Shown here in pieces: positions 1-64,000 of a stretch of 64,000 bases of DNA. Source of the stretch: a virus. Under the pieces are notes generated by a model. It saw only the letters and a program-made list of their open reading frames with translations. It had not been told where the DNA came from and did not search any database. A program made the position numbers and the translations under genes. How positions within the stretch are numbered: the stretch's first letter is position 1; every line of letters begins with the position of its first letter. The stretch lies in the IMG/VR virus record IMGVR_UViG_3300008121_000001, positions 1 to 64,000 of that record. One strand, written 5' to 3'.

Positions 1-630
1 TCTCAAGTCGAAAAGTATTACTTGCAAGCTGAAAAGCACTATGCAGATACAAAGCACTGGTATGTTAACGAGTACCAGAAGACTGCAAAATTCTGCCATG
101 AAGTAAACCCTAAGTTTACGCTGATACAGTGGTCTGGTGTAGTGTCGGCACTTTCTCCTAGTACGTCATGGGACAATAATCAATTCTATGCAATTAAACT
201 TGCTGAGTTGATGCAGTCCGATTGTAGTGACCCTGATACGCTCTATAACTCTGGTATCAGGTGTATGTTTAAACTCAGTCTTCAGAAGTCTTTGAAGATT
301 CTATCAGTTACTCAGGATGACTTGCAAGAGTCTGCAATCTTGAAGATTCTACACGCTCCCAAGACTAGCCACTTTTTCTTGAACGGGTTATACCCTGAAC
401 AGGAAACAGGTAGCACGATTGATAGTCACATGGCACAAATTTTTGCACCTGAATTAAAAGGTAGTCTCGCACCTACTGTAGCCGCCTATCGTGAGAGTGA
501 AAAAATCTTCAATCGTATCGCTAGAGAAAAGGGCTTACTAAGCCATCAATTGCAAGCTATGGTATGGTGTGCCAAAGTGTATGGTGTGCCACGTCCTAAA
601 CAGCTAAAACTAGACATCAATCTGGTGTAG
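1..630 (+). CDS. Conserved phage protein, DUF7178-like (helix-hairpin-helix glycosylase-like); 5' end outside window
   Basis: Frame is open from position 1; motifs WY, SALSP..SW, PKT..F, TIDSH and QLQAMVW are typical of this family. Confidence 0.55.
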   Translation, partial: SQVEKYYLQAEKHYADTKHWYVNEYQKTAKFCHEVNPKFTLIQWSGVVSALSPSTSWDNNQFYAIKLAELMQSDCSDPDTLYNSGIRCMFKLSLQKSLKILSVTQDDLQESAILKILHAPKTSHFFLNGLYPEQETGSTIDSHMAQIFAPELKGSLAPTVAAYRESEKIFNRIAREKGLLSHQLQAMVWCAKVYGVPRPKQLKLDINLV

Positions 631-634
631 CATC

Positions 635-769
635 ATGAAACTAAAAATATCTCGTAAACAATTCTATGCTTTAGGAGGGTTTGCTAATACCAGACTATTT
701 AGAAGACAAACTAAGTCTGGTAGTTGGAATTACTACAAAAGAGTTGACTTTTCTTTCTCAATCAATTAA
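635..769 (+). CDS. Small basic phage protein (44 aa, MKLKISRKQFYALGGFANTRLFRRQ...)
   Basis: Translated manually; below the ORF-track cutoff; fills the gap after the previous gene. Confidence 0.6.
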   Translation: MKLKISRKQFYALGGFANTRLFRRQTKSGSWNYYKRVDFSFSIN

Positions 770-772
770 GCT
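744..772 (+). promoter_or_regulatory. Sigma70-type early promoter
   Basis: TTGACT-17 nt-TAAGCT; a related TTGACTTTTC...AAGCT element lies at 2188-2217. Confidence 0.6.
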
Positions 773-810
773 GACAACTAAACACACGATTTATTTGGGA
801 GATTACAAAA

Positions 811-1332
811 ATGTTGCAAGAACTTGCAGAACACTATCTGAACGGTAAAGATGCTACAGCCGAACTTCCTGAATTGACAGGGGATATCCTAACCCGTTGG
901 ATTGAACACGAATTTCAGAAGCTTGGATTGCTTGGCATTTCTGTCGAACTTTCAGAAAACCCTAAAAATTACAATGGGATATCTGATGTGATTGCAGATG
1001 TTCGGGATAACAAACACATCTACGTGTTTAGTTTGTACTGTGAACACCCTTTAATTAGTCCTGAGACTAATCGTAAGTTTAGGGCTATTCATGACTACTT
1101 CCATCATTACCTTAGTGGTTTGGGTGCTGAGAGTTCATTCAGTCTTTATGGTGAATTTGTAGCCTATGAGAGAGCAAAAACTGACTTGTTCGCTTACTTG
1201 TGGCAACATGAAAGCGTCCCTACTCTTGAGATTTTCCCCATCTTAGACCGTGTTCTCTTTTCTGAGATTGTGTTGCAAGCTTCCGTTAAGCTGCACACTG
1301 GTGAATTTGCTGACCAAAAGATTGTTTTATAG
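811..1332 (+). CDS. Conserved phage protein with FRAxHDxxHH motif (possible zincin-like)
   Basis: NRKFRAIHDYFHH...FSLYGE; GGGAG ribosome-binding site upstream. Confidence 0.55.
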   Translation: MLQELAEHYLNGKDATAELPELTGDILTRWIEHEFQKLGLLGISVELSENPKNYNGISDVIADVRDNKHIYVFSLYCEHPLISPETNRKFRAIHDYFHHYLSGLGAESSFSLYGEFVAYERAKTDLFAYLWQHESVPTLEIFPILDRVLFSEIVLQASVKLHTGEFADQKIVL

Positions 1333-1340
1333 GTGAAGTT

Positions 1341-1553
1341 ATGGAAGCAGAACAGATTGAGCAAAAAGACTACTACCTTTTGAGAACTGCTTATATTCTT
1401 GGCAGGAAAGTCAATGTAACCGATATTGACAAGGCTATATTAGAACTAGAAGCAGATTTATTGATAGAAGCAGATATCATTCAACATGAATGGTTAAATA
1501 TCATCAAGAATGATTTACTAAATATTAAAGAGAGGTCACAAAATGGTATTTGA
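1341..1553 (+). CDS. Hypothetical protein
   Basis: ORF in tightly packed + strand array; AGGTG RBS. Confidence 0.6.
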   Translation: MEAEQIEQKDYYLLRTAYILGRKVNVTDIDKAILELEADLLIEADIIQHEWLNIIKNDLLNIKERSQNGI

Positions 1554-1734
1554 GAGTTGGCTTATCGGTCTACTAATGGGAGCAATCCCTAGCTTCTTCT
1601 TCGGTATTGAGACGGGTAAACTTATTCGTAAATGGGAAACCGAAGTGGTTACTGCGGTTAAAGATGCAAAAATTGAAACCCTACAATCCTTTGTAGGTAC
1701 TATTAAAACTAAGAGGGAATTACACAATGACTGA
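1543..1734 (+). CDS. Hypothetical membrane protein
   Basis: Hydrophobic N-terminus; overlaps neighbouring genes. Confidence 0.55.
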   Translation: MVFESWLIGLLMGAIPSFFFGIETGKLIRKWETEVVTAVKDAKIETLQSFVGTIKTKRELHND

Positions 1735-2110
1735 CTACACTCTAGCTAGCTTCCTGCAAAATTTAAATATATTTCTCGCTTCGCTTCCTGAAGGTTTTGT
1801 ACATGGCAATGAAACACACATTGCACAGTTGCCTCACAATGAGTCCGTCAAGTCGCATTATCGCTTCTGGCTTGAGAATGTACAGCCGCAATGCATTCGT
1901 GTCGTGGTGCGCGATTTATCGACACCTGACTTCGTTTGTATGCGTGAGAGTAACAGTACAGTAAATCCTATTGTCTGTCACATTACAAAAGACTTCATTG
2001 ATTTTCATTCTGGGCGCTATTTTGAAGATGAAGAAAGTGCTAACACGTTCTTAGACAATATCGAACGCCTATCTAAGTCTGGTGCAAAATTCGTAAGGAA
2101 AATTGATTGA
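1727..2110 (+). CDS. Hypothetical protein
   Basis: ORF with overlapping start; RBS present. Confidence 0.65.
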   Translation: MTDYTLASFLQNLNIFLASLPEGFVHGNETHIAQLPHNESVKSHYRFWLENVQPQCIRVVVRDLSTPDFVCMRESNSTVNPIVCHITKDFIDFHSGRYFEDEESANTFLDNIERLSKSGAKFVRKID

Positions 2111-2444
2111 TGATAATTGTAAAGTAATCATCCTTACTTGCACTGCATGGGAGTTGCAAAGATACTCCCAAAGAAGCAGAAAAAAACTTGACTTTTCCTA
2201 TCTGTTCGTGAGAAGCTAACCCTTAACGAACAGACAAGAGCAGTCACACGCTCAACCGCTAACATTCGCACAATTGGAGAATTACATCATGTCTCAACAC
2301 TCACAATCACGCGAAGCATTCTTGAACCTTGAACACGCAAAGAAGAGAGGAAACATCTCTAGCGAGTTACCTCTATCACGCCGAACTTCATCAAGACGCT
2401 CTCAAGAAGTGCTTATCATTCCTGCACAGAAACCAGATTGAAGG

Positions 2445-2825
2445 TTGAACATTATGCAGGACAATAAACACCCCTTTCAAATCGAAGCTGACAAACAATT
2501 TATTCGGGACTTCGGCACACCTTACAAAGACCATCCCCAAGGTGACTTGACAATCATTGGTGGTGTAGAAGCATTCTCGAAGTACGATGGCTCTTACCCT
2601 TCCTTGGGCAATCCTAATCCGTTACCCGAAATAGCGAAATGTTGCGGTACTGAACCAAACATCGTAAAACAAACAGAAGTGTTTGTGAATGAATTAATTC
2701 CTTATGTTGTAATCTCCTGCCCTACTTGCCATAGACAGGGATTCAAGGTATATACAAAGTTTGGTGTTAAATCTCATTTACCTTCCGAAATACAGATTAG
2801 ACATTGGAACAGGGGTAAATCATGA
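2445..2825 (+). CDS. Zn-binding protein, Lar restriction-alleviation-like C-terminus
   Basis: KCCG...CPTC...HWN pattern. Confidence 0.45.
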   Translation: MNIMQDNKHPFQIEADKQFIRDFGTPYKDHPQGDLTIIGGVEAFSKYDGSYPSLGNPNPLPEIAKCCGTEPNIVKQTEVFVNELIPYVVISCPTCHRQGFKVYTKFGVKSHLPSEIQIRHWNRGKS

Positions 2826-2862
2826 CTACTAAAAATCCTTATTGTTCGTAAGGTACTGAAAA

Positions 2863-3192
2863 ATGAATCTTCCTGACTTAATTCGAGAACATGAAAAAAT
2901 TGTCTGTGATGCTGATAGTAAACTAGCTGAAGCTTTACAGCCGTTTGTAAATGCCCTATGCGACAAATATCACCTCAACTTCTTTTCTGGTAATGGTGAC
3001 TGGTATTTTTATTATCCTGATGGCAAAGAACCTTTCACTTGGCAGAATAAGGCAGACCTCAAAAGATACAGTCGAAAACTAGCTAAGGCTTTGAGCTACG
3101 AATTTTCTAACCACCAAGAAATAGGGAGTTACCTAGAAATATATGCACCTCACAAGATTACAAGCTGCCTACCACAATGCAGTGATAGCTAA
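2863..3192 (+). CDS. Hypothetical protein
   Basis: ORF in + strand array. Confidence 0.6.
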   Translation: MNLPDLIREHEKIVCDADSKLAEALQPFVNALCDKYHLNFFSGNGDWYFYYPDGKEPFTWQNKADLKRYSRKLAKALSYEFSNHQEIGSYLEIYAPHKITSCLPQCSDS

Positions 3193-3296
3193 ACAAGCTA
3201 ACAAGACAAAGAATCAAGCGAACCTTACTCGCATAGCCTCACATCTGCAACAAGCCTCAAATCGTCAAATCTTGCACTCTATAGGAGAATACTTAA

Positions 3297-3767
3297 ATGT
3301 TTCCAATTAAAACTATCACAGACTCCCCTTTTATTAAAGAGGTTCAACTTCCAGATTGTATTTGGGGTGTCAAGTTTCAACAAAATCCTGACCCAACTTG
3401 CAGTTCTTACTACCTAATTAAATGCTCTTTAGACTACAAGAAATTTTCAGAGCGTGAGTATTTCCCCTTCATGACAGAAAAAGAAGCTTTCGATGCACTT
3501 GATAAAATCTGTGCGCCAAGCCGTATCGTCAAACTTAGGGTTACTAAAGAGCTATCTACTACCATTCTCGAACAAGTAGCAGCTAAAGTGAAAAACTTAC
3601 TAGAGTCTAGTGCTGTAGAACCCGAAGAGTACACACCTGATGAACAAGGGCTAAGCGCACTATCCAATCTTTTGCTCACTGCTGCTTTACAAGATATTGT
3701 AGCCAAACGTTTGCACATCGCCTCTGACAAAACCCGTAAAGAATTGAAAAATTTGGAGAATTTCTAA
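3297..3767 (+). CDS. Hypothetical protein
   Basis: AGGAG RBS; abuts next gene. Confidence 0.65.
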   Translation: MFPIKTITDSPFIKEVQLPDCIWGVKFQQNPDPTCSSYYLIKCSLDYKKFSEREYFPFMTEKEAFDALDKICAPSRIVKLRVTKELSTTILEQVAAKVKNLLESSAVEPEEYTPDEQGLSALSNLLLTAALQDIVAKRLHIASDKTRKELKNLENF

Positions 3768-4049
3768 ATGCAACGCGACAACCAACTGAGAAACACTCGC
3801 TTTAACATCAATAAAAACTGGCGAGTAGATATGCGTGAACCTATAGATATTCGCAGACCTTACCTAGTTATTATAGGTGAGTTTGTTCACAAAAACGTTG
3901 TGATTGATTACCCTATCCATTATAACGATGGAAGACAAAATCCAATCGCCTACGACTATCCCGAACGCATTCCCCAATTTGTCAAAAACAAGGTAGCCAC
4001 CTTGTACGAAAGATTTCCAGCCCTAAAATGCGAAAACAAAAAATCATGA
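3768..4049 (+). CDS. Hypothetical protein
   Basis: Abuts previous stop codon. Confidence 0.6.
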   Translation: MQRDNQLRNTRFNINKNWRVDMREPIDIRRPYLVIIGEFVHKNVVIDYPIHYNDGRQNPIAYDYPERIPQFVKNKVATLYERFPALKCENKKS

Positions 4050-4411
4050 AAGCAATCGTAGTTTCCTACTCTTCCCTTACCCACAAGTACCGAGCAGAAG
4101 CAGAAGGTGTTCCCGCCATTTCCCGCAGTGTTGAACAAAATGGTGGCTACACTGCCGCTAGAATCGCTCAAGAGCTTGCAGATAAATATAACTGGTGCAA
4201 GTTCAACGGTGAAGCCAAATATCGCCTAGAGCATGGGTTTCTGCCTAATGGTGATGATGTGTTCGTGCTTGTTAAAAATGCTCGACCACTTTTAGATGAA
4301 GTTGAGTACATTCTCTCAATCGATTACGACTCTCAAAATCGTAACTTGGAACTTTGCAAAGATACCATTGACACACTGCGAGAGGTTTATAAAAAATACG
4401 CCGATGGCTAA
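4046..4411 (+). CDS. Hypothetical protein
   Basis: ATGA start/stop overlap at 4046 (MKAIVV). Confidence 0.6.
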   Translation: MKAIVVSYSSLTHKYRAEAEGVPAISRSVEQNGGYTAARIAQELADKYNWCKFNGEAKYRLEHGFLPNGDDVFVLVKNARPLLDEVEYILSIDYDSQNRNLELCKDTIDTLREVYKKYADG

Positions 4412-4799
4412 CAAACATTCACCAAAGAAAGGTAGCGCCGACTTTGGTGCTGCTGAACATTATCACTTTGAGGTACAACCTGTGCAATATTACTCCTATC
4501 ATCTTGCAAACACAATTGGCACACAATTGGTTAAGGCTCAATCTTTGGTTGAGGCACAAGAAAAAGTCAAACATCTTCCTTACAGATGTTCTGGCTTGAT
4601 TGAAATACCTAGAAGTGAATACTTAGAGATATTGAGCAGACCATTCTTTAAGATTCAACTAAGGACGAAGAATGGTTGGCAGGTTCTCGAAGAAATTTTC
4701 TCAACCAAAAAGTCAGTAGAGTTAGCTTTAGATTACTGGCGACAAGTCTCACCTGACTCTGAATATCAAGCGATTAAATGTGAGGTACTCGACCTATGA
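4404..4799 (+). CDS. Hypothetical protein
   Basis: Likely start MANKHS overlapping previous gene. Confidence 0.55.
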   Translation: MANKHSPKKGSADFGAAEHYHFEVQPVQYYSYHLANTIGTQLVKAQSLVEAQEKVKHLPYRCSGLIEIPRSEYLEILSRPFFKIQLRTKNGWQVLEEIFSTKKSVELALDYWRQVSPDSEYQAIKCEVLDL

Positions 4800-5389
4800 C
4801 ACGAACTAAAAACCTTTCTCGCGAACAACTTCTCATTTCCTTTCTGCACCGAGCTTGTGACCTTTCTTCCAGTGGTCTGCAAATCGATTCTGAAGGCTAC
4901 CTCTATGCTTCTGGTGAGATGATAGCCGCTTGGCGAGGTTATGGTCTTGGCGGTACATTATTTATCGATTGTGGCTCATCTAAGCTGTGCAATCGTAGAG
5001 CAGCTAACGACCTCAAAGAGTTGGCAGAAAAAGAAGGGGTAGCTTATTTGTGTTACAACACTTACAGCTATACAATCTCCCCTGAATTTCAGTTTGCTGA
5101 ACGTCTAGTCTCCTATGCAATCTGGGCTACTCCTAAAGTAGTGAATCCTGAAAATATCTTTGTTCAAAGCAAAAAACTACTTGACAAGGCTATTGAGAAG
5201 GCAATAAGCTATGGAAGTATTCAATCATTACTTGATTCAACACAACACATTGCAACATTGTTTAACTTCGTCTTTGATGCAACGTCTTACGACATTAAGA
5301 GACAACAACACATCGAAACAGCAAGCACAGCAAAAGCAGCACGCATCGAATACCACAGAAAAGAAATTGAGAGGTTACTTGCATCATGA
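4796..5389 (+). CDS. Hypothetical protein
   Basis: ATGA overlap; GAGGT RBS. Confidence 0.65.
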   Translation: MTRTKNLSREQLLISFLHRACDLSSSGLQIDSEGYLYASGEMIAAWRGYGLGGTLFIDCGSSKLCNRRAANDLKELAEKEGVAYLCYNTYSYTISPEFQFAERLVSYAIWATPKVVNPENIFVQSKKLLDKAIEKAISYGSIQSLLDSTQHIATLFNFVFDATSYDIKRQQHIETASTAKAARIEYHRKEIERLLAS

Positions 5390-5655
5390 AATTAATTCAA
5401 ATCGGTTCTCAAACCTTCATCCCTTTCGACGCTAAGATTGTAAAGGTCAGGTTAGACTCAGACTATCCTAAAGAAGTTGGTACTCTCACTATTGTGTATG
5501 ATGTTCCTCATAACATTCGTCAACAACACGAGGTAATCCATTTGACTGATTCTGAAGACAAAGAAATAGCTCTTCGGGTTTTTAGAAAAATGGCTGTTCA
5601 AGTCGTTCACACTACGCCCGAAATCGATTTTTGGGTAGACATAAATCGCAGATAG
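5386..5655 (+). CDS. Hypothetical protein
   Basis: ATGA overlap. Confidence 0.6.
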   Translation: MKLIQIGSQTFIPFDAKIVKVRLDSDYPKEVGTLTIVYDVPHNIRQQHEVIHLTDSEDKEIALRVFRKMAVQVVHTTPEIDFWVDINRR

Positions 5656-5664
5656 ATTCTCTCT

Positions 5665-5755
5665 CGCTAGGTAGCTTCAGTTTGCCAGTAAGTCGAAGCA
5701 CTATCGGTGACATCCTATTTGGTGACGAAGACTAATCGCACAAGCTGACCTAGCG
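5665..5755 (+). ncRNA. Putative structured intergenic RNA element
   Basis: CGCTAGGT-AGCTT (5665-77) pairs with AAGCT-G-ACCTAGCG (5742-55); nested inner stems. Confidence 0.35.
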
Positions 5756-5797
5756 GCTATACGAGGTTATTCACTTATTACTTTTTAGGAGATTATA

Positions 5798-6085
5798 ATG
5801 ACACTCGCTACACTACCTAAAAACCCTCTCACCCTCAAAGATTTCACTCTCCACGACCTTTTCTTGCGCCAAAGCCTAGATAATACCTTTGGCAAGCTTG
5901 CAACGGGCTGCAAGCCGCCCAAACTGCAAGGACGACCCCACGCAGTCAAGGAGTTCATTCTCTTGCATGACACTAACGAACTTGTAATCCTTTACAGGCA
6001 CTCTGGACGTTTTTGTGAGAAAGTGTTCACTGACGTTGACGCTTGCCTTGAATTTGCAGAAAAGAGATTTGGAGTGACGCTGTAA
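5798..6085 (+). CDS. Hypothetical protein
   Basis: AGGAG RBS. Confidence 0.65.
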   Translation: MTLATLPKNPLTLKDFTLHDLFLRQSLDNTFGKLATGCKPPKLQGRPHAVKEFILLHDTNELVILYRHSGRFCEKVFTDVDACLEFAEKRFGVTL

Positions 6086-6639
6086 TGAAAGAATTAGAAG
6101 CTGTCTGGCAAATCACCAAAGTAGACTACAACTCTACTGGCAGAAAGATAAATTTGGCTGAACTCTCTTGGAGACTTTCAGGTGATGGACGTTTCACTGC
6201 TCAGGGCGGTGTTTGGAACGCGAAACAGACTGACTACATTACTTGCGGTCAGATGGTAGATAAGGTTGCTGAGTTCTTTCCTCACTCTCAATTGATTATA
6301 GAAATATTCGATGTTTGGAAAGAGTGGCATTTGAAGGTTGTCACCGATGATTCTGTACTCAAGCAAATCAAGTCTTGGAAAAAGAGGGCTGATAACAGTT
6401 TCAACACCTATGCAGAGTTTCAAGATTACTTTCGTAGTTGGGGTAAAGAAGATACTCGCGGCATTAAAGTAGAGCAGACCACTAGAGGTTATAGTCTCTT
6501 GACTTATCCTGAATCTGGTTTGGTAGGCTCTGTACTTGTCCCTTTACCTACAGAAAAGAAGTATGCAAAACGTGCTATAGAACGTATGCAACAAGACGTA
6601 GACAACTTTGAAAATTACGGAATTACTGACGATGATTAA
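6085..6639 (+). CDS. Hypothetical protein
   Basis: TAATG stop/start overlap. Confidence 0.65.
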   Translation: MKELEAVWQITKVDYNSTGRKINLAELSWRLSGDGRFTAQGGVWNAKQTDYITCGQMVDKVAEFFPHSQLIIEIFDVWKEWHLKVVTDDSVLKQIKSWKKRADNSFNTYAEFQDYFRSWGKEDTRGIKVEQTTRGYSLLTYPESGLVGSVLVPLPTEKKYAKRAIERMQQDVDNFENYGITDDD

Positions 6640-6864
6640 AACTTACCAAGAACTGAAGGAAGCTTTTTGCGACTTCAACGCCAACAACGATGGGTTTCCC
6701 TCTGTAGACGTTTTACAAAACACTTCAGACTATTCTCTCGTTTATACAGGCGCAGAACCAACCGAACGTAAAGACTTCGAGCTACCTATTTCGCATGAAG
6801 ATTTCGAGATTTTGCTTGCTGAGTTTTGGGACTATATTGACTGGTACTTAGAGGATGGGGACGA

Positions 6865-7353
6865 ATGACCACACAGTTACACCATCGCGAAACCGCACCA
6901 CGTAAGTTCCGCGACCCGTACATCATCGCGCAGCAACTCGCGCTACTCGCTCACGCACAAGAATCGCTTATTGTCTCTGCTCACGGGGCATTCAAACACA
7001 GAAGTTATTCATGGCACTTAGGTTATTGCGTAAAGCATGGTCAAGTATTCGATGTCTCTACCAAAGATGCCCTCTCACTGTGCAACAAGCCCGTAACCCT
7101 CTTTTCTGCCCTCTTAGCGTCAGCGTCTCACGAAAACATCTTTGAGATTGTTTTGAATGCTTCTTACGAGGTGGTCAAGTTAGCTCTTAGGGTAGATTTA
7201 CCTACATCACCTAAAACTGATATCATTCTTGTATTAGCTGGAGAACTAGAGCCAGACCGTCTTGAGTATCAAGATGTGCGATTGGTCACTTGGTACTTGA
7301 ACGACAAGAACGATAATCACTCTACATTACAGAAAGAGAGGTACGCATCATGA
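6865..7353 (+). CDS. Conserved phage hypothetical protein
   Basis: C-terminal VTWYLN..DNHSTL...RY motif. Confidence 0.6.
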   Translation: MTTQLHHRETAPRKFRDPYIIAQQLALLAHAQESLIVSAHGAFKHRSYSWHLGYCVKHGQVFDVSTKDALSLCNKPVTLFSALLASASHENIFEIVLNASYEVVKLALRVDLPTSPKTDIILVLAGELEPDRLEYQDVRLVTWYLNDKNDNHSTLQKERYAS

Positions 7354-7496
7354 CTAAGAATCAGACTACTATCACACTTTTCATTATTGGTATTGCTGCA
7401 TCTATTGCAATTAGCATTTTCCTTCCTTCTGCGGCTGAAGTTGTTATTAGCTCCACTTTTGTTTTGACACTCTTACATTTTTTGTTTGGAGATTAG
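7350..7496 (+). CDS. Small hydrophobic membrane peptide (48 aa)
   Basis: Manual translation MTKNQTTITLFIIGIAASIAISIFLP...; ATGA overlap. Confidence 0.5.
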   Translation: MTKNQTTITLFIIGIAASIAISIFLPSAAEVVISSTFVLTLLHFLFGD

Positions 7497-7688
7497 TTCA
7501 TGATTTACAATACCTTAGCAAGACCTCCTCCGCCTTACGAGCGATGACTCTAAAGATATTAAATTTGGTAAAAGACAACTCGCAGGACAGTAAAACAAAT
7601 CTGAATAGGTCTGGTGAAGCTTATGCGAACGCCCCTAAAAAGGGCAACCCCCTCTATCGTGGGGTATTAAGTAAAAATACAACCTATT

Positions 7689-7835
7689 ATGAAGACTCTA
7701 ATCATCTCTGTTTATATTCTTGCCGCTATCACTATTGCATACAACATTTTCGCACCCACAAACAACGTGCAAAAAATTGGTGCATTGATAGGTCTAATAG
7801 GTCTGACTGGCGCAGCTTGCTATTCAGCAGAATAA
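7689..7835 (+). CDS. Small hydrophobic membrane peptide (48 aa)
   Basis: Manual translation MKTLIISVYILAAITIAY...GALIGLIGLTGAAC. Confidence 0.5.
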   Translation: MKTLIISVYILAAITIAYNIFAPTNNVQKIGALIGLIGLTGAACYSAE

Positions 7836-8019
7836 TTACAAACTTACTGGGACTACCTATGCCTTTCTTCCCCTTCATCGGTTTCTGGACTATCTCTGTT
7901 GGCTTGGGCTTAGTTGTTTGCCTCTTTTCCCCCCAAAAAAATAAATAATGGTCAAAGTTTTTGCAATGTGGGCAACAACTCATTCAGTTTTTGTTGCACT
8001 ATTCTATCCAGAAGCTACA

Positions 8020-8048
8020 TTGACGACTAGAATTTGTGCCGCTATACT
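8020..8048 (+). promoter_or_regulatory. Sigma70-type promoter
   Basis: TTGACG-17 nt-TATACT upstream of the DUF932-like gene. Confidence 0.65.
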
Positions 8049-8093
8049 TACACTTCTATCTTGTATTTATATTTCCGTTGAGGAATTTGAAAA

Positions 8094-9194
8094 ATGACAA
8101 CTACTATTGACAACACACCAAAAGCTTTGCACGTCAGCACTACTGGTGCATTCGGACAACTCGAAACATCTAAAGTAGTCCCCAAGATTACACCTGACGA
8201 CATTATCGCTGACGCTAAACTCGAAGAGTGGCAAGCATTCATGTATCCCAACATGAATGAAGACAACAAGCCTGTAGACGAACTCAAGTCCAACTACATT
8301 CGCCAAGAGTTCCTTAAAGAAGATGCAATCGGTATTAGCCCAGCTTTTCTCGCAGAAGAACACATTGACCATCACGGACGCAACTTTGCTCTGAAAGTAC
8401 CTAGCAAGTATCGCATCATCCAATATCAGGACGGGCTACGCTGGTTAGAGAACTATACAGATGAAAGCCTGATTGAAATTCAAGACTGGCTTCTACTTGA
8501 CTCTGGCGCGATTTTAGCCGTCAACAACTTGATTCCCGATGAAGTTCTGACGATTCAAGGTGAAGCAGACAAAATTACTCCTTACATGATTTTCTGCTTG
8601 TCTCATGACGGGACGACTCCTCGCGCAGTCTTCTTCAGTTCGTTCAGAGCTATCTGTAAGAACACTTTGATGATGGCTCTTGCATCTGCTAAGGGTACAG
8701 AGAAGTTTTTTGGTTTTGACCCTAAAAAGGGCAGTAGCAAGTCTCCTACGGAACTGATGGCAATGGCTAAGCAAAACATCGACTTGGCTAAGACTAGGTT
8801 CCATGAACAAACTGCTCCTCACCTCAAAGCCCTGCGTGACCTACAACTTGATACGAAAGTGGTTGATACTCTCACTCGCGACCTCTTTGCGATTCGCCGC
8901 ACACAAGAAATCCCTGCGGTTCTAGATGAGGATGAAAGTTATCCTAGCTCAGTCAAGAACTACCACAAGTTCATGGACATCTATAGAAGCTTGGCTGATG
9001 TTGATATCTTCGATGCAAATCAGCACACAGGATATCGCTATGCTAATGCTGCGACTTCCTTTGTCAAAACTACGGGCAAGGACGGAGGATTTGACCCCAT
9101 AGCTGGCTTCAAGGGCAATATGTTCGGTAAAGTGCGTAAGAATGCGTTCGATTACCTAGACGAGCTATTACCTGCTAAGCACATCGGAGCATAG
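8094..9194 (+). CDS. DUF932 / phage-plasmid LGT-family protein
   Basis: Y.IIQ, SHDGT and R.IC.NTL motifs. Confidence 0.7.
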   Translation: MTTTIDNTPKALHVSTTGAFGQLETSKVVPKITPDDIIADAKLEEWQAFMYPNMNEDNKPVDELKSNYIRQEFLKEDAIGISPAFLAEEHIDHHGRNFALKVPSKYRIIQYQDGLRWLENYTDESLIEIQDWLLLDSGAILAVNNLIPDEVLTIQGEADKITPYMIFCLSHDGTTPRAVFFSSFRAICKNTLMMALASAKGTEKFFGFDPKKGSSKSPTELMAMAKQNIDLAKTRFHEQTAPHLKALRDLQLDTKVVDTLTRDLFAIRRTQEIPAVLDEDESYPSSVKNYHKFMDIYRSLADVDIFDANQHTGYRYANAATSFVKTTGKDGGFDPIAGFKGNMFGKVRKNAFDYLDELLPAKHIGA

Positions 9195-9265
9195 ATAAGT
9201 CTCTAGAGGGAGTGACAACAAAACTCCCTCACTCTACAATTTTTATTACTAACAGGAAACGAATT

Positions 9266-9466
9266 ATGAAAACTCTTTTCGCCGTAATCATTGCTATCCC
9301 TTTTATTATTGGTTGTTCTGCTCTAGGAGCATATATCTTTATGCTCCTGTGGAACTGGGCTTTGGTTGGTATTTTCCCTGCTGTTCCTGTGCTAGAGTTT
9401 TACAGAGCTTGGGGCTTGACAATCTTGCTATCGATTATCGGTTCATTTTTCAAAAGCAGTAAGTAA
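9266..9466 (+). CDS. Small membrane protein
   Basis: Two hydrophobic helices, MLLWNW motif; AGGA RBS. Confidence 0.6.
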   Translation: MKTLFAVIIAIPFIIGCSALGAYIFMLLWNWALVGIFPAVPVLEFYRAWGLTILLSIIGSFFKSSK

Positions 9467-9633
9467 CATCTTCAGGCAATGCCAATAAGCCCTACCTAGA
9501 ACCCGAAAAAGACGACTTACTCAGCCGTGTGCCTAGCAAGAGTCGCAGTTACCCGTATCCAACAAAGAACGGTTGACGGCTGCTATAGGTTCTTTCTTCT
9601 TTTTTCTGCAAATATTATTCATGAGCGTTCATT

Positions 9634-10134
9634 ATGTCTAGAGTTCGAGTCGAAAAGTTTGGTGACAATTTTTATTTACGAATTGATGGTCAGACTAAGC
9701 AGTTCAATCGTGAGTCATCTGACCTACTAACATCGCCTATCGAAGCTGCCGAAGATTTTCGTAGTGGCATTTTTTCTTCTGGCTTCGTGGTTAAATTCTC
9801 TGATGGTGTACGAACGATAGCTATCGACTTTCAGTATTCTTTCAACTCAAAAGAAACAGACTCAAATCCACTTGCAGAAATTCGACGCAGAGTTAAATTG
9901 GTGCAAGAGACTTTTGCTAAAGCTGAGGCAGAAAAAGAGGTCTGGGAAGGTGTTGTCGGTGAGTTGCCACTAGTTGAGCCTGAAAAAATTGAAACATTTA
10001 CCATCATCTACACTGGCGATGATGGGGAAGGTTGCAAACATGTTACCAAAACTACACGCTCCTTATTAGCAAACGAACTCTCTAAGTTTTCTAATCCAAT
10101 TTTTGTATTCAAAGGTGAGCCTGAAACCGTATGA
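9634..10134 (+). CDS. Hypothetical protein
   Basis: ORF in + strand array. Confidence 0.6.
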   Translation: MSRVRVEKFGDNFYLRIDGQTKQFNRESSDLLTSPIEAAEDFRSGIFSSGFVVKFSDGVRTIAIDFQYSFNSKETDSNPLAEIRRRVKLVQETFAKAEAEKEVWEGVVGELPLVEPEKIETFTIIYTGDDGEGCKHVTKTTRSLLANELSKFSNPIFVFKGEPETV

Positions 10135-10346
10135 ACCAAAAAATCGTTGCAGGGTTACTTAAAGTTGGCGCTAACCAATTACAGGAAAGCTACCCCTCGG
10201 TAACTACTGAAAATATTACAACCGACCCAATCTACAAAGAGTTTTTTGCCACTTCCCTTAAAGAAGCTCCCCGATTTGAAAAAGAAATTAATTTCCTTCT
10301 CGAAGAAATCAAGAAATCACCAAGCATTTTGGATGTTGTGACATGA
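10131..10346 (+). CDS. Hypothetical protein
   Basis: ATGA overlap. Confidence 0.55.
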   Translation: MNQKIVAGLLKVGANQLQESYPSVTTENITTDPIYKEFFATSLKEAPRFEKEINFLLEEIKKSPSILDVVT

Positions 10347-10501
10347 CTAAAGCTAAAGGTTTTGGCAAACGCAGGTGGGGCGGTAAGCCCCGTCTTGACC
10401 CTCGCGTAGTTAATATTATCCAATCTAGAGTTGAAGCTGGCGAAGCGCCGCCTACTGTCTTGGAGATGATGGCTAAAATTTATCAAATTATCGAGGTGTA
10501 A
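10343..10501 (+). CDS. Small protein with KGFG motif (52 aa)
   Basis: Manual translation MTKAKGFGKRRWGGKPRLD...; ATGA overlap. Confidence 0.55.
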   Translation: MTKAKGFGKRRWGGKPRLDPRVVNIIQSRVEAGEAPPTVLEMMAKIYQIIEV

Positions 10502-10503
10502 TC

Positions 10504-10689
10504 GTGGAAAAATTCGATACAATCGAAGTCTCAATTAAGTCTGGAGAAGTTCTTGCGTTTATGGCAGAGAGCAAGACTAAAAGGAATGCCGAGGCAGTAA
10601 GAGATATGGCTGTATACCGCAGAGGTGTGGAAGAGAGCTTTTTTGCTGTTGTTGATTCTGGGAAATATAAAATTGGAGATACCTATTAA
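10504..10689 (+). CDS. Small hypothetical protein (paralog of 14001 and 15073)
   Basis: DTIEV...GEVL...VVDSGKYKIGD. Confidence 0.6.
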   Translation: MEKFDTIEVSIKSGEVLAFMAESKTKRNAEAVRDMAVYRRGVEESFFAVVDSGKYKIGDTY

Positions 10690-11273
10690 TGACCTACAGA
10701 CTTAATGTTTGCTTGTTTTCACCCATTTTCGAGAAAAGCTTCGGGTTGACTAGTTTTGCCAAAGACTATGAGGCATTAATTGCTCAGATAGATAACTCTG
10801 AGTATATGCAATGTTTCAGGAGTGACATTATAAACAAGAAGCTATATAAGCTTTTTTGCAAGTTGTCTCACTTTTTCGATGATTTCAACTTCTTCATCAA
10901 CGAGAGTGTACGCACAAGAACTGAACACGACTCAAAGCAATCGGTTGATAGACGTTTGCACGACTTCATTCGGCGCGTTGAGAGCATGAAAATTCCTCAG
11001 CAGATTCAAAATACTATTGCGGGTTTCTTGAAAATGCAGAGGGCAAAAGTTGCACTTGCTGCTACTAAGGAAAATCAGCGACTAATCCGAAACGAGGAGG
11101 TCAGAAAAAGACTTATTATGACCACACAAATACTTCAGACTTGGAGTAAATTCCCTGACTTAAGACTGGGGCAACTGATTTCCAATTCTCTTCCTGAAGG
11201 TACTGACATTTTCTATGTAAGTGATGGTAAATTGATTGAACTACTCAAAATTTTTGAGGCAAACAATGGCTAG
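10689..11273 (+). CDS. Hypothetical protein
   Basis: C-terminal W.KFPDLRLGQLI motif common in small phage proteins. Confidence 0.6.
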   Translation: MTYRLNVCLFSPIFEKSFGLTSFAKDYEALIAQIDNSEYMQCFRSDIINKKLYKLFCKLSHFFDDFNFFINESVRTRTEHDSKQSVDRRLHDFIRRVESMKIPQQIQNTIAGFLKMQRAKVALAATKENQRLIRNEEVRKRLIMTTQILQTWSKFPDLRLGQLISNSLPEGTDIFYVSDGKLIELLKIFEANNG

Positions 11274-11919
11274 TATATCTTCTCTCATCGTGTGGCAAAA
11301 ATGTGTAGCTGACTCGCTACTTGCAAGACTAGAAGCAATCGACCCTCACTGTATCATTGCAGGTGGCGCTCCTAGAGATTGGTATTTAGGTCGGCTAGCT
11401 AAAGATTTGGATATTTACCTCTATGTGCCTCAAAACTCCTTGTTAAGGCACTTCAAGACGCAACTGGCAGCTATTGGCATCACCGAAATTGAGCAATCCA
11501 CACTTTCGGCGGATGATGCAAGATACATTAGTAATCCGTTGGTTCGATGGGTTCTCAACTATGAAGAGAACGGTGAGAATATTCAGTTGATTGTAATGAA
11601 AGAGTCAACATATACTAGCGTTGTGCAACACTTTCCACTTTCAATTTGCAAAGTTTGGTATAAAGGCGGTAAAATCATCCCCTACTCTCGGCAATTCACT
11701 GAGACAACCGACCGCAAAGCAATCGTAAAAACTGGAACCGAGTATTCCTCTGATGGCTGGTACATCGACAAGATTCGTGACAAATTCCCTGAGTTCACTT
11801 ACTACGAATCAATGATGGAGTTTGCTGTAGCGCATAATTTACCTACAGAAATTAGGCAACAAGCAGGTTCGGACTACCTATACTTCCCTACACTTTATAT
11901 GATTGGTGGAGCAATTTAA
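11266..11919 (+). CDS. tRNA nucleotidyltransferase / poly(A) polymerase head-domain protein
   Basis: IIAGGAPRD...KDLDI class II nucleotidyltransferase motif A. Confidence 0.75.
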   Translation: MASISSLIVWQKCVADSLLARLEAIDPHCIIAGGAPRDWYLGRLAKDLDIYLYVPQNSLLRHFKTQLAAIGITEIEQSTLSADDARYISNPLVRWVLNYEENGENIQLIVMKESTYTSVVQHFPLSICKVWYKGGKIIPYSRQFTETTDRKAIVKTGTEYSSDGWYIDKIRDKFPEFTYYESMMEFAVAHNLPTEIRQQAGSDYLYFPTLYMIGGAI

Positions 11920-11920
11920 T

Positions 11921-12196
11921 ATGGATTTCCTTCTCTGCAAAGAAAAACATCTGCACTTTCAAGCTCTACAAATGTGGGCGAACTATTTGGAAACTGGCGA
12001 CCCAATCATATCTGCTGATACTGCTGTAAAGTGTGGGCAACAAGAGGATGTGAGGGTGCTGAGCGATGACCAAAAGCGATTGGTGCTACGACTCCGAGAT
12101 GAAGCTGGATTGACATTACAACACGGTTTGGCTGCCAGACCTCACCCTGAAGATTTTACTATACACTTCCCTATTAAACGTGAGAGTAGTCTATGA
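11921..12196 (+). CDS. Hypothetical protein
   Basis: ORF; ALQMWANYLETG motif. Confidence 0.55.
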   Translation: MDFLLCKEKHLHFQALQMWANYLETGDPIISADTAVKCGQQEDVRVLSDDQKRLVLRLRDEAGLTLQHGLAARPHPEDFTIHFPIKRESSL

Positions 12197-12370
12197 AACT
12201 CTACATATTCTTTTCTGCCCTCGCTGCGCTGTTTCTGAAGTTGGCACACGATATTCTTCCTGAAGTTCGCTTCGAGTTCCAAATCGATTGGTACTGGTTC
12301 TGGGCGCTTCTTATTGTTGATGCATGGATTATCTACTCAGTTGTTTTCTTTCTACCTCAAGGGGGATGAC

Positions 12371-12649
12371 ATGGAGTTTGATTTTTCTCAACTCGAAAAT
12401 TATGTTGCACCAATTGCAAATAATTGCAGATGGTTTGTTCAGTGGAACTCATACACCTACGACAAATCTTCCCCTCAGTATGGGCAGTGGCAAGACGCTA
12501 AAAACTGGAATACTGGAAGGTTTGGCTCAGATGAGTTTGGTGGTCACACTTCAGAAATCATGGCTCATGCATATGCTGCTGAAGCTAGACGATGGGGCGA
12601 CAACTTTACAGATGCGAAGTACCGTGTAGTTAAGCGAGAGCTTAAATGA
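12371..12649 (+). CDS. Hypothetical protein
   Basis: GGGGG RBS before MEFDF. Confidence 0.55.
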   Translation: MEFDFSQLENYVAPIANNCRWFVQWNSYTYDKSSPQYGQWQDAKNWNTGRFGSDEFGGHTSEIMAHAYAAEARRWGDNFTDAKYRVVKRELK

Positions 12650-12650
12650 T

Positions 12651-12872
12651 ATGCCTGAAGGTATTGACTGTGACTATCGATATGCCATAGAGTACTTACT
12701 TGGTGACGGTAAAACCTACTCCCACGCAACTAAGTACAATCAGGAATTTGAGCAGCACGACTACACGAAAGCTATCGAGGTTCTAGGTCAAGCTAGAGCA
12801 GATTTTCCTCACATCAGGTATATATTATTCATGTATACAACTCGAATTGTAAAAGAAGCTATAGAGGTTTGA
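12651..12872 (+). CDS. Hypothetical protein
   Basis: Packed ORF. Confidence 0.55.
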   Translation: MPEGIDCDYRYAIEYLLGDGKTYSHATKYNQEFEQHDYTKAIEVLGQARADFPHIRYILFMYTTRIVKEAIEV

Positions 12873-12873
12873 A

Positions 12874-13098
12874 ATGGTTGAAGGTGTTTTGATTTTGGTA
12901 GGTATCACTTCCTACGTCAGTATTGCACAAATTTGTTCGTTGGAAAATCATGGCTCAGAATACTCTAGAAGAACTCTTTTTATATTTTTCTTGTTTTTTG
13001 GATGGGCAGTTTATCCTTATAGAGTTGTTTACAAATTCTGGGAGTGTCTGCTAGGTTTGCCAGAACAAATTAAAAGAACGGAGCAGAAAAAGAAATGA
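12874..13098 (+). CDS. Hypothetical membrane protein
   Basis: Hydrophobic segments; GAGGT RBS. Confidence 0.5.
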   Translation: MVEGVLILVGITSYVSIAQICSLENHGSEYSRRTLFIFFLFFGWAVYPYRVVYKFWECLLGLPEQIKRTEQKKK

Positions 13099-13532
13099 TA
13101 AATGAAATCAAGTTGCGTGAATTGTTTGAAGAAAAGTTGAAAAGTGTAGACCCTCGGATACATTTTTTGACAGTGATATATCGATGGAACTTTTTCGAGT
13201 GGTTCAAGTTTGGTTTTGAGGCTGCTTATCCTCCTATGTCGATTCTGAAAGTAGCTGACCCGTTGACACCTGAGAAGCGCCAAGCATTACTGAAGCAGTT
13301 GAAAGATACAGGGTTTCATAGTGGTCGCATTGTTGCCGAGCCAGATAGTAAATTAATTTTTGTGTACTCTTGGCGTTCGGCGCAACAAAGGACTATGATA
13401 ATTCTTGCTGATTCTAGAGAGGAAGCTGACACTATTTTTGACGACCAGTTTGAAGAGGCTGATTTACCAACTTTTTACGTCACTCAACTGTTTGTCGATG
13501 GCGGCGACTCCACAATTATTTACAACAACTGA
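13095..13532 (+). CDS. Hypothetical protein
   Basis: ATGA overlap. Confidence 0.6.
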   Translation: MINEIKLRELFEEKLKSVDPRIHFLTVIYRWNFFEWFKFGFEAAYPPMSILKVADPLTPEKRQALLKQLKDTGFHSGRIVAEPDSKLIFVYSWRSAQQRTMIILADSREEADTIFDDQFEEADLPTFYVTQLFVDGGDSTIIYNN

Positions 13533-13533
13533 A

Positions 13534-13998
13534 ATGAACATCTTCGTACTTCACGAAAATCCAATCGAAGCAGCGCGTCTTGTTCCAGTCAAAGTAGCGA
13601 GTAAGATGGCTCTTGAAGCTGCACAAATGCTTGCAGTCGCTTGCGCTCATCACGGTCTGGCACTACCACATAAAAAAGATGGCAACGAGTATTCCCGCAA
13701 AAATCACCAACATCATCCTTGTACCAAATGGGTTTGTAAATCTCTCTCAAATATGTCTTGGACAGTTCATTACGGCTTAGAACTTTGCCGTCTACATAGG
13801 GAGCATTTCAACCATCTTCCTGCCCACACAAACGCTCTTACCGAAGTGGCACAACAACTTTGGCAACTCAAAGGAGAGTGGACTACTCACACACCATTTC
13901 ATTTAGAGATGCCTGACGAGTTCAAGACTGATGATGTAGTCGAGAGTTATCGAGCTTATATTAAAACGAAACCATATTATGTAGAAGAGGAAGTGTAG
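13534..13998 (+). CDS. Pyrimidine-dimer DNA glycosylase / DenV-like protein
   Basis: MNIFVL, KM.LE.AQML, HHPCT.W and V.SYR.Y motifs. Confidence 0.75.
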   Translation: MNIFVLHENPIEAARLVPVKVASKMALEAAQMLAVACAHHGLALPHKKDGNEYSRKNHQHHPCTKWVCKSLSNMSWTVHYGLELCRLHREHFNHLPAHTNALTEVAQQLWQLKGEWTTHTPFHLEMPDEFKTDDVVESYRAYIKTKPYYVEEEV

Positions 13999-14000
13999 CT

Positions 14001-14195
14001 ATGTCATTACAAACCTACGACACAATTCAAGTCTCTTTGACAACTAGCGAAGTCCTCTCCGTTTTAGCTGTAAATTTAGAAGAGTGGAAAGCAAGAGCTA
14101 TTAGAAATAATGCAGTAATGCGAGATGTTTCAGGTCTACTACTTGTCGTCGAGTCTGGCAAATATAGAATCGGAGATATATATAGCAATGAGTAA
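14001..14195 (+). CDS. Small hypothetical protein (paralog of 10504)
   Basis: DTIQV...SEVL...VVESGKYRIGD. Confidence 0.6.
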   Translation: MSLQTYDTIQVSLTTSEVLSVLAVNLEEWKARAIRNNAVMRDVSGLLLVVESGKYRIGDIYSNE

Positions 14196-14505
14196 TGAAA
14201 TTTGTCATGTAGACGGTTCATGCCCTTTTGCTTGTAGCGAGGCAAGCGATATCGCACAGAACTACGGATGTCTTCCGACTGCATACGACATCAAGATTAT
14301 GCGTCTCCAATACGGTAAAACTTGGGCTTGCCACTCAGATACCTCCAAGCCTTGCCAAGGTGCTTTGCAGCATTTAAAACGCAATGGTGAAGATGCTTCA
14401 GTGATTGACCCGCAGTTGATTACAGAAGCGAGTGAGTGGGGTGAAATTATCAAACCGAGTGAAGATACGAAACAGTACATTAGAAATAAACATTGGCGCT
14501 ATTAG
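14188..14505 (+). CDS. Cys-rich conserved phage protein
   Basis: CPF..., NYGCLP, WACH...C.G. Confidence 0.6.
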   Translation: MSNEICHVDGSCPFACSEASDIAQNYGCLPTAYDIKIMRLQYGKTWACHSDTSKPCQGALQHLKRNGEDASVIDPQLITEASEWGEIIKPSEDTKQYIRNKHWRY

Positions 14506-14506
14506 T

Positions 14507-15076
14507 ATGTTTCCAGAACCAGACAGCATTCTTTCCTCATCTGTTTCCCTAGTCATTGATAACCATCACTGGTTTCGTCAGACTCACGGTGACAATATCA
14601 CTTGGATTCCGATGTTCGCAGATTATTACTATGCCTATCGCGCAGTAGAAAAGCAGTGGTGGTACGTTGACGAGGAGAAGAAATTCAAAGTCGATGCAGT
14701 ACCAGATACTGAAATTATCTACTGGAATCTTGTAATTCCTAAGCAAGAGCCATCACTCCCAAAACCTGAAGTTGATTTTCAAATCATTACTCCTGCCTAC
14801 TGTCGAAAAATTTCCAACATTCAGTACTACAATTTTGCTTGTAGGCATAAAGGGGTTTATTGGGTGAGACATTGGGAATTATTTAGAGGCAATGTTAATT
14901 TTGTTCGTTGGCACTCCTCTGAAACCTCAGTAGAATATTTCTTTTCACTGAACGATAAATTCCAAAATGTTTGGCACACTAAGTCTGAGCCCGAAGCAGA
15001 GTTTGTTGAGATTAAAGAGATTCCAGATATTGAATTACAATACCAAGCAATTTATCAGGAGACGAAAAAGCCGTGA
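14507..15076 (+). CDS. Hypothetical protein
   Basis: Likely start MFPEPD. Confidence 0.55.
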   Translation: MFPEPDSILSSSVSLVIDNHHWFRQTHGDNITWIPMFADYYYAYRAVEKQWWYVDEEKKFKVDAVPDTEIIYWNLVIPKQEPSLPKPEVDFQIITPAYCRKISNIQYYNFACRHKGVYWVRHWELFRGNVNFVRWHSSETSVEYFFSLNDKFQNVWHTKSEPEAEFVEIKEIPDIELQYQAIYQETKKP

Positions 15077-15330
15077 ACTACGATGTAATCGAGGTAAATT
15101 GGGATAGCACTTTAGTCACTAAAGTATATCTAAAAAATGCCTCTAAAGGTTTAGCAGAGTTATTCCAACGTACAAGAATGGCTCCTCAAAATCACTTTCT
15201 TAAAGTAGCTCCCACTGGTAAATTTCAGGTTGGTGAAACTACTATAGAATTTGACCAAAATAATACTTATTGTAAATACCCTTTTAATTGGCAAACTTAC
15301 TATTATGAAAAACACTTACGACCAGCTTGA
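15073..15330 (+). CDS. Small hypothetical protein (distant paralog of 10504)
   Basis: YDVIEV...TGKFQVGE. Confidence 0.5.
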   Translation: MNYDVIEVNWDSTLVTKVYLKNASKGLAELFQRTRMAPQNHFLKVAPTGKFQVGETTIEFDQNNTYCKYPFNWQTYYYEKHLRPA

Positions 15331-15631
15331 GTTCTGCCAAGTCGAACAAGTGCCAATCACTACGCCGAAGAAAATCCACATCATTCGCTCCGAGCAGCAA
15401 GGTGCGTTCAAGGTTGTTCTTAGCTCCAGAGATGCAGCTAAAATCGTCTCTGAGCTTCAGAAGGGTAATCCTAGTACTTTGTCAGCTTACATGAGCTTTG
15501 GCGGCACTAATGACACAAAAACGTCAGTGCTGAGTGATTGCAAAGAGTATTCACTTCATGGTGATTGGATTGAAGATAATGTGGCTGTTCGGGAATACTT
15601 GAACTCTCAACTAAACATTTTGGTAAATTAA
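15305..15631 (+). CDS. Hypothetical protein
   Basis: Packed ORF. Confidence 0.55.
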   Translation: MKNTYDQLEFCQVEQVPITTPKKIHIIRSEQQGAFKVVLSSRDAAKIVSELQKGNPSTLSAYMSFGGTNDTKTSVLSDCKEYSLHGDWIEDNVAVREYLNSQLNILVN

Positions 15632-15997
15632 ATGGAAATTCTGAAGACCATTACAACTGTAAATGCTGGCGGGTTATTTGACCAACTCCGTCGTTATGAA
15701 TATCCCAGTGGAACTATCGATTGGGTAACTCTTTCACCTCGTAAACAATATACAATCCGAGACGGTGAGTGGACTTTATTTAACGAAACCACATGGCAAT
15801 ATGAGCCGCTTACCGAGCCTACACCAACTTGGGAACAAGAGTACCAAGAAGCACTTTTGGCGCAGTATCCGTTTGAAAAACGTGTGCGTGAGATTGCAGA
15901 GCAGAATGTCGGTGTTGGTGAAGTGACATTTGCTTTGGCGCGAGATTTTAATTTCGTGGAACTGGTTAAAGAATATTTTAAGAAATTACCGAGGTAA
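15632..15997 (+). CDS. Hypothetical protein
   Basis: Abuts previous stop. Confidence 0.6.
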   Translation: MEILKTITTVNAGGLFDQLRRYEYPSGTIDWVTLSPRKQYTIRDGEWTLFNETTWQYEPLTEPTPTWEQEYQEALLAQYPFEKRVREIAEQNVGVGEVTFALARDFNFVELVKEYFKKLPR

Positions 15998-16201
15998 CAT
16001 GAGAACAGACGAAGAGTTAAAAGCGATGGATATTATTCGTCGTGCTGCTGCCCTTATAGGGAAGCCGAACCTCCACGACAATGTTCCCCTAGAGCTAGTG
16101 ACAATCGATAATAAAAAGATTATCATCGAGTACAGTTCAGAGACAAAGCAGCTAGTCATTAAGGCTGGTAAAAACACATTGAAATCTACATTGGTGAATT
16201 A

Positions 16202-16621
16202 ATGAAAGTACACTACCTACACGTAATTGTAATCGACCACGACCACTTAGGAGCCGACGAAGTTGAGCGTACTTTAGAAGATGCCAACTACCCAAACGAT
16301 TGCATTGCTCCTAACGTAATCAAGTCTCAAAGTGTTGAAATTGGGGATTGGGATGACGATAATCCGTTGAACCACAGCGACACTCAAGCTGCTGAAGTTG
16401 CCCGACTGTTTAGTGCTTGGCAACCGATTGAAACTGCGCCTAAAGATGGTACGGTATTTCTAGGTTATAAGCTTTTTCTAGGTGGAAGCTATTATCCTGT
16501 ACCGATGCAGTTCTTAAAAGAATATGACCAGTTTGTAAATATTGCAGATGGGTATGCGGTATTTGTTTGTGATGTCTCTCATTGGATGCCGTTACTGAAT
16601 CCTCCTCAAGCCAGATGCTAA
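16202..16621 (+). CDS. Protein with C-terminal DUF551-like domain
   Basis: WQPIETAPKDGT...SHWMPL. Confidence 0.7.
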   Translation: MKVHYLHVIVIDHDHLGADEVERTLEDANYPNDCIAPNVIKSQSVEIGDWDDDNPLNHSDTQAAEVARLFSAWQPIETAPKDGTVFLGYKLFLGGSYYPVPMQFLKEYDQFVNIADGYAVFVCDVSHWMPLLNPPQARC

Positions 16622-17002
16622 ACTGAGCAAACTTACCTATCATTATTTGCAATGAATACGACCAAAAAATACGTTGTTGACGACATCACCGCACAAACGA
16701 TTTTCAAGACTATTCAAAAGCATCAAGTCACTCGTCGAGAGTGCATTCTCGCATCTCAGTATTGCCCCACTATCCACAGGAATCTTATATGGTTAGTCGC
16801 TTAATCAATTGGCTCTTTCGCCGTCACACTGTCTCGTACAAGCTGCATCACATTGAGCGCTTGATTGCAGAAAAGAAGTACATGGAAGCTAGCATAGCCG
16901 CACATTTGGCACTGCAAAAGTTTCCCGCACATCCCGAAATTCTCGCACTTCAAGCACAAGCTAAACAAGGATTTTCTTCATACTTATACTCTGAGGTCAG
17001 CA

Positions 17003-17575
17003 ATGCACAATTTTGAAATCTGGTATGCAATCAAGAACGCCAACAAGTATCTGTCTTTCACTAGAAGCAAAAACGATATTGCACATCATGCTTACGATGG
17101 TTTTGCAATTACAGAACTAGCTGTCTCGGTACTTGAAAAACGCGATTCTCCTGCCACAAACTATGTCGCATTAATCGAGAACGACAAGATTGCCGCGATT
17201 ATGGATTTCGAGTTAGCATTTCATCTTTACGATGACTTGACAAACATTTATCCTGTTGTTGTCGAGCCAATTGTTCGCTGCCAAAGATGCGAGATTGCTT
17301 ATATCGGCGGCGTATTCCATTGGAGCTACAAGTTTCAACCTACAACTCCTGAAGCAGTGCTGGCAAAAGTCTGCATTCCGACTGCGGGACATGGCGACAA
17401 GCAAGACATCCCTTGCCTTTCTAAGTTACTGTACGAATCTGATTTAGGCTTACTGCAAAAAACACCCGCAGAGTTGACCGACTTTGTTCGTGCTAATAAC
17501 AACGCGATTGAGTTTGATTTACCTGATGAAGAATACTATTTGGAAATGGTGAGGGAGATATTAGATTCACTATGA
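17003..17575 (+). CDS. Hypothetical protein
   Basis: GAGGT RBS. Confidence 0.6.
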   Translation: MHNFEIWYAIKNANKYLSFTRSKNDIAHHAYDGFAITELAVSVLEKRDSPATNYVALIENDKIAAIMDFELAFHLYDDLTNIYPVVVEPIVRCQRCEIAYIGGVFHWSYKFQPTTPEAVLAKVCIPTAGHGDKQDIPCLSKLLYESDLGLLQKTPAELTDFVRANNNAIEFDLPDEEYYLEMVREILDSL

Positions 17576-17746
17576 GCAACTTTAAATTCGAGGTCGGGCA
17601 ACGTGTTCGCTTTGATACACAAGCAAGCATCTACGAGGTGTACTCACGCTTCGCGCCAGATGAAGGCTCAGAGCATCAATACTACCTGAAGAGTGCAACT
17701 ACACCTAGCTATTTACAATGGGCGCTAGAGAGCGATTTAAGCGAGG

Positions 17747-18241
17747 TTATTTAGATTTCTTGGGTTCGTAACGTTTTTCGCCAGTTTTGAATCTCTTATC
17801 GTTTTCGAGTACACCATCAGCGCTTGCCCTACTCAAGTCTCGCGCCCCATCTTTTTCATAATTTGCTTTACCTTCTTTTCTGTAGCGGTCAGCGATTTCC
17901 TTTGTAGGGTCGCTGGCTCCTGCCGTCGCTCTTGGCTTGCGAGGCTCGACATACTTCAATGTGGTGTCCTTAGCAGTCTTCTCTCGTTCTGCCGCTTTGT
18001 TGGCTGCGTTTTTCTCGCTGAGAGCTTTGTTGGCACGTTGTTTGGCTTCAGATGCGCCTTTACCTAAATCGGTGTAGCTGGCGTTTTTCTTGGGGTCAGT
18101 CCAAGCTTTCTTGCTGGCGATGTCCTTCACGGCTCCTACAGTTGTTTTGATATCTGCTTTGGCGCGAGTTAACCAACGGTCGAGATTACCTAAAGCAAAG
18201 TCAGCTTCGAGAGGCGAGTTCATGTGGCGGAAGTCTGTCAT
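17747..18241 (-). CDS. Isolated minus-strand Ala/Lys-rich protein, putative virion internal protein
   Basis: Low-complexity charged helix; N-terminal ADFAL; extended -10 TGATACAAT and A-rich leader. Confidence 0.55.
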   Translation of the reverse strand: MTDFRHMNSPLEADFALGNLDRWLTRAKADIKTTVGAVKDIASKKAWTDPKKNASYTDLGKGASEAKQRANKALSEKNAANKAAEREKTAKDTTLKYVEPRKPRATAGASDPTKEIADRYRKEGKANYEKDGARDLSRASADGVLENDKRFKTGEKRYEPKKSK

Positions 18242-18300
18242 AGGGATGATGCAATTTTTGTTATTTTATTTTATTGTATCAGGATTAGCGAGAGGTACTT

Positions 18301-18678
18301 ATGTCTAATTACCAAATCAACACCAGAATCGAAAAACTTCGAGCTACAGGCAATTCACAAGAATTTCTAGATGCTCTTCATTGCCTTGAGTTAGCTATTA
18401 AAGACTTACTTGAGAATAATCCCACTTTCAAGTTTGCGGTGAGTCAAGAAGTCTGGTTTCTCAAGAATGATAAAGTTCAGAAAGGAAATGTGCGAGTTCG
18501 TCAGATTACTGAGAGCAGTGAAAAACTACGAGACGAAGTAGATTATTTCAATAGAAGTACAGATGACAAACTTATTATTGTATATTCTTTATCTGAATCT
18601 AAGACCGCAGACCCAAATTGGTTGCTCGATGAACGTACCCTATTTGCAAGTAAAGCTGACTTGTTGGAGTCACTGTAA
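18301..18678 (+). CDS. Hypothetical protein
   Basis: GAGGT RBS. Confidence 0.6.
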   Translation: MSNYQINTRIEKLRATGNSQEFLDALHCLELAIKDLLENNPTFKFAVSQEVWFLKNDKVQKGNVRVRQITESSEKLRDEVDYFNRSTDDKLIIVYSLSESKTADPNWLLDERTLFASKADLLESL

Positions 18679-19088
18679 TGTTAATTGTAGGACATCTCAA
18701 AGAACGTCAACTTGATTCAGATATTCGCTGTGACCGAGCAACTGCGCTTGGCAACCCTTTTGATTTAGTCAATGAAGAATTTCGTGACGAAGTTTGTGAT
18801 GCTCATGAAGCTTACTTAAAACTAGTAATCAGACGTTACAATGCTGGTATGCGCGACCAATATGTTGACCCTAGGGAGATTAGTAAAACACTACCAATCT
18901 CGAAAGTCTGGAAAACCCCCTCAACTAAAGATATTGTTTTTAAGTTGCATCAACTTGTCCCTTTATATAAAGAGAAAAAAGTATATCGAGTAAGGTGTTG
19001 GTGTCGTCGAAGTGACGCTACCGAACTTGTACCTCGATGTCATTTAGATACAGTCGTTCGATGCGTAAAATATTGGAGTGAAAAATAA
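18678..19088 (+). CDS. DUF4326-like protein
   Basis: DR...LGNPF...RDEVC, CWC...RCH motifs. Confidence 0.7.
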   Translation: MLIVGHLKERQLDSDIRCDRATALGNPFDLVNEEFRDEVCDAHEAYLKLVIRRYNAGMRDQYVDPREISKTLPISKVWKTPSTKDIVFKLHQLVPLYKEKKVYRVRCWCRRSDATELVPRCHLDTVVRCVKYWSEK

Positions 19089-19532
19089 GTGTCAGCAATT
19101 AATTTCCTTGGAGATGAAGAGGTGTATGGTGAGATTATCAAGGGATGGAATCTTGTAAGACTGGTGAAGCCGACCAATTACAAAGCTCCTAAAGGTTTTT
19201 CTAGTTACTCTCAGCACTATTCAACACTACATAATAATGTACATATGTTTTGGGGAGATTGGGGTTTAACTAGACTTAATGACCCAGATTTTATTTTTAG
19301 GTTTGACCCCCTACCTAAAACTAGTCGCTCCAAGAAATATTCGGAACGATTACGGCATTATTCTGAATGCTTAACAAGTAATGTAGAAATTGGTTATAGC
19401 TTAATGCACTCTTGTCTTGAAGCTGGCTACAACCCCCAAAAACTGCGTCTTGCAGAGTGGTTGATGGACAGAATGTACCAGCATTTGAAAAAGTCGGATT
19501 GGAAACCTACCCATACTTACCCAATGCGATGA
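19089..19532 (+). CDS. Hypothetical protein
   Basis: Packed ORF. Confidence 0.55.
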   Translation: MSAINFLGDEEVYGEIIKGWNLVRLVKPTNYKAPKGFSSYSQHYSTLHNNVHMFWGDWGLTRLNDPDFIFRFDPLPKTSRSKKYSERLRHYSECLTSNVEIGYSLMHSCLEAGYNPQKLRLAEWLMDRMYQHLKKSDWKPTHTYPMR

Positions 19533-19984
19533 GTCATAAAAACAACAATTACAGGCGTTTTCGCACGTCATTTAACCCAAGAGGAAGACACCAAAAACCT
19601 GAAGGTAAACGCGGAAGTCACAGATTAAAACGCTTAGCTTGGCGCGAAGAAATTGCTATGTTAGTTGAAGAGAATCGACTCGAAAAAATTAATAGCATCG
19701 AAGACTTAGTACTTGCGCTGGTAAAAGCTGGATACAAAGTCAGTAAAGCCAAGAAGGACTTTCATTATAAATTCGAGAATGATAATATTATCGGGCTGTT
19801 TGGTGGCGAGGGAGACTATCCGATGTCACCTTACACTGAAAACAAAATTTGTGCTGCCATTCGTGCTACTTTTAACAAGTGGTCACAAGCCGAAATTCTT
19901 GACCTAGAGTTTTTAGGTAAAGACGCTGAAGTAGTGTTGATGGCATTGAAAGAACTTGAACACAGTGATTGGGTGAATCCATGA
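19529..19984 (+). CDS. Hypothetical protein, basic N-terminus
   Basis: ATGA overlap. Confidence 0.5.
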   Translation: MSHKNNNYRRFRTSFNPRGRHQKPEGKRGSHRLKRLAWREEIAMLVEENRLEKINSIEDLVLALVKAGYKVSKAKKDFHYKFENDNIIGLFGGEGDYPMSPYTENKICAAIRATFNKWSQAEILDLEFLGKDAEVVLMALKELEHSDWVNP

Positions 19985-20475
19985 GTGAAGATATTAGAAC
20001 GAAATACGAGATTGAAAAACGTGCTTGGAGAGGTACGAAATGGGAGAAACTATCTAGGTTTGCAGATTATAACAATGCTCCGTATTTTTCCAAGAAAACT
20101 GCCGAATATGATGCAGACAAAATGAGAATGGCTGAATCTAGAAATAATGTCACTTGTGCAGACTTTAGAGTAGTTGAATTTGAAAGTGTGCCTCTAACTT
20201 TGCAAGAGACTTTTGAGAAATACAACGAAGAGTATCTAAAGTTTGAAAATATCGAAAAACCTTTACATCGAAGACGCGATATTGCAGCTTATCTACTCCT
20301 AGATAAGTTAGTGCCGAATGGCGACTACCCTATGGTGTCTGATGCCTCTCATGATGAAATCTGGCTAGATGTAGACCCAGATAAACTTGCCCATGCTGCT
20401 TCAGAAGAAGATATTTTATATTTGGTGCGTTGTGGTGTACGCTTGGGAGACGATACTTTGGAGATGTTTACATGA
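19981..20475 (+). CDS. Hypothetical protein
   Basis: ATGA overlap; HDEIWL...LVRCGV motif. Confidence 0.6.
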   Translation: MSEDIRTKYEIEKRAWRGTKWEKLSRFADYNNAPYFSKKTAEYDADKMRMAESRNNVTCADFRVVEFESVPLTLQETFEKYNEEYLKFENIEKPLHRRRDIAAYLLLDKLVPNGDYPMVSDASHDEIWLDVDPDKLAHAASEEDILYLVRCGVRLGDDTLEMFT

Positions 20476-20837
20476 TTGACCCCGAAAAAATTGAGCAGCC
20501 TCGTTTAACTAATCGTGAGCGTTCGCGCAAGCCTCATAAAACGTTGGGTTGGTGTGGTAATTGTGATTGTTGTTTGGTCAGTTCTGGCAGTATATGCCGT
20601 CAGTGTGGTAGGCGAGCTAGTGGTAATGAAGCTAGAAAAAGAGATATAAAGGTATATGAGTAAAACAAATGCAAGATTACCCGATACCTCTCTTTATTTG
20701 TGGTTCACATTCCGCAATTTCCCAGTTACAAAAATTACTTTTACATACAATATAGAAAAAGAGCAGAGAAAGTTGCGAAATCTAATTGCAAATGGGCATA
20801 AATACTCTGAAACAGATACCACAGGAAAAATTGTCTG

Positions 20838-21344
20838 GTGGTAAATAAAACTGAACGCTCTAAGTCCTTCGCAAAAGGCAAATTTGGCGAAAAAGTTGTC
20901 AAAGAATTTTTCATCAGCAAAAACTACGAAGTAATTCCAGCTACATTAGACCAACAAATTCACGAAAGCTGGGATTTTCGTGTGATTGGTAAAAAAGACT
21001 TGCTAATTGAGGTAAAAACCGACTATATGGCGGCTAAAACGGGGAATATTTTCCTCGAAACTGAAGTTGGCGATGGTCTGGGCTTCATTCGCAAGATAAA
21101 ACCTGACTCAAAAATTATTTTTGCCTTTGTTTTGCCTCAATCTCAAGAAATTGGCTTTATAGATGCTCAAATGTTGCTGTATATTGAACTAGAAAAGCTA
21201 CATTTCAAGAAATTTACCCATGTAAGTAACAATTACACTGCTGGAGGCTATTTATTACCAAGGGCAGATTTCTTTTCTGCCTGTTTTACGAGATATTGTT
21301 GGGAAGTCGAAGAAAATGGCTCAAAAATATTTTGGAAGGAGTAA
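20838..21344 (+). CDS. PD-(D/E)XK endonuclease-like protein
   Basis: GK.GE...WDF...IEVKTD...GNIFLE. Confidence 0.7.
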   Translation: MVNKTERSKSFAKGKFGEKVVKEFFISKNYEVIPATLDQQIHESWDFRVIGKKDLLIEVKTDYMAAKTGNIFLETEVGDGLGFIRKIKPDSKIIFAFVLPQSQEIGFIDAQMLLYIELEKLHFKKFTHVSNNYTAGGYLLPRADFFSACFTRYCWEVEENGSKIFWKE

Positions 21345-21347
21345 CTA

Positions 21348-21764
21348 ATGACTATTGAATTGCCTGAATATTATCAAGGGTACGATATCAACGAGAAAAT
21401 TGATTATCTCTTATCCTTAAAGAAGAAGTCTGAGAAGCCTAAAAAACCTCCAGTTCCTTTAGATAAATGTGGCACTCCAGTAACAGCAGATGAGTACGCA
21501 GCTTTTGCCAAACGTCTTAAATCTTATGAGCTTGAGTATGCAGAATGGAAAAATGGTAAGGCTGAAGAAGTTCGTCAATTTAACGAAGAAATCGAAGACT
21601 TACTCGAAGAGCTTGTGAAAGAAGAAGCTGGATTAACTACACTGAACATCTCTGACAAGCAGAAAAGAAAGTTGTGGGAACGTGCGTGGGAGGAAAACCA
21701 CTCTCAAGGCTATCTAATGGTTTATCAAGAGCTAGATTCACTTGTAGAGCTTTTTGAGGATTAA
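21348..21764 (+). CDS. Hypothetical protein
   Basis: AAGGAG RBS; AWE..HS.G motif. Confidence 0.6.
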   Translation: MTIELPEYYQGYDINEKIDYLLSLKKKSEKPKKPPVPLDKCGTPVTADEYAAFAKRLKSYELEYAEWKNGKAEEVRQFNEEIEDLLEELVKEEAGLTTLNISDKQKRKLWERAWEENHSQGYLMVYQELDSLVELFED

Positions 21765-22331
21765 TATGGCAATTGAATTTCGTAACACTGGCGCTATGTG
21801 CATGATTCATGCAGTTGAGCAAGGCGAAGACCGTAATGTAGATTTGGGCAATTACTACATCAAATCAGATACACAAGAGCAAGTTTTAATTACCAGTGAG
21901 AGCCTTGCTAATCAATATGGACATCTGGTTAAAGTACCAATTTATACTATGAAGGACAAAAATGAGCACCACCCTCCAATCTGCACCAAAATTTCCACCT
22001 AACATCTTTTTCTGTAATGTGACTGATTGTAGATTCCCAGATAAACCTCGATACTTAATTGATGGTGATACTATTCGTGATATATTAGCAGCAATGGACT
22101 GCAAAACCGCATCTCAAGCTTATAGACGTGCAAAACTACTTGAAATACTGGAGCAAGAAACTAATGAACTTTCTTAATTTTGCTTTAGATGTAAGAAATG
22201 CTGAATTACAACTAAGCTTGTCCGAAGGAGCTAATTTGCAATTCAGCTATTTACCTTTTGATTCACGACTTGCTGTTGGTGAAATTCTTATCGACCGCAC
22301 CAACAATAAATTTTATGTAAATATTCCTCCA

Positions 22332-22365
22332 GATAGAGGCGCAGAAGAAGAAGTTAAGTTATAGT
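22332..22365 (+). promoter_or_regulatory. Phage-specific promoter driving the ncRNA array
   Basis: GATAGA-22 nt-TATAGT; same architecture recurs at five or six other transcription-unit starts. Confidence 0.55.
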
Positions 22366-22369
22366 AATA

Positions 22370-23044
22370 AATGTGAGGGAGATATAGTGCAGATGGAAAC
22401 TCTTGCTCAGTCATTGAATAATGATTGATGGCGCAATATAAACGTTAAGACGCACTCCCACAATAATGTTTAGTAAGTCGGAGGTGTATCTTCAAACAAA
22501 CTAAACAACTGGATGGCGGTGAATAGGCAATAAACCGCAGGGACACGTAGAGGTCATCGGCGTTCTCGCTTATTAACTCCTCACAACGAGTCTCGCAATG
22601 TCCAGCTCCATTTCATCTGGATATTTCGGGAATAGTCAATACCGAATCTGTGGGCGCGTTCATGCTAACCCTAGCCGCAACTTGTGGGACTTTATTAGGA
22701 CAGCAAGCTCTGAGAGTTAGGTCTAGGACATGGCTATCCAGCAACAACTCCAAGGTGTAGGTACATATCGGTACGGGCTAAGTAAATCACCTCGCCCTCT
22801 ATCCTCTCGGTAACTGGTGATAAGTGCCAAGACAATTTAGCAAGTAAGCTCTGCAACAAGCATCGAAGGTGTAAGAGGGTCATGGCTCTTACAATCAGTA
22901 GTGTTAGCCTTGATGCAATCTTACCCCTTGGAGACAACTCTTCAAATTAAGTAAGCACTGCAACTGCGAGTTCCGCGACAAATGGCTGATGATTGGAGCC
23001 AGCTCTGGTATTTAACTCAGGATAAAAATACCGCTTAATTTGAA
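22370..23044 (+). ncRNA. Array of unidentified structured RNAs
   Basis: No credible CDS; successive end-closed units, e.g. GTG-GGGAG/CTCCCCAC, TGGATA/TATCCA, CTCCAAGG/CCTTGGAG, TCTTCAAATTAAG/CTTAATTTGAAGA. Confidence 0.55.
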
Positions 23045-23216
23045 GACCGCACCATCTAAGATAACCTCAACGATAAGCGTCTCTTGGAATCGGTTAGAGA
23101 CTTCAAAATAAAGAAAATGTCAGTCGCAGGAAGAGCCGAAGGTTTAAATCCCCTGAGACATACGTGAAAACATCACTGTTGTAAAAAGGCTGGCTTAAGT
23201 GCTGGTGATGGCGGTC
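23045..23216 (+). ncRNA. Candidate minimal RNase P-like RNA (catalytic domain only)
   Basis: P1 GACCG/CGGTC plus CACCA/TGGTG; P3 GTCTCT/AGAGAC; P4 AA(T)GTCAGTC/GGCTGGCTT; CR-V-like AAAAAGGCTGGCTTA. Confidence 0.5.
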
Positions 23217-23245
23217 AGATTAGAGTCTTCCCTTTATTTTGTTTC

Positions 23246-23382
23246 AGGAGAGTGGCGGAATTATTAGACGCTGAAGTGCAGAAATGCCACCAGTAGAGAC
23301 TAGACCTGTAAGCGGATAAAGTGGACGGGTTTTGTTCTGGAAAATTAGTCTCATGCAGGTGAGAATCCTGCCTCTCCTTTCA
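23246..23382 (+). ncRNA. tRNA-like RNA with no canonical anticodon arm
   Basis: Acceptor AGGAGAG/CTCTCCT, Leu-type D arm, T arm GCAGG-TGAGAAT-CCTGC; about 80 nt of branched sequence between D and T arms. Confidence 0.65.
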
Positions 23383-23386
23383 ATTT

Positions 23387-23507
23387 GGTTAAGTGGCGGA
23401 ACTGGTAGACGCTATACACTGAGATGAGCGTAGAAGTATGTTGACAACACATCAACTCTTAAATGAGGAGGCGCTCACACTTGCAGGTTCAAATCTTGCC
23501 TTAACTA
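23387..23507 (+). ncRNA. tRNA-like RNA with no canonical anticodon arm
   Basis: Acceptor GGTTAAG/CTTAACT, D arm GCGGAACTGGTAGACGC, T arm GCAGG-TTCAAAT-CTTGC; middle region is a TGAGCG/CGCTCA-closed branch. Confidence 0.7.
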
Positions 23508-23602
23508 TTGCGCGAATCTTCCTCACTGGAGACGGAGGGGTAATACCCCCTGAAAGTGTTTGAACACTAGCGCATTCACTTCTGTAATTGTTGGAGGTCT
23601 TT

Positions 23603-23764
23603 ATGAGTTCTCGCGTCCCTACCAGAAAAGTGACTTGGACGCAATCGTTCGAGCATATCAAGGAAGTTTTTGGATTGTGGAGAATTGCTGTTAAGCAAAG
23701 TACACATCCTAAATCAATGACTGCTTGCTGCTTTTGGATTAGCTTGAATGGGCGGACATTTTAA
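23603..23764 (+). CDS. Small hypothetical protein (53 aa)
   Basis: GGAGG RBS; manual translation MSSRVPTRKVTW... Confidence 0.45.
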   Translation: MSSRVPTRKVTWTQSFEHIKEVFGLWRIAVKQSTHPKSMTACCFWISLNGRTF

Positions 23765-24088
23765 TCATGGAGTTGCCATATCTTATACGACCTTACCTCA
23801 ATTTTGACGGTCTTTTGGTATTTTTAGTAGAAGACCCTACATTTCCACTAGCTTTCAAGACTTATGATTACGCTAAGACTTATGCAAATTACAGGTGGAG
23901 CAGAAAAAATGGATGACTGCTACGATGCTCAAGTTTATTCGCTAGATTCAGGATGGTTTCAAGACCGTTTAGCTGAAGATTATGTTTACTCGGTTCAATA
24001 CTCAGCTAGGTTGCTTCCGTTTATTATTTGTTTACAGCAGATTGTTTTAGGGCTGCTGTCCGACCCCAACTACCAAGAAGAGTTCTAA

Positions 24089-24424
24089 ATGTACGAAATA
24101 ACAGAGAAGATTGTCAAGCAATATGTTGTAACTTGTCCTGATGGTGAAGCTATATTTGAAGAAGAGAATACGGCACATGCTTTTGTTCAACTTCACAATC
24201 TTGCAAGACCACTCACGATGGATGAGCTACACGAAGGAATCGAAAGAAAGCCAGAACAAGTGGCTGCATGGTGTGCTATTGGCTCTTGCCCTAACTGTGG
24301 CGGTAATCAAGGCAATGGTGACCTCGACATTGAACATCTTGATGGTGACTGTTATGCTGCGGAGTGTTATGCTTGTGGTACGAAATTTGACATTACTGAA
24401 GGTAAAAGCGAGGTAATCTTTTGA
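24089..24424 (+). CDS. Zn-ribbon protein
   Basis: CPNCG...CYACG. Confidence 0.55.
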   Translation: MYEITEKIVKQYVVTCPDGEAIFEEENTAHAFVQLHNLARPLTMDELHEGIERKPEQVAAWCAIGSCPNCGGNQGNGDLDIEHLDGDCYAAECYACGTKFDITEGKSEVIF

Positions 24425-24807
24425 TGGCAAGACTAACTGGATGGAACAAAACAGCTAACTCTAAAAAGCCTCTTTATTTAGAGTACAAATCAACCGAGCA
24501 AACCATACAAGAAGCCATAGAGCAACATGAAACACGATTCTCCCGTTTAGGTTGGGCATCTATTATTAGTGTGTTTTTTCTGCTACTTTTGCACGATGCA
24601 TTTTTATATTATGTATTTAAGGTATTGTAATGTATCAGATTCAATTTTTTTCTGTCTATGGTGTTTGGGCTTTTTGGAACAGACAATTACGTTCTAAAGA
24701 TTTAGATGGGATGATTTCTAGGCATTTTGAAAAACTTGCTAAACGTAATCCTCGCAGCAAACTTCGTATCATTGACCTGAATACTGGTGAAGTAGTTTAT
24801 TCCTAAA

Positions 24808-24841
24808 GATAGATGTACTTCACCATTCTTTTCTATAATCT
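24808..24841 (+). promoter_or_regulatory. Phage-specific promoter
   Basis: GATAGA-22 nt-TAATCT, with an overlapping TATAAT. Confidence 0.6.
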
Positions 24842-24873
24842 AACTAAACCATCAAAATTAATCTGAAATTATC

Positions 24874-25638
24874 ATGCCTAAATCAACTACATCTGGTCTT
24901 TTTCTTCATCAACTTCTTGCTATCTCTGAAGGTGTGAAATCTCGCGTCAGCAAGGCAAAGACCGAAATCTACAAAACAATTCAAAAGCGCGATTTATTTG
25001 GAGGGTTGAGCAAAACTTACCGACCTAATGCTGAAGATGGTTATGTGTATCCTCCTGAATCGAAGCTGACACAAACTAACGTTAAAGACCAAGTTGCAGC
25101 ATTCGCCTCTCTATTGACTGAGTTGTTCGACACAATCACAACACTTGACAAGACCAATCAAGCCGCAATTGGTAATATTGTTGTCAACGGAGCTACAATT
25201 GCAGAGAATGTCCCTGTTTCGAGTTTGCTGTTTCTTGAAAAACAGTTGACTGACATTGTTACGTTTTTCGATTCATTACCTGTCCTTGACAGTGCAGAAA
25301 AGTGGAGTATTGACCCTAACACTGGTTTGTACGAATCTGAAGTTCGCCGTACCAACAAGACCAAGAAAATCACTGATTGGAAGGTCATTGAAGGTACGCT
25401 GACCGACAAACATCCTGCTCAGGTCAAAGAGTACAGCCAAGACATCAATGAAGGTGTGTGGGAGCAAATCAGCTACAGTGGTGCGATTTACCAAACTACC
25501 AAGCAAGCACTCGTCAGTCGCGCTCAGAAGCTTCTAGAGGCTGTTGTAGTGGCAAGAGAAGGTGCTAACGCCATCGAGGTGATTCCATTCAAGATTGGAA
25601 AAGATATCACGGATTATCTGACTGCACCGTTGCAATAA
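24874..25638 (+). CDS. DUF7873-like conserved protein
   Basis: L.QLLA.E.GVK, F.GLS.TY.P..EDG, VP...LLFLEKQL, LPVLD, HPAQV, G.W....SGA, ARE.AN; family recognised from memory. Confidence 0.65.
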   Translation: MPKSTTSGLFLHQLLAISEGVKSRVSKAKTEIYKTIQKRDLFGGLSKTYRPNAEDGYVYPPESKLTQTNVKDQVAAFASLLTELFDTITTLDKTNQAAIGNIVVNGATIAENVPVSSLLFLEKQLTDIVTFFDSLPVLDSAEKWSIDPNTGLYESEVRRTNKTKKITDWKVIEGTLTDKHPAQVKEYSQDINEGVWEQISYSGAIYQTTKQALVSRAQKLLEAVVVAREGANAIEVIPFKIGKDITDYLTAPLQ

Positions 25639-25640
25639 GA

Positions 25641-25669
25641 GAGAGCGCTCCTTCGGGAACGCTTTTTTT
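25641..25669 (+). terminator. Rho-independent terminator
   Basis: GAGCG-CTCC-TTCG-GGA-ACGC hairpin followed by T7. Confidence 0.75.
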
Positions 25670-25722
25670 ATATCTGTCTTTAGGTAGATGCAAAGCAATT
25701 GTTTAGGGAAGTATACTGTTTA

Positions 25723-26112
25723 CAGAGCATAAGTTAAAGCTTATCAAACACTTCTAAACCTCAGTTTTCTTCGTTCGACTCGAAGTTCTCCGACTATCGG
25801 AGAGTGATGTAACTGGTAAACATCTGAGGTCTAAAGAAGTGGCTCAATCTGAAAATGAAATTGAAGTTATTGCTCCAAGTTCATCTTAAGGCTTTTTTCT
25901 TTGCGTCAAAGTTCGACAGCTAATAATTGTAGATGTTGGTTCAAATCCAATCGAGGGCTTAATCTTGCCTTTGTCGTATAATGGTATTACCTACTTTGTA
26001 AAACTAAGCTGCCGCCACAGGATATTAATAAAGCAAAGACCGAAAAAGAAAATATAACAGTATGTTGTAAATACTAAAAGGAAGCCGCATCAGGATACGA
26101 TGCGGCTTTCGC
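25723..26112 (+). ncRNA. ~390 nt RNA with two circularly permuted tRNA-like domains (YrlA-like architecture)
   Basis: Two T arm > closed acceptor hairpin > D arm modules (25758-25830, 25929-25994); own promoter (25683-25717) and 3' hairpin (26081-26110). Confidence 0.75.
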
Positions 26113-26195
26113 CTTATGTACCCTAAGATAGATGTGCCATCCTACATAATCACCTAAACTTGTAAAACAAGCAAAGTAAAACAACAACTAATCAC

Positions 26196-26417
26196 ATGGC
26201 AGCAGCTAAAACCAAGTCCGACAACACCGACGTAGTAATTTCCAGTGCAGCAGCAGCACTCGTTAAGGCAACAGCAAACATTCAAGAAGCATTTAAGTCT
26301 GTCGATAGTCTCACAGAAACCGCAGAAACTCTCACTCGCGACATCGCTGGCAAGAAAGCTGAAATCGAAAGCTTGGCTGAAACTTATCAAACGTTACTTA
26401 GTCATGTTAGTATATAA
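26196..26417 (+). CDS. Short coiled-coil protein, possibly truncated
   Basis: Own promoter (26127-26160); heptad pattern ends abruptly at the tmRNA promoter. Confidence 0.5.
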   Translation: MAAAKTKSDNTDVVISSAAAALVKATANIQEAFKSVDSLTETAETLTRDIAGKKAEIESLAETYQTLLSHVSI

Positions 26418-26419
26418 AT

Positions 26420-26700
26420 GTCGTTGAGATTGCTAGATAGCTTGTGCATACGTTGGTTCGACCCCAACCCCGTCCACTTGTCTCAGTGGTGTAACGGTAG
26501 CATAGGAGTCTCCAAAACTCTTGGAAATAGTTCAAATCTATTCTGATTCGCCAAGGGCGGGATAAATGGATTCGCTGTGGAAGTGATTTCTAGCAACGCG
26601 CTGAAGTTTTATGAATGAAAGCTAGATGACACAAAAAGTAAATGCGAAAAACAACATTTGCCAATTCTCTAGAAAAGCTGCCCTCGTAGCCGCCTAGACT
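26420..26700 (+). ncRNA. ssrA: Permuted two-piece tmRNA: acceptor piece 26420-26477, coding piece 26555-26700
   Basis: Acceptor GGGCGGG/CCCGTCC-A with G3.U70; T arm GTTGG-TTCGACC-CCAAC; GGATTCG 5' motif; TTGCTAGA/TCTAGCAA inter-piece helix; tag ORF 26644-26697 AKNNICQFSRKAALVAA*. Confidence 0.88.
26480..26553 (+). tRNA. tRNA-Trp(CCA) inside the tmRNA intervening segment; imperfect acceptor stem
   Basis: Anticodon arm GGAGT-CTCCAAA-ACTCT; T arm AATAG-TTCAAAT-CTATT; encoded G-CCA end. Confidence 0.8.
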
Positions 26701-26704
26701 ACCC

Positions 26705-26741
26705 GAAGACCTCGTATACTTAACGGTTGCGGGGTCTTCTT
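26705..26741 (+). terminator. Hairpin terminator after tmRNA
   Basis: GAAGACCTCGTA.../...TGCGGGGTCTTC followed by TT. Confidence 0.6.
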
Positions 26742-27102
26742 ATATCTAAACAAAATAACGTGAAAAGAACAACTTGCGGTTTCCGTTTCCAAGGTCACTA
26801 CGTCTACCGCCAAATTTTCGATGACGGTATATACAAAATCATGGTGTGGGTCGCCTCTAGTCCTCCAGAAGAAGAATTGTGCGCTGATGTTGCATTTTGT
26901 GGTGATTCCCATATAGAATGTATGGGCAAATTGAAAAAATGGCTTGAAATCAACAAAGATTGGGTAAACAAAACAGATGGCAACACTTAAAAATCTCGTG
27001 ATATTCTCGGAAATCCTCGATACTAATACCTCTATTGATAGATGACCTTCCCCAACCACCGCGTTATTATACATAAGCACTCAAGCAAAACACCAAAAAC
27101 AC

Positions 27103-27423
27103 ATGAATCCTGAAACTACAGTTGCTTACGAACCTGAAGTTGCACAACAAGCATTAACCGCTATCACTACACCACCAACGGACACAGAAGAAGTTACCAT
27201 TGTTGAGAATGAACCAATCTCCGTTGAGCAGTATCGCACACTTCTTGTTCTCGTCGCTCAAGATGCCCGTACCTACGCCAATCAAGTCGATGCTCTAGTT
27301 GCTGAAATTGATGCTGGCAAGAAAGTTAAGGGAACGAAATTGAATGGTGTTGTTCGTAATCTGCGCCTTGAAATCCTTCGCTCTTCTCTGACAGACGTAA
27401 AGACCGCCAAGGTCATCGGCTAA
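27103..27423 (+). CDS. Hypothetical protein
   Basis: Preceded by GATAGA-22 nt-TATTAT promoter (27037-27070); hairpin at 27448-27468 follows. Confidence 0.65.
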   Translation: MNPETTVAYEPEVAQQALTAITTPPTDTEEVTIVENEPISVEQYRTLLVLVAQDARTYANQVDALVAEIDAGKKVKGTKLNGVVRNLRLEILRSSLTDVKTAKVIG

Positions 27424-27493
27424 CTGACGTAGTGAAGCAACTAAATTGGGTAGGCGAAATCCCTACCCCTACTATTAACAGGAAAATTACACC

Positions 27494-28432
27494 ATGTCTT
27501 ATTCGATTAAATTAGTCTCATCAGTTGCATCTCGTCAACAAAAGCCTCTCAAGTGCCTCATATCTGCCCCTACAGGCGGAGGAAAGACATTGGGCGCTTT
27601 ACTTATTGCTAAAGGCATTACTAATGGTGGTAAAGTCCTAGCACTCGACACTGAAAATCGTCGTATGGATTTGAAGGTGGGCGAACCTTTACTAGATGGT
27701 TGGCTTTGGGAACGAGTTCCTTTATCCCCTGATGAAGTGACATCGCACCATTACATTGCGATGATTGAAAAAGCTGTAGATGAAGGGTTTGAAGCCCTTA
27801 TTTTGGACTCTACTACCCATGAGTGGCAGTGGATTCTCGCTCAATGGGGCGCTCTTGGTGGTAAATGGGGTGTTCAGTGGGATAAAGCTTCTCGTCCTCA
27901 CTTCGACTTTGTGAAAGCAATTATCAAAGCGCCTATCCACATCATCTGCACAGCTAGGGCTAAGATGACTACCGAGCAGCAGACAAACGATGCTACGGGT
28001 AAAAAAGAAGTTGTGAAGCTCGGACTTTCCAATCAGCAAGAAGGAAACTTCGAGTATGACATGGACTTTCACTTCCGAATTAACGGCACAGACAACTATG
28101 CTGTCGCAGAAAAGCAGGAAGCTGGTCTTTTCGATGGGGCTTTTAAGATTTCCACTGAAACTGGCATTCGACTCAATTCTTTTCTGTCTCAAGGTGAAAC
28201 TCCTGCTGAAGCCAAGCGTCGCGAACATCGTTCAAGAATTAACGCTCTTCAAACTCAGTTAATCGGTTTAAACCTTTTAACTAAAGAGCAAGGTGAGAAA
28301 GACATGGCTGATGTGATGAGTAAGACACAAGATGAAGTAATTGCTTATGGCAAATCTCTCGCCACCAAAGTAAAACAAGCTTTGGCTGACGAAACCGCCA
28401 AAAGTGCATCTACTCCCGAAGTGGCTACTTAA
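27494..28432 (+). CDS. AAA_24 / Sak4-like ATPase (single-strand annealing recombinase)
   Basis: Walker A APTGGGKT, DTEN, LILDS.THEW, HIICTARAK, FEYD.D. Confidence 0.8.
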   Translation: MSYSIKLVSSVASRQQKPLKCLISAPTGGGKTLGALLIAKGITNGGKVLALDTENRRMDLKVGEPLLDGWLWERVPLSPDEVTSHHYIAMIEKAVDEGFEALILDSTTHEWQWILAQWGALGGKWGVQWDKASRPHFDFVKAIIKAPIHIICTARAKMTTEQQTNDATGKKEVVKLGLSNQQEGNFEYDMDFHFRINGTDNYAVAEKQEAGLFDGAFKISTETGIRLNSFLSQGETPAEAKRREHRSRINALQTQLIGLNLLTKEQGEKDMADVMSKTQDEVIAYGKSLATKVKQALADETAKSASTPEVAT

Positions 28433-28504
28433 TCAGTCTTCCGATAGATACTTCAGCTACGACTTTTCGATAAACTAATTACATTCAAACAAAAAACAAA
28501 ACAC

Positions 28505-28915
28505 ATGGCTTCTTTATTTTCTACATTCGGTTCTGGCGAAGTTAAAGAATTTGTTGGTTACGTCCGTACTTCTCGTCCCGCAAGAGGCGACGACTTCGCT
28601 GGTTACGCTGACCTCGGCGTTTCTGTTAATACTGCCGCAAAATCAGGAACTAACCAATATGCCCCAAGCGTTTTCCTCTCTGTCCATAGCGATGACGAAA
28701 GCATTGGTATTGGCGATAAGGTTCTGGTAAAGGGTTTGTTAAGAAGCCGCACTGATGAAAGCGGTGAAAAGACTTACTACTCGCTCGACCGCTACACTTT
28801 ATTCCCTGTTGTCGTGCTTGAAAAAGCTAAGGCGAAGGATGCTGAGGCTACCACGACCAAGACCGCAACTAAGTCTACTACTCCTCCATCAGAAGATGAC
28901 TCCGATGATTTCTAG
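28505..28915 (+). CDS. ssb: Single-stranded DNA-binding protein
   Basis: OB-fold-like GDKVLVKG.L; acidic C-terminal tail ending DDF; next to Sak4-like gene. Confidence 0.65.
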   Translation: MASLFSTFGSGEVKEFVGYVRTSRPARGDDFAGYADLGVSVNTAAKSGTNQYAPSVFLSVHSDDESIGIGDKVLVKGLLRSRTDESGEKTYYSLDRYTLFPVVVLEKAKAKDAEATTTKTATKSTTPPSEDDSDDF

Positions 28916-29163
28916 ATAATTCAATGTCGGTCGGCATTAAAAAACATTGCTCTTCTTATATTCTAGTAGTGTCTAGATATAGCACATCCGAGGTGAATCT
29001 ACTACTTGCTCACATAGCCTAAAACAAAGTACTTAACGACCTCTTCGAGAGCTACAACTATTTTTGAGGGAAGGACTGAGTTAATACTAGATAGAGATAG
29101 TTCGACATTTTACGAGGGGCGAGAACTTAATCTTCGCCCTTTAAATTTACTTATCAAAATAAA

Positions 29164-29475
29164 ATGACTTACGAAGAATATTTAAAAATTGAAACAGAAC
29201 TCGAAAATCAATTAAAGAAACTAAAAGCTGATTACCTTGAAGAGCATGGACTTGCAATAGGGACTCCAGTTATTTTTCTAGGCAAGAATGATGGTTGGAA
29301 ACATAGAGGTATCGGGGAACTGCACCATATATATCAAAGGCGAATAGGCTGGAAAGGTGAAGTAGAACACAATATCCTACCAGCCAAAAAAGACGGTACA
29401 CCATCTAAAAAAGGTGCATATATTTACTTTTGCGAGAAAAAAGATTTACAAGTTGTAACCAATGATGACCACTAG
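29164..29475 (+). CDS. Hypothetical protein
   Basis: KKDGTPSK motif common in phage proteins. Confidence 0.6.
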   Translation: MTYEEYLKIETELENQLKKLKADYLEEHGLAIGTPVIFLGKNDGWKHRGIGELHHIYQRRIGWKGEVEHNILPAKKDGTPSKKGAYIYFCEKKDLQVVTNDDH

Positions 29476-29698
29476 AGACTATGCCTTTTTAATTCTTGGT
29501 AGATGCCGCCCTTTCACTTTATTCACTGAACAAAATGACCATAGAAATAAATGTCTCCAATCTAGAGCCACTGAACGCTACTCACCTCCTCTCTTCTGCA
29601 TCCTATGACAGAATACAGACCTTAAAAGCGCTACTGAATAAATCAGAAAAAGAAGTTATCGAAATTGTAATAAAAGAAGGGTACAAGGCACTAATAAA

Positions 29699-30367
29699 AT
29701 GAAACTACTATTATCACTTCCTCTTTCTGACACAGCACAAAAGTATTACGGCTCAACTGCACCTACATACAATAAAGTTGGCGACGCTGGAATTGACCTG
29801 CCATTTATCGGTGATGTTAAGCCTTATGATGCTGAAGTTACTGAAACTATTGGTGTTATTAGCTTCGAGACTGTTTTCGCAATGTATGATAACGTTTACC
29901 CTGCAATTTTCGATACTTTTAACACTGTTTTGAAACAATCTGACATTGTAGATATCTTGACCCACTTTTTAACTAGAAAAGATAGAGTTTTTTGTGAGCT
30001 AACTCCTTCTCACTTCGATATCCGACCTCGCAGCAGCATTGGAAAATCACCATTCCGTCTTGCAAACTGTGTTGGTACAATCGACAAGACTTATCGTGGT
30101 ATTGAGATATTCTTTGATGAGGAAGGAGAGTATATTATTAGTGCAAAGGAAGATGCCCTTGGTTGCTACCTCGACTACCATCCTCAACTGGGCAAGCCTA
30201 GAGCAGACAAGCACGTAATCTATGCTGGCGACCGTTTACTTCAAGTGGTGTCTCCAAACTTAGATGACATACTTTGGGTGAGATTGGACTTTACAGAGGC
30301 GAATTGTTTGTTCTGGAGCGAAGTGATTGGTAATAAGAATAGAGGCGGCTTTGGTAGCACTAATTAG
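29699..30367 (+). CDS. dut: Trimeric dUTPase
   Basis: AGIDL, RSS, GTID..YRG, GDRLLQ, RGGFGST motifs. Confidence 0.88.
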   Translation: MKLLLSLPLSDTAQKYYGSTAPTYNKVGDAGIDLPFIGDVKPYDAEVTETIGVISFETVFAMYDNVYPAIFDTFNTVLKQSDIVDILTHFLTRKDRVFCELTPSHFDIRPRSSIGKSPFRLANCVGTIDKTYRGIEIFFDEEGEYIISAKEDALGCYLDYHPQLGKPRADKHVIYAGDRLLQVVSPNLDDILWVRLDFTEANCLFWSEVIGNKNRGGFGSTN

Positions 30368-30611
30368 CTATGAATTATCTTATTTACACTGATTTTGAAA
30401 ATTTATCGCGTTTGTACGTGGTTCCTGACGAGTGGCTTGCTCAAGTTGAAGAAATAGACGGTAAAATTTGCGGTTCTGACAATCTTTCTGGAGAGCAAAT
30501 AAATACGTTTACTTGTATTTCAGAAAAAATTTATTACAAAGAATGGTTACCTATCTCTAGCTCTGAATGTGTAGCTGCTGAACGTATTTTCACTGCTGGT
30601 TGGGTTCCTTA

Positions 30612-31535
30612 ATGGCTAAGAAACTGTTTGAATATGAACCTTTTATCAAATATAAAGGGGAAGTGACAGAAGAAAATGGTAAGCGTCAGTATGAGTCTGT
30701 GTGCGGATTGAAAGCGGCTTCGACTACAACAGTCCTCTCAGCTTACGAGGATAAAGACTTTCTAGAAGTTTGGAGACAGAAGAAAATAGCAGAAGGTGAA
30801 GACCCCGATGCCATCTCTGAAGAATCAGCGCGAGTGGGAAGTCGCTCTCATGAGTACATCGAATCCTATTTAATCGATGGAGTATATCCGCTAGGAAGCC
30901 TTGTCGAACAAAAATTAGCCTGTGTCGCCATTGATAATTTCTACAGTCACGTATGCCCCGAAAATGCCCATTGCGAGCAGCCATTGTTCTACGATGCCAG
31001 ACTACAAAAAAATCCAGAATCTTTCGCGTTAGCTGGAAGATACGATAATCTCGTGAAAATTCCCGACAATACGTTCAAAATTGTAAAAACAGGGGAAATA
31101 CTACCAGAAAAATTTGTTATATGCGATTTAAAAACGAAAAGAAGCTATGACAAACTTAAAAAAGGTGGTATTAAACTGAAAAGCTTGCCGAGAATGGATA
31201 GTTGCGATTTCATGTTTAAGAATTGTCTTCAAGCATCCTTCTACGCTGCTGCGCTTACTTTGGGTACAGATTTCAAGGAAAAGTACGGTGCTGGAATAAC
31301 TGGGGCAATTCTCGTATATGTGAATGAAGAACGAAGTAGGCTGGCGTACATCTCACATTCGGATTTGAATTATTACTGGAAGATTTTCAAGGATATTTTG
31401 CGAGATTTCTACGGTATTAAGCCATTGGAAAAATCGTGGAAGACGATGATAGCGGAAAGTAACTGGCGACCAGATTATGTGAATGGTGGATATACGAATA
31501 ACATTCCGAAGGAGATAGAATTAGTTTCTAAATAA
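30612..31535 (+). CDS. PD-(D/E)XK (Cas4-like) exonuclease
   Basis: STTTVL, G...HEYIE, AGRYD, DLKT, Q...YA. Confidence 0.8.
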   Translation: MAKKLFEYEPFIKYKGEVTEENGKRQYESVCGLKAASTTTVLSAYEDKDFLEVWRQKKIAEGEDPDAISEESARVGSRSHEYIESYLIDGVYPLGSLVEQKLACVAIDNFYSHVCPENAHCEQPLFYDARLQKNPESFALAGRYDNLVKIPDNTFKIVKTGEILPEKFVICDLKTKRSYDKLKKGGIKLKSLPRMDSCDFMFKNCLQASFYAAALTLGTDFKEKYGAGITGAILVYVNEERSRLAYISHSDLNYYWKIFKDILRDFYGIKPLEKSWKTMIAESNWRPDYVNGGYTNNIPKEIELVSK

Positions 31536-31539
31536 GTGT

Positions 31540-32358
31540 ATGGCTAATAGGAGATTAACAACACAAGAATTTATTACCAGAGCGAAAGAAGTTCATGGAG
31601 ATACATACGATTACTCAGATTGTGAATACATACATTCAAAAATTAAAGTTAGTATAAATTGCCGTCTTCACGGAACATTCATTCAAGAGCCTCTCTCTCA
31701 TATAAAAGGGTATGGATGTAAAAAATGTGGCACTCTGTCTCAAGCTAGTCGCAACAGAAAAAACCCAGAAGATTTTATAAAAGAAGCGTCTATCATTCAT
31801 AATAATTTTTACGACTATAGCCCAACTAATTATATTGATTTCAGAACTAAAGTAACAATAAGATGTAAGGTTCACAACGACTTTGAACAATTCCCTCCAG
31901 TACATTTAAGGGGAGGAGGTTGCCCTTTATGTGCAGCTAAGAAAAGTGCGGAGTACAATTCACTACATTGTGTAGGTTGGTCAGCGTCAAGCTGGCAAAA
32001 GAGTGCAGAAGTATCTAAAGAGTTCGATAGTTTTAAGGTCTATATTTTAAAATTAACCAACGAAGATGAATCCTTATATAAACTTGGCAGGACGCATAGA
32101 AAAGCTGAAGCACGAACTAAAACCATTCCTTATGTTTGTGAAATTATAGATACTATTTGTAGTAACGACTCAAGACTTATTTTTGACTTAGAAAACGAAC
32201 TCAAACGTAAATATAAGTACTATAAATATCTGCCTAAAGTACCATTTAAAGGGATGCACGAATGTTTTAAAATATCGTTACCCATTGAAGACTTGCAAAA
32301 ACACTTCCGTATTTTAAGAGAATCTGATGACTTTTTCAATTCTGAATTACTTAAATAA
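31540..32358 (+). CDS. Free-standing homing endonuclease (Zn-finger repeats plus GIY-YIG-like C-terminal domain)
   Basis: Two C..HG.F.Q....H..G.GC..C repeats; VYIL...YKLG.T...E...GMHECF. Confidence 0.75.
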   Translation: MANRRLTTQEFITRAKEVHGDTYDYSDCEYIHSKIKVSINCRLHGTFIQEPLSHIKGYGCKKCGTLSQASRNRKNPEDFIKEASIIHNNFYDYSPTNYIDFRTKVTIRCKVHNDFEQFPPVHLRGGGCPLCAAKKSAEYNSLHCVGWSASSWQKSAEVSKEFDSFKVYILKLTNEDESLYKLGRTHRKAEARTKTIPYVCEIIDTICSNDSRLIFDLENELKRKYKYYKYLPKVPFKGMHECFKISLPIEDLQKHFRILRESDDFFNSELLK

Positions 32359-33235
32359 GTTAGAAGAAGTTGAACAACATAATACGTGGATAAAGGCTCA
32401 ATGCCCTGTATGTGGTGGAACTCTTAAAATTGTGAGCGCTGGCAAAAAATCAGGTGCTTTTGCGTGTTATTCTGGTAACTCTTGCGAGAAGCTTCGCCCA
32501 AACCCAATTGTAAAGGAACTTACTAAGGGGGAGTTTAAACCTCGAAAAAGTAACTACTCCTCTAGGATGGTGCGAATCAACCCCACAATTGATATAGCTA
32601 CCCCACTGCCTTTGAATTTAAACGAAATCGATGTTACACAGTTCTACACAAATTTACCTTACGAAAAACCTTGGAGCAGTAAAAATGAACTTGGAGACAA
32701 GATTACAATTTACGACTATCTGGAGTTCCAACTCGTCCGAATCGACCCACACAACAAGAAGAAATTTTTTTATTTCAGGGTAAAAGATGCTAATAATAAT
32801 TGGGCTAATGAAGTCCCTACAAACTTCAAAAACATTCCAGTTTATACATCTAAATACATCTCGAAGTGTGTTATTTTCACTGAGGGTGAAAAAGTTGCCG
32901 ACTGCCTACAATCTTTGGGGTTATTTGCGCTAAGTTTTCCGAGTTTTGTTTACCAACAAAGTTATCTTGCTAAATTCTTACGTTGCCTCTCATTTCGTAT
33001 TGAGAATATTATTTATCTTTCTGATAATGATGAGACTGGTCAGATAAAAGCACAGAAATTCTTACAGGAAGCTTGGAAATCAAAAATCAATGCTTCTAGT
33101 TACAATATTGCGGAGTTACTTGGCAAGGCAGAAGAGAAGAATTACGACTGTGCTGATGCAGTTGAGAATTGGGAAATTGTTACAAGAGAAGAGCTACTAG
33201 GAATTTTAAAACAATGCAGTACGACCCCATATTGA
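32327..33235 (+). CDS. DNA primase (Zn finger plus TOPRIM)
   Basis: CPVC...C; FTEGEKVAD; DNDETG; DCAD. Confidence 0.8.
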   Translation: MTFSILNYLNKLEEVEQHNTWIKAQCPVCGGTLKIVSAGKKSGAFACYSGNSCEKLRPNPIVKELTKGEFKPRKSNYSSRMVRINPTIDIATPLPLNLNEIDVTQFYTNLPYEKPWSSKNELGDKITIYDYLEFQLVRIDPHNKKKFFYFRVKDANNNWANEVPTNFKNIPVYTSKYISKCVIFTEGEKVADCLQSLGLFALSFPSFVYQQSYLAKFLRCLSFRIENIIYLSDNDETGQIKAQKFLQEAWKSKINASSYNIAELLGKAEEKNYDCADAVENWEIVTREELLGILKQCSTTPY

Positions 33236-34884
33236 GTTTAGAGAAAATTGTATTTGATACAAGCAAGCGCAACGATTTGTATGAAGCCTATCATCAAGAT
33301 TTGAAAGATTTCATTGATTCCATTGGCAACTCTGAAGTATCGGCAGAAATTCGTCGTTTAGAGAAGCGTTACTTACTCTCAAAACTAGAGCAGAAGTGGT
33401 ATCCGTTGCTAAGTTTTGACTCTTCTACAATCAAGAATGACATTGCAGAATTGCAGACACCTAAGAAGGAGTTCAAGCAATCGTTCAACCTCGAAGAAGT
33501 CCTATCTTCTTACAATCCATCGAGCAACTGGATTATCCCTCAATTACTGCGTTCTGCGGGTCTATTTGTTCTTGCGGGTGAGCCTAAAATTGGCAAATCT
33601 ATTATCGGCTATCACCTAGCATACGCTGTTGCTATCTCTGGAAGGTTCCTTGGAAAACCTGTTAAAAAAGGTCGTGTTTTGTATCTTCAACTTGAAGAAG
33701 ATATGTCCACAATTTCCGAGAGGTTTCATTTCGTCGGGTTTGGAAACAAGCGAAATACCGCCGTGAACCTCGCTATTGAGTTTGACCCTAGTGTAGTTAC
33801 AGTTGACCGCACTTTCGATGCTACAATTGACATTCCTCGCCTCTACCAGCGTATTGCCGAGCTTAACCCCTCTTTAGTAATCATCGATTCCCTTCGCGCC
33901 GCCACAATCAATTCTTTGACAGCAGAGACAGATTCTCAATTTGGCAAGTTGGTTGCATCTATTCAGCAAGTATTTAACCAGACAGATACTTGTGGAGTAC
34001 TTATCCACCACATGAATAAAGAGGCTAACAAAGGCAAAAACAAGCGTAGTGGAAGCATTGTCAATGCAGTATCAGGCAGTACTTCAATTGTATCTAATTC
34101 ATCGGGTGTGATAGCTCTATATGCTGCTGACGAAGAAGAATACGGTAAGGGAAAGGGGAAAGTACTCATGAGAACTCTGCCTCGTAATGGGCTTCCAATC
34201 ACTTTGGAGTATAGTCAGAACACAACAGATTCTGGGTTGTGGGAATTATGCCTTGAAAGTGAAGAAGATGTCTCTCAAGACAGTCTAACTTCTAAGGTAC
34301 TCAGGTTCCTTGCTAATCACCCTAGCAAATATTTCCCCTTATTAGAAATCATCGAGAACATTAAGTCGGGCGACACTTTTGAATTGCGCCAATCTGTAAA
34401 CTATTTGGCTACAAGTCAGACAATTATTTGCAAACATTCTGGCGAAGTGACTGAATATTGTTTACCAGAGGAGTCTTTGTGGATTATTGACCCTGAAAAG
34501 AATACTGGAGGTGTAAAGCCTGATATCGTTGACGCAAATATACTCTCCCGTTGCAAAACAAAGACTGAGTTGTACGAGAAAACGAAAGATTGGACTCCCT
34601 ATCAGCGCAAATCTGCTTTGAAACTGTTAGATGTTAATGAAAAGGCAAGACTAGACGACCTCAGACTCTCTTTTCTGTACTCCGTAGGGGATTCGGTATC
34701 TCATTCAGGTGAAATCTTCAAGGTTGTGTCTCGTAGCGATAAAGCTACTCTTCGTGATACAGAATATGAGGTTGAAGACTCTAATAATCAGAGGTATACC
34801 TTAAGTGAGATGCTAATTGATGGTATTGCTGATAATGTAGTGAGCGTTGAAAGTTCTGTCGAGGGAATTGAGGATGAGTTTTAA
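33214..34884 (+). CDS. AAA_25 / RepA-type replicative helicase
   Basis: GEPKIGKS, VLYLQLEED, LVIIDSL, LIHHMNK, SGSTSI. Confidence 0.8.
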   Translation: MQYDPILSLEKIVFDTSKRNDLYEAYHQDLKDFIDSIGNSEVSAEIRRLEKRYLLSKLEQKWYPLLSFDSSTIKNDIAELQTPKKEFKQSFNLEEVLSSYNPSSNWIIPQLLRSAGLFVLAGEPKIGKSIIGYHLAYAVAISGRFLGKPVKKGRVLYLQLEEDMSTISERFHFVGFGNKRNTAVNLAIEFDPSVVTVDRTFDATIDIPRLYQRIAELNPSLVIIDSLRAATINSLTAETDSQFGKLVASIQQVFNQTDTCGVLIHHMNKEANKGKNKRSGSIVNAVSGSTSIVSNSSGVIALYAADEEEYGKGKGKVLMRTLPRNGLPITLEYSQNTTDSGLWELCLESEEDVSQDSLTSKVLRFLANHPSKYFPLLEIIENIKSGDTFELRQSVNYLATSQTIICKHSGEVTEYCLPEESLWIIDPEKNTGGVKPDIVDANILSRCKTKTELYEKTKDWTPYQRKSALKLLDVNEKARLDDLRLSFLYSVGDSVSHSGEIFKVVSRSDKATLRDTEYEVEDSNNQRYTLSEMLIDGIADNVVSVESSVEGIEDEF

Positions 34885-35233
34885 AGATGGTAAAAGCTTC
34901 ATTATCACAGTTAACGTAGATGGGGAAGAGAAAACCTTATACAGAGAAGCTGAAAATGAAGAAACTGTAACTAAGAATGTTTTAGATGAACTCACTTTAG
35001 GTGCTGTAGATTATCCAGAATCAGTATCTATACTTTCAGTTGAGGAGTTGTAATGAAGAGACTATTTCTGCGGTACTATTTGCAAACTACAGCAGTCTTA
35101 TTTGGTGCAAGTCTATCTGCACTAATACTTACTGCCATCTACCCTAAAGATGCAAAAGGTTACTTGACTCAGTTTGCTGTGTTTTTTGGTTCTAGTATAG
35201 GTATCGTTGTTATCGGTGAGAAGGTAAGGAAAA

Positions 35234-35887
35234 ATGTCTAGGAAAATTATCTGTTGCTGCGGTTCAATAAACTCTGGTAAAGACTTCATAATGAATCGCT
35301 TGCAGTCTCGATTGATATATCAGCACCGCTACACTATGTCTACGGTGCGTTGCCGCTTCGCAGACTCGTTAAATGAAGCTGTAACACCTATTCTTGGCAT
35401 CAGTGGCAAGGAACTGCAAGACCGCAGTTTGAAAGAAGAGAAGCGTTTTGTATTTGGCTATAATCGCTCTGGCATCGAGTCTAAGTGGTCTTCGAGAGAT
35501 GTGCAGAAAAGAGTAGGGCAATTGCTCCGCGAAGAACTTGGCGAAGATGTTTTTATTAATGCTCTTGACAGAAGATACAATTCTTCTGAAAGTATTTTAC
35601 TCATTTCAGATTTACGTTATCAAAATGAGCTAGATTGGGTACGTTCTCAGGGTGGAAAAGTTGTGTATATTCACAATGAAAAAGCCGCTGTTTTACAGTG
35701 TCATCGTGAGTCTGCACAATTTGGAGAAAATTATGAGCATCACCCGCCAGAGAGTGAGTTGTTGCAGTGGGATTTCTACAATAAGGTAGCGACACCTGAC
35801 TACTGGCTTGATAATAATGATTTTGATAATCATTCTCATTTTGATGATTTTGTAGAGTTTGTTTTGGATTATTTGGAGCAAGATTAA
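35234..35887 (+). CDS. Deoxynucleoside monophosphate kinase
   Basis: GSINSGKD, FADSL, ISDLRYQNE, ESE. Confidence 0.8.
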   Translation: MSRKIICCCGSINSGKDFIMNRLQSRLIYQHRYTMSTVRCRFADSLNEAVTPILGISGKELQDRSLKEEKRFVFGYNRSGIESKWSSRDVQKRVGQLLREELGEDVFINALDRRYNSSESILLISDLRYQNELDWVRSQGGKVVYIHNEKAAVLQCHRESAQFGENYEHHPPESELLQWDFYNKVATPDYWLDNNDFDNHSHFDDFVEFVLDYLEQD

Positions 35888-38446
35888 GTGACAGATAGAA
35901 TTTTAACTTTAGATATAGAGGGTAACGGGCTTTTCAAAGACTTAGTAGACTTTAGTTCATTCCCTTATAAGTTATTACCCTCAGCTAGGCTCTGGTGCGT
36001 AGTCATTCGGGATGTAAATACTGGTGAGCATTGGAGTCGTGAGAAGGAAGGCATCACAAGAGAGTGGTTACAAAAAACTTTGAAGGGTTGCACGATACTT
36101 GTAACTCACAACGGATTAAAGTTCGACTTATTAATGCTCTGGCTATTCGGCTTGCTCGATTACAGGGTAGGTTATTTAAACGAAGTAGATACGATTTTCG
36201 GTGAGCCAGTTCAGATTGTAGATACCTTACTTCTATCTCGCTTACTATCCCCCGACCGCTACGATAATGGTGGAGGACACTCTTTAGAAACATGGGGTAA
36301 AAGAGTAGGAGATTTTAAGGATGATTATCGCCAGAAGTGCATAGAAGCAGGTTATATTGAGGCGAATGCACCTAAAGGAGCTGAGTTCTTAGAATGGAAC
36401 CCTCTTATGTGTCCTTATTGCTTGCAGGATAATGTTGTAACTGCAAAAACTTTTTTAGTTCTTTGGGAACAGTTTAAACAATACAAAGGATGGGCGCAAG
36501 CGTTCAAAGCAGAGACTAAAATTGCAGACAAAGCTATTCGTCGCGAGAATCTGGGCTTTTGGTTTGACCGTGAACTTGCTTTGGAAAATATTGCTTGGCT
36601 TGAAATTGAGATGAAGCGAATCTCAGATGCAATCAATCCAATTCTTCCTCCTAAGCCTTGCAACAAAACCGAGCTTGACCGCTTCACCCCCCCTAAAACG
36701 CAACTAAAGACACACAAAGCCGTCTACCTACCCAAGAAGCAGGTCAACAAGGATGGAACACTCTCAGCCACGTTAATCAAATGGTTCAATCAACATCCTG
36801 AAGTTATCCACGAAGAGCAGAGTGATTTTTTCTGGTTTGAGGAAACTCGTTATCAATTACCTTATGAAGAAGCCCTTGTACCTGAGTGGACAGAGCCTAG
36901 CGAAAATATTTTAAAGTTTGCTGAGCAAGTTGGTGGTCGAGTCGAAAACATTGATGGTGTGTGGACTTTCTTTTACAAAGATAGATTCTATGACTTACCT
37001 TTCGATGAACCTCTTGAAACTGAAATCGCAGCAACGCTGGATAATATTGACCACGTTAAGCACTATCTAATTTCTTTGGGTTGGGAGCCAATTGAGTTCA
37101 AGCAACGCGACCTAACTAAAGACTCCAAGAAGCAATCTATTTCTTATGAAAAGAGAGTTGTTGCTACAGAGAAATATATAGAAGAAACTCTCGGAGGTAA
37201 ATACAAAGCTGAGCGCCTAGAAATCCTTGAAGTAACTGAAGAGCAGCTTAGGGATAACTTAATGTCCAGAATTGGTAAAAACAGACCTGTATATGTGCCA
37301 ACTGCTCCCTGTGTTCGCGTAGGTGTAACTAAAGTTTTCTGCCCTTCTTTAGAGAGGTTGGGAGATAAGGTTGCTTTTGCTAAAGACTTCGCTCTGTACC
37401 TTACTTACAAGCACCGTAAGAACAGCTTGGCAGGTGGAGTGGACGAGGATTTTGACTATGAGGAAGATAATCCTCCTACAGGATTTCTAGCGCAATACCG
37501 TGAAGTTGACGGAAGAATACCTACTCCTAGTGTGGAGGTAGCTACAAATACCCATAGAATGAAGCATATTGGAGTTGCCAATATCCCTAAAGCCGATTCA
37601 ATCTTCGGCAAGGAAATGCGTTCATTATTTTGTTCAGGTAAAAATGGGTATTTTTTCGGTTATGACCACTCAAGTTTGGAGTCAAGAACTGCATCTTCGT
37701 ATATTTTTAAGTATGATGGTGGTCAAGAGTTGGCAGTCGATATGATTGCGGAAAAACCTAACTCTATTCATTGCAAAAATGCAATTAGACTAAATATTTC
37801 CAGAAATGATGCTAAGGCATTTAGCTTCGGTATTATGTTTGGAGCGCAAGCTAGAAAACTTGCAAAAATGTTAGGTATTACTGTAAAACGGGCAGAGGAG
37901 ATGTTAAAAGACTATTGGGATAACATGAAAGCTCTTGCCCAATTCAAGGAAGCTATTGAAAAGTTCTGGATTAAAAATGGTAAGACTTATATACCTGCAT
38001 TAGATGGTAGGAAAGTGGCTATTAGAAGCCAGCACTCTATTGTTAATGCTGCGATTCAATCTGCGGGTGCTTTGTGTTCCAAGTACACTTCACTATTCTT
38101 GATGCAGATATTAGAAGAGAAGGGATTATGCACCGACCCATTTTTAGGTGAGCCTGACTGTTCTCAGATGATTATCTACCACGATGAAGAAGCCTTGTAC
38201 GTCAATAAAAAGCTTTTCGAGATTAAAAAGTTTCCAGACGAAGATTCGGCAAAGCAATTTGTTTCTGATTGGAAAGGTGGACAATTGAGTGCTGTCTCCC
38301 ACATTAATAATTGGTATGTTGTGATGCCTAATGTCGTATCCGAGTCTATAATAGAATCATTGAGAAAAACAGAAGAAATTTTGAAACTTCGTGTACCTTT
38401 AGCTATAGAATGGAAACTTGGACGTAATTGGTACGAGTGTCATTAA
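35888..38446 (+). CDS. polA: Family A DNA polymerase with 3'-5' exonuclease
   Basis: Exo DIE, HNG..FD, YC.QD; pol motifs A (D.SSLE.R), B (R..AK...FG..FG), C (HDE). Confidence 0.9.
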   Translation: MTDRILTLDIEGNGLFKDLVDFSSFPYKLLPSARLWCVVIRDVNTGEHWSREKEGITREWLQKTLKGCTILVTHNGLKFDLLMLWLFGLLDYRVGYLNEVDTIFGEPVQIVDTLLLSRLLSPDRYDNGGGHSLETWGKRVGDFKDDYRQKCIEAGYIEANAPKGAEFLEWNPLMCPYCLQDNVVTAKTFLVLWEQFKQYKGWAQAFKAETKIADKAIRRENLGFWFDRELALENIAWLEIEMKRISDAINPILPPKPCNKTELDRFTPPKTQLKTHKAVYLPKKQVNKDGTLSATLIKWFNQHPEVIHEEQSDFFWFEETRYQLPYEEALVPEWTEPSENILKFAEQVGGRVENIDGVWTFFYKDRFYDLPFDEPLETEIAATLDNIDHVKHYLISLGWEPIEFKQRDLTKDSKKQSISYEKRVVATEKYIEETLGGKYKAERLEILEVTEEQLRDNLMSRIGKNRPVYVPTAPCVRVGVTKVFCPSLERLGDKVAFAKDFALYLTYKHRKNSLAGGVDEDFDYEEDNPPTGFLAQYREVDGRIPTPSVEVATNTHRMKHIGVANIPKADSIFGKEMRSLFCSGKNGYFFGYDHSSLESRTASSYIFKYDGGQELAVDMIAEKPNSIHCKNAIRLNISRNDAKAFSFGIMFGAQARKLAKMLGITVKRAEEMLKDYWDNMKALAQFKEAIEKFWIKNGKTYIPALDGRKVAIRSQHSIVNAAIQSAGALCSKYTSLFLMQILEEKGLCTDPFLGEPDCSQMIIYHDEEALYVNKKLFEIKKFPDEDSAKQFVSDWKGGQLSAVSHINNWYVVMPNVVSESIIESLRKTEEILKLRVPLAIEWKLGRNWYECH

Positions 38447-38449
38447 ATT

Positions 38450-39454
38450 ATGCCTAGAAAATCTACAATTGAAGAAGTTATTTGTAAAGCAAACCAAGTT
38501 CACAATAACTTTTATAATTATGAAAAATTTGAATACATCTCAAACTCTACTAAGAGTATAATCACTTGCCCTTTACATGGTAATTTCACTCAGCAGGTGG
38601 ATAGTCATCTTCGAGGTAGAGGATGTCCTACTTGTGGTCAGATTAAAGGTACTTTGGCAATAACGGAAACTACTGAAGGTTTTAAATCTAAACTATTAAA
38701 CAAACACAATAATAAATTAGATTTTAATGTCGTTGGAGATTATGTTAATTCTCATACTCTTATAATGTTAGAAAAAGACGGTTTTCTTTATAAAATGATG
38801 CCCTCCACCTTATTAGAGGGGGCAAAACCCTCTTTAATAAGTTGTATAGAAAAAGACAAATTCATAATCTCTAAATTCAGGGGAATCCACAAAGAACGTT
38901 ATTTGTACGATAAAGTTAAATATAAAAGTTACCACGATTTAGTAACTATAACGTGTAAAATGCATGGAGACTTTAATCAGAAAGTCTATATACACTTAGA
39001 CGGTAGTGGATGCCCAAGTTGCGCTCAAGAAAATAGGCAAGGTTGGAACGCAACTTCATGGGGATTATCTGGTAGTAATTCTTCAAATTTTAAAAATTTT
39101 ACTTTATACATAGTAGAGTTTTACAACCACAGGGAAAGATTTCTGAAAATAGGTATTACTTACAAGGATATTAAAAGTAGGTTGGAAACTATACCTTATA
39201 GATACAAAGAGTTGTTTAGTCTAACTTCAGAAAGTCCTGAACAAATAATGACTTTAGAAGGAAAACTTCATAAGCATTATAATAAGCGCAAGTATAAGCC
39301 AGCAACATCTTTTGCGGGTATGCATGAGTGTTTTGATATATCTTTAGATATAGGTGAAGTAATTTCTTATTTATCTACTCAAACCAATTTAGTAATACCT
39401 CTACCGACAGATGACAACCCCAAGCTCTTCCGACATAATACCCACATCAACTAA
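38450..39454 (+). CDS. Free-standing homing endonuclease, paralog of 31540
   Basis: CPLHGNF.Q...HL.G.GCP.C repeats; LYIV...LKIGIT...GMHECF. Confidence 0.75.
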   Translation: MPRKSTIEEVICKANQVHNNFYNYEKFEYISNSTKSIITCPLHGNFTQQVDSHLRGRGCPTCGQIKGTLAITETTEGFKSKLLNKHNNKLDFNVVGDYVNSHTLIMLEKDGFLYKMMPSTLLEGAKPSLISCIEKDKFIISKFRGIHKERYLYDKVKYKSYHDLVTITCKMHGDFNQKVYIHLDGSGCPSCAQENRQGWNATSWGLSGSNSSNFKNFTLYIVEFYNHRERFLKIGITYKDIKSRLETIPYRYKELFSLTSESPEQIMTLEGKLHKHYNKRKYKPATSFAGMHECFDISLDIGEVISYLSTQTNLVIPLPTDDNPKLFRHNTHIN

Positions 39455-39760
39455 GTGACACACATGACCAACCAATTCCTAACTGAAGCCAAACGAATCC
39501 TTTCCGAGTTTGTATCTGAAACTCGCGAATCTCTTCATTACGTTAAAACCGAACTTCTCCGCCAGTACCACCTCTCAATCATCAAGGAAATCAAGGAAAC
39601 GTATCCCACAACTTACCCATACATCGATACGGTCTACAAGATTGTTGACAGACTAGCCCAAGATGAAGACTGTCCCGATTTCGTCGAAGCACCTGAGTTT
39701 GAATCCGACGACGGACTCAACGAACCTGACTACCCCTATGATAAGGAGCCAAGCGCATGA
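39455..39760 (+). CDS. Hypothetical protein
   Basis: Packed ORF. Confidence 0.5.
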   Translation: MTHMTNQFLTEAKRILSEFVSETRESLHYVKTELLRQYHLSIIKEIKETYPTTYPYIDTVYKIVDRLAQDEDCPDFVEAPEFESDDGLNEPDYPYDKEPSA

Positions 39761-39992
39761 ATCCAGAAGTAATCCAAGTGTTTTACATCTACCCTGAAGG
39801 CTGCGAAGACCTGTATCGCTATGCAGTTATTGGTGAACTCCGCGATGTTGGTACTAATGGTGTCACTATCGACTTTGAGGAACGCGCAAGTGTAGACGAG
39901 CCTTATAAGACTCAACAAACAATCTCATTTACGGTAGAAGAAGCTCAGGCACTACAAAAAAGTGTCGGACTAATTCTTAAGCAATTTAAGTG

Positions 39993-40409
39993 CTAGTAGG
40001 GAGGCTCTTGTTCAGGCTGAGGCTTCTGAGGCATAAGTCCCCCTAGTGTAGGGAGTAGCATCGATGCTGTAACTGCCGCACCACCAAGTCCAGCAACCTT
40101 ACCACCCCAACGCTTAGCTGTATTGCCAATCTTGCCCATAGTTCCAGCAGCTTGATTAGCGTTAGTTCCTTTAACAAAGGCTTGATTATAGTTTTGGCGA
40201 TTCTGTGCATATAAGTCAGCCGCATTACCGCCAGCAGCTACTTGCTTTTGTATAACTGGTACATTTACATTTTGATTTCTTTTTCTGACAGCTTGCCCAG
40301 CAGCTTTTACTCTGTTAAACTCTTCTGGGTCATTTTGTCTAAGATAGTTAAGACTATCAGCAGTTTTTTGTTGCTCTGGACTAAGTGCAAAATTGGCAAA
40401 GTGTTGCAT
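39993..40409 (-). CDS. Isolated minus-strand protein, putative virion internal/ejected protein
   Basis: N-terminal ANFAL; Gln/Ala/Asn-rich; C-terminal Gly-rich hydrophobic helix. Confidence 0.55.
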   Translation of the reverse strand: MQHFANFALSPEQQKTADSLNYLRQNDPEEFNRVKAAGQAVRKRNQNVNVPVIQKQVAAGGNAADLYAQNRQNYNQAFVKGTNANQAAGTMGKIGNTAKRWGGKVAGLGGAAVTASMLLPTLGGLMPQKPQPEQEPPY

Positions 40410-40460
40410 TTTCTCTTTTCTGTGTTATCATTTACAACAATTCTACCACCTGATAAACCT

Positions 40461-40730
40461 ATGTCATTAGAACTACCCGACCAACCTGAATCTAAGCTCG
40501 ATTTTTCAATGCTCAGCAAGCGTATTGCTGAAGTAAAAGACGCAGACGCTACAATGAGCCAAAAACAGCTTGCCAAAGCATTTGTCAACAACACTATAAT
40601 CCCTATCCTCAACAATAAAGATATCTACCAGATGCTTCAGAACCCTAACTTTGTAGAGCAATTATCTGGTCTTCTTACTGGTTTTCTTCTTACAGCGCCT
40701 AAAGTTGCACCTCCTAAGCCTAATGAGTAA
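40461..40730 (+). CDS. Hypothetical protein
   Basis: Likely start MSLELPD. Confidence 0.5.
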   Translation: MSLELPDQPESKLDFSMLSKRIAEVKDADATMSQKQLAKAFVNNTIIPILNNKDIYQMLQNPNFVEQLSGLLTGFLLTAPKVAPPKPNE

Positions 40731-41229
40731 AATAATCTGCTCATATCGCGGCACACCGATGAAATCGACAGTCGGGCTACCAATTGGTGTTCGGCTGTTT
40801 CCTTCAGATGCAAACTACCCATACAATCGTGTAGAAATTGAAACTAAAACGCAGTTGACACCTGAGCAAGAGCGTAAGTTGTTTAAAATACTTGGAGAAT
40901 GGTTCTTAGAATTAAAGAGGGAGGCATAAATTGGACAAAGAAATTCATAATTACATCTGTTCCCTTGGGTTTCAGCTTACCGATGGGGAAACATTTGAAA
41001 CTTGGAAAGCCCATAACTTAGAGTACCCCTACGAAAGTACTTCTGACAATGTTGAATTTCTTTACGACGACTGGAAAAACAATCACTCGTTAGAATGCGC
41101 TATACCTCATGGAGGAGGCGGAGTTATAACCCATTGGCTTGACAATGTTTATGAATTGCCCAACGTACTCCAACTTATTAGGTTGCAAATTGAGGTTTTA
41201 AAAAAGCATTTGAAATCCTCACACCTTGA

Positions 41230-41258
41230 TTGATTTAAAGAAGCTTCGATGCTAAAAT
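41230..41258 (+). promoter_or_regulatory. Sigma70-type promoter for nrdJ
   Basis: TTGATT-17 nt-TAAAAT with extended TG. Confidence 0.55.
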
Positions 41259-41286
41259 AGATAAACCAAAACGACAAAAAGATATA

Positions 41287-43422
41287 ATGCAAGTACTTGA
41301 ATTTGGCTCTGACACAGACCAGCAATACATTTCAATTGTAAAACCAAAGCTCCTCACCCGAAATTTTCTTTCAAAATACATCGATAAACAGCCTCCTTTT
41401 GGGCAACTTGGCTTGATTGTATATCTACGGACTTACTCTCGATTCATCCATCAACTAAAGCGCCGAGAAAAGTGGTGGGAAACTTGTCTTCGTGTTGTTG
41501 AATACTCACTCTCTCTTCTGCCAGACAAACCTCGCAAACCATCTTACTTTACTCAAGAAAAGCAGAAAGAAGAAGCTGAAGCTCTATTTGATACTCTATT
41601 CAATTTGCGTGGATTTACGTCTGGCAGAACTCTTTTTGTAGGTGGTTCGGAAGCTTCAAGATTATATCCTTCTAGCAACTTCAACTGTAGCTACTGTAAC
41701 GTAGATAGTTTGAAGAGTTTCACAGACGCAATGTATCTTCTTCTACTTGGTTGTGGTGTTGGCTACAGTGTAGAATCTAAGCACGTATCCAAACTTCCTC
41801 GATTTAATAGAGAAGTTTTGTTACAATTCGAGCCTTATGCTGGCAAGCCTAATGTTTTTCGCAAAGTAGACACAGAAGTTGTTGGCGACTCTAATTCTAA
41901 CTATGAAATCACAGTTGGCGATTCTAAAGAGGGTTGGGTCACTGCTTTGCAGGAATTTCTTTGGTTACACTCCAGTCAAGATACCAAGACAATCACTTTG
42001 AATTTTGATAGTGTAAGACCAGAGGGTGAGCGCCTAAAAACATTCGGAGGTCGTGCTTCTGGCTACATTCCTCTTCAGACTATGTTTGAAGAAATCCATG
42101 ACCGCATTATCTCTACTGATAATGGTGTAATTGATTCTGTGACTGCAATGGACATCATGAACTCGATTGCTAAGGCGATTGTAGTTGGTGGAGTGCGTCG
42201 AAGTTCTCAGATTGCATTTGGTGATGTTGATGATGCTAATTTCCGCGATGCCAAGAAAGATTTGTGGTCGAATCCAGAAAAAGCCAAGTACAGCACGACT
42301 AGAGTTCTATCAAACAACTCGGTACATCTTTGGGAAAAGCCTAGTTACGATAGACTTAAAGAACTTTTCGAGACTATCAAGAATAATGGCGAACCTGCAC
42401 TTTCTATTGCTGGTAACGCATCTCTAAGACGCGAAAACTATTTTGGCAGTAACCCTTGCCATGAGATTCTGCTAGACAATTTAGGTGTTTGTAATCTAAC
42501 GACACAAAACTTGCTTAGTTTTGTAGACGAGTTTGGAAATTTTCTATTCGATGCTGCAATTAAGGCTATCAAGTTACTTACAAGAGTTGGTTCCCGTATC
42601 ACTCTTGTAGATATGTGGGACAAAGATTGGGATTACATTCAAAAGCGTGACCGACTTCTTGGTGTGAGTCTTACAGGTATTGTAGAGGCATATAACGCCC
42701 TTAACGACACTGAAAAGCTGAATTGGGAGTATTACATCACAGAACTCCACAAAGCCGCTAGAACCGAAGCAGACCTCTACCACGACGCTCTTGGAATCCC
42801 CCGCAGCTATCTAGTGACGACACTCAAGCCTGAAGGGACATTATCACAACTACCAACAGTCTCCTCTGGTGTCCATGCACCGTATGCCCCTTACTATACT
42901 CGTAGAATCCGTATTAGTAAGCGCGACCCTATTGCTAACGCTCTTTTAGATTTAGGTCTTGTACCTGTACCTGAGAATGGTCAAGGAAACGATATTCATG
43001 CAGACGAGTGTAATACTTGGGTATTCTCTTTTTCTGTTAAGACGAAGGCACAAATCAGGTCAATCGATGAATCTGCAATTGAGCAACTTGAGCGTTATAA
43101 GTTCTTCATGAAAAATTGGGCTGAACATACTGTTTCCGTTACCATCACAGTTGCAGAAAATGAATGGGATGGGGTTGTTGACTGGGTTTGGCAAAATTGG
43201 GAATATTGTATTGGCATTGCTTTCTTACCTAGATTTGACCCAGCCGAACTTGATTCCCCTTACCCAAATATGCCTTACGAGTCTTCAACCGAAGCAGATT
43301 ACCGACCACTTGAAATATCCGAATCGCAATTAGTCTCTCTCATTTCTAAGTATGAAACTGAGTACGAAGAATATGAACTAGATGCGTCTTGCGGAGGATT
43401 AACAGCTTGCCCCGTTCGTTGA
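41287..43422 (+). CDS. nrdJ: Class II (AdoCbl-dependent) ribonucleotide reductase, monomeric RTPR type
   Basis: YLRTYSR, FNC, GGVRRS, NPCHEI, KPEGT, C-terminal C....CPVR. Confidence 0.92.
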   Translation: MQVLEFGSDTDQQYISIVKPKLLTRNFLSKYIDKQPPFGQLGLIVYLRTYSRFIHQLKRREKWWETCLRVVEYSLSLLPDKPRKPSYFTQEKQKEEAEALFDTLFNLRGFTSGRTLFVGGSEASRLYPSSNFNCSYCNVDSLKSFTDAMYLLLLGCGVGYSVESKHVSKLPRFNREVLLQFEPYAGKPNVFRKVDTEVVGDSNSNYEITVGDSKEGWVTALQEFLWLHSSQDTKTITLNFDSVRPEGERLKTFGGRASGYIPLQTMFEEIHDRIISTDNGVIDSVTAMDIMNSIAKAIVVGGVRRSSQIAFGDVDDANFRDAKKDLWSNPEKAKYSTTRVLSNNSVHLWEKPSYDRLKELFETIKNNGEPALSIAGNASLRRENYFGSNPCHEILLDNLGVCNLTTQNLLSFVDEFGNFLFDAAIKAIKLLTRVGSRITLVDMWDKDWDYIQKRDRLLGVSLTGIVEAYNALNDTEKLNWEYYITELHKAARTEADLYHDALGIPRSYLVTTLKPEGTLSQLPTVSSGVHAPYAPYYTRRIRISKRDPIANALLDLGLVPVPENGQGNDIHADECNTWVFSFSVKTKAQIRSIDESAIEQLERYKFFMKNWAEHTVSVTITVAENEWDGVVDWVWQNWEYCIGIAFLPRFDPAELDSPYPNMPYESSTEADYRPLEISESQLVSLISKYETEYEEYELDASCGGLTACPVR

Positions 43423-43453
43423 TACAATACACACAACAACTGAGAAAGACATC

Positions 43454-44038
43454 ATGACTATAAGACTCACCGCTAAAACTTTTGGTAGGGGGTCTTTAGG
43501 ATACACACAGGCTCATCAAAACAATGGTAAGCCTGTATTTGTCCGAAAAGACCACATCTCTTGCACAACTTATGCACATATCGACCTTGTTAATGCAGCT
43601 ATCGGTAAAGTAAAATCTACTCTCACCGAGACTAGCAAGACATGGAAGACGCTCGATAAATTGCAAGATGCTATGTTCAATATAGGCTCAATGATTTTCG
43701 ATACTAAGTATGCCACTTATGAAGTAAATCTAAAGAATCTCATCTCTCGCATGGAGTCCAGAACTAGTGCTGTAAATACGACCCTAGAAGCGACTGAATT
43801 TGTTAAGTATGGACTAGACCCTATTCATGCTGATTGGGGTACGTTAACTACTCAAACAAGACTTGCAGAGACTGTTTTTGTATCTTGGGTTCATACAAGC
43901 ACTTTGGACGAAGAAACACTGACTCAGTATCAGTATGTTTTAGATTTGCTTAATACAATGTCCAAGTGGACTTTTGCAGAAAGTAGAGCTTATGCAGCTT
44001 CAAAACAACTTAAAGAAAAGACTTGGGATAGTAAATAA
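43454..44038 (+). CDS. Divergent PduO-type ATP:cob(I)alamin adenosyltransferase
   Basis: G..G.T...V.KD...Y..ID..NAAIG, LQ..MF.IG, RLAE, LN.MS.W.F...R follow the PduO pattern; adjacent to nrdJ. Confidence 0.6.
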   Translation: MTIRLTAKTFGRGSLGYTQAHQNNGKPVFVRKDHISCTTYAHIDLVNAAIGKVKSTLTETSKTWKTLDKLQDAMFNIGSMIFDTKYATYEVNLKNLISRMESRTSAVNTTLEATEFVKYGLDPIHADWGTLTTQTRLAETVFVSWVHTSTLDEETLTQYQYVLDLLNTMSKWTFAESRAYAASKQLKEKTWDSK

Positions 44039-44076
44039 GTATGGTAAACTATAGTTAAATAATTCAATAACTATAA

Positions 44077-45009
44077 ATGCCTAGGCACATCTGGAGTTCG
44101 CAAGAATTAGCTATTTTAGAAAACAACAGAGAAAAGAAAAATTTTTCTGAACTCTCCACCCTGTTAAATCGTTCTGAGAAAGCTATACAACTTAAACTAT
44201 GCAAACTGAAAAAACATTGTAAACGTAAGACACGTCCCAAGTTAAAACTACCCAGTAATACAGAAGAGTTATTAAAAGAAAAATATCTGACACATTCTCT
44301 ATTAGAACTAGCATCTTTACTTGGGGTAAGTGTTAGTACTGTAAGCTCCACTATGCGAAGTTTAGGTCTTACCAAAACAAAGAGTTTGAATAATTCTTTT
44401 TTTAACTCAGAGAATTTGCTGAGTTGTTATTGGGCAGGGTTTCTGGCAGCCGATGGTTGTGTTAGAAAACAAAAAAAGTCTAATGGTCGAGAATTATCTG
44501 TATCTTTACAGGAGAAAGATATAAATCAAATCATCCAGTTAAAAAAGGACATCGAAGCTTACGACTTTGATTTGGTATATAGCCAGCGAGGACACAGCAA
44601 AACTGGCAAAATGACTGGACAATATGCACTATACCTAACTATATCAAAACATTGTTTTGAAGATTTAGCTAATAACTTTTCTATAGTTCCAGTAAAATCT
44701 TTAACCCTACTCCCCCCAAAAATCAGTAATCATCAAAATAAGTTAGCTTTTATAAAAGGTTACATAGATGGTGATGGGTGTATAATCAAACACAAGAATA
44801 GCTCTTATGTCGGGGTATCTTGTTTAGGGACTTTTGAGTTGTTGTCTTGGGTAGCTGAAACCTTAAACTTAACCACCGCCCCTTTAAAAAAAGATAAAAA
44901 CAATGACAAAAACACGTTTCGTTTGAATATCAAAAATTCTGTGGCAAAAACAGTAAAAAACTCCATCTCGTACAGGGGTTTAGAAAGAAAATGGGATAAA
45001 ATTAACTAA
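44077..45009 (+). CDS. LAGLIDADG homing endonuclease with N-terminal HTH repeats
   Basis: YWAGFLAADGCV and FIKGYIDGDGCI. Confidence 0.8.
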   Translation: MPRHIWSSQELAILENNREKKNFSELSTLLNRSEKAIQLKLCKLKKHCKRKTRPKLKLPSNTEELLKEKYLTHSLLELASLLGVSVSTVSSTMRSLGLTKTKSLNNSFFNSENLLSCYWAGFLAADGCVRKQKKSNGRELSVSLQEKDINQIIQLKKDIEAYDFDLVYSQRGHSKTGKMTGQYALYLTISKHCFEDLANNFSIVPVKSLTLLPPKISNHQNKLAFIKGYIDGDGCIIKHKNSSYVGVSCLGTFELLSWVAETLNLTTAPLKKDKNNDKNTFRLNIKNSVAKTVKNSISYRGLERKWDKIN

Positions 45010-45446
45010 ATACCCATATGTACAACTGAAGAGGGATGCCATTGTCCCTCTTTTTTATTTATAGTGACAACATGAAATTCTTCAACTACCGCTTCCATCA
45101 ACGAGACGGTATCTCCAAAGCTAATTGGCATCCTCGCGCAATGAACAACTGGCGCAAACAAGGGCTTCCATTTATCGATTTTGGTACTCGCGTTGATTTT
45201 GGGCAGCATCACCCTGACTACAGCCAAGTACGGCTTCGAGTTGGTAATTGGCGACTGACGCTTCATTTTAATTTTGTAAATTGCGAGTTTGACACATGGA
45301 ACTGACACTAGAAGACCTCAAGAAGCACGTAGAAAAATACTACGAAGTCAATGGAAAATACCCTAACAACATTCGGCTAACTAAAAAGCTGAAGACTGGC
45401 ACAGGATTTCAAGCATATTGTGCAGAAAAAGGGATTAAGGTGAATT

Positions 45447-45923
45447 ATGTCTAGTATTGACCCGACTAAAGATGGTAAAACTCACATCAACATCTACTCT
45501 AAAGGTAAAACACCTCTTGGCAGATTTTTAACTAACTTCGCCAAACACGAACTTGTTCTGCCTGAAGGCACATTTCAATCTCTGGAAGGGTACTGGTACT
45601 ACTTAACAACCAAAGAAAAGCCGCCAGAACTCCTTACTCTTTCAGGGTTTGAGGCTAAAAAATTAGGTCAAATGCTAACTCAAGTAAAAGTACCACAAGA
45701 AGAGTTCCAAGCCAAAATCAAAAAGGCTATGGACTTAAAAATCAAATCTAGTTCTTACTGGCTAGAAGAGTTCACTAATTCGGAACTACCTTTTGTTCAC
45801 TACTATGTATTCAAAGGAGTTGTGAAGGATGTTACAGACAAATACCGATGGATTATGAATCACTGGGAAGCTCGGCGCACATTACTAAAAGAGAGGCAGA
45901 AAGGAAATGCAGGTCAATCCTAA
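45447..45923 (+). CDS. NADAR-like phage protein (tentative)
   Basis: HINIYSKG.T.LG..LTNF...FQSLEGYW. Confidence 0.5.
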   Translation: MSSIDPTKDGKTHINIYSKGKTPLGRFLTNFAKHELVLPEGTFQSLEGYWYYLTTKEKPPELLTLSGFEAKKLGQMLTQVKVPQEEFQAKIKKAMDLKIKSSSYWLEEFTNSELPFVHYYVFKGVVKDVTDKYRWIMNHWEARRTLLKERQKGNAGQS

Positions 45924-46401
45924 ATTAGATGGTGTGGAGCATATTAATATTTGGGCTAAAGGCGCAACTTTCATCGGTAAATTCCTCGCCCCTCGAACTC
46001 TTTGCGAACTAAATCTGCCCGAAGGACGATTCCTATGTGTAGCCGCCTACTGGTATCATCTAACTTGCAAAGAAGACAGCCGCCTTAACCGTGTTCACGA
46101 TTGGGAAACTGAGCTTCTTGCTACCCAACTCATTGCGTTGCCTAAAAAACAGCAGCTACCCGCATCCGAACTACAAGCGAAAATCAAAAAGGCGCTCGAT
46201 ATCAAAATCAAGTGGAGTGAGTACTGGCAAGAAGAGTTCACCGAATCAACACTTCCTTTTCTGCATTATCATCTTGATACTGAAGGAAATGTGGTTGACG
46301 AAAGCAGGAAATATCGGTGGTTGCTGAATCACTTAGAAGCAAGACGAAAACTATTACAACAGAGAAGAAACGATGCAAATCTTGTCAGCGAAGGCGCTTA
46401 G
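45907..46401 (+). CDS. Tandem paralog of the NADAR-like protein
   Basis: Colinear with the preceding protein (HINIW, LPEG.F, EEFT.S.LPF.HY, KYRW..NH.EARR). Confidence 0.55.
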   Translation: MQVNPKLDGVEHINIWAKGATFIGKFLAPRTLCELNLPEGRFLCVAAYWYHLTCKEDSRLNRVHDWETELLATQLIALPKKQQLPASELQAKIKKALDIKIKWSEYWQEEFTESTLPFLHYHLDTEGNVVDESRKYRWLLNHLEARRKLLQQRRNDANLVSEGA

Positions 46402-46845
46402 AGCCTTAGAAGTTTATGATGAACTATACAATGACCTTGAATATTTAATTGCATTTTTTATAACTGAACAGAAAGAAGGTCTGCGTTATGCTAAACTCCA
46501 TTTCGCAGAAAAAGAGGATATCTCAGAAGAGACTAAAGCTCGTCTACGTGCTTTGGGATACACTATCAAATGGATGGATACTGCAAATGGTAGCTATTAT
46601 GTTGTAAGTTGGAGCGAAGCTGATGCAGCTTGAATTTCGTAAATCTCCTCGCACATGGGGAAACGGTGTTGATATACAAAACTTCTTTGTTATAGAATAC
46701 CGCTACACAACTTACGGGGATATGGCTTGGTATGAACTAGAAGACTTTAATGAAAAAGTGGCTGACATTATTGTAGAAGCACTTACTAAATATCAATTAC
46801 AAAATTCTGACGAACTAGCTTGCAAATGGAGCAAAGTGACTAACA

Positions 46846-47778
46846 ATGACGACAACTAACTACACTTCCGCCGACCTCACTTACGCTTTTTTACTACAAG
46901 ACATTTTACGCCTCAACAACGTAGTCGAAACACGTAACCATTCGTGTTACTGCAATCCATTTCTCGATAACGTGACATTCGACTCTCTGCCTCTCATCAC
47001 CGTTCGCAAGACAGCTTGGAAACTTGCACTGACTGAGATGGAATGGTTTATGTCTGGTAACTCTAAGTGTCCTGAGAAACTTGCTAAATGGTGGGCTGGT
47101 CAACTTAATCCTGATGGTCATTATTTTGACGGTTATAGTTATCAGTTCAGAAACTCTTCCTATGCTTGGGATACTCAGACTGGGTATGCAATGGGTAGTC
47201 CTCTCGGAGAGTTCGACCAAATTGCTTACATTCTCGATGGACTGAAAAATCACCAACATTCTCGGCGTTTAGTTATGACATCTTGGAATACAGGCGAGAT
47301 GGCTAACATTACGAAAACGAACAACAACCCTCAAACTCCGTCCTGCTGCCACAGTACAGTACTTCAGTTTTTTGTTGTCAACGGTGAGTTACATATCAAA
47401 CACTACGCCAGAAGTCAAGATATGTTACTTGGTTTTCAGGCAAATATCGTACAGTACTGGGCTTTACTTACTTACTTTGCTTTCCACGCTAATCTAAAAG
47501 TTGGCTTACTCACTTGGGTATTTGGCGATGCTCATATATACAATGAAGAATCGCATCTGGAAGCTGCTAAGGAGATTATTGATTTTGGTAATCTTAATAT
47601 TAGAGACTATGCTTGCGGGTTAGCTCGTTTTCCCGACCCTAAAATCGAACTGAAGTTGGTTTACAACTACTCTGGCGAACTTGACTCATTTGGCACACCT
47701 CGCTTTGCTGCTGCCGACTTCACTATTGAAGGTGAGATTCCCAAGCCGACTATATTAACCAAGCCTAAATTATTGTAA
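46846..47778 (+). CDS. thyA: Thymidylate synthase
   Basis: E..WF, SRRL, P.CCH, RSQD..LG...N, GDAHIY. Confidence 0.88.
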   Translation: MTTTNYTSADLTYAFLLQDILRLNNVVETRNHSCYCNPFLDNVTFDSLPLITVRKTAWKLALTEMEWFMSGNSKCPEKLAKWWAGQLNPDGHYFDGYSYQFRNSSYAWDTQTGYAMGSPLGEFDQIAYILDGLKNHQHSRRLVMTSWNTGEMANITKTNNNPQTPSCCHSTVLQFFVVNGELHIKHYARSQDMLLGFQANIVQYWALLTYFAFHANLKVGLLTWVFGDAHIYNEESHLEAAKEIIDFGNLNIRDYACGLARFPDPKIELKLVYNYSGELDSFGTPRFAAADFTIEGEIPKPTILTKPKLL

Positions 47779-47945
47779 TCTACTCCTTTAGATAGATACA
47801 ATCAATAGTTACATGATGTTAACTTTAAGACAGTAAACATCATGTAATTTTTCATGTTAACTTTTTTAATAGCTACATTTGGTACTGCTTTTATATGTTG
47901 GCTAATTTCATTAGCTTGTGGCACTGAAGGAAATGGTAAGTCTTA

Positions 47946-48548
47946 ATGGTAAAACATGACATTCGCCTCCGAGTCAACAATCTCATTCGTCAACTAGACT
48001 ACCCTCAAATCAAGCTAAAACGTCTTGATGTTGATAAGGTACGCAATTGGTGTTACGTCAATATTCCTAAAGCAGTTTCTAGATTTAAAGATAATCGTTT
48101 CGACTTAAACGAATCGACAACTTGGGAAGAGCTTGTTTGCTATAACACCATCTTACAAATTTATGGTCGTAAAGTGGCTGTATATTTCACTTTCGGATGG
48201 CTCGATTATCAGGGGGTAAAAGAGTTCATTCAATCTAAGAAGGGGGCAAAGTTCCGCCAAGAGTTCGGGCTTGACCATCACAGTGCAATCTTGCTATCAC
48301 CCCAGACGTTCTTTTCTGCCGAGTCGTTAGACGAGTTTTGGGTAAGTTTTGATTTGAAAGGAGGTAGAGGGTATAATTTCCTAGATTACTCCCATTACAA
48401 TGAGAATGAAGATATGGACTCATCTCAATATCAGTGGCTTAATGACGCACTCTCCGAACAAGAGGACGCAAAAATCAAAAACCCTTACCCAGACCTAGAC
48501 CGACGCACTAAAACCAGAAAGAAAAAAGATGTCCCTATTACCAACTAA
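47946..48548 (+). CDS. Hypothetical protein
   Basis: ORF downstream of a GATAGA-type promoter at 47791. Confidence 0.6.
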   Translation: MVKHDIRLRVNNLIRQLDYPQIKLKRLDVDKVRNWCYVNIPKAVSRFKDNRFDLNESTTWEELVCYNTILQIYGRKVAVYFTFGWLDYQGVKEFIQSKKGAKFRQEFGLDHHSAILLSPQTFFSAESLDEFWVSFDLKGGRGYNFLDYSHYNENEDMDSSQYQWLNDALSEQEDAKIKNPYPDLDRRTKTRKKKDVPITN

Positions 48549-48936
48549 AAAATACGCTCGAATCCCACAGCAACAACCTGAACTTGTTGTTATTAAAAAA
48601 GAGCCACCAACACTCATCGAAGTACTTGAAAATGAAGAGTACGACCTTCAATACAAACTCAATCAAATCGAGGAAGCTAAAAGTAGAGAACGTGACCTGA
48701 GATTGCGCCTCAATGTAGTTCAACAGTCGTTGCAAGCATTTCGCGCTTTGGAAGTTGCACCAGAGCCTGTACAGGAACAATCCACACCTGCGCCTATCGT
48801 CAAAAATGTTCGGAAAGCCGCCACTAGAAAGACGGCAATACCTGCCCAAAGTAGTATTGCACAAGAACCAGTTGTGAGTGATACTGAAAATATCGACCTT
48901 GTACACGATGATTTTTCAACATTTCCTACTAAATAA
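48529..48936 (+). CDS. Hypothetical coiled-coil protein
   Basis: Packed ORF. Confidence 0.6.
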   Translation: MSLLPTKKYARIPQQQPELVVIKKEPPTLIEVLENEEYDLQYKLNQIEEAKSRERDLRLRLNVVQQSLQAFRALEVAPEPVQEQSTPAPIVKNVRKAATRKTAIPAQSSIAQEPVVSDTENIDLVHDDFSTFPTK

Positions 48937-48938
48937 CT

Positions 48939-49415
48939 ATGCTAGACAATAGCCCTAACGATATGGATTGGTTGTATTTGCAATTAATTCCTTTCGCATC
49001 TATAAATCCAAATGATAATTATAAATGTGTAACTAAACAAAGTAAAAGTACTGCAAAAGACTTGGCTGCGACGATAAAAGGTAATCATGCCGAACTTCTT
49101 TCTCCTGTAGCCGTTTTTAAAAACGAGTACATTTATGACAATGTAAAAAACAAGAAGGAATTTATTGTTTCTCTTGGTATTTTCGACCTCGACCCCAGTT
49201 CTGCTATCATCACTGTAACTAAAAACAACAATCTTGAAGTCACTTGGACTGAACGAGCTGGTAAAGGAAAATTCTCTAGTAAGATTCCTAGCTACCTAGT
49301 TGCCACTTCAGCACCTGTATTAAGCTACGAGGGAGGAGTACTTAACATCTCAGTTCCAGTGAAGTCTAGAAATGAAGATGAAACGGTATTTATCGGTAAG
49401 CTTGAATCGAAGTAG
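48939..49415 (+). CDS. Divergent Hsp20/alpha-crystallin-like protein
   Basis: LSYEGGVLNISVP resembles the A.Y.NGVL.I..P signature. Confidence 0.5.
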   Translation: MLDNSPNDMDWLYLQLIPFASINPNDNYKCVTKQSKSTAKDLAATIKGNHAELLSPVAVFKNEYIYDNVKNKKEFIVSLGIFDLDPSSAIITVTKNNNLEVTWTERAGKGKFSSKIPSYLVATSAPVLSYEGGVLNISVPVKSRNEDETVFIGKLESK

Positions 49416-49476
49416 TAAAGAATTACAAAAACTAATTCTCCCTATCCTTATTGAAAGGGTAAAGCAATAAATTTAT

Positions 49477-49504
49477 AGGGGACGCTGCGGTGTCCCTTTT
49501 CTTT
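49477..49504 (+). terminator. Rho-independent terminator
   Basis: AGGGGACGC-TGCG-GTGTCCCTT followed by T run. Confidence 0.75.
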
Positions 49505-49640
49505 TACTAAAGAGTAACCATGTTTAACTTTGACCAACTCTACAAATTGATGCTTGAATATCTACTAATAGTAGTATTGACTATTCTTGGTCTTCAAGTT
49601 ACACTTCTGTTTGTCAAAACTATTTGGGATTTATATAGCT

Positions 49641-50279
49641 ATGGCAGACCCTAGACACTACAGTATTTCAATTCTCGAAAACTTCTCAGATAAGCCGCTA
49701 CAAGAAATTGTACTTGCAGTTGCAAGAAAGATTGAAAAAGAAATTTCCGAGGATGATTTCACCCTTTGGGATGAGGCTCAAGGTTTGGAATTAGGTACAA
49801 ACTTCTTAACTACAGAAGAAGCTTACACTTGGTACAGTGTCGCAGAAGACCTTGCTCTAGTATTCGCAGATTTTCCTGACACCTGCTTCTGTCTCTCTGT
49901 CAGCGACGGCGAAGCTGGTGGTCAGTATCGTATCTTGTTCTTCAATGGTAAATGGGTCAAACAATATCCCGAAATCCACTACGAAGACTTTCGTCCTAAT
50001 GATTTTGAATACCAAGTTTCAGCAAAAAAATCTTTACTGGATGAGCGCATTACTAAGATTGCCGAAATGATTGAGAGTGATGTAACTTCTCCTTTTGACC
50101 AAGCTGTAGACGCTCTTGTCAAAAAGAGTCTTTCTATTAATCAGGACAATCTTGCTGAAGTTATAGCTGAGATGGACAGACGTATAGAAAAAGCTTTTGG
50201 GCATTGCAGAAAAGAGGTTACTATAACTACTACAGACGTGCCTAATAACCTAAAATCTGATAAATGGGAAAAATTATAA
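49641..50279 (+). CDS. Hypothetical protein
   Basis: Likely start MADPRH. Confidence 0.6.
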   Translation: MADPRHYSISILENFSDKPLQEIVLAVARKIEKEISEDDFTLWDEAQGLELGTNFLTTEEAYTWYSVAEDLALVFADFPDTCFCLSVSDGEAGGQYRILFFNGKWVKQYPEIHYEDFRPNDFEYQVSAKKSLLDERITKIAEMIESDVTSPFDQAVDALVKKSLSINQDNLAEVIAEMDRRIEKAFGHCRKEVTITTTDVPNNLKSDKWEKL

Positions 50280-50289
50280 AGGGAGAGAC

Positions 50290-50769
50290 ATGATGCTTAA
50301 TACAATACCACAAGGCGCTAACATTCTCGATGTTGACCTCACTAATCCTGAGAACTCCATTTTCATACCTGTGAACTGTGTTGGAGTTATGGGTAGAGGT
50401 TTAGCCCTTGATTTCAAGAAAAAATACCCAAACCTAGTTTGGCAATATGAAAATCTTTGTCAAAAACATTATCTTCAGGTCGGTTTCCCTGAGTTCATCT
50501 CTTTCGATGGTTCTTGTTTAAATATTGTTCTTTTTCCGACTAAAAAACACTGGAAAGACTCTTCCCAATTACACTGGATTAAATCTGGGTTACTGGAATT
50601 ATCTGTAAGTGCTAACTTAGACTTCCAGTATTGGCGTAAACAAGCTCGCAATCTACATATACCAAAACTTGGTTGTGGTCTTGGAGGTCTTAATTGGGTT
50701 GATGTACGCCCTTTGATTGCACAGTTTGCAGATATGATGCCTGAACATGAGATGTATTTATATGAGTAG
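50290..50769 (+). CDS. Macro-domain ADP-ribose hydrolase (DarG/TARG1-like)
   Basis: VNCVGVMGRGLA, FPTK.HW, PKLGCGLGGL.W. Confidence 0.85.
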   Translation: MMLNTIPQGANILDVDLTNPENSIFIPVNCVGVMGRGLALDFKKKYPNLVWQYENLCQKHYLQVGFPEFISFDGSCLNIVLFPTKKHWKDSSQLHWIKSGLLELSVSANLDFQYWRKQARNLHIPKLGCGLGGLNWVDVRPLIAQFADMMPEHEMYLYE

Positions 50770-50772
50770 AAT

Positions 50773-51225
50773 ATGTTAGAAAGTTTGCCAACTGAGCCAG
50801 AAGAAGTTAAATTAGTCATCATTGATGATGAGTTAAACAAGCTTTATATTGACACTCAACATCTACTACAGAAATATAGCTCTCTTGTTTCTGAAAATAC
50901 TCCTCTTCTAGTCAACCAAATTAAAAAAGCTCTGAAAGATTTGGATTTTATTTTTGAAAATCTGAACTCTGAAAGCGAGGAATGGGAAATTAACTCCTGT
51001 AAACGCAAATACCAATATTGGCACAAACAACTCACACATTTCGATGAACTATTTATTCCCGAAATCATTGAGAAATATCTCGAAGAAGAGGCGGAAAAAG
51101 AAAAACAAAGCGAATTAGAACGTGAAAAACGTTACCAACTAGAAAAAGCAGAAGCTGAAAAAGCAAAATTAAATAATAGATGGATTGACGAAATGCGTGT
51201 CACCTACTACAATAATATTTTCTAA
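50773..51225 (+). CDS. Hypothetical protein
   Basis: Packed ORF. Confidence 0.55.
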   Translation: MLESLPTEPEEVKLVIIDDELNKLYIDTQHLLQKYSSLVSENTPLLVNQIKKALKDLDFIFENLNSESEEWEINSCKRKYQYWHKQLTHFDELFIPEIIEKYLEEEAEKEKQSELEREKRYQLEKAEAEKAKLNNRWIDEMRVTYYNNIF

Positions 51226-51243
51226 TGCTTAAGGAGAAGATAA

Positions 51244-51621
51244 ATGTCACGAACAAAGAAGCATATTGACCTCAAGTTCCTAAGATGCCTCCATAAACGT
51301 ATTAAGTTTCTCGGTAACCCAAATACACACCGATTTGTGGCTTACTTGCTCAAATTGCGACGTAAAGTTAGTCGTAAGTATGGAGGGACTAACTGGGGCG
51401 ATAATCAGAGGGTAGATACCAAATACAACTTTACACCTAAGTATCGCGCAATGAAACGTGCATCTCGTCGAGAAGCCTTGAAACAAGCACAACAACAACT
51501 TGAGGAATATAAAGATGAGGTAGACTACTTTAGACGAGTGCAGATTCAACGTGATTGGTTGATTGATGTACTTGGAGAACCAGAAGAAGACTTTGACCCA
51601 GCAGGAGGTTATTTTGATTAA
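51244..51621 (+). CDS. Basic hypothetical protein
   Basis: AAGGAG RBS. Confidence 0.6.
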   Translation: MSRTKKHIDLKFLRCLHKRIKFLGNPNTHRFVAYLLKLRRKVSRKYGGTNWGDNQRVDTKYNFTPKYRAMKRASRREALKQAQQQLEEYKDEVDYFRRVQIQRDWLIDVLGEPEEDFDPAGGYFD

Positions 51622-52861
51622 ATTAAGTGGGTACAACGATGAAGTTTAAATTGCTTGCAGATTTTAATTCTGGTGCTGATATTATTGTCCTCTTATTACT
51701 TAGGGTGATGTTTACTTTTGTATTCAAGTCTTTTAAGTATTGGTCTTGGCATTTTCGCACAGATACTGGTACTAACAGTGTTTGGTTCACATTACCCACT
51801 TTTTCTGTGATTATTGATTGGGATAGAACTCATGAAATTTAAACTCCCGCCACGATTCAAGATTTTTCACAATGTCAGTGAAGACTACTATTTCATCAAA
51901 GAACGATTCTGTTTCTTTTGGTATCTCAGGGAAAAGACAGGCAGAGAACTTCAATCTTTTATCTGGAGAAAACAAAAAATGAAAATAGAGAGTCTCCCTC
52001 AACATGTAACCAAATACGATACTCTCGAAGAAGCTAAATCTAAAATTAACTTTCTTCTTGAGTGGGAAAAACAATCTAATACACCTGATGAAATCAAACT
52101 AGTGAAAGAATATGATATTTGAAGAAGAAGCTCTAGAACATCTCGAAGATTTCCAAAAACACTACTTAGGCTTTATAAATCCTCTTGCTTTTGATAGCGG
52201 ATTTAAGAATAGCCTTGTTGCTCTAACTGCAATTGTTCTCAAGCAACAAAAAGAAATTTCTGAGTTGAAAGATTATGTTGAAAACCAAAAACAAGAAGCT
52301 AGATTAGCATTTGAGGATTGGAATTAAATGATTACAACCCTTGAAAATAAAACACCTTCAGATTTTGAACATCAACTACAACTTTGGAATTACCACTACT
52401 CTGACCCTTCAGACAAGTTTTTCAAATATGTAGGTATGGGAATGATGGTACTTGATAATACTTGGAATCTCTCATTTATTATCAGGGGTATGAATGGCAA
52501 ATTACTAACTCATCACAGTAAGCAAATTACGGAGTCTATCGAATATTTGCCTTGGGCTGAAGCTGAGGTTTTTAAAAAGTATCTTCAACTACCAGAACCA
52601 CTTATGTTACATAAACCATGTACATAATTCGTAAATCTTCTAGGAGTGGCAATACTCCTTATGCTTGTGGACTTACTTGTGAAGAAGCTGGTGTACCTTG
52701 TGAATACACCTATAAAGATAAGAATACAGCTATTATTGATGCTGAAAAACTATCTAAAGTAAACCCTATAGGTTTTGATGTTATTAAAATCATTAAGAAA
52801 AGAGGTAAATCCCCAAACTATATTCCTTGGTCTGTCAAAATTTTATGCTGTATAAGGAAAT

Positions 52862-53371
52862 TTAATAGTGAGTGACACTCTTCACATAAATAAGATTGTT
52901 AATACAAGTAAACTCGATAATTGCGAAATTACTTGAAAATGCGAAGGTCGCCCAAGAACCCCATCTCAGTCTTGAGTCCCACCCCGTAATCGTCCAAGCA
53001 CCACTATTCCTATCCAACAATAAGCTACCAGCACCATTTCTCAGCGTTGTCTGTAGGTTAATGGTGCTGTTTTGTGTGAATACCACTCGAACTTGCTCTA
53101 CGCTCGTAAAGTCGGCTACGGTCGTCCCTGAAGTGGTTGTGACGCTCGTAATCGTGTTTAGTTTGTTAGTAGTGTTATTTGACCTGAACCATCTGCCAGC
53201 ACCAACCGTAGGAGCGAATATCTGCCCTGAAACAACAGCGTCAGCAGAGGTTGCATCATAAATGAGCCAAGACTTCAATTCAATGCACACAACCGCAAAA
53301 CTTTGAGGAATCGCACTAACATCAAGATTAAGAATTTCAGTAAGTGTAGAAAAAGAGATAGGATGAGCCAT
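52862..53371 (-). CDS. Putative virion/tail-fibre-associated protein
   Basis: Beta-rich, P..GAGRW motif; co-oriented with the LamG gene. Confidence 0.55.
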   Translation of the reverse strand: MAHPISFSTLTEILNLDVSAIPQSFAVVCIELKSWLIYDATSADAVVSGQIFAPTVGAGRWFRSNNTTNKLNTITSVTTTSGTTVADFTSVEQVRVVFTQNSTINLQTTLRNGAGSLLLDRNSGAWTITGWDSRLRWGSWATFAFSSNFAIIEFTCINNLIYVKSVTHY

Positions 53372-53373
53372 GT

Positions 53374-55143
53374 TTATTCTCCGTAAAAAACGTCAGGAAT
53401 ATAGTCTCCAGTGTACCGCGCAGTCTTGGTGACTCTTAGTTGAGCAATTTCAATCCAACTTCTACTGCGGAATAACGAGGTGTTAAGATTTGCTACTGCA
53501 CTGTCTTGACTATACAACCTCTTGATGCTAAATTCCGAGCTTGACGAGCTTGTATTCATCACTTCGCTGGTTGTATCAGTTGCTTCTAATTCGCCATTCA
53601 AGAATAGAGAACAAGTTGTGCCAGATTTTACAAAAGACACATCAACTATCGTGCTATCGGGGATATCAGTCACACCATCCAAAGTAAAGCTGCCGAAAGC
53701 AATTCTGAGCTTGAGGTCATAGATGCCCCACGTAAAGCCACCTTCAACATCAATAATCGCACCTCGCGTATTGCCAGAAGGATTGAATATTTTAGCTTCG
53801 AGCGTGACATTGCCAGTTATTTCTAAATTGCTGTTGGTATATCCAATGTGCGAGTACTTATTGAGCCGTCCTGACGCGATAAGAGGTTGAACCGTAACAT
53901 TCGACGTAAAACTACGCGAAAGGGTGTACTGGGCAAAATCGGCATCGCTGACGTTATACTTCAGTAGCAAAACAGTGGAAGCAGTGAGTGTATCATTGGG
54001 TGGAACGTCATTGGCAGAAAAAGGAGTGCTGGCTGCTGTATTAATGGTAAGTTGGCGCAAATATCCTTGCCAACTCTGGGAAGTCCATGAAGGTGTTCCT
54101 ACTGCATTTTTTAAGCTACCTATGCACAGTGGCTCGGTTGAGTTGTTGTTGAAATTATTAGTTGCTTTAAGATGGGTGCTCAGGACTCCATCGATAAATA
54201 TTTTGTAGACTCGCCCGATTCTATTAATGACAACGCTATGCTCGGCTATATCGTCTGGAAGGACACAAGAGAGCGTGTTACTACCAAAGATAGCAAACAA
54301 GGTACTATCAGTCGCTACACCCACATAAAAGCCAGCACTGGAAGAGCGATGGCTACCCAAGATACATCCATAGTTCCCTGCGGTCATCTTGGCAGAAAAG
54401 AAGGAGATGGTAAAGTCAGTTTCGTTGAGGTCGATTGCCGATGTTTTCGTCGCCTCAAGTCTGCCCCCTGAAAGGATTAGACGGGCTTTGACTATGCTCG
54501 GAGTGCCGATTGTATTGCCGATTGTTGAGATGCCCGAACCTGTATATGTAGTTGTTGATGATGCGAACGCCAAATACAATACTTCGCTGGAAGGGGCTAT
54601 CCAATTTATTTTCTGCACCATAGCGACTGCGCCAGCAGGAGTGATATTGTCGCTGTAGTCGATATTTGCGTAGAGTTTATTGATGTATTGCAGTTCTAAG
54701 ACTTGCTTTCCAAAATATGCCGTGAGCAGTGTTACTAGACTATATTGTTTGGGTAGCGCAAAAATATCAGTGAAATTCTTGATTATGTGACCGTTTGAGA
54801 TAAGCTCGATATAGTATTTTGTGTACTTGCCAGCATTGAGGATTGTAAGTGTAGTGTTGGCAGCTAGGGTGATGCTGATGTACTGTGTGACGCTAGCTAG
54901 GTCAAGTGAGTATGTGTCGGTTGAGATATTTATTGAGGTCAAGTCGTATGCGTTAATACTGTTCTGGGGAATGTACTCGAAGCCAGAAGATGCATTGAGA
55001 CTGTTAGCCGCCTCTGTAAAGATTCCCCAACATTTGCGGTCAAAATTAATTAAAGGCGTATTTGCAGGTAATAACAAGGAATCTAGTGCCGAAAGCTCTA
55101 AATCACTGTTTATCGTATAGCCGTTGCGAGGTGGTCTGCTCAT
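53374..55143 (-). CDS. LamG/concanavalin-like tail or virion protein
   Basis: Two LamG-like repeats (DFTI...IFIDG; LFLNG...LRVTK.ARY). Confidence 0.7.
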   Translation of the reverse strand: MSRPPRNGYTINSDLELSALDSLLLPANTPLINFDRKCWGIFTEAANSLNASSGFEYIPQNSINAYDLTSINISTDTYSLDLASVTQYISITLAANTTLTILNAGKYTKYYIELISNGHIIKNFTDIFALPKQYSLVTLLTAYFGKQVLELQYINKLYANIDYSDNITPAGAVAMVQKINWIAPSSEVLYLAFASSTTTYTGSGISTIGNTIGTPSIVKARLILSGGRLEATKTSAIDLNETDFTISFFSAKMTAGNYGCILGSHRSSSAGFYVGVATDSTLFAIFGSNTLSCVLPDDIAEHSVVINRIGRVYKIFIDGVLSTHLKATNNFNNNSTEPLCIGSLKNAVGTPSWTSQSWQGYLRQLTINTAASTPFSANDVPPNDTLTASTVLLLKYNVSDADFAQYTLSRSFTSNVTVQPLIASGRLNKYSHIGYTNSNLEITGNVTLEAKIFNPSGNTRGAIIDVEGGFTWGIYDLKLRIAFGSFTLDGVTDIPDSTIVDVSFVKSGTTCSLFLNGELEATDTTSEVMNTSSSSSEFSIKRLYSQDSAVANLNTSLFRSRSWIEIAQLRVTKTARYTGDYIPDVFYGE

Positions 55144-55459
55144 CTCATTATTATACCTCTAGAGGGATTCATAGAAAAGAGGTTGCAGGTAATATTGAGT
55201 GGTTAATCACGAGCAAAGCCAATGAATACTAGACACTTATATATACTCCAAGATGGTAGGGTTCTTGTACTTGAGCATATTGTAGCTATAGGCAGCATTT
55301 ACCCCTCGCGAGATGAGGGTATGTTTTTTCAAGTGGATATGCTTGGTGATGTTTGCTATTGTTATCCAAATGTTGAGTTTGAAAAGACTCGCTCAGCATT
55401 GCAGAACTACAAAACAACTGAACGTGCCGAACTTATTAAAGCACTCGCAGCAATTTAAT

Positions 55460-55816
55460 ATGCTAACAAAAACACTAAAAGTAGGCGACGAAGTTTTCGT
55501 AACTCAAAAAGGATTCCGCAACGAAATTACAAGCTTGGGAGTTTTTCCGATTGCAAAAGTTGGTAGATTATACTTGCACGTAGAAGTCAATTACTCTGCC
55601 CCTGAAAAGTTTAATTTTAACGGTGTAGGCACAGACAGTCGTTATGAGTTGTGGGATAGTGAAGAGTCTTATAAAACTATCACTAAAAGGCAAAAAGAAC
55701 GTGCATCAAAAATCAAACAAATTCAAGCTATAGTCTCTGATTATAAATTTGGAAATAACTTGAGAGATGAGGCGCTTGACGAAATTTTGCAATTAATAAC
55801 ATCACAGGCACATTGA
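55460..55816 (+). CDS. Hypothetical protein
   Basis: LKVGDEV...I.KVGRLY pattern. Confidence 0.6.
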   Translation: MLTKTLKVGDEVFVTQKGFRNEITSLGVFPIAKVGRLYLHVEVNYSAPEKFNFNGVGTDSRYELWDSEESYKTITKRQKERASKIKQIQAIVSDYKFGNNLRDEALDEILQLITSQAH

Positions 55817-56050
55817 TGAGAAAGCCTAAAAATTGTTGTAAAACAAGAATAATGGGTTATCAGTATGAGGGTTACTACGTTATCCAAGAACGTCTATTCT
55901 TTTGGAGTTATACTGACCTAGTGTGTTGGGTTAGAGATACGGGGTATCGGACTGAAGTATATAAAACGCCCCCAACTGAAAAGCTAGCTGAACTGCTTAA
56001 GTATGGCTAGAGGTGCTAGAATCATTAAAACCTAGCAACAGGCGAAGATT

Positions 56051-56758
56051 TTGGCTAAACGACAAAACCAATCATCCACTGCTCTATTCGATATCTCAAA
56101 GCTACTCACAGTTAAGCCACTTACTGAAAATCAAACTCGCGTTTTTGATTATTGGGGTGAGAACTACAATCTAATACTAAGCGGAAGCGCAGGTTCAGGT
56201 AAATCCTTTCTTGCGCTTTTTCTTGCTCTCAAGTCATTCTTGCTCCGTAAGTATGAAAAAGTGATAATCTTCCGTTCGACTGTACCTACCCGTAATCAAG
56301 GCTTTCTTAAGGGTTCACTAGAAGAGAAGCAGCTCCCCTACGAAGATATATATCGTGCAATTTTCGCAGAACTTTTACCTACAATCCCTAATCCTTACGA
56401 TGTACTGAAAAAAGAGAAGACTGTAGAGTTCAAAAGTACATCTTTTGTAAGAGGTCTTACCATCGCAAACTCGATTATCGTGGTTGATGAGTTTCAAAAC
56501 TTAAATTTTCACGAATTATCTTCAGTAATAACTCGTGTAGGTGAAGGTTCAAGGATTATATTTTCAGGGGATTTTTGGCAATCAGATTTCAAGTACGATG
56601 ATGAGAAGGAAGGGGTCTTAAAGTTCTTGAAGATTCTCTCATCTATGGAAGAGGATTTCAAAAGAGTGGACTTCCAAATTTCGGATGTCGTAAGGTCGGG
56701 ACTTTGTAAACGTTTCCTTCTCGCAGAGCATGAACTAAGGCAGTCTAGTAACGCTTAG
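56051..56758 (+). CDS. phoH: PhoH-family ATPase
   Basis: GSAGSGKS, GFLKG, RGLT, VDEFQN, TRVG, GD..QSD, VRSG. Confidence 0.9.
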   Translation: MAKRQNQSSTALFDISKLLTVKPLTENQTRVFDYWGENYNLILSGSAGSGKSFLALFLALKSFLLRKYEKVIIFRSTVPTRNQGFLKGSLEEKQLPYEDIYRAIFAELLPTIPNPYDVLKKEKTVEFKSTSFVRGLTIANSIIVVDEFQNLNFHELSSVITRVGEGSRIIFSGDFWQSDFKYDDEKEGVLKFLKILSSMEEDFKRVDFQISDVVRSGLCKRFLLAEHELRQSSNA

Positions 56759-56975
56759 AGTCTTCTGGAGTAGGGGTTGGTGCATCTACAGGTGCATCAT
56801 CCTCTCCATCGTCATCCCAAAAAATCTCTGCAATGTCATAGAGTTCAAACAAGAGATTTAAGTGAGTTTCTACCATTTCGCTAGTCTTCTCGTTTAATTC
56901 AATGAGTGCTAAATTTTGGGCTTTCGCTATCAGCTTTATTTGATTTTCAATGATAGGATTTAGGTCGGTTTCCAT
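56745..56975 (-). CDS. Small acidic hypothetical protein
   Basis: Minus-strand ORF co-oriented with the RHH gene. Confidence 0.5.
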   Translation of the reverse strand: METDLNPIIENQIKLIAKAQNLALIELNEKTSEMVETHLNLLFELYDIAEIFWDDDGEDDAPVDAPTPTPEDSKRY

Positions 56976-56999
56976 GTTATTTCTCTAGGGGTAGTTTTA

Positions 57000-57146
57000 T
57001 TATACTGTTGTTTCGGGGAGGGAATCAATCCAGTCTTCTAGAACTGCGGTCATTTTCTTATCCTTAGACTCAGAGTACTTTCTAAGTTTTTCGAGTCTTT
57101 TTTCTGATAAGTTTGCGTTAAATCTCTTGCTTTTGTCAATACTCAT
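57000..57146 (-). CDS. Ribbon-helix-helix (CopG-like) DNA-binding protein
   Basis: KRFNANLSEKRLEKLRKYS...KKMT.VLEDWIDSL. Confidence 0.65.
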   Translation of the reverse strand: MSIDKSKRFNANLSEKRLEKLRKYSESKDKKMTAVLEDWIDSLPETTV

Positions 57147-57201
57147 AATCTGTATACGATATGTTATAATCACATTATACATTAAAAAGTGATTACGTGC
57201 A

Positions 57202-58188
57202 ATGACAGAAGATAAGGAAACGTGGATTTTGTACCGTACCGAAAATTTGTTAAATCATAAAATTTATGTTGGTGTACACAAACTTACCGACACTTACAGG
57301 TCTAAAAATTATCTTGGAAGTGGTGATGCTTTGAAACCAGCCATTAAAAAACATGGCAGGGAAAATTTCACCAGAGTTACCCTAGCAGAGTTTAACTGTG
57401 CCGAAGATGCTTACTTAGCTGAAGAAGTTATGGTTACTCAAGAATTTGTTAATCGTCCAGATACCTATAACATGAAAGTAGGGGGAATGGGGGGTAAGGG
57501 ACTTATTTTTACCAAAGAACATAGAGCAAAAATAGGGGCTGCCAATAAAGGCAGGGTAAAGAGTATCGAAACCCGATTAAAACTTAGCGCTTCCAATAAA
57601 GGGAAAGTACATAGCGAAGAGACAAAAGCTAAAATTGGAGCAAAAAATAAAGGTAACAAACATATGCTCGGTAAAAAACTTAGCGAAGAAACTAAGGCAA
57701 AAATTAGTGCGGCAGGTAAAGGTAGGGAACTAAGTGAGGAGGCGAGAGCTAGGATAGGGGAGGCAAACAGAACAAGAGTTCTAACAGCAGAATCCAGAGC
57801 AAAAATTAGTGCTGCAAATAAAGGGAATAAACACACTCTAGGCAGAAAATTAACTGACGAACACAAAGCAAAAGTCAGTGCTGCACATAGAGGTAAGATA
57901 GTATCGGAAGAAACTAGAGCTAAACTCAGCAATAGTCTTAAAGGTGTTAATGTAGGTGCTGAACATTGTCGGAGCATAGCAATAGTGATAAACGGCAAGT
58001 ACTACGGATGCGTAGCAATAGCAGCTAAAGTAGAGAAAGTGAATCGTCAAACTATAATGGATAGAGTAAAAAATACCAGACTAAGATGGGTTGATTGGCG
58101 ATACGCTACAGAAGAGGAAAAATCAGGGCATCCTAGAAGTACAATTTTAATTGAGGAAATTCTAGATTTATCCACTCCCAAAAACTGA
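57202..58188 (+). CDS. GIY-YIG homing endonuclease with NUMOD3 repeats (Seg-like)
   Basis: LY.T.N..N.KIYVG.H, YLGSG, YNM..GG; many SEET.AKIS...KG repeats. Confidence 0.88.
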   Translation: MTEDKETWILYRTENLLNHKIYVGVHKLTDTYRSKNYLGSGDALKPAIKKHGRENFTRVTLAEFNCAEDAYLAEEVMVTQEFVNRPDTYNMKVGGMGGKGLIFTKEHRAKIGAANKGRVKSIETRLKLSASNKGKVHSEETKAKIGAKNKGNKHMLGKKLSEETKAKISAAGKGRELSEEARARIGEANRTRVLTAESRAKISAANKGNKHTLGRKLTDEHKAKVSAAHRGKIVSEETRAKLSNSLKGVNVGAEHCRSIAIVINGKYYGCVAIAAKVEKVNRQTIMDRVKNTRLRWVDWRYATEEEKSGHPRSTILIEEILDLSTPKN

Positions 58189-59527
58189 TATTGCTAAAAT
58201 CGTATCTACGTTTAGGTAAAGGTTGTACGAAGGGTTGAAAGGTTGGAGTACCATCTTCAAGATAAACACCATTACATAAACCTAAAATATTGCTGGCTAT
58301 AATGAAGGCATTACTATTTGTGGCTGTGGCAGTTGTATAGGCTGTACTAGTGTCAATGTCTCCTGAATTTACTCTGAGTTTTACTTCAGAAGAACTCTTC
58401 TGTATCCATACATGATTCCACTGATGGATAACTGGAGTCCAAGGTACTGAAATTAATATGCTGCCATTTACACTTACCTCAAGATTATTTGAAATTGTCT
58501 TAGCTAACTTGAAAATTCCAGCTTTCTCCGTGAAAATAATAAGTCTACCATTCGTAGCTTGTGTAAAATACACAAAAGTATTCAGTGTGAACTCATTAGG
58601 AAAAACCACACCTTCATACTGCACATTGGTAGTTGAGCCACAAATAAGACACTCCGTCCCAAACAACTTATTTTCTGACTCATATTCAATACCTACCATT
58701 GAGGATATTTTTGAATTGCTGCTCTGGTCACTTAACCTACCATTGAAATCTAAGTGTAGGAGGCTCGAACTGTTGCTTGGTGAAGTATATGTCGCCAAAT
58801 TTATCTCTGGGTCGCTGACGCGCAAAACAAGGCTATTGGAGTAGATAACTGAACTTGGCTTTAGCGTCGTGGGTATAGCTATATCTGCCTCGAACCAAAT
58901 ATTGTTACTTGCATCTGTAATTCTCGCAAGATTTATTGTGCTGTTGATACTCGGTAAAGTCTGCGTGTTACCGTACTCGAAAAATATCTCGCCAAGTGTA
59001 CCAATTTCACGTTCTGACCACTTAGCTGCTGTCAAGCTAATGGTTGCTTGTAATGTACCACTGTTGTCGTAATATTTGGCGCTTAGTGAGCTGGGAAAAG
59101 TGTTTGTTCCCTTAAAAAGTAAGTTGAGTATCGCGTTGCTTAGCTTGGCTGTGCCGAAGTCCAGTGTCAGTGTTACACCTGTGTCTGCGTAGAGAGTCAA
59201 TTCTGAGCCAGTCTCTATGGTGACATCAAGTGCAACAGTATCAAAAACAATGCCGTCAGAGGTAGTAAGACGGAGGAAAATGGGGTCTGCATAGTCGGCT
59301 ATCGCCTCTCCGAAGTTGATATCATTTTCATTTTGTACTGAATTATCTGTCACGTCCCAGTAGCTTGCGTCTAATGGTAGCGCTGAGATACCAAACAGTG
59401 TTGAGGTGATGTTGGTATTCGTATTGTCGAGAATGGTTGCTGCTATAGGGAGAGCAGCCGATGTAATTGGTTGTTCTCGTATTACTTTTTCTGTGATGTC
59501 AACGCAAGTGCTGAAAAGGGTAGTCAT
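58133..59527 (-). CDS. Virion structural protein with C-terminal LamG-like domain
   Basis: LLHLDFNG...FG...FTL...QWNHV pattern. Confidence 0.6.
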   Translation of the reverse strand: MTTLFSTCVDITEKVIREQPITSAALPIAATILDNTNTNITSTLFGISALPLDASYWDVTDNSVQNENDINFGEAIADYADPIFLRLTTSDGIVFDTVALDVTIETGSELTLYADTGVTLTLDFGTAKLSNAILNLLFKGTNTFPSSLSAKYYDNSGTLQATISLTAAKWSEREIGTLGEIFFEYGNTQTLPSINSTINLARITDASNNIWFEADIAIPTTLKPSSVIYSNSLVLRVSDPEINLATYTSPSNSSSLLHLDFNGRLSDQSSNSKISSMVGIEYESENKLFGTECLICGSTTNVQYEGVVFPNEFTLNTFVYFTQATNGRLIIFTEKAGIFKLAKTISNNLEVSVNGSILISVPWTPVIHQWNHVWIQKSSSEVKLRVNSGDIDTSTAYTTATATNSNAFIIASNILGLCNGVYLEDGTPTFQPFVQPLPKRRYDFSNISFWEWINLEFPQLKLYF

Positions 59528-59603
59528 TGTTATATCTTACCATCGGAGTATTGCAAAACTGCTACAACGTATATAAAATGGCTAAATAAATTGAGGCGAT
59601 ACC

Positions 59604-59963
59604 ATGCCAGACACATTAGAATCTATTTACGAAGAACTGAATAAAAACTGCGCTGTTACCGAATACCTCAACCAGCAACAGAAAGAAAACAACGAGAATT
59701 ACGTGAAGCTGATGCGTAAAAAGTGGTGGTTACTCAATCCTGATATCGTTGAGATTTCTTACCTCACGGACTTAGATACTGACTACTCTGGTTCTGATTG
59801 GGGCAGCTATCCATCGATTTTGTGGAAGACTGTATTTGATAAAGAGGGTAACGATGTTGTGTACACAAGAGATACATCAGGCTATCCTGCACTTGAGTCT
59901 GAGATTACTGACGAGGAAACTGTTATTACTGTTCGGAATCCGTACCTAGAGGATGTTGCTTAA
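59604..59963 (+). CDS. Hypothetical protein
   Basis: Preceded by TTGCAA-17 nt-TAAAAT (59551-59579). Confidence 0.6.
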   Translation: MPDTLESIYEELNKNCAVTEYLNQQQKENNENYVKLMRKKWWLLNPDIVEISYLTDLDTDYSGSDWGSYPSILWKTVFDKEGNDVVYTRDTSGYPALESEITDEETVITVRNPYLEDVA

Positions 59964-60369
59964 CATGAAAAAATTATTACGCAGTTGGATTGAATCTCTA
60001 TACGAAGCTACCGAGTCTTGGGTAGAGCCTGAATTGCCAAGTCGGGAATTTTATACTGCTGGTCGAACTTCGGAGGATGTTAGGAAAGAAGAATACATCA
60101 AGTCATGTCCTTTCAGAATTGCAATGCACCATGTAGAGAAATATTACAAAATAGCTCCCCGTTATGATGGACGCGAGAAAGATGCACCAGATTGGGTACA
60201 AACTTCATATTGGTACGTGATTCACAAACGTACAGGTATTCTTTGCGAGAAACCTTACGACTCACAACGAGAAGCAGAGAGAGCTATTACTGACTATTGG
60301 GAGGAACACTATAAAGAGTGGGTTTCCAAGAATTTACACAAGATTGAAATACCAAATCGAAGCTGGTAG
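59953..60369 (+). CDS. Hypothetical protein
   Basis: Packed ORF. Confidence 0.55.
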   Translation: MLLNMKKLLRSWIESLYEATESWVEPELPSREFYTAGRTSEDVRKEEYIKSCPFRIAMHHVEKYYKIAPRYDGREKDAPDWVQTSYWYVIHKRTGILCEKPYDSQREAERAITDYWEEHYKEWVSKNLHKIEIPNRSW

Positions 60370-60436
60370 TATCTCAAGCGCCGATGGGCTGTGAAGATTT
60401 ATCCTGAATAATAATAACAATAATATAGGAAATCCT

Positions 60437-60539
60437 TGTACAGACCTTGGAAGCCTTACTGATTATAGAAGTTTGTACAAGATTATCTAGGAATTTACAA
60501 TATTTGTACAAGAGTATGGTGTACAATAAGTTAAGTACA
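60437..60539. repeat. Cluster of TGTACA palindromes (operator/iteron-like)
   Basis: TGTACA at 60437, 60474, 60505, 60520; near matches at 60494 and 60534. Confidence 0.55.
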
Positions 60540-60551
60540 ATAATACTTGAC

Positions 60552-61184
60552 ATGAACAACTTAGATAAGGCAATATTAAAAAGACCACCAGATGTAGAAA
60601 TGGCAGCGCTAGTGTTTTCCGAAACTACCTCTATAACTCTTGAGCAAGGCAGGGAAGTCTCTATGGCTATCCTACCAACGATTGCAGGGTTACAAAAATC
60701 ATTAGATAAGCTACAACAGACAGTTGAAAATACCCAACGACTAACAGCGCCAAACATAGCTAGATACTTTTTAGCTAACCCACATATTTTAGAAGATTTT
60801 GAGATTGTGGAGGATGATGAGCAAGATACTGTACAAGTTCTGTACAAGGGTAGTTCTGCCAACAATGTAATTCGTCGTGCTTACAACAAAATTACTGCCG
60901 AACTCATGAAAACGTTCGGTTGCAAGGATGTATCTTTCAAAACAATGTCAGAGGCGATATTAAAAGCTTACGACTGGAAAATGATGTCTACAAATGATTC
61001 AGTGGATATCTCTATTTTGAATGTTGCCTATAGTTTCAACAGATTATTCACTACGGCAGATATCAAGAAAGCCATACCTAGCTTAAACTGGTCAAAAGAA
61101 GAAATTTCAGATTTACTTTTAGGTAATGGTTACACACTGAGGACTTACCCTTCAAACCGAGTCAAATACTTTAAAAAACCATGA
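60552..61184 (+). CDS. Hypothetical protein, possible DNA-binding
   Basis: Likely start MNNLDK; C-terminus resembles a winged helix. Confidence 0.5.
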   Translation: MNNLDKAILKRPPDVEMAALVFSETTSITLEQGREVSMAILPTIAGLQKSLDKLQQTVENTQRLTAPNIARYFLANPHILEDFEIVEDDEQDTVQVLYKGSSANNVIRRAYNKITAELMKTFGCKDVSFKTMSEAILKAYDWKMMSTNDSVDISILNVAYSFNRLFTTADIKKAIPSLNWSKEEISDLLLGNGYTLRTYPSNRVKYFKKP

Positions 61185-61516
61185 ACAAAGTACTCACAAA
61201 TTTCCGCGACCATCCCTCACTCCGCTTCGATGACCCACAATCTGTCTTCAAAATCGACGATAAAGTGTATCTTATCAGTGAAGGTGTTGTAAGACAAATT
61301 ATTCCTAAGAGTGTACAACTAACTAACATCGGGGAACCTTACCGTAATTTAGTGAGGCTCAATTATTTCTTTGCTGCTGAAGCATATCTTTTCGACTTTA
61401 CCGATGTACTTAACGAGCAGCATCAATTGTGTATCGACTTTGCCCCAGAAGATGAAGAAACACTGAGGCAACTAATCAGCCCTGAGACAGATGCAGAAAA
61501 GAGAATTGACGCTTAG
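61181..61516 (+). CDS. Hypothetical protein
   Basis: ATGA overlap. Confidence 0.6.
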   Translation: MNKVLTNFRDHPSLRFDDPQSVFKIDDKVYLISEGVVRQIIPKSVQLTNIGEPYRNLVRLNYFFAAEAYLFDFTDVLNEQHQLCIDFAPEDEETLRQLISPETDAEKRIDA

Positions 61517-61768
61517 TATTGGTTTGTTGTGATTCGAGGCGCTAATGCTGACACTACTGCTTAACTTGGTCACTTACCTTTTACTATCCCTGCTTGCAAT
61601 TATTACAGTCTGCCTCATACTATTTTTTCTGTCTCTGCTTGTTGACGGTGTAGTTGAAAGGTTTAAGAGTTAATATGTTCTCTCACCTAATTTTGCCACT
61701 CATGATGGCGCTCGTCATCCCTGCACTTCTTGGCTACATTGCATTGAAACTTTACTTTGGTAACTAAT

Positions 61769-62248
61769 ATGACCGCACCACAAATTCTCGCTGTCTCTAA
61801 CACCACTACCGAACTTTCGCCTGAAGAGAATGAGTTGCTCCTTTCTGCAATCAACTTGAGCAGTCAAGAAAAGAGCGTCCAAGCCGAGTTGAAGGACGTA
61901 AAGGTAAAAGTAACCCAACTGTTCACTAAACGCTTTGACACCGCAAAAACTGGCACAATCGCGAAGCTTGGCAAGAGCAGCATTCAGGTCAAGCGCAAAG
62001 CTAGCAAAGTCGTGTTGACCGATGAGCTAATTCAACTGAGAGAAACTATCGATGACGCAATCACAGACCACATTGCATCCAACGAAGGTGAAATTCTAAA
62101 GCTGAAAGAGCAAATCGAAGCTTTGCAACAACAGATTCTAGCACTGCAAATCAGTGATGAAATCTTGATGATGGAGTTTGACTTCAAACAACGTGTTGCT
62201 GCATTGAAATCTCCTGAACCAGAATATGAAGTAGCAATTAAGGTGTGA
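61769..62248 (+). CDS. Hypothetical coiled-coil protein
   Basis: Heptad-rich ORF. Confidence 0.6.
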   Translation: MTAPQILAVSNTTTELSPEENELLLSAINLSSQEKSVQAELKDVKVKVTQLFTKRFDTAKTGTIAKLGKSSIQVKRKASKVVLTDELIQLRETIDDAITDHIASNEGEILKLKEQIEALQQQILALQISDEILMMEFDFKQRVAALKSPEPEYEVAIKV

Positions 62249-62854
62249 TATGGCTGAATACACACAACAAATCTACTACACTGTAACAGGCAGAAGAAGG
62301 AAATCTACCCTAAAAGATTGGCTTCTGTGGTTATTATGGTTCCCTAAAGACGTGGTTGAAGAGAATGTGTTTACCGCGCAAGACATTGTATCAACTATCT
62401 TCAAGTTTCAATATTCAGGATACGACCAAATCGAAATCATTCAAAAGCGCGGAGATAAAGAATACTAATGAAACGTGACTCCCGCATCAAACATCGATTC
62501 GTCACAGTCTTCCCCGTTGACTTTTTTCGCGGTAAACATAAATGTCGTGATGGAGTTGAGCGTAGTGTTGTATGGCATAGACCTTGGAAGCTTGGAGGAG
62601 TGATTTTTATTCCTCTGTTTCAGTTTGAGATATGCCCTAGATTTGGTAATAGAGATAGCTACTGCTATTTTACCCTTAGATTTATCTGGTGGCAAATTAA
62701 CGGGTATTTTTGGTACAGCAAATGAGTATTCTTCACCCCAAGAAATTAGATACGATTTTCAAACAAGAAATTGCAAAGTATAGATACAAACCCAACTGGG
62801 AATTTTTTGCTAATCCTTATAATGAACTAATCATTCCACCAATAATGGATAATC

Positions 62855-63136
62855 ATGGAACCTAAAAACAGAATCTACGTTGTGGCAGTCTACGCTGAAA
62901 TTAGAAATAGCGAGGACACGTACAACAATATCTACACAGTTCTGCTCGATGAGCCAGATGAAACCGAGCAAGATGCAATCAACATGGGTAGAATACTTTT
63001 CGTCGCTGATGTACTGAGAGACTCAAAACTTGATGTCATGGGTGAGACTGTGATAAGTAAAGACGACATTTGCATCTGCTACATCGGATGCAGAGAAATC
63101 ACTGCTGAAGACCTTGACCCTGAGAGCTATGAGTAA
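62855..63136 (+). CDS. Hypothetical protein
   Basis: Packed ORF. Confidence 0.55.
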   Translation: MEPKNRIYVVAVYAEIRNSEDTYNNIYTVLLDEPDETEQDAINMGRILFVADVLRDSKLDVMGETVISKDDICICYIGCREITAEDLDPESYE

Positions 63137-63139
63137 ATT

Positions 63140-64000
63140 ATGAAAAGAATCCAAGCAGAACAAAATACAATTCTATTAAGCCTTACTGGGTCTAGATTGT
63201 ACGGTATTGAGAATGAGGATAGTGATTACGATTACAAAGGTATCTGTATTCCTTCCATAGACTATTTCATTGGCACTAAGACATTTGAGCAGCTAGATAG
63301 CTTTAATGAGCCAACCTGCGTATTTCCTATACTGACAGGTACAGATAGTGTCATTTATAATCTGAAAAAATTTTGCCATCTGGCGACTTTGAACAACCCT
63401 AATATTCTAGAGGTTCTTTATGTTGACCCTAAAAATTATATTGTGTGTAGTGGGGCGGCAAAGCAACTGATTGCTATTCGAGATTCATTCTTGTCCCAGA
63501 AAGTTTATTACAGCTATTCAGGTTACGCTCACGCTCAAATTCGTAAGGTTGACACACATAGGAAATGGCTACTCAAGTACAAAAAAGACCCTAATTTCTT
63601 TTCTGTGCCTCCAAACCCTAAAGACTTTGGACTTGACGAGAATCCTTTGAGAAAAGAGCAGTTACACGCTTTTCTTGAGTTCTTATACACTTTGATTAAA
63701 GATGCTGCTCAGTACCATGAAACCACTGTAGAGCTACTAGAAAAAATTGAATTAAAAGGTTTACTAAAAGAGAGGAAGTTGCCAGAAGAAGTACTAGACT
63801 GTGTTCAGTACTATACAAGAGCAACCAATGATTTTATGACTCTTTTAAGAGGTACTCAAGCATATAGGACTGCTCTACAAGAGTATGAAGCTTATCAGTC
63901 TTGGAAAAACAACCGCAACTCCAAAAGAGCAGAGGTAGAAGCAAAATGTGGCTACGATGGAAAACATCTGGGTCACTGCTATCGATTGTTACAAACTGGT
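63140..64000 (+). CDS. Pol-beta-superfamily nucleotidyltransferase (YcgL/RlaP-like); runs off window
   Basis: Manual translation MKRIQAEQNTILLSLTGSRLYGIENEDSDYDYKGI...NPNILEVL...GYDGKHLGHCYRLL. Confidence 0.8.
   Translation, partial: MKRIQAEQNTILLSLTGSRLYGIENEDSDYDYKGICIPSIDYFIGTKTFEQLDSFNEPTCVFPILTGTDSVIYNLKKFCHLATLNNPNILEVLYVDPKNYIVCSGAAKQLIAIRDSFLSQKVYYSYSGYAHAQIRKVDTHRKWLLKYKKDPNFFSVPPNPKDFGLDENPLRKEQLHAFLEFLYTLIKDAAQYHETTVELLEKIELKGLLKERKLPEEVLDCVQYYTRATNDFMTLLRGTQAYRTALQEYEAYQSWKNNRNSKRAEVEAKCGYDGKHLGHCYRLLQTG

What the first reader, a model, noticed from the sequence alone, without database searches (positions are those of the whole stretch)
24808..26112. DUF7873-like protein paired with a ~390 nt RNA carrying two circularly permuted tRNA domains: candidate new RNP system
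Seen in sequence: after the gene's terminator, a separately promoted RNA contains two tRNA modules in permuted order. Module 1 runs CCTCA, a 5-nt variable loop, T arm CTTCG-TTCGACT-CGAAG (25769-85), a 7-bp acceptor stem closed into a hairpin TTCTCCG-ACTAT-CGGAGAG (25786-804; the loop looks like a fused NCCA), TG, D arm ATGT-AACTGGTAA-ACAT, C, TGAGG. Its anticodon stem continues into CACTTCT/AGAAGTG instead of a loop. Module 2 (25929-994) repeats this with a different sequence: GTTGG-TTCAAAT-CCAAT, CGAGGGC/GCCTTTG, GTA-TAATGGTAT-TAC, within CAGCT/AGCTG and CTTTGC/GCAAAG stems. Established knowledge: this T-acceptor-D permutation is the architecture of bacterial YrlA Y RNAs, which partner Ro60/TROVE. 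No Ro60 gene is in this window. Inference: the RNA cannot be aminoacylated or decode, and it may form an RNP with the adjacent protein that displays two tRNA elbows, acting as a decoy or scaffold for tRNA-targeting defence, RNA repair or ribosome-binding factors.
Basis: partly seen in the sequence, partly recalled or inferred. Interest (0 to 1): 0.92.

Follow-up and report, generated by a model that had tools for sequence, protein, structure and literature searches.

The report
Two-headed tRNA-mimic RNA beside DUF7873
This cyanophage carries a roughly 390-base folded RNA made of two back-to-front, anticodon-less tRNA look-alikes, encoded right after a protein of unknown function (DUF7873); the same gene-RNA pair recurs across many phages and bacteria without the Ro60 protein that partners the only known RNAs of this shape.

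Summary
Window 25723-26112 encodes one structured RNA with two circularly permuted tRNA-like domains (T arm, closed 7-bp acceptor hairpin, D arm, open anticodon stem). Both are kept by compensatory changes in seven relatives of this Pseudanabaena-phage clade.

A strict structural descriptor finds the same modules, on the same strand, 60-250 nt after the DUF7873 gene:
- in 62 of 82 phage loci,
- in 74 of 80 bacterial loci (38-49% protein identity),
- in none of about 1 Mb of unrelated viral DNA.

Rfam's YrlA model hits them only below threshold, and not at all in this window. TROVE/Ro60 is absent from 10 phage records and from two complete DUF7873-bearing bacterial genomes.

DUF7873 has no known fold or family. 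A symmetric homodimer is predicted, which would match a two-headed RNA.

In relatives, the acceptor loops usually read N-CCA, although neighbouring tRNA genes lack CCA. The heads therefore imitate, or become, real tRNA ends.

RNA-library contigs identical to the window span both modules.

Protein-RNA binding, processing and function remain untested.

This scan has flagged the same pair many times on other DNA. I found no paper describing it.

The parts
24874..25638 (+). DUF7873 protein gene (254 aa)
   Evidence: Pfam PF25283 at E 1e-86. No PHROG, PADLOC, NCBIfam or PDB-sequence match. AF2 model pLDDT 83 with no fold match. Homodimer predicted.
25643..25669 (+). Hairpin plus T7 run after the gene (terminator-like)
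   Evidence: Read directly from the sequence. Conserved in Pam2 and PA-SR01. The scan called it only on the - strand, because of a C.A mismatch on the + strand.
25712..25717 (+). -10-like box TATACT, 7 nt before the conserved RNA 5' block; upstream motif TAGGTAGATG at 25681-90
   Evidence: TATAYT is invariant in 8 clade sequences. It was not called by the sigma-70 scan on the + strand. Promoter function is inferred.
25723..26112 (+). Whole ncRNA, about 390 nt (ends inferred)
   Evidence: Family consensus runs from the 5' GAGCGCAAG block to the 3' hairpin in 76 distinct RNAs. MFE z -3.4. RNA-library contigs cover 25778-25971 and 25808-25958.
25725..25729 (+). P1 5' strand GAGCA, pairing with TGCTC 25871-75 to close domain 1
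   Evidence: RNAalifold on 76 RNAs gives consensus GAGCG/CGCUC. The window has a G-C to A-U change at the fifth pair. The sequence is largely conserved, so covariation is weak (paired 0.87 against 0.80 shuffled).
25749..25841 (+). Domain 1 (module 1): extension helix 25749-55/25835-41, anticodon-stem analogue 25759-63/25825-29, T arm 25769-85, closed acceptor hairpin 25786-804 (loop ACTAT), U8-G9, D arm 25807-23
   Evidence: MFE gives the permuted cloverleaf, z -3.7. 8 of 13 pairs are compensatory in the clade. Descriptor hit. The D arm and variable loop resemble a neighbouring tRNA-Leu gene in relatives.
25855..25884 (+). Linker block, nearly invariant in the clade (contains the P1 3' strand)
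   Evidence: 18 nt are invariant in 8 clade sequences. Homologous to the family consensus CUCAGACUCUCGCUCCAG.
25899..26038 (+). Domain 2 (module 2): outer helix 25899-904/26033-38, GUCAAAG 25905-11, helix 25917-21/26007-11, T arm 25935-51, closed acceptor hairpin 25952-73 (loop TTAATCTT), D arm 25976-90, conserved CCACAGGATATTAA 26015-28
   Evidence: 10 of 12 pairs are compensatory in the clade. The family helices covary: the 9-bp helix is paired 0.88 against 0.59 shuffled. The equivalent domain in relatives matches Rfam YrlA over positions 1-114 at 30-45 bits.
26080..26110 (+). 3' hairpin with conserved GGAUA apical loop (also a possible terminator)
   Evidence: 11-bp stem, paired 0.89 against 0.65 shuffled over 76 RNAs. 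The GGAUA loop is conserved from cyanophage to actinobacteria.

Best explanation
The stretch encodes one non-coding RNA of about 390 nt, made of two tandem YrlA-like domains.

Each domain is a tRNA turned inside out. It has a T arm, a 7-bp acceptor stem capped by a loop, U8, a D arm with G18G19, and a 5-bp anticodon stem. That stem does not end in an anticodon loop; it runs into a closing helix made from distant parts of the RNA.

The RNA works together with the DUF7873 protein encoded just upstream, probably as a Ro60-independent ribonucleoprotein. In this model a symmetric DUF7873 dimer holds the stem/linker regions and the two tRNA-like heads (elbow plus acceptor/T minihelix) point outward.

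The heads carry the determinants read by enzymes that recognise tRNA shape and ends: RNase P, CCA-end and 3'-end enzymes, and T- and D-loop modifiers. So the particle most likely recruits, titrates or is processed by such enzymes. By analogy with M. smegmatis YrlA, the 7-bp acceptor hairpins may be opened by RNase P.

Basis of each step:
- Shown here: the RNA structure, its conservation, the gene-RNA linkage, and the absence of Ro60.
- Predicted by a model: the protein dimer.
- Inferred: protein-RNA binding, processing and cellular role.
For: Structure and covariation: for the clade; for 76 family RNAs.

Linkage to DUF7873: the modules lie on the same strand 60-250 nt after DUF7873.
- 62 of 82 phage loci (48 of 75 distant ones by the stricter rule).
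- 74 of 80 bacterial loci from many phyla.
- 0 hits in about 1 Mb of unrelated viral DNA.
- Remote relatives at 28-32% identity (Klebsiella, Rhizobium and Ralstonia phages) still have YrlA-like hits there.
- The other neighbours of bacterial loci are unrelated to one another, so the gene plus RNA is a self-contained unit.

No Ro60:
- TROVE is absent from the own record and 9 other phage records, 7 of them 98-100% complete by CheckV and two deposited as complete genomes.
- It is also absent from two complete DUF7873-bearing bacterial genomes.
- In 251 cyanobacteria, 6 of 11 DUF7873 genomes lack TROVE; where the places of both are listed they lie on other contigs or about 3 Mb apart.

Dimer: score 0.72, best of 3 controls 0.00. 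The mark was reached by 20 of 30 proteins solved as pairs of one chain and by 1 of 23 solved as single chains. The runs agree in at least 96% of contacts, and partner pLDDT is at least 87.

tRNA-end mimicry: 43 of 74 acceptor loops in distant phage loci begin N-CCA, although by my reading of the 3' ends printed there only about 5 of 93 neighbouring phage tRNA genes encode CCA (the script's looser pattern flagged 16).

Precedent: M. smegmatis YrlA, with a 7-bp stem, is cut by RNase P and gets CCA in vivo (PMC4201824).

RNA libraries: contigs from two studies, identical to the window, cover 25778-25971 and 25808-25958. These bridge the linker between the two modules.
Against: - No experiment shows a transcript end, a cleavage or protein binding.
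- DUF7873 is mildly acidic (pI 5.8; family median 6.3) and has no recognisable RNA-binding fold.
- 20 of 82 phage loci and 6 of 80 bacterial loci gave no module with my descriptor. Two of six remote relatives (Lak phage; Microcoleus phage, which has a HEARO RNA there) showed no clear double module.
- An earlier check within this scan priced the RNP reading at 22/100 after a word-pattern test found the RNA beside only 17.8% of DUF7873 genes. I did not reproduce that test.
- The window's own loops lack CCA.
- RNA-library contigs can contain DNA, and they cannot give ends or strand.
Confidence: 0.5

Rival explanations
1. An ordinary (double) Y RNA. The phage RNA binds the host's Ro60/Rsr, and the DUF7873 gene is only a neighbour.
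For: The topology is that of YrlA. The Rfam YrlA model matches relatives end to end. Clade relatives carry GUCGAAG, an exact match to the YrlA GNCGAAN0-1G motif, upstream of module 2 (PMC4201824). Ro60 is found in 46 of 251 cyanobacteria sampled, and 5 of 11 DUF7873 genomes have it.
Against: All Rfam scores are far below the gathering score (at most 45 against 69), and there is no hit in this window. Published YrlAs lie within 4 kb of Ro60. Here TROVE is absent from 10 phage records and from complete carrier genomes (Anabaena, Nocardia); where present and placed it lies on another contig or about 2-3 Mb away. Linkage is to DUF7873 instead. I could not determine whether Pseudanabaena has Ro60, because genome names are not shown.
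Confidence: 0.08
2. A multi-piece, tmRNA-like or chargeable RNA. RNase P and 3' trimming open both acceptor loops, giving three base-paired pieces with two free CCA ends. These ends are then aminoacylated or otherwise used, with DUF7873 playing an SmpB-like partner role.
For: The permuted order is that of two-piece tmRNA genes. The Rfam beta_tmRNA model (positions 86-150) hits module 1 in relatives. N-CCA is strongly enriched in the loops and U usually precedes the 5' strand. The stems are 7 bp, as in the RNase P-cleaved M. smegmatis YrlA. The locus sits beside tmRNA and tRNA genes in this phage and in GodonK.
Against: There is no G3.U70 pair and no conserved tag reading frame. ARAGORN and Rfam tmRNA models do not call the RNA. 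The window's loops lack CCA and are only 5 and 8 nt long. The terminal 31-mers of one RNA-library contig still run through both loops. An encoded CCA could equally serve to block RNase Z and keep the loop closed.
Confidence: 0.12
3. A cis-acting element of the DUF7873 transcript. The RNA would be a 3'-UTR stabiliser, a processing signal (mascRNA-like RNase P site) or a regulator of the gene, rather than a trans-acting partner.
For: It always lies downstream, on the same strand and close to the stop codon. The promoter in the window is only inferred.
Against: In the window, a hairpin with a T7 run separates gene and RNA, and an invariant -10-like box precedes the conserved RNA 5' block. About 390 nt with two elaborate domains, conserved single-stranded blocks and a conserved 3' loop is far more than a 3'-end signal needs.
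Confidence: 0.08
4. Circularly permuted genes for real decoding tRNAs, matured through a circular intermediate as in Cyanidioschyzon merolae.
For: The 3' half precedes the 5' half and the two are joined through the acceptor. In four clade relatives module 1 has an extra hairpin with a U-UAA-containing 9-nt loop.
Against: The window and the family consensus have no anticodon loop. The anticodon stems continue into conserved helices. The loop in the variant is 9 nt, not 7. No bulge-helix-bulge splicing system is known in bacteria (own knowledge; also 10.1101/312249).
Confidence: 0.02

Closest known systems
YrlA (Y RNA-like A, Rfam RF02553) with Ro60/Rsr (Chen et al. 2014, PMC4201824; Wang et al. 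2018, 10.1101/312249)
   Same: Permuted order T arm, closed acceptor stem-loop, D arm. The tRNA tertiary nucleotides are kept. There is no anticodon loop, and the anticodon stem is closed by distant strands. A conserved UCGA-type motif lies 5' of the head. It is found in both bacteria and phages. The Rfam model aligns end to end with relatives.
   Different: Scores stay below the gathering score, and there is no hit in this window. There are two heads in one RNA. The acceptor stem is 7 bp with N-CCA loops, against 6 bp with a tiny loop in most YrlAs. The RNA is linked to DUF7873, not to Ro60, and it occurs in genomes without TROVE.
Mycobacterium smegmatis YrlA
   Same: A 7-bp acceptor stem. 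Shown experimentally to be cut by RNase P and to receive CCA, which is the model for possible opening of the heads here.
   Different: It is bound by Rsr and encoded beside it, and it has a single head. Processing has not been tested here.
Two-piece (circularly permuted) tmRNA, e.g. the phage's own copy at 26422-26697
   Same: Gene order is T arm, acceptor 3' strand, (CCA), intervening loop, acceptor 5' strand. RNase P-type maturation is expected. Both lie in the same genomic neighbourhood.
   Different: The RNA studied here has full D stems, no G3.U70 pair, no tag reading frame and no pseudoknot series. Its intervening segment is only 5-18 nt.
b7a-tRNA with a Band-7 protein and RtcB (Burroughs and Aravind 2016, as cited in 10.1101/312249)
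   Same: A predicted tRNA-like RNA that partners a protein other than Ro60.
   Different: DUF7873 is not Band-7 by Pfam. No Band-7 or RtcB is found in this phage record. b7a-tRNA resembles an ordinary tRNA, not a permuted double mimic. I could not read the original paper.
Circularly permuted tRNA genes of Cyanidioschyzon merolae (Soma et al. 2007, as cited in 10.1101/312249)
   Same: A closed acceptor, with the ends emerging from the anticodon stem.
   Different: Those genes yield decoding tRNAs through splicing-type circularisation. Here there is no anticodon loop.

Membership tests
YrlA / bacterial Y RNA (RF02553) | T arm, closed acceptor stem-loop and D arm in that order, with tRNA tertiary nucleotides (U8, G18G19, T54-C56, G53-C61) | tested here: met
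YrlA / bacterial Y RNA (RF02553) | Reaches Rfam's gathering score (69 bits) | tested here: not met
   No hit in the window at E up to 10. Relatives score 25-45 bits.
YrlA / bacterial Y RNA (RF02553) | Encoded within about 4 kb of a Ro60/TROVE gene, on the same strand | tested here: not met
   No TROVE in the own record (64% complete) or in 9 other phage records, 7 of them 98-100% complete by CheckV and two deposited as complete genomes. In bacterial carriers TROVE is absent or far from the DUF7873 locus.
YrlA / bacterial Y RNA (RF02553) | GNCGAAN0-1G motif near the 5' end | tested here: inconclusive
   The window has GUCAAAG at 25905-11, one mismatch. Pam2, L004 and PA-SR01 have GUCGAAG. The family consensus is GGAUCGACCG.
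YrlA / bacterial Y RNA (RF02553) | Bound by Ro60/Rsr | not testable with these tools
   Needs immunoprecipitation.
Two-piece permuted tmRNA | Permuted tRNA-like domain with the acceptor strands joined through an intervening segment | tested here: met
   The beta_tmRNA model segment 86-150 hits module 1 of relatives.
Two-piece permuted tmRNA | G3.U70 alanine identity pair | tested here: not met
   Module 1 has G3-C70 and module 2 has C3-G70 (coordinates, read). The true tmRNA at 26469-75/26555-61 does have G3.U70.
Two-piece permuted tmRNA | Tag reading frame ending in a stop; recognised by ARAGORN or Rfam tmRNA models | tested here: not met
   No tmRNA call over 25723-26112. No reading frame is conserved across relatives.
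Circularly permuted decoding tRNA genes | A 7-nt anticodon loop is restored when the ends are joined | tested here: not met
   The anticodon stems continue into helices. The variant in L003, L004, L006 and PA-SR01 has a 9-nt loop hairpin.
b7a-tRNA / Band-7 / RtcB system | Adjacent Band-7 (SPFH) protein and RtcB ligase | tested here: not met
   DUF7873 hits only PF25283. No PF01145 or PF01139 in the own 93-kb record. The record is 64% complete.
DUF7873 (PF25283) | Full-length match above the Pfam cut-off | tested here: met
   290.7 bits against a cut-off of 27, covering residues 11-250.

The most novel reading that the evidence does not exclude
A DUF7873 dimer and the two-headed RNA form a widespread, Ro60-independent particle. 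RNase P opens its acceptor hairpins to give a three-piece RNA with two free CCA ends. These ends are charged, or act as bait for enzymes or toxins that attack tRNA 3' ends. This would be a new class of tRNA-end mimic RNP used by both cells and tRNA-rich phages.
Probability: 0.15. Interest if true: 0.9.

Novelty: new variant of a known kind. Interest (0 to 1): 0.78.

Why it matters
Y RNAs and Ro60 are the only established case of closed, permuted tRNA mimics working as protein partners, and what their tRNA-like domain does is still unknown.

Here is a second family of such RNAs, phylogenetically broad. It is tied to a different protein of unknown fold and appears to be self-contained. It is present in at least 590 bacterial species and hundreds of phage contigs, often inside phage tRNA/tmRNA clusters.

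It offers an independent system in which to ask what tRNA mimicry is for, and it would give DUF7873 a function. It also flags about 400-nt 'empty' gaps in many cultured phages (Pam2, PA-SR01, GodonK, phiRSL1, Klebsiella and Rhizobium jumbo phages) as missed RNA genes.

Tried and rejected
- Rfam at the gathering threshold and at E up to 10 gave no family for the window RNA.
- A 16-mer scan of IMG/VR for the invariant linker found only the same five clade contigs among 115 mostly chance hits.
- DUF7873 gave nothing in PHROGs, PADLOC, NCBIfam, PDB sequences, Foldseek (best E 0.009 to Cas7, TM 0.14), VIA-align (Z at most 7.7, generic helical) or ESM Atlas (score 0.81). These are blanks, not evidence that the fold is new.
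- The idea that loop CCA simply follows the phage's tRNA-gene style was tested and rejected.
- The TAAGATAGATG-type motif upstream of the gene, of the RNA and of the next gene is not enriched in the window.
- The sigma-70 scan found no + strand promoter for the RNA.
- A 6-nt periodicity (CUC/CUG every six bases) beside module 1 may just reflect pairing of CUGA repeats with UCAG repeats, so I did not pursue it.
- Read laying: the 5' and 3' thirds of the RNA had no contig cover. One contig ends at 25958, the last base of the module-2 acceptor 3' strand. The two studies do not stop at the same place, and contigs cannot give ends, so I do not count this as evidence for processing.
- The papers of Burroughs and Aravind (2016) and Sim et al. 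(2020) are not held.
- Genus names are not shown by the genome search, so I could not tell whether Pseudanabaena has Ro60.
Full report
**What the window is.** The window is part of a 93-kb IMG/VR virus record, 64% complete. It is related to the Pseudanabaena phages Pam2 and PA-SR01 and to five IMG/VR contigs. The flagged gene, 24874-25638, is a full-length DUF7873 (PF25283, E 1e-86).

**The observation.** Module 1 folds by itself into a permuted cloverleaf (z -3.7). The whole 25700-26115 stretch folds better than all 100 shuffles.

The RNA evolves fast in the clade, at about 70-75% identity, while the protein stays 88-96% identical. That divergence provides covariation:
- In module 1, 8 of 13 predicted pairs show double compensatory changes.
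- In module 2, 10 of 12 do.
- Two cells count as broken or gapped: one pair of the module-1 acceptor stem, in two sequences, beside an alignment shift.

The nucleotides that build the tRNA elbow are kept in both modules: U8, A14, G18G19, T54-T55-C56, A58 and G53-C61. ARAGORN and Rfam call neither module as a tRNA, tmRNA or Y RNA.

**Anatomy beyond the two modules.** I aligned 76 distinct RNAs from phages and bacteria. This shows a common plan:
- a conserved 5' block (consensus GAGCGCAAG; window GAGCA at 25725);
- a helix P1 between that block and the linker (window 25725-29 / 25871-75), which closes domain 1;
- a conserved linker;
- domain 2, closed by two or three covarying helices (window 25899-904/26033-38 and 25917-21/26007-11), with conserved internal-loop blocks (AUCGA-type on the 5' side, CUUAAACG-type on the 3' side);
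- a 3' hairpin whose apical loop, GGAUA, is conserved from this cyanophage to actinobacteria (window 26080-26110).

The RNA is therefore a tandem of two YrlA-like domains plus a 3' hairpin, about 390 nt in all.

Within the clade, module 1 varies at its anticodon end:
- The window, L005 and L007 have an open stem with a 7-bp extension.
- Pam2 has a short stem.
- L003, L004, L006 and PA-SR01 carry an extra hairpin with a 9-nt loop, AUUAAAAAC. This makes a five-way junction.

What is conserved is the acceptor/T/D 'top half', not the anticodon end.

**Linkage to DUF7873.** I wrote a structural descriptor with these requirements:
- a 5-bp T stem with a TTCRANN loop;
- immediately after it, a 7-bp hairpin;
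- a U8 spacer;
- a 4-bp D stem with GG in the loop.

Results:
- It hit both modules in every clade member.
- It hit nothing in about 1.0 Mb of unrelated viral loci.
- It hit 48 of 75 distant DUF7873 loci from IMG/VR (38-47% protein identity). The hits were always on the gene's strand, starting 60-150 nt after the stop codon, and usually came as two modules about 150 nt apart.
- A slightly relaxed version raises this to 62 of 82 phage loci.
- It hit 74 of 80 loci from bacterial genomes: cyanobacteria, actinobacteria, planctomycetes, myxobacteria, Chloroflexota and others.

Remote relatives at 28-32% identity also have an unannotated gap of 350-640 nt after the gene. Sub-threshold YrlA or permuted-tmRNA hits fall in that gap in four of the six I examined. 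Of the other two, the Microcoleus phage has a HEARO RNA there and the Lak phage showed nothing.

The other neighbours of bacterial loci are unrelated to each other: an AI-2E transporter, a homocysteine enzyme, a hydrolase, a peptidase, a GNAT and an ADP-ribosylglycohydrolase. In phages the pair sits inside tRNA clusters. In GodonK, for example, it lies among roughly 30 tRNA genes and a tmRNA. In this window it lies just upstream of a tmRNA and a tRNA-Trp.

**Relation to Y RNAs.** The Rfam YrlA model aligns over its whole length with domain 2 of relatives (30-45 bits) and with domain 1 of L133 (24.7 bits). The gathering score is 69, and the window itself gives no hit.

Published YrlAs are defined by lying beside Ro60 (PMC4201824). 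Here:
- TROVE is absent from the own record and from nine other phage records, seven of them 98-100% complete by CheckV and two deposited as complete genomes.
- Among five bacterial carriers, three have TROVE, and where both places are listed it lies about 2-3 Mb away. Two complete genomes have none.
- In 251 sampled cyanobacteria, TROVE occurs in 46 and DUF7873 in 11. Five have both; where the places of both are listed they lie on other contigs or about 3 Mb apart.

So the RNA works like a YrlA in shape, but it fails two defining tests of membership.

**tRNA-end mimicry.** In distant phage loci, 43 of 74 acceptor loops begin with a discriminator followed by CCA. Most end in U just before the 5' strand. 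By my reading of the printed 3' ends, the same phages encode CCA in only about 5 of 93 ordinary tRNA genes; the script's looser pattern flagged 16. The loop CCA is therefore selected for its own sake.

A 7-bp stem, RCCA and U(-1) are the RNase P determinants (own knowledge). M. smegmatis YrlA, the one YrlA with a 7-bp stem, is cut by RNase P in vitro and is cut and CCA-tailed in vivo (PMC4201824; 10.1101/312249). There are two possible readings:
- the closed loop imitates a tRNA end, and CCA also blocks RNase Z (own knowledge);
- or the loop is actually opened.

I cannot decide between them. The window's loops (ACTAT, TTAATCTT) lack CCA, and so does the 3' end of the phage's own tmRNA (A-CUUG).

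**The protein.** DUF7873 has no family beyond its DUF and no solved or similar structure. It is slightly acidic.

A homodimer is supported by the complex predictor:
- score 0.72, best of 3 controls 0.00;
- the mark was reached by 20 of 30 proteins solved as pairs of one chain and by 1 of 23 solved as single chains;
- the runs agree in at least 96% of contacts, and partner pLDDT is at least 87.

This is the model's confidence, not a measurement. A symmetric dimer would suit an RNA with two similar heads, but that link is my inference.

**Expression.** Contigs from RNA libraries of two freshwater studies, identical to the window, cover 25778-25971 and 25808-25958. They bridge the linker between the two modules. 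Other contigs cover the tmRNA and short parts of the DUF7873 gene. This shows the sequence is present in RNA libraries and that the modules are contiguous there. It does not prove transcription, strand or ends.

**Earlier notes of this scan.** The same DUF7873/double-mimic pair has been reported in at least 140 other genomes. A later check there kept the observation at 90/100 but priced the RNP reading at 22/100. I reached the linkage independently, and with a structural descriptor I find it much higher than the 17.8% word-pattern figure quoted there. However, my samples are the 80 best loci of each collection.

The nearest printed idea that I could verify is b7a-tRNA with a Band-7 protein and RtcB (10.1101/312249). 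Neither Band-7 nor RtcB is found in this record. I found no paper that mentions DUF7873.

**Verdict.** The RNA is real and structured, with two permuted tRNA mimics (about 0.97). It is genetically coupled to DUF7873 (about 0.85). It is probably a Ro60-independent RNP (about 0.5). Its function is unknown. My best guess is that it engages enzymes that read tRNA shape and ends.

Noticed in passing
window 26422-26697: A phage-encoded two-piece (permuted) tmRNA. Rfam tmRNA_permuted scores 41.2 bits against a gathering score of 47, and ARAGORN misses it. A complete tRNA-Trp(CCA) gene, 26480-26553, is nested in the intervening segment. The acceptor strands 26469-75/26555-61 form a G3.U70 pair. The tag reads AKNNICQFSRKAALVAA-stop. 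One RNase P cut after the tRNA's CCA+1 would free both RNAs. RNA-library contigs cover 26469-26700.
   Followed up: partly
L003, L004, L006, L002 (PA-SR01), module 1; e.g. L004:3866-3975: In four clade relatives module 1 carries an extra anticodon-arm-like hairpin (UUCGG, 9-nt loop AUUAAAAAC, CCGAA), and the ends leave through a stem at the variable-arm position, giving a five-way junction. The D arm is of tRNA-Leu type. The window lacks this hairpin.
   Followed up: partly
window 24805-24815, 25681-25690, 26124-26134: A TA(A/G)(A/G)(A)TAGATG motif stands upstream of the DUF7873 gene, of the RNA and of the next gene, and is conserved in relatives after the RNA's 3' hairpin. It may be a phage promoter or regulatory element. 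It is not statistically enriched in the window.
   Followed up: partly
L002 (PA-SR01) 2478-2969: PA-SR01 has about 500 extra bases, with ORFs of 42 and 112 aa, inserted between the DUF7873 terminator and the RNA. This may be a degraded mobile or homing-endonuclease gene.
   Followed up: no
L287 (Microcoleus phage My-WqHQDG) 2444-2653: A HEARO (IscB-type omega) RNA, 129 bits, lies directly after this phage's DUF7873 gene, where other relatives have the second tRNA-like domain.
   Followed up: no
window 25855-25884 and the flanks of module 1 in many loci (e.g. L139, L133): Short words recur every six bases (CUCAGA CUCUCG CUCCAG; window UUGAAG UUAUUG CUCCAA). They may mark a repeated protein-binding register, or only the pairing of CUGA repeats with UCAG repeats.
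   Followed up: no
window 26196-26417: A 73-aa coiled-coil ORF lies between the RNA and the tmRNA. It is conserved in the clade (annotated in Pam2 as 'histone H3-like centromeric protein') and absent from distant DUF7873 loci. No family was found.
   Followed up: no

Follow-up and report, generated by a model that had tools for sequence, protein, structure and literature searches.

Two-piece tmRNAs encoded in permuted order are found in Caulobacter and other Alphaproteobacteria, in some Betaproteobacteria and in marine picocyanobacteria (RF04321, RF01849-51), as well as in phages such as S-CRM01 and Melnitz (PMC9004378); 53 phage-encoded two-piece tmRNAs have been predicted in a phage database (PMC9004378). 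These systems share a tRNA-like domain built from two RNAs and a proteolysis tag, and their intervening segment is removed by tRNA-processing enzymes. The segment is short and is usually regarded as discarded RNA. Permuted genes are thought to have been created by a duplication-and-loss event (a model cited in PMC3978253). The 2025 tmRNA database paper devotes one sentence to a permuted tmRNA, from the nominally archaeal MAG GCA-2688965__sp002688965.2, that has an intact tRNA-Ala within the intervening sequence, and calls it unique among 97,179 sequences (PMC11915505). Our literature searches returned no description of a tRNA in a tmRNA intervening sequence besides this one, and the available text supplements of the same paper mention neither phages of the type described below nor the tRNA-Ala case.

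The window analysed here is the first 64,000 nucleotides (64 kb) of a 93-kb IMG/VR virus record, which is metagenome-derived and has an estimated completeness of 64%. At 26419-26740 of its plus strand lies a permuted two-piece tmRNA gene of a freshwater cyanophage. Read from the sequence, the gene order is acceptor piece, CTT, a tRNA-Trp with encoded CCA, a single A, and a coding piece starting GGGCGGG. The locus resembles the described bacterial and phage systems in its permuted order, its two-RNA tRNA-like domain, its proteolysis tag and the predicted removal of the intervening segment by tRNA-processing enzymes, but the segment, short and discarded in those systems, would here be a second gene product. 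In our view the phage probably encodes a working two-piece tmRNA here, belonging to a family common to freshwater Pseudanabaena-type cyanophages, and a tRNA-Trp gene has probably come to occupy the intervening segment as cargo. The elements of the gene are as follows.

26411-26418, plus strand: -10-like box (TATATA/TATAAA) just upstream of the acceptor piece, from a reading of the sequence
26419-26476, plus strand: acceptor piece, from the RF04321 alignment, cofolding and the helix table
26452-26468, plus strand: canonical T arm GTTGG-TTCGACC-CCAAC, from the sequence, matching the RF04321 consensus
26469-26475, plus strand: acceptor 3' strand CCCGTCC, from the sequence
26476, plus strand: discriminator A73 of the tmRNA, without an encoded CCA, from the sequence
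26477-26479, plus strand: CTT linker of 3 nt between the tmRNA A73 and G1 of the tRNA-Trp, placing a U at position -1 of the tRNA, from the sequence
26480-26553, plus strand: tRNA-Trp with anticodon CCA, G73 and encoded CCA (ending GCCA), from ARAGORN and Rfam RF00005
26554, plus strand: single A between the CCA of the tRNA and G1 of the coding piece, at position -1 of the predicted tmRNA RNase P site, from the sequence
26555-26740, plus strand: coding piece, from the RF04321 alignment, the ARAGORN -ps tag and identity to relatives
26555-26561, plus strand: acceptor 5' strand GGGCGGG, pairing at 7 of 7 positions with CCCGTCC, G3.U70 included
Within the coding piece: hairpin AGTTTT/AAAGCT, from the RF04321 alignment and the helix table
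26644, plus strand: resume codon GCG in the context TAAAT-GCG, from the sequence
From the resume codon to the stop codon TAG at 26695-97, plus strand: tag AKNNICQFSRKAALVAA, 17 codons with a hydrophobic end, from the sequence and ARAGORN -ps
26705-26739, plus strand: terminal hairpin of 10 bp, from the sequence

An earlier note on this DNA, made from the letters alone, had named this succession of elements, from CCCGTCC-A without CCA through the 3-nt junction, the tRNA-Trp at 26480-553 and the 1-nt junction to GGGCGGG, and each is present where it was placed. Its central claim, a permuted two-piece tmRNA with a whole tRNA-Trp as intervening segment, is borne out by comparison with RF04321 (tmRNA_permuted), the merged permuted-tmRNA model in Rfam 15. 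As in that family, the acceptor piece, with its P2 strand, T arm and acceptor 3' strand, stands upstream of the coding piece, which supplies the acceptor 5' strand, a P2 strand and the tag ORF. All 213 model positions (1-213) align to 26422-26697, the tRNA being treated as an insertion within the loop at the end of the acceptor stem. ARAGORN in its -ps mode, with thresholds lowered to 95%, calls a permuted tmRNA at 26387-26788 whose tag is exactly that read by eye after the TAAAT-GCG resume context. Given the RF04321 and ARAGORN -ps results, the match of the locus to a permuted tmRNA exceeds chance.

Cofolding of the coding piece with the acceptor piece, to which CCA was added, yields a minimum-energy structure with the T arm, an intermolecular acceptor stem of 7 bp and a long P2 helix. 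The 5' strand of the acceptor piece pairs with the coding piece, and this pairing includes the proposed contact of TTGCTAGA (26430-37) with TCTAGCAA (26589-96) in P2. The alanine identity pair G3.U70, said earlier to be intact, is indeed so, and is accompanied by A73 and the full acceptor stem. The D-loop analogue of the coding piece, AAATGGATTCG, contains GGATTCG, and there is no anticodon arm; the T arm and the D-loop analogue AAUGGAUUCG match the RF04321 consensus. No canonical PK1 pseudoknot was identified upstream of the resume codon; what was seen there were conserved hairpins (AGTTTT/AAAGCT) and a helix that closes on the acceptor piece at its 5' end.

The tmRNA family has five further members: those of the Pseudanabaena phages PA-SR01 (MT234670) and Pam2 (ON014754), whose tmRNAs are unannotated in their GenBank records, and of the IMG/VR records G001 (Pam2-like), G002 and G003, the last two of which are called as permuted tmRNAs by default ARAGORN. 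A search with DNA polymerase as marker recovered only G003 in IMG/VR and, among isolates, only distant phages (at most 45% identity). All five tmRNAs show the P2 pairing logic and tag type of the window, and all except that of G002 the terminal hairpin. The coding piece of the window is 89% identical to that of PA-SR01 and 75% to that of Pam2, the conserved part being its 3' two-thirds. A TATAAT-like box stands at an equal distance in all five relatives, and PA-SR01 and G003 carry the phage motif GATAGA-N22-TATAAT/TATTAT at the promoter position. In the window the promoter consists of no more than the -10-like box at 26411-26418, which a generic sigma-70 scan of the locus did not call; transcription of the tmRNA unit probably starts at this box.

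The tRNA-like core (T arm and acceptor stem) differs in sequence in every lineage. MAFFT misaligned the 5' halves of the six whole precursors, and helices were compared by coordinates instead. The six members have five distinct acceptor stems, GGGCGGG/CCCGTCC, GGGGCAA/TTGCTCC, GGGGGAT/ATCCTCC, GGGCATA/TATGTCC and GGGCTAT/ATAGTCC, and all five keep 7 bp, G3.U70 and A73 through compensatory changes. P2 covaries likewise: the window's pairing of TTGCTAGA with TCTAGCAA is represented in Pam2 by TCTAGCGA with a G.U pair and in PA-SR01 by GGTCTAG/CTAGACC. The AGTTTT/AAAGCT hairpin has a U.G change in PA-SR01. The tags of Pam2 and G003 are identical over 19 residues, with three synonymous and no non-synonymous changes, and between the window and PA-SR01 there are three synonymous changes and a single Leu/Pro replacement. 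By these comparisons the tags evolve like coding sequence and appear to be under selection; they may resemble cyanobacterial tags. From its anatomy, from the covariation of the acceptor stem and P2, and from the evolution of the tag, the tmRNA family is very likely functional.

The tRNA-Trp lies wholly between A73 of the tmRNA (26476) and G1 of the coding piece (26555), on the same strand, and scores 47.2 bits against RF00005, with a cut-off of 29. At 48 of 74 positions it is identical to tRNA-Trp genes that two other freshwater phage contigs carry in tRNA arrays. When the complete records of PA-SR01, Pam2, G001 and G002 were searched at the DNA level, no homologue of it was returned. The rest of the window's own phage record holds four further tRNAs (Ile, Asp, Glu and Lys), about 60 kb from the tmRNA. 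These sequences are read most economically as the capture of an array-type phage tRNA by a spacer that was short in the ancestor.

The acceptor stem of the tRNA-Trp has two adjacent mismatches, U2.U71 and C3.U70, on account of which it may be a poor decoder, or a decoder no longer. The cloverleaf folds at -9.6 kcal/mol against -12.2 for the minimum-energy alternative (z -0.18), lone folding being uninformative for an AT-rich tRNA, and Trp has a single codon, so that codon bias gives no reason for the gene. All this would suit a decaying or non-decoding tRNA-like module, one that is processed but neither charged with Trp nor used in translation. We think such a module improbable in view of the intact anticodon loop CUCCAAA, G73, encoded CCA, D arm and T arm, of a score (47 bits) just under the 48-71 bits scored by tRNAs of two other phage contigs, and of the identical sequence recovered from an independent sample.

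The five relatives show what the intervening segment looks like without a tRNA.

PA-SR01: spacer TTTCAC (6 nt)
Pam2: spacer ATCTA (5 nt), following an encoded CCA
G001: spacer ATCTA (5 nt), following an encoded CCA
G003: spacer TTATCAA (7 nt)
G002: spacer of 26 nt

None of these five spacers (5-26 nt) holds a tRNA. An A occupies position -1 of the coding piece in the window, Pam2, G001, G002 and G003, and removal of the tRNA from the window would leave a residual spacer of CTT and A, close in length to the spacers of the relatives and with the -1 A retained. Because five relatives of the same family have plain spacers, the nested tRNA-Trp is, as judged from these sequences, an optional passenger that the tmRNA does not need. 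The earlier suggestion that the nested tRNA might record how the permutation arose does not survive this comparison: with plain spacers in the relatives and no tRNA-Trp homologue in the four records searched, the tRNA does not look like a relic of the permutation event.

The same comparison bears on the idea that excision of the tRNA releases both ends of the tmRNA. In its strong form the nested tRNA would be obligatory punctuation, a processing signal that frees both tmRNA ends and without which maturation is impossible. The very tight junctions (3 nt and 1 nt) favour such a role and fit the predicted RNase P cuts, and a tRNA with its own CCA is what would be expected if the downstream RNase P cut sets its 3' end. 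Yet any maturation in the five relatives must proceed from plain spacers of 5-26 nt, the window stripped of its tRNA would have a spacer about as long as theirs, and the tRNA-like domain is itself the normal RNase P substrate in known two-piece tmRNAs (PMC11915505). Release of the ends at the tRNA junctions stands as a prediction and the requirement for the tRNA does not; we rate obligatory punctuation as decidedly unlikely.

If the tRNA is instead cargo in a working tmRNA gene, as we prefer, its expression can be pictured as follows. A single transcript would start at the -10-like box (about 26411) and finish with the hairpin at 26705-39. The tmRNA halves pair into an alanine-type tRNA-like domain, as structure and covariation show, and the spacer would fold separately, into a cloverleaf that protrudes where the acceptor stem ends. 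Host RNase P would cut before G26480, the 5' end of the tRNA, and before G26555, the 5' end of the coding piece, which would be mature at that end after the cut. The acceptor piece would lose its CUU trailer by trimming or through RNase Z and receive CCA from the host CCA-adding enzyme, and the tRNA-Trp, its CCA already encoded, would shed one A. Given the 3-nt and 1-nt junctions, two RNase P-type cuts would leave three RNAs near their mature ends. The presence of an encoded CCA in the tRNA and its absence from the acceptor piece fit a scheme in which the next RNase P cut sets the 3' end of the tRNA and the acceptor piece follows a CCA-less pathway; cyanobacterial RNase P and RNase Z handle CCA-less precursors.

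A model for this processing is offered by phage tRNA arrays such as those of L026 and L027, in which CCA-ending tRNAs are packed 1-6 nt apart. There, as would be the case in the window, an RNase P cut at the 5' end of one tRNA nearly makes the 3' end of the previous one; the window differs in that its tRNA is flanked on each side by a half of the tRNA-like domain of the tmRNA and enclosed by the acceptor stem of that domain. The host AlaRS and SmpB would then use the tmRNA, and stalled proteins would be tagged with AKNNICQFSRKAALVAA. Host SmpB would be needed, since no SmpB gene is found in the 93-kb phage record, and host TrpRS and proteases would be used likewise. The tRNA-Trp would be made in step with the tmRNA.

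A tRNA nested in a permuted tmRNA gene had been put forward in the earlier note as a design unknown from any described tmRNA. This view has to be abandoned in the light of the published tRNA-Ala and of further phage contigs. The published case and the window are alike, by description only, in having a complete, high-scoring tRNA gene between the acceptor and coding pieces; the former has a tRNA-Ala and comes from a MAG, whereas the window has a tRNA-Trp and comes from a freshwater cyanophage with relatives in which the slot is empty. A gapped pattern for such tmRNAs found eight contigs in IMG/VR. In six of them, from four metagenomes (L031, L032, L033, L035, L036 and L037), ARAGORN calls a permuted tmRNA enclosing a tRNA-Asn(GTT); the other two have a 99-nt insert that is not a tRNA. 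In the isolates S-CRM01, S-CAM1, S-CAM3 and AG-345-P14, which were examined for cargo, the tmRNA spacers are short.

The marine tRNA-Asn contigs repeat the arrangement of the window (acceptor piece, a few nucleotides, tRNA, a few nucleotides, coding piece), with junctions of 4 nt on either side of the tRNA against 3 nt and 1 nt in the window. Their tmRNAs are of the picocyanobacterial type with longer tags, such as AKDIDTAANNIVAFSRVLTREFSRTSELATA, and belong to a different subfamily from that of the window. They also lie inside tRNA arrays, whereas the window's tRNA cluster is about 60 kb from its tmRNA. These differences in tmRNA subfamily, tRNA identity, habitat and genomic setting point to independent acquisitions. 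Nested tRNAs recur in phage tmRNA genes and are barely documented; the window, to judge by its sequence, is an independent instance of them, in a different phage lineage and with a different tRNA.

These cases lead us to a wider proposal, which we offer tentatively, as something a little short of an even chance. In it the intervening segment of phage two-piece tmRNAs would be a general expression slot, filled independently by unrelated lineages with a tRNA-Trp here and a tRNA-Asn in marine cyanophages, and excision at ends defined by RNase P would free one cargo molecule for each tmRNA. The tRNA-like domain in the window's family would, moreover, be a hot spot for other processed insertions, PA-SR01 looking like the first permuted tmRNA that also has a group I-like intron. 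The PA-SR01 tmRNA has a 227-nt intron-like insertion in its T loop, where the window has instead a tRNA in its spacer. A search of the PA-SR01 stretch containing it with the group I intron model RF00028 gave nothing at E of 10 or less, and BLAST returned no second copy among isolate phages.

Were the proposal true, tRNA supply would be tied to ribosome rescue during infection. In the window and the marine contigs, the spacers of two-piece tmRNAs are predicted to yield a second RNA product from one precursor, which would make phage tmRNA genes compact two-product units. With its slot empty, tRNA-filled or, at another site, interrupted by an intron-like insertion, the family amounts to a natural experiment on how far RNase P and 3' processing tolerate changes at the tRNA-like domain of tmRNA. 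It reveals no new principle of maturation, and the idea is not wholly unpublished.

Exact-pattern scans added no further members, and none of them is proof of absence. The conserved 3' hairpin gave no match in viral and metagenome contigs, in a scan where G001 itself holds the motif and near relatives were masked, so that absence is not implied. There were likewise no matches to the hairpin-region motif in genome and metagenome contigs, to the window's T arm/acceptor and tRNA 3' half in viral contigs, or to the 3' end of array-type tRNA-Trp in genome contigs.

Standard annotation passes over the window's tmRNA, which both default ARAGORN and the Rfam cut-off miss. Its RF04321 score is 41.2 bits, under the gathering score of 47, with an E-value of 7e-7 when 601 nt are scanned and of 2.8e-8 when the search covers the entire virus record. 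The relatives, which have no tRNA insertion, score 43.8 (G003), 31.9 (PA-SR01), 21.5 (G001), 17 (Pam2) and, above the cut-off, 51.6 bits (G002). Since insertion-free relatives score equally low, the low score of the window reflects divergence of the family. ARAGORN with default settings reports only the tRNA at the locus, and makes no tmRNA call even when the tRNA is deleted in silico or a spacer of 4-64 nt is kept; as shortening the spacer gave no rescue, sequence divergence, and not the length of the insert or spacer, accounts for the miss. These sub-threshold scores in Rfam and default ARAGORN are what a tmRNA pseudogene, inactivated by insertion of the tRNA gene, might be expected to give. 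We regard inactivation as very improbable, because insertion-free relatives (G003, PA-SR01, G001 and Pam2) score as low, the acceptor pairing, G3.U70, T loop, resume context, open tag with its hydrophobic end and terminal hairpin are all intact, the nesting is kept in six marine phage contigs, and the gene is covered by RNA-library contigs.

The RNA-library contigs, from three libraries of two studies, are 241, 189 and 200 nt long and match 26469-26709, 26495-26683 and 26525-26724 at 100% identity. They span the tRNA and coding piece only, the flanking coding regions of the 601-nt stretch being uncovered, a hint, of moderate strength, that transcription here is well above that of the neighbouring regions. 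These RNA runs are available as contigs, which cannot show starts, ends or processing, and the missing cover upstream of 26469 proves nothing. Two of the contigs (X15 and X17) bridge the junction of tRNA and coding piece with at least 31 bases on each side; in the third (X16) the tRNA side contributes only about 30. Some of the molecules, at least, are thus uncut precursor, or DNA.

Assembly of the window from metagenome data raises the question of a chimera joining tRNA to tmRNA, for which there is next to no room: a DNA contig of 1169 nt (X13), from a study other than the likely source, spans 26358-26900 with 0 differences, and 14 DNA runs of six lake and freshwater metagenome studies hold at least 93% of the sampled words. 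The same contig diverges from the window upstream of 26358, a sign that a recombination joint may lie about 60 nt ahead of the tmRNA gene.

The tRNA-like core of the tmRNA, comprising the T arm, the acceptor stem and the D-loop analogue, differs in each lineage of the window's tmRNA family (window 26440-26580 compared with the PA-SR01 and Pam2 stretches, L001 and L002, and with those of the IMG/VR relatives L005, L017 and L020). The tag region and the 3' hairpin, in contrast, remain 75-89% identical across the same family. This difference between the two parts suggests either cassette exchange of the core or its very fast compensatory evolution. The T loop is non-canonical in the tmRNAs of Pam2 and G001 (AGCATTA/AGCATAA).

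A contig from DNA run X13, produced in another study, is identical to the window at 26358-26900 and unrelated upstream of 26358. Judged from this alignment, position 26358 is a probable mosaic joint, lying about 60 nt 5' of the tmRNA gene and within a predicted reading frame that has no Pfam match.

Window 26196-26417: predicted ORF of 73 codons, containing the probable joint
Window 35888-38446: family A DNA polymerase

The DNA polymerase shares 72% identity with its counterpart in G003 (L020), and at most 45% with that of any isolate phage in the collection, with the best of these matches in Acinetobacter and Cellulophaga phages. Since PA-SR01 and Pam2 are absent from the best 30 matches listed for this polymerase, the tmRNA/recombination and replication modules of the window phage seem to have different relatives, which would indicate a mosaic genome.

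The T loop of the permuted tmRNA of PA-SR01 is interrupted by an insertion.

L001:1213-1439 (minus strand of MT234670, 116499-116725): T-loop insertion, 227 nt

Removal of the insertion restores the T arm GAGGG-TTCGATT-CCCTC. At the 5' junction the sequence GTCGAA of the insertion pairs with the exon sequence TTCGAT, placing a U.G pair at the junction, and the last base of the insertion is G. With these features the insertion resembles a group I intron; it has no match to Rfam RF00028, and no further copies were found among isolate phages. If it is such an intron, a single gene would unite a permuted tmRNA with an intron, a combination absent from the forms listed in PMC11915505.

The motif GATAGA-N22-TATAAT/TATTAT, proposed in the earlier note as a phage promoter in the window, occurs immediately 5' of the tmRNA acceptor piece in PA-SR01 (L001:1105-1160) and G003 (L020:75-135). 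This position supports the proposal that the motif represents a genuine class of promoter. At the tmRNA of the window itself, the GATAGA element is missing.

Further tRNA-like and permuted tmRNA genes were found in other phages.

L002:680-850: tRNA-like gene of Pam2 that has a T arm, a D arm of the Leu type and a fully paired acceptor stem (GGGCGAG/CTCGCCC)
L030:1712-1846: permuted tmRNA with a 99-nt spacer insert, marine phage contig
L034:2517-2651: permuted tmRNA with a 99-nt spacer insert, marine phage contig

In the Pam2 gene, which ARAGORN does not call, about 95 nt replace the anticodon and variable region; it is similar to the 'tRNA mimics' noted earlier at window 23246-23507. Both marine tmRNAs encode the tag GATIYDEMINGLQVATSERVSGLVMA, and ARAGORN calls no tRNA in their spacer inserts. 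In T4-like cyanophages tRNA genes lie immediately 5' of the permuted tmRNA, which thus belongs to a tRNA array: the upstream neighbour is tRNA-Leu in S-CRM01 (L028:765-1119) and tRNA-Thr in the marine contigs L033, L035, L036 and L037. The coordinates that ARAGORN gives for the tmRNA overlap this upstream tRNA.
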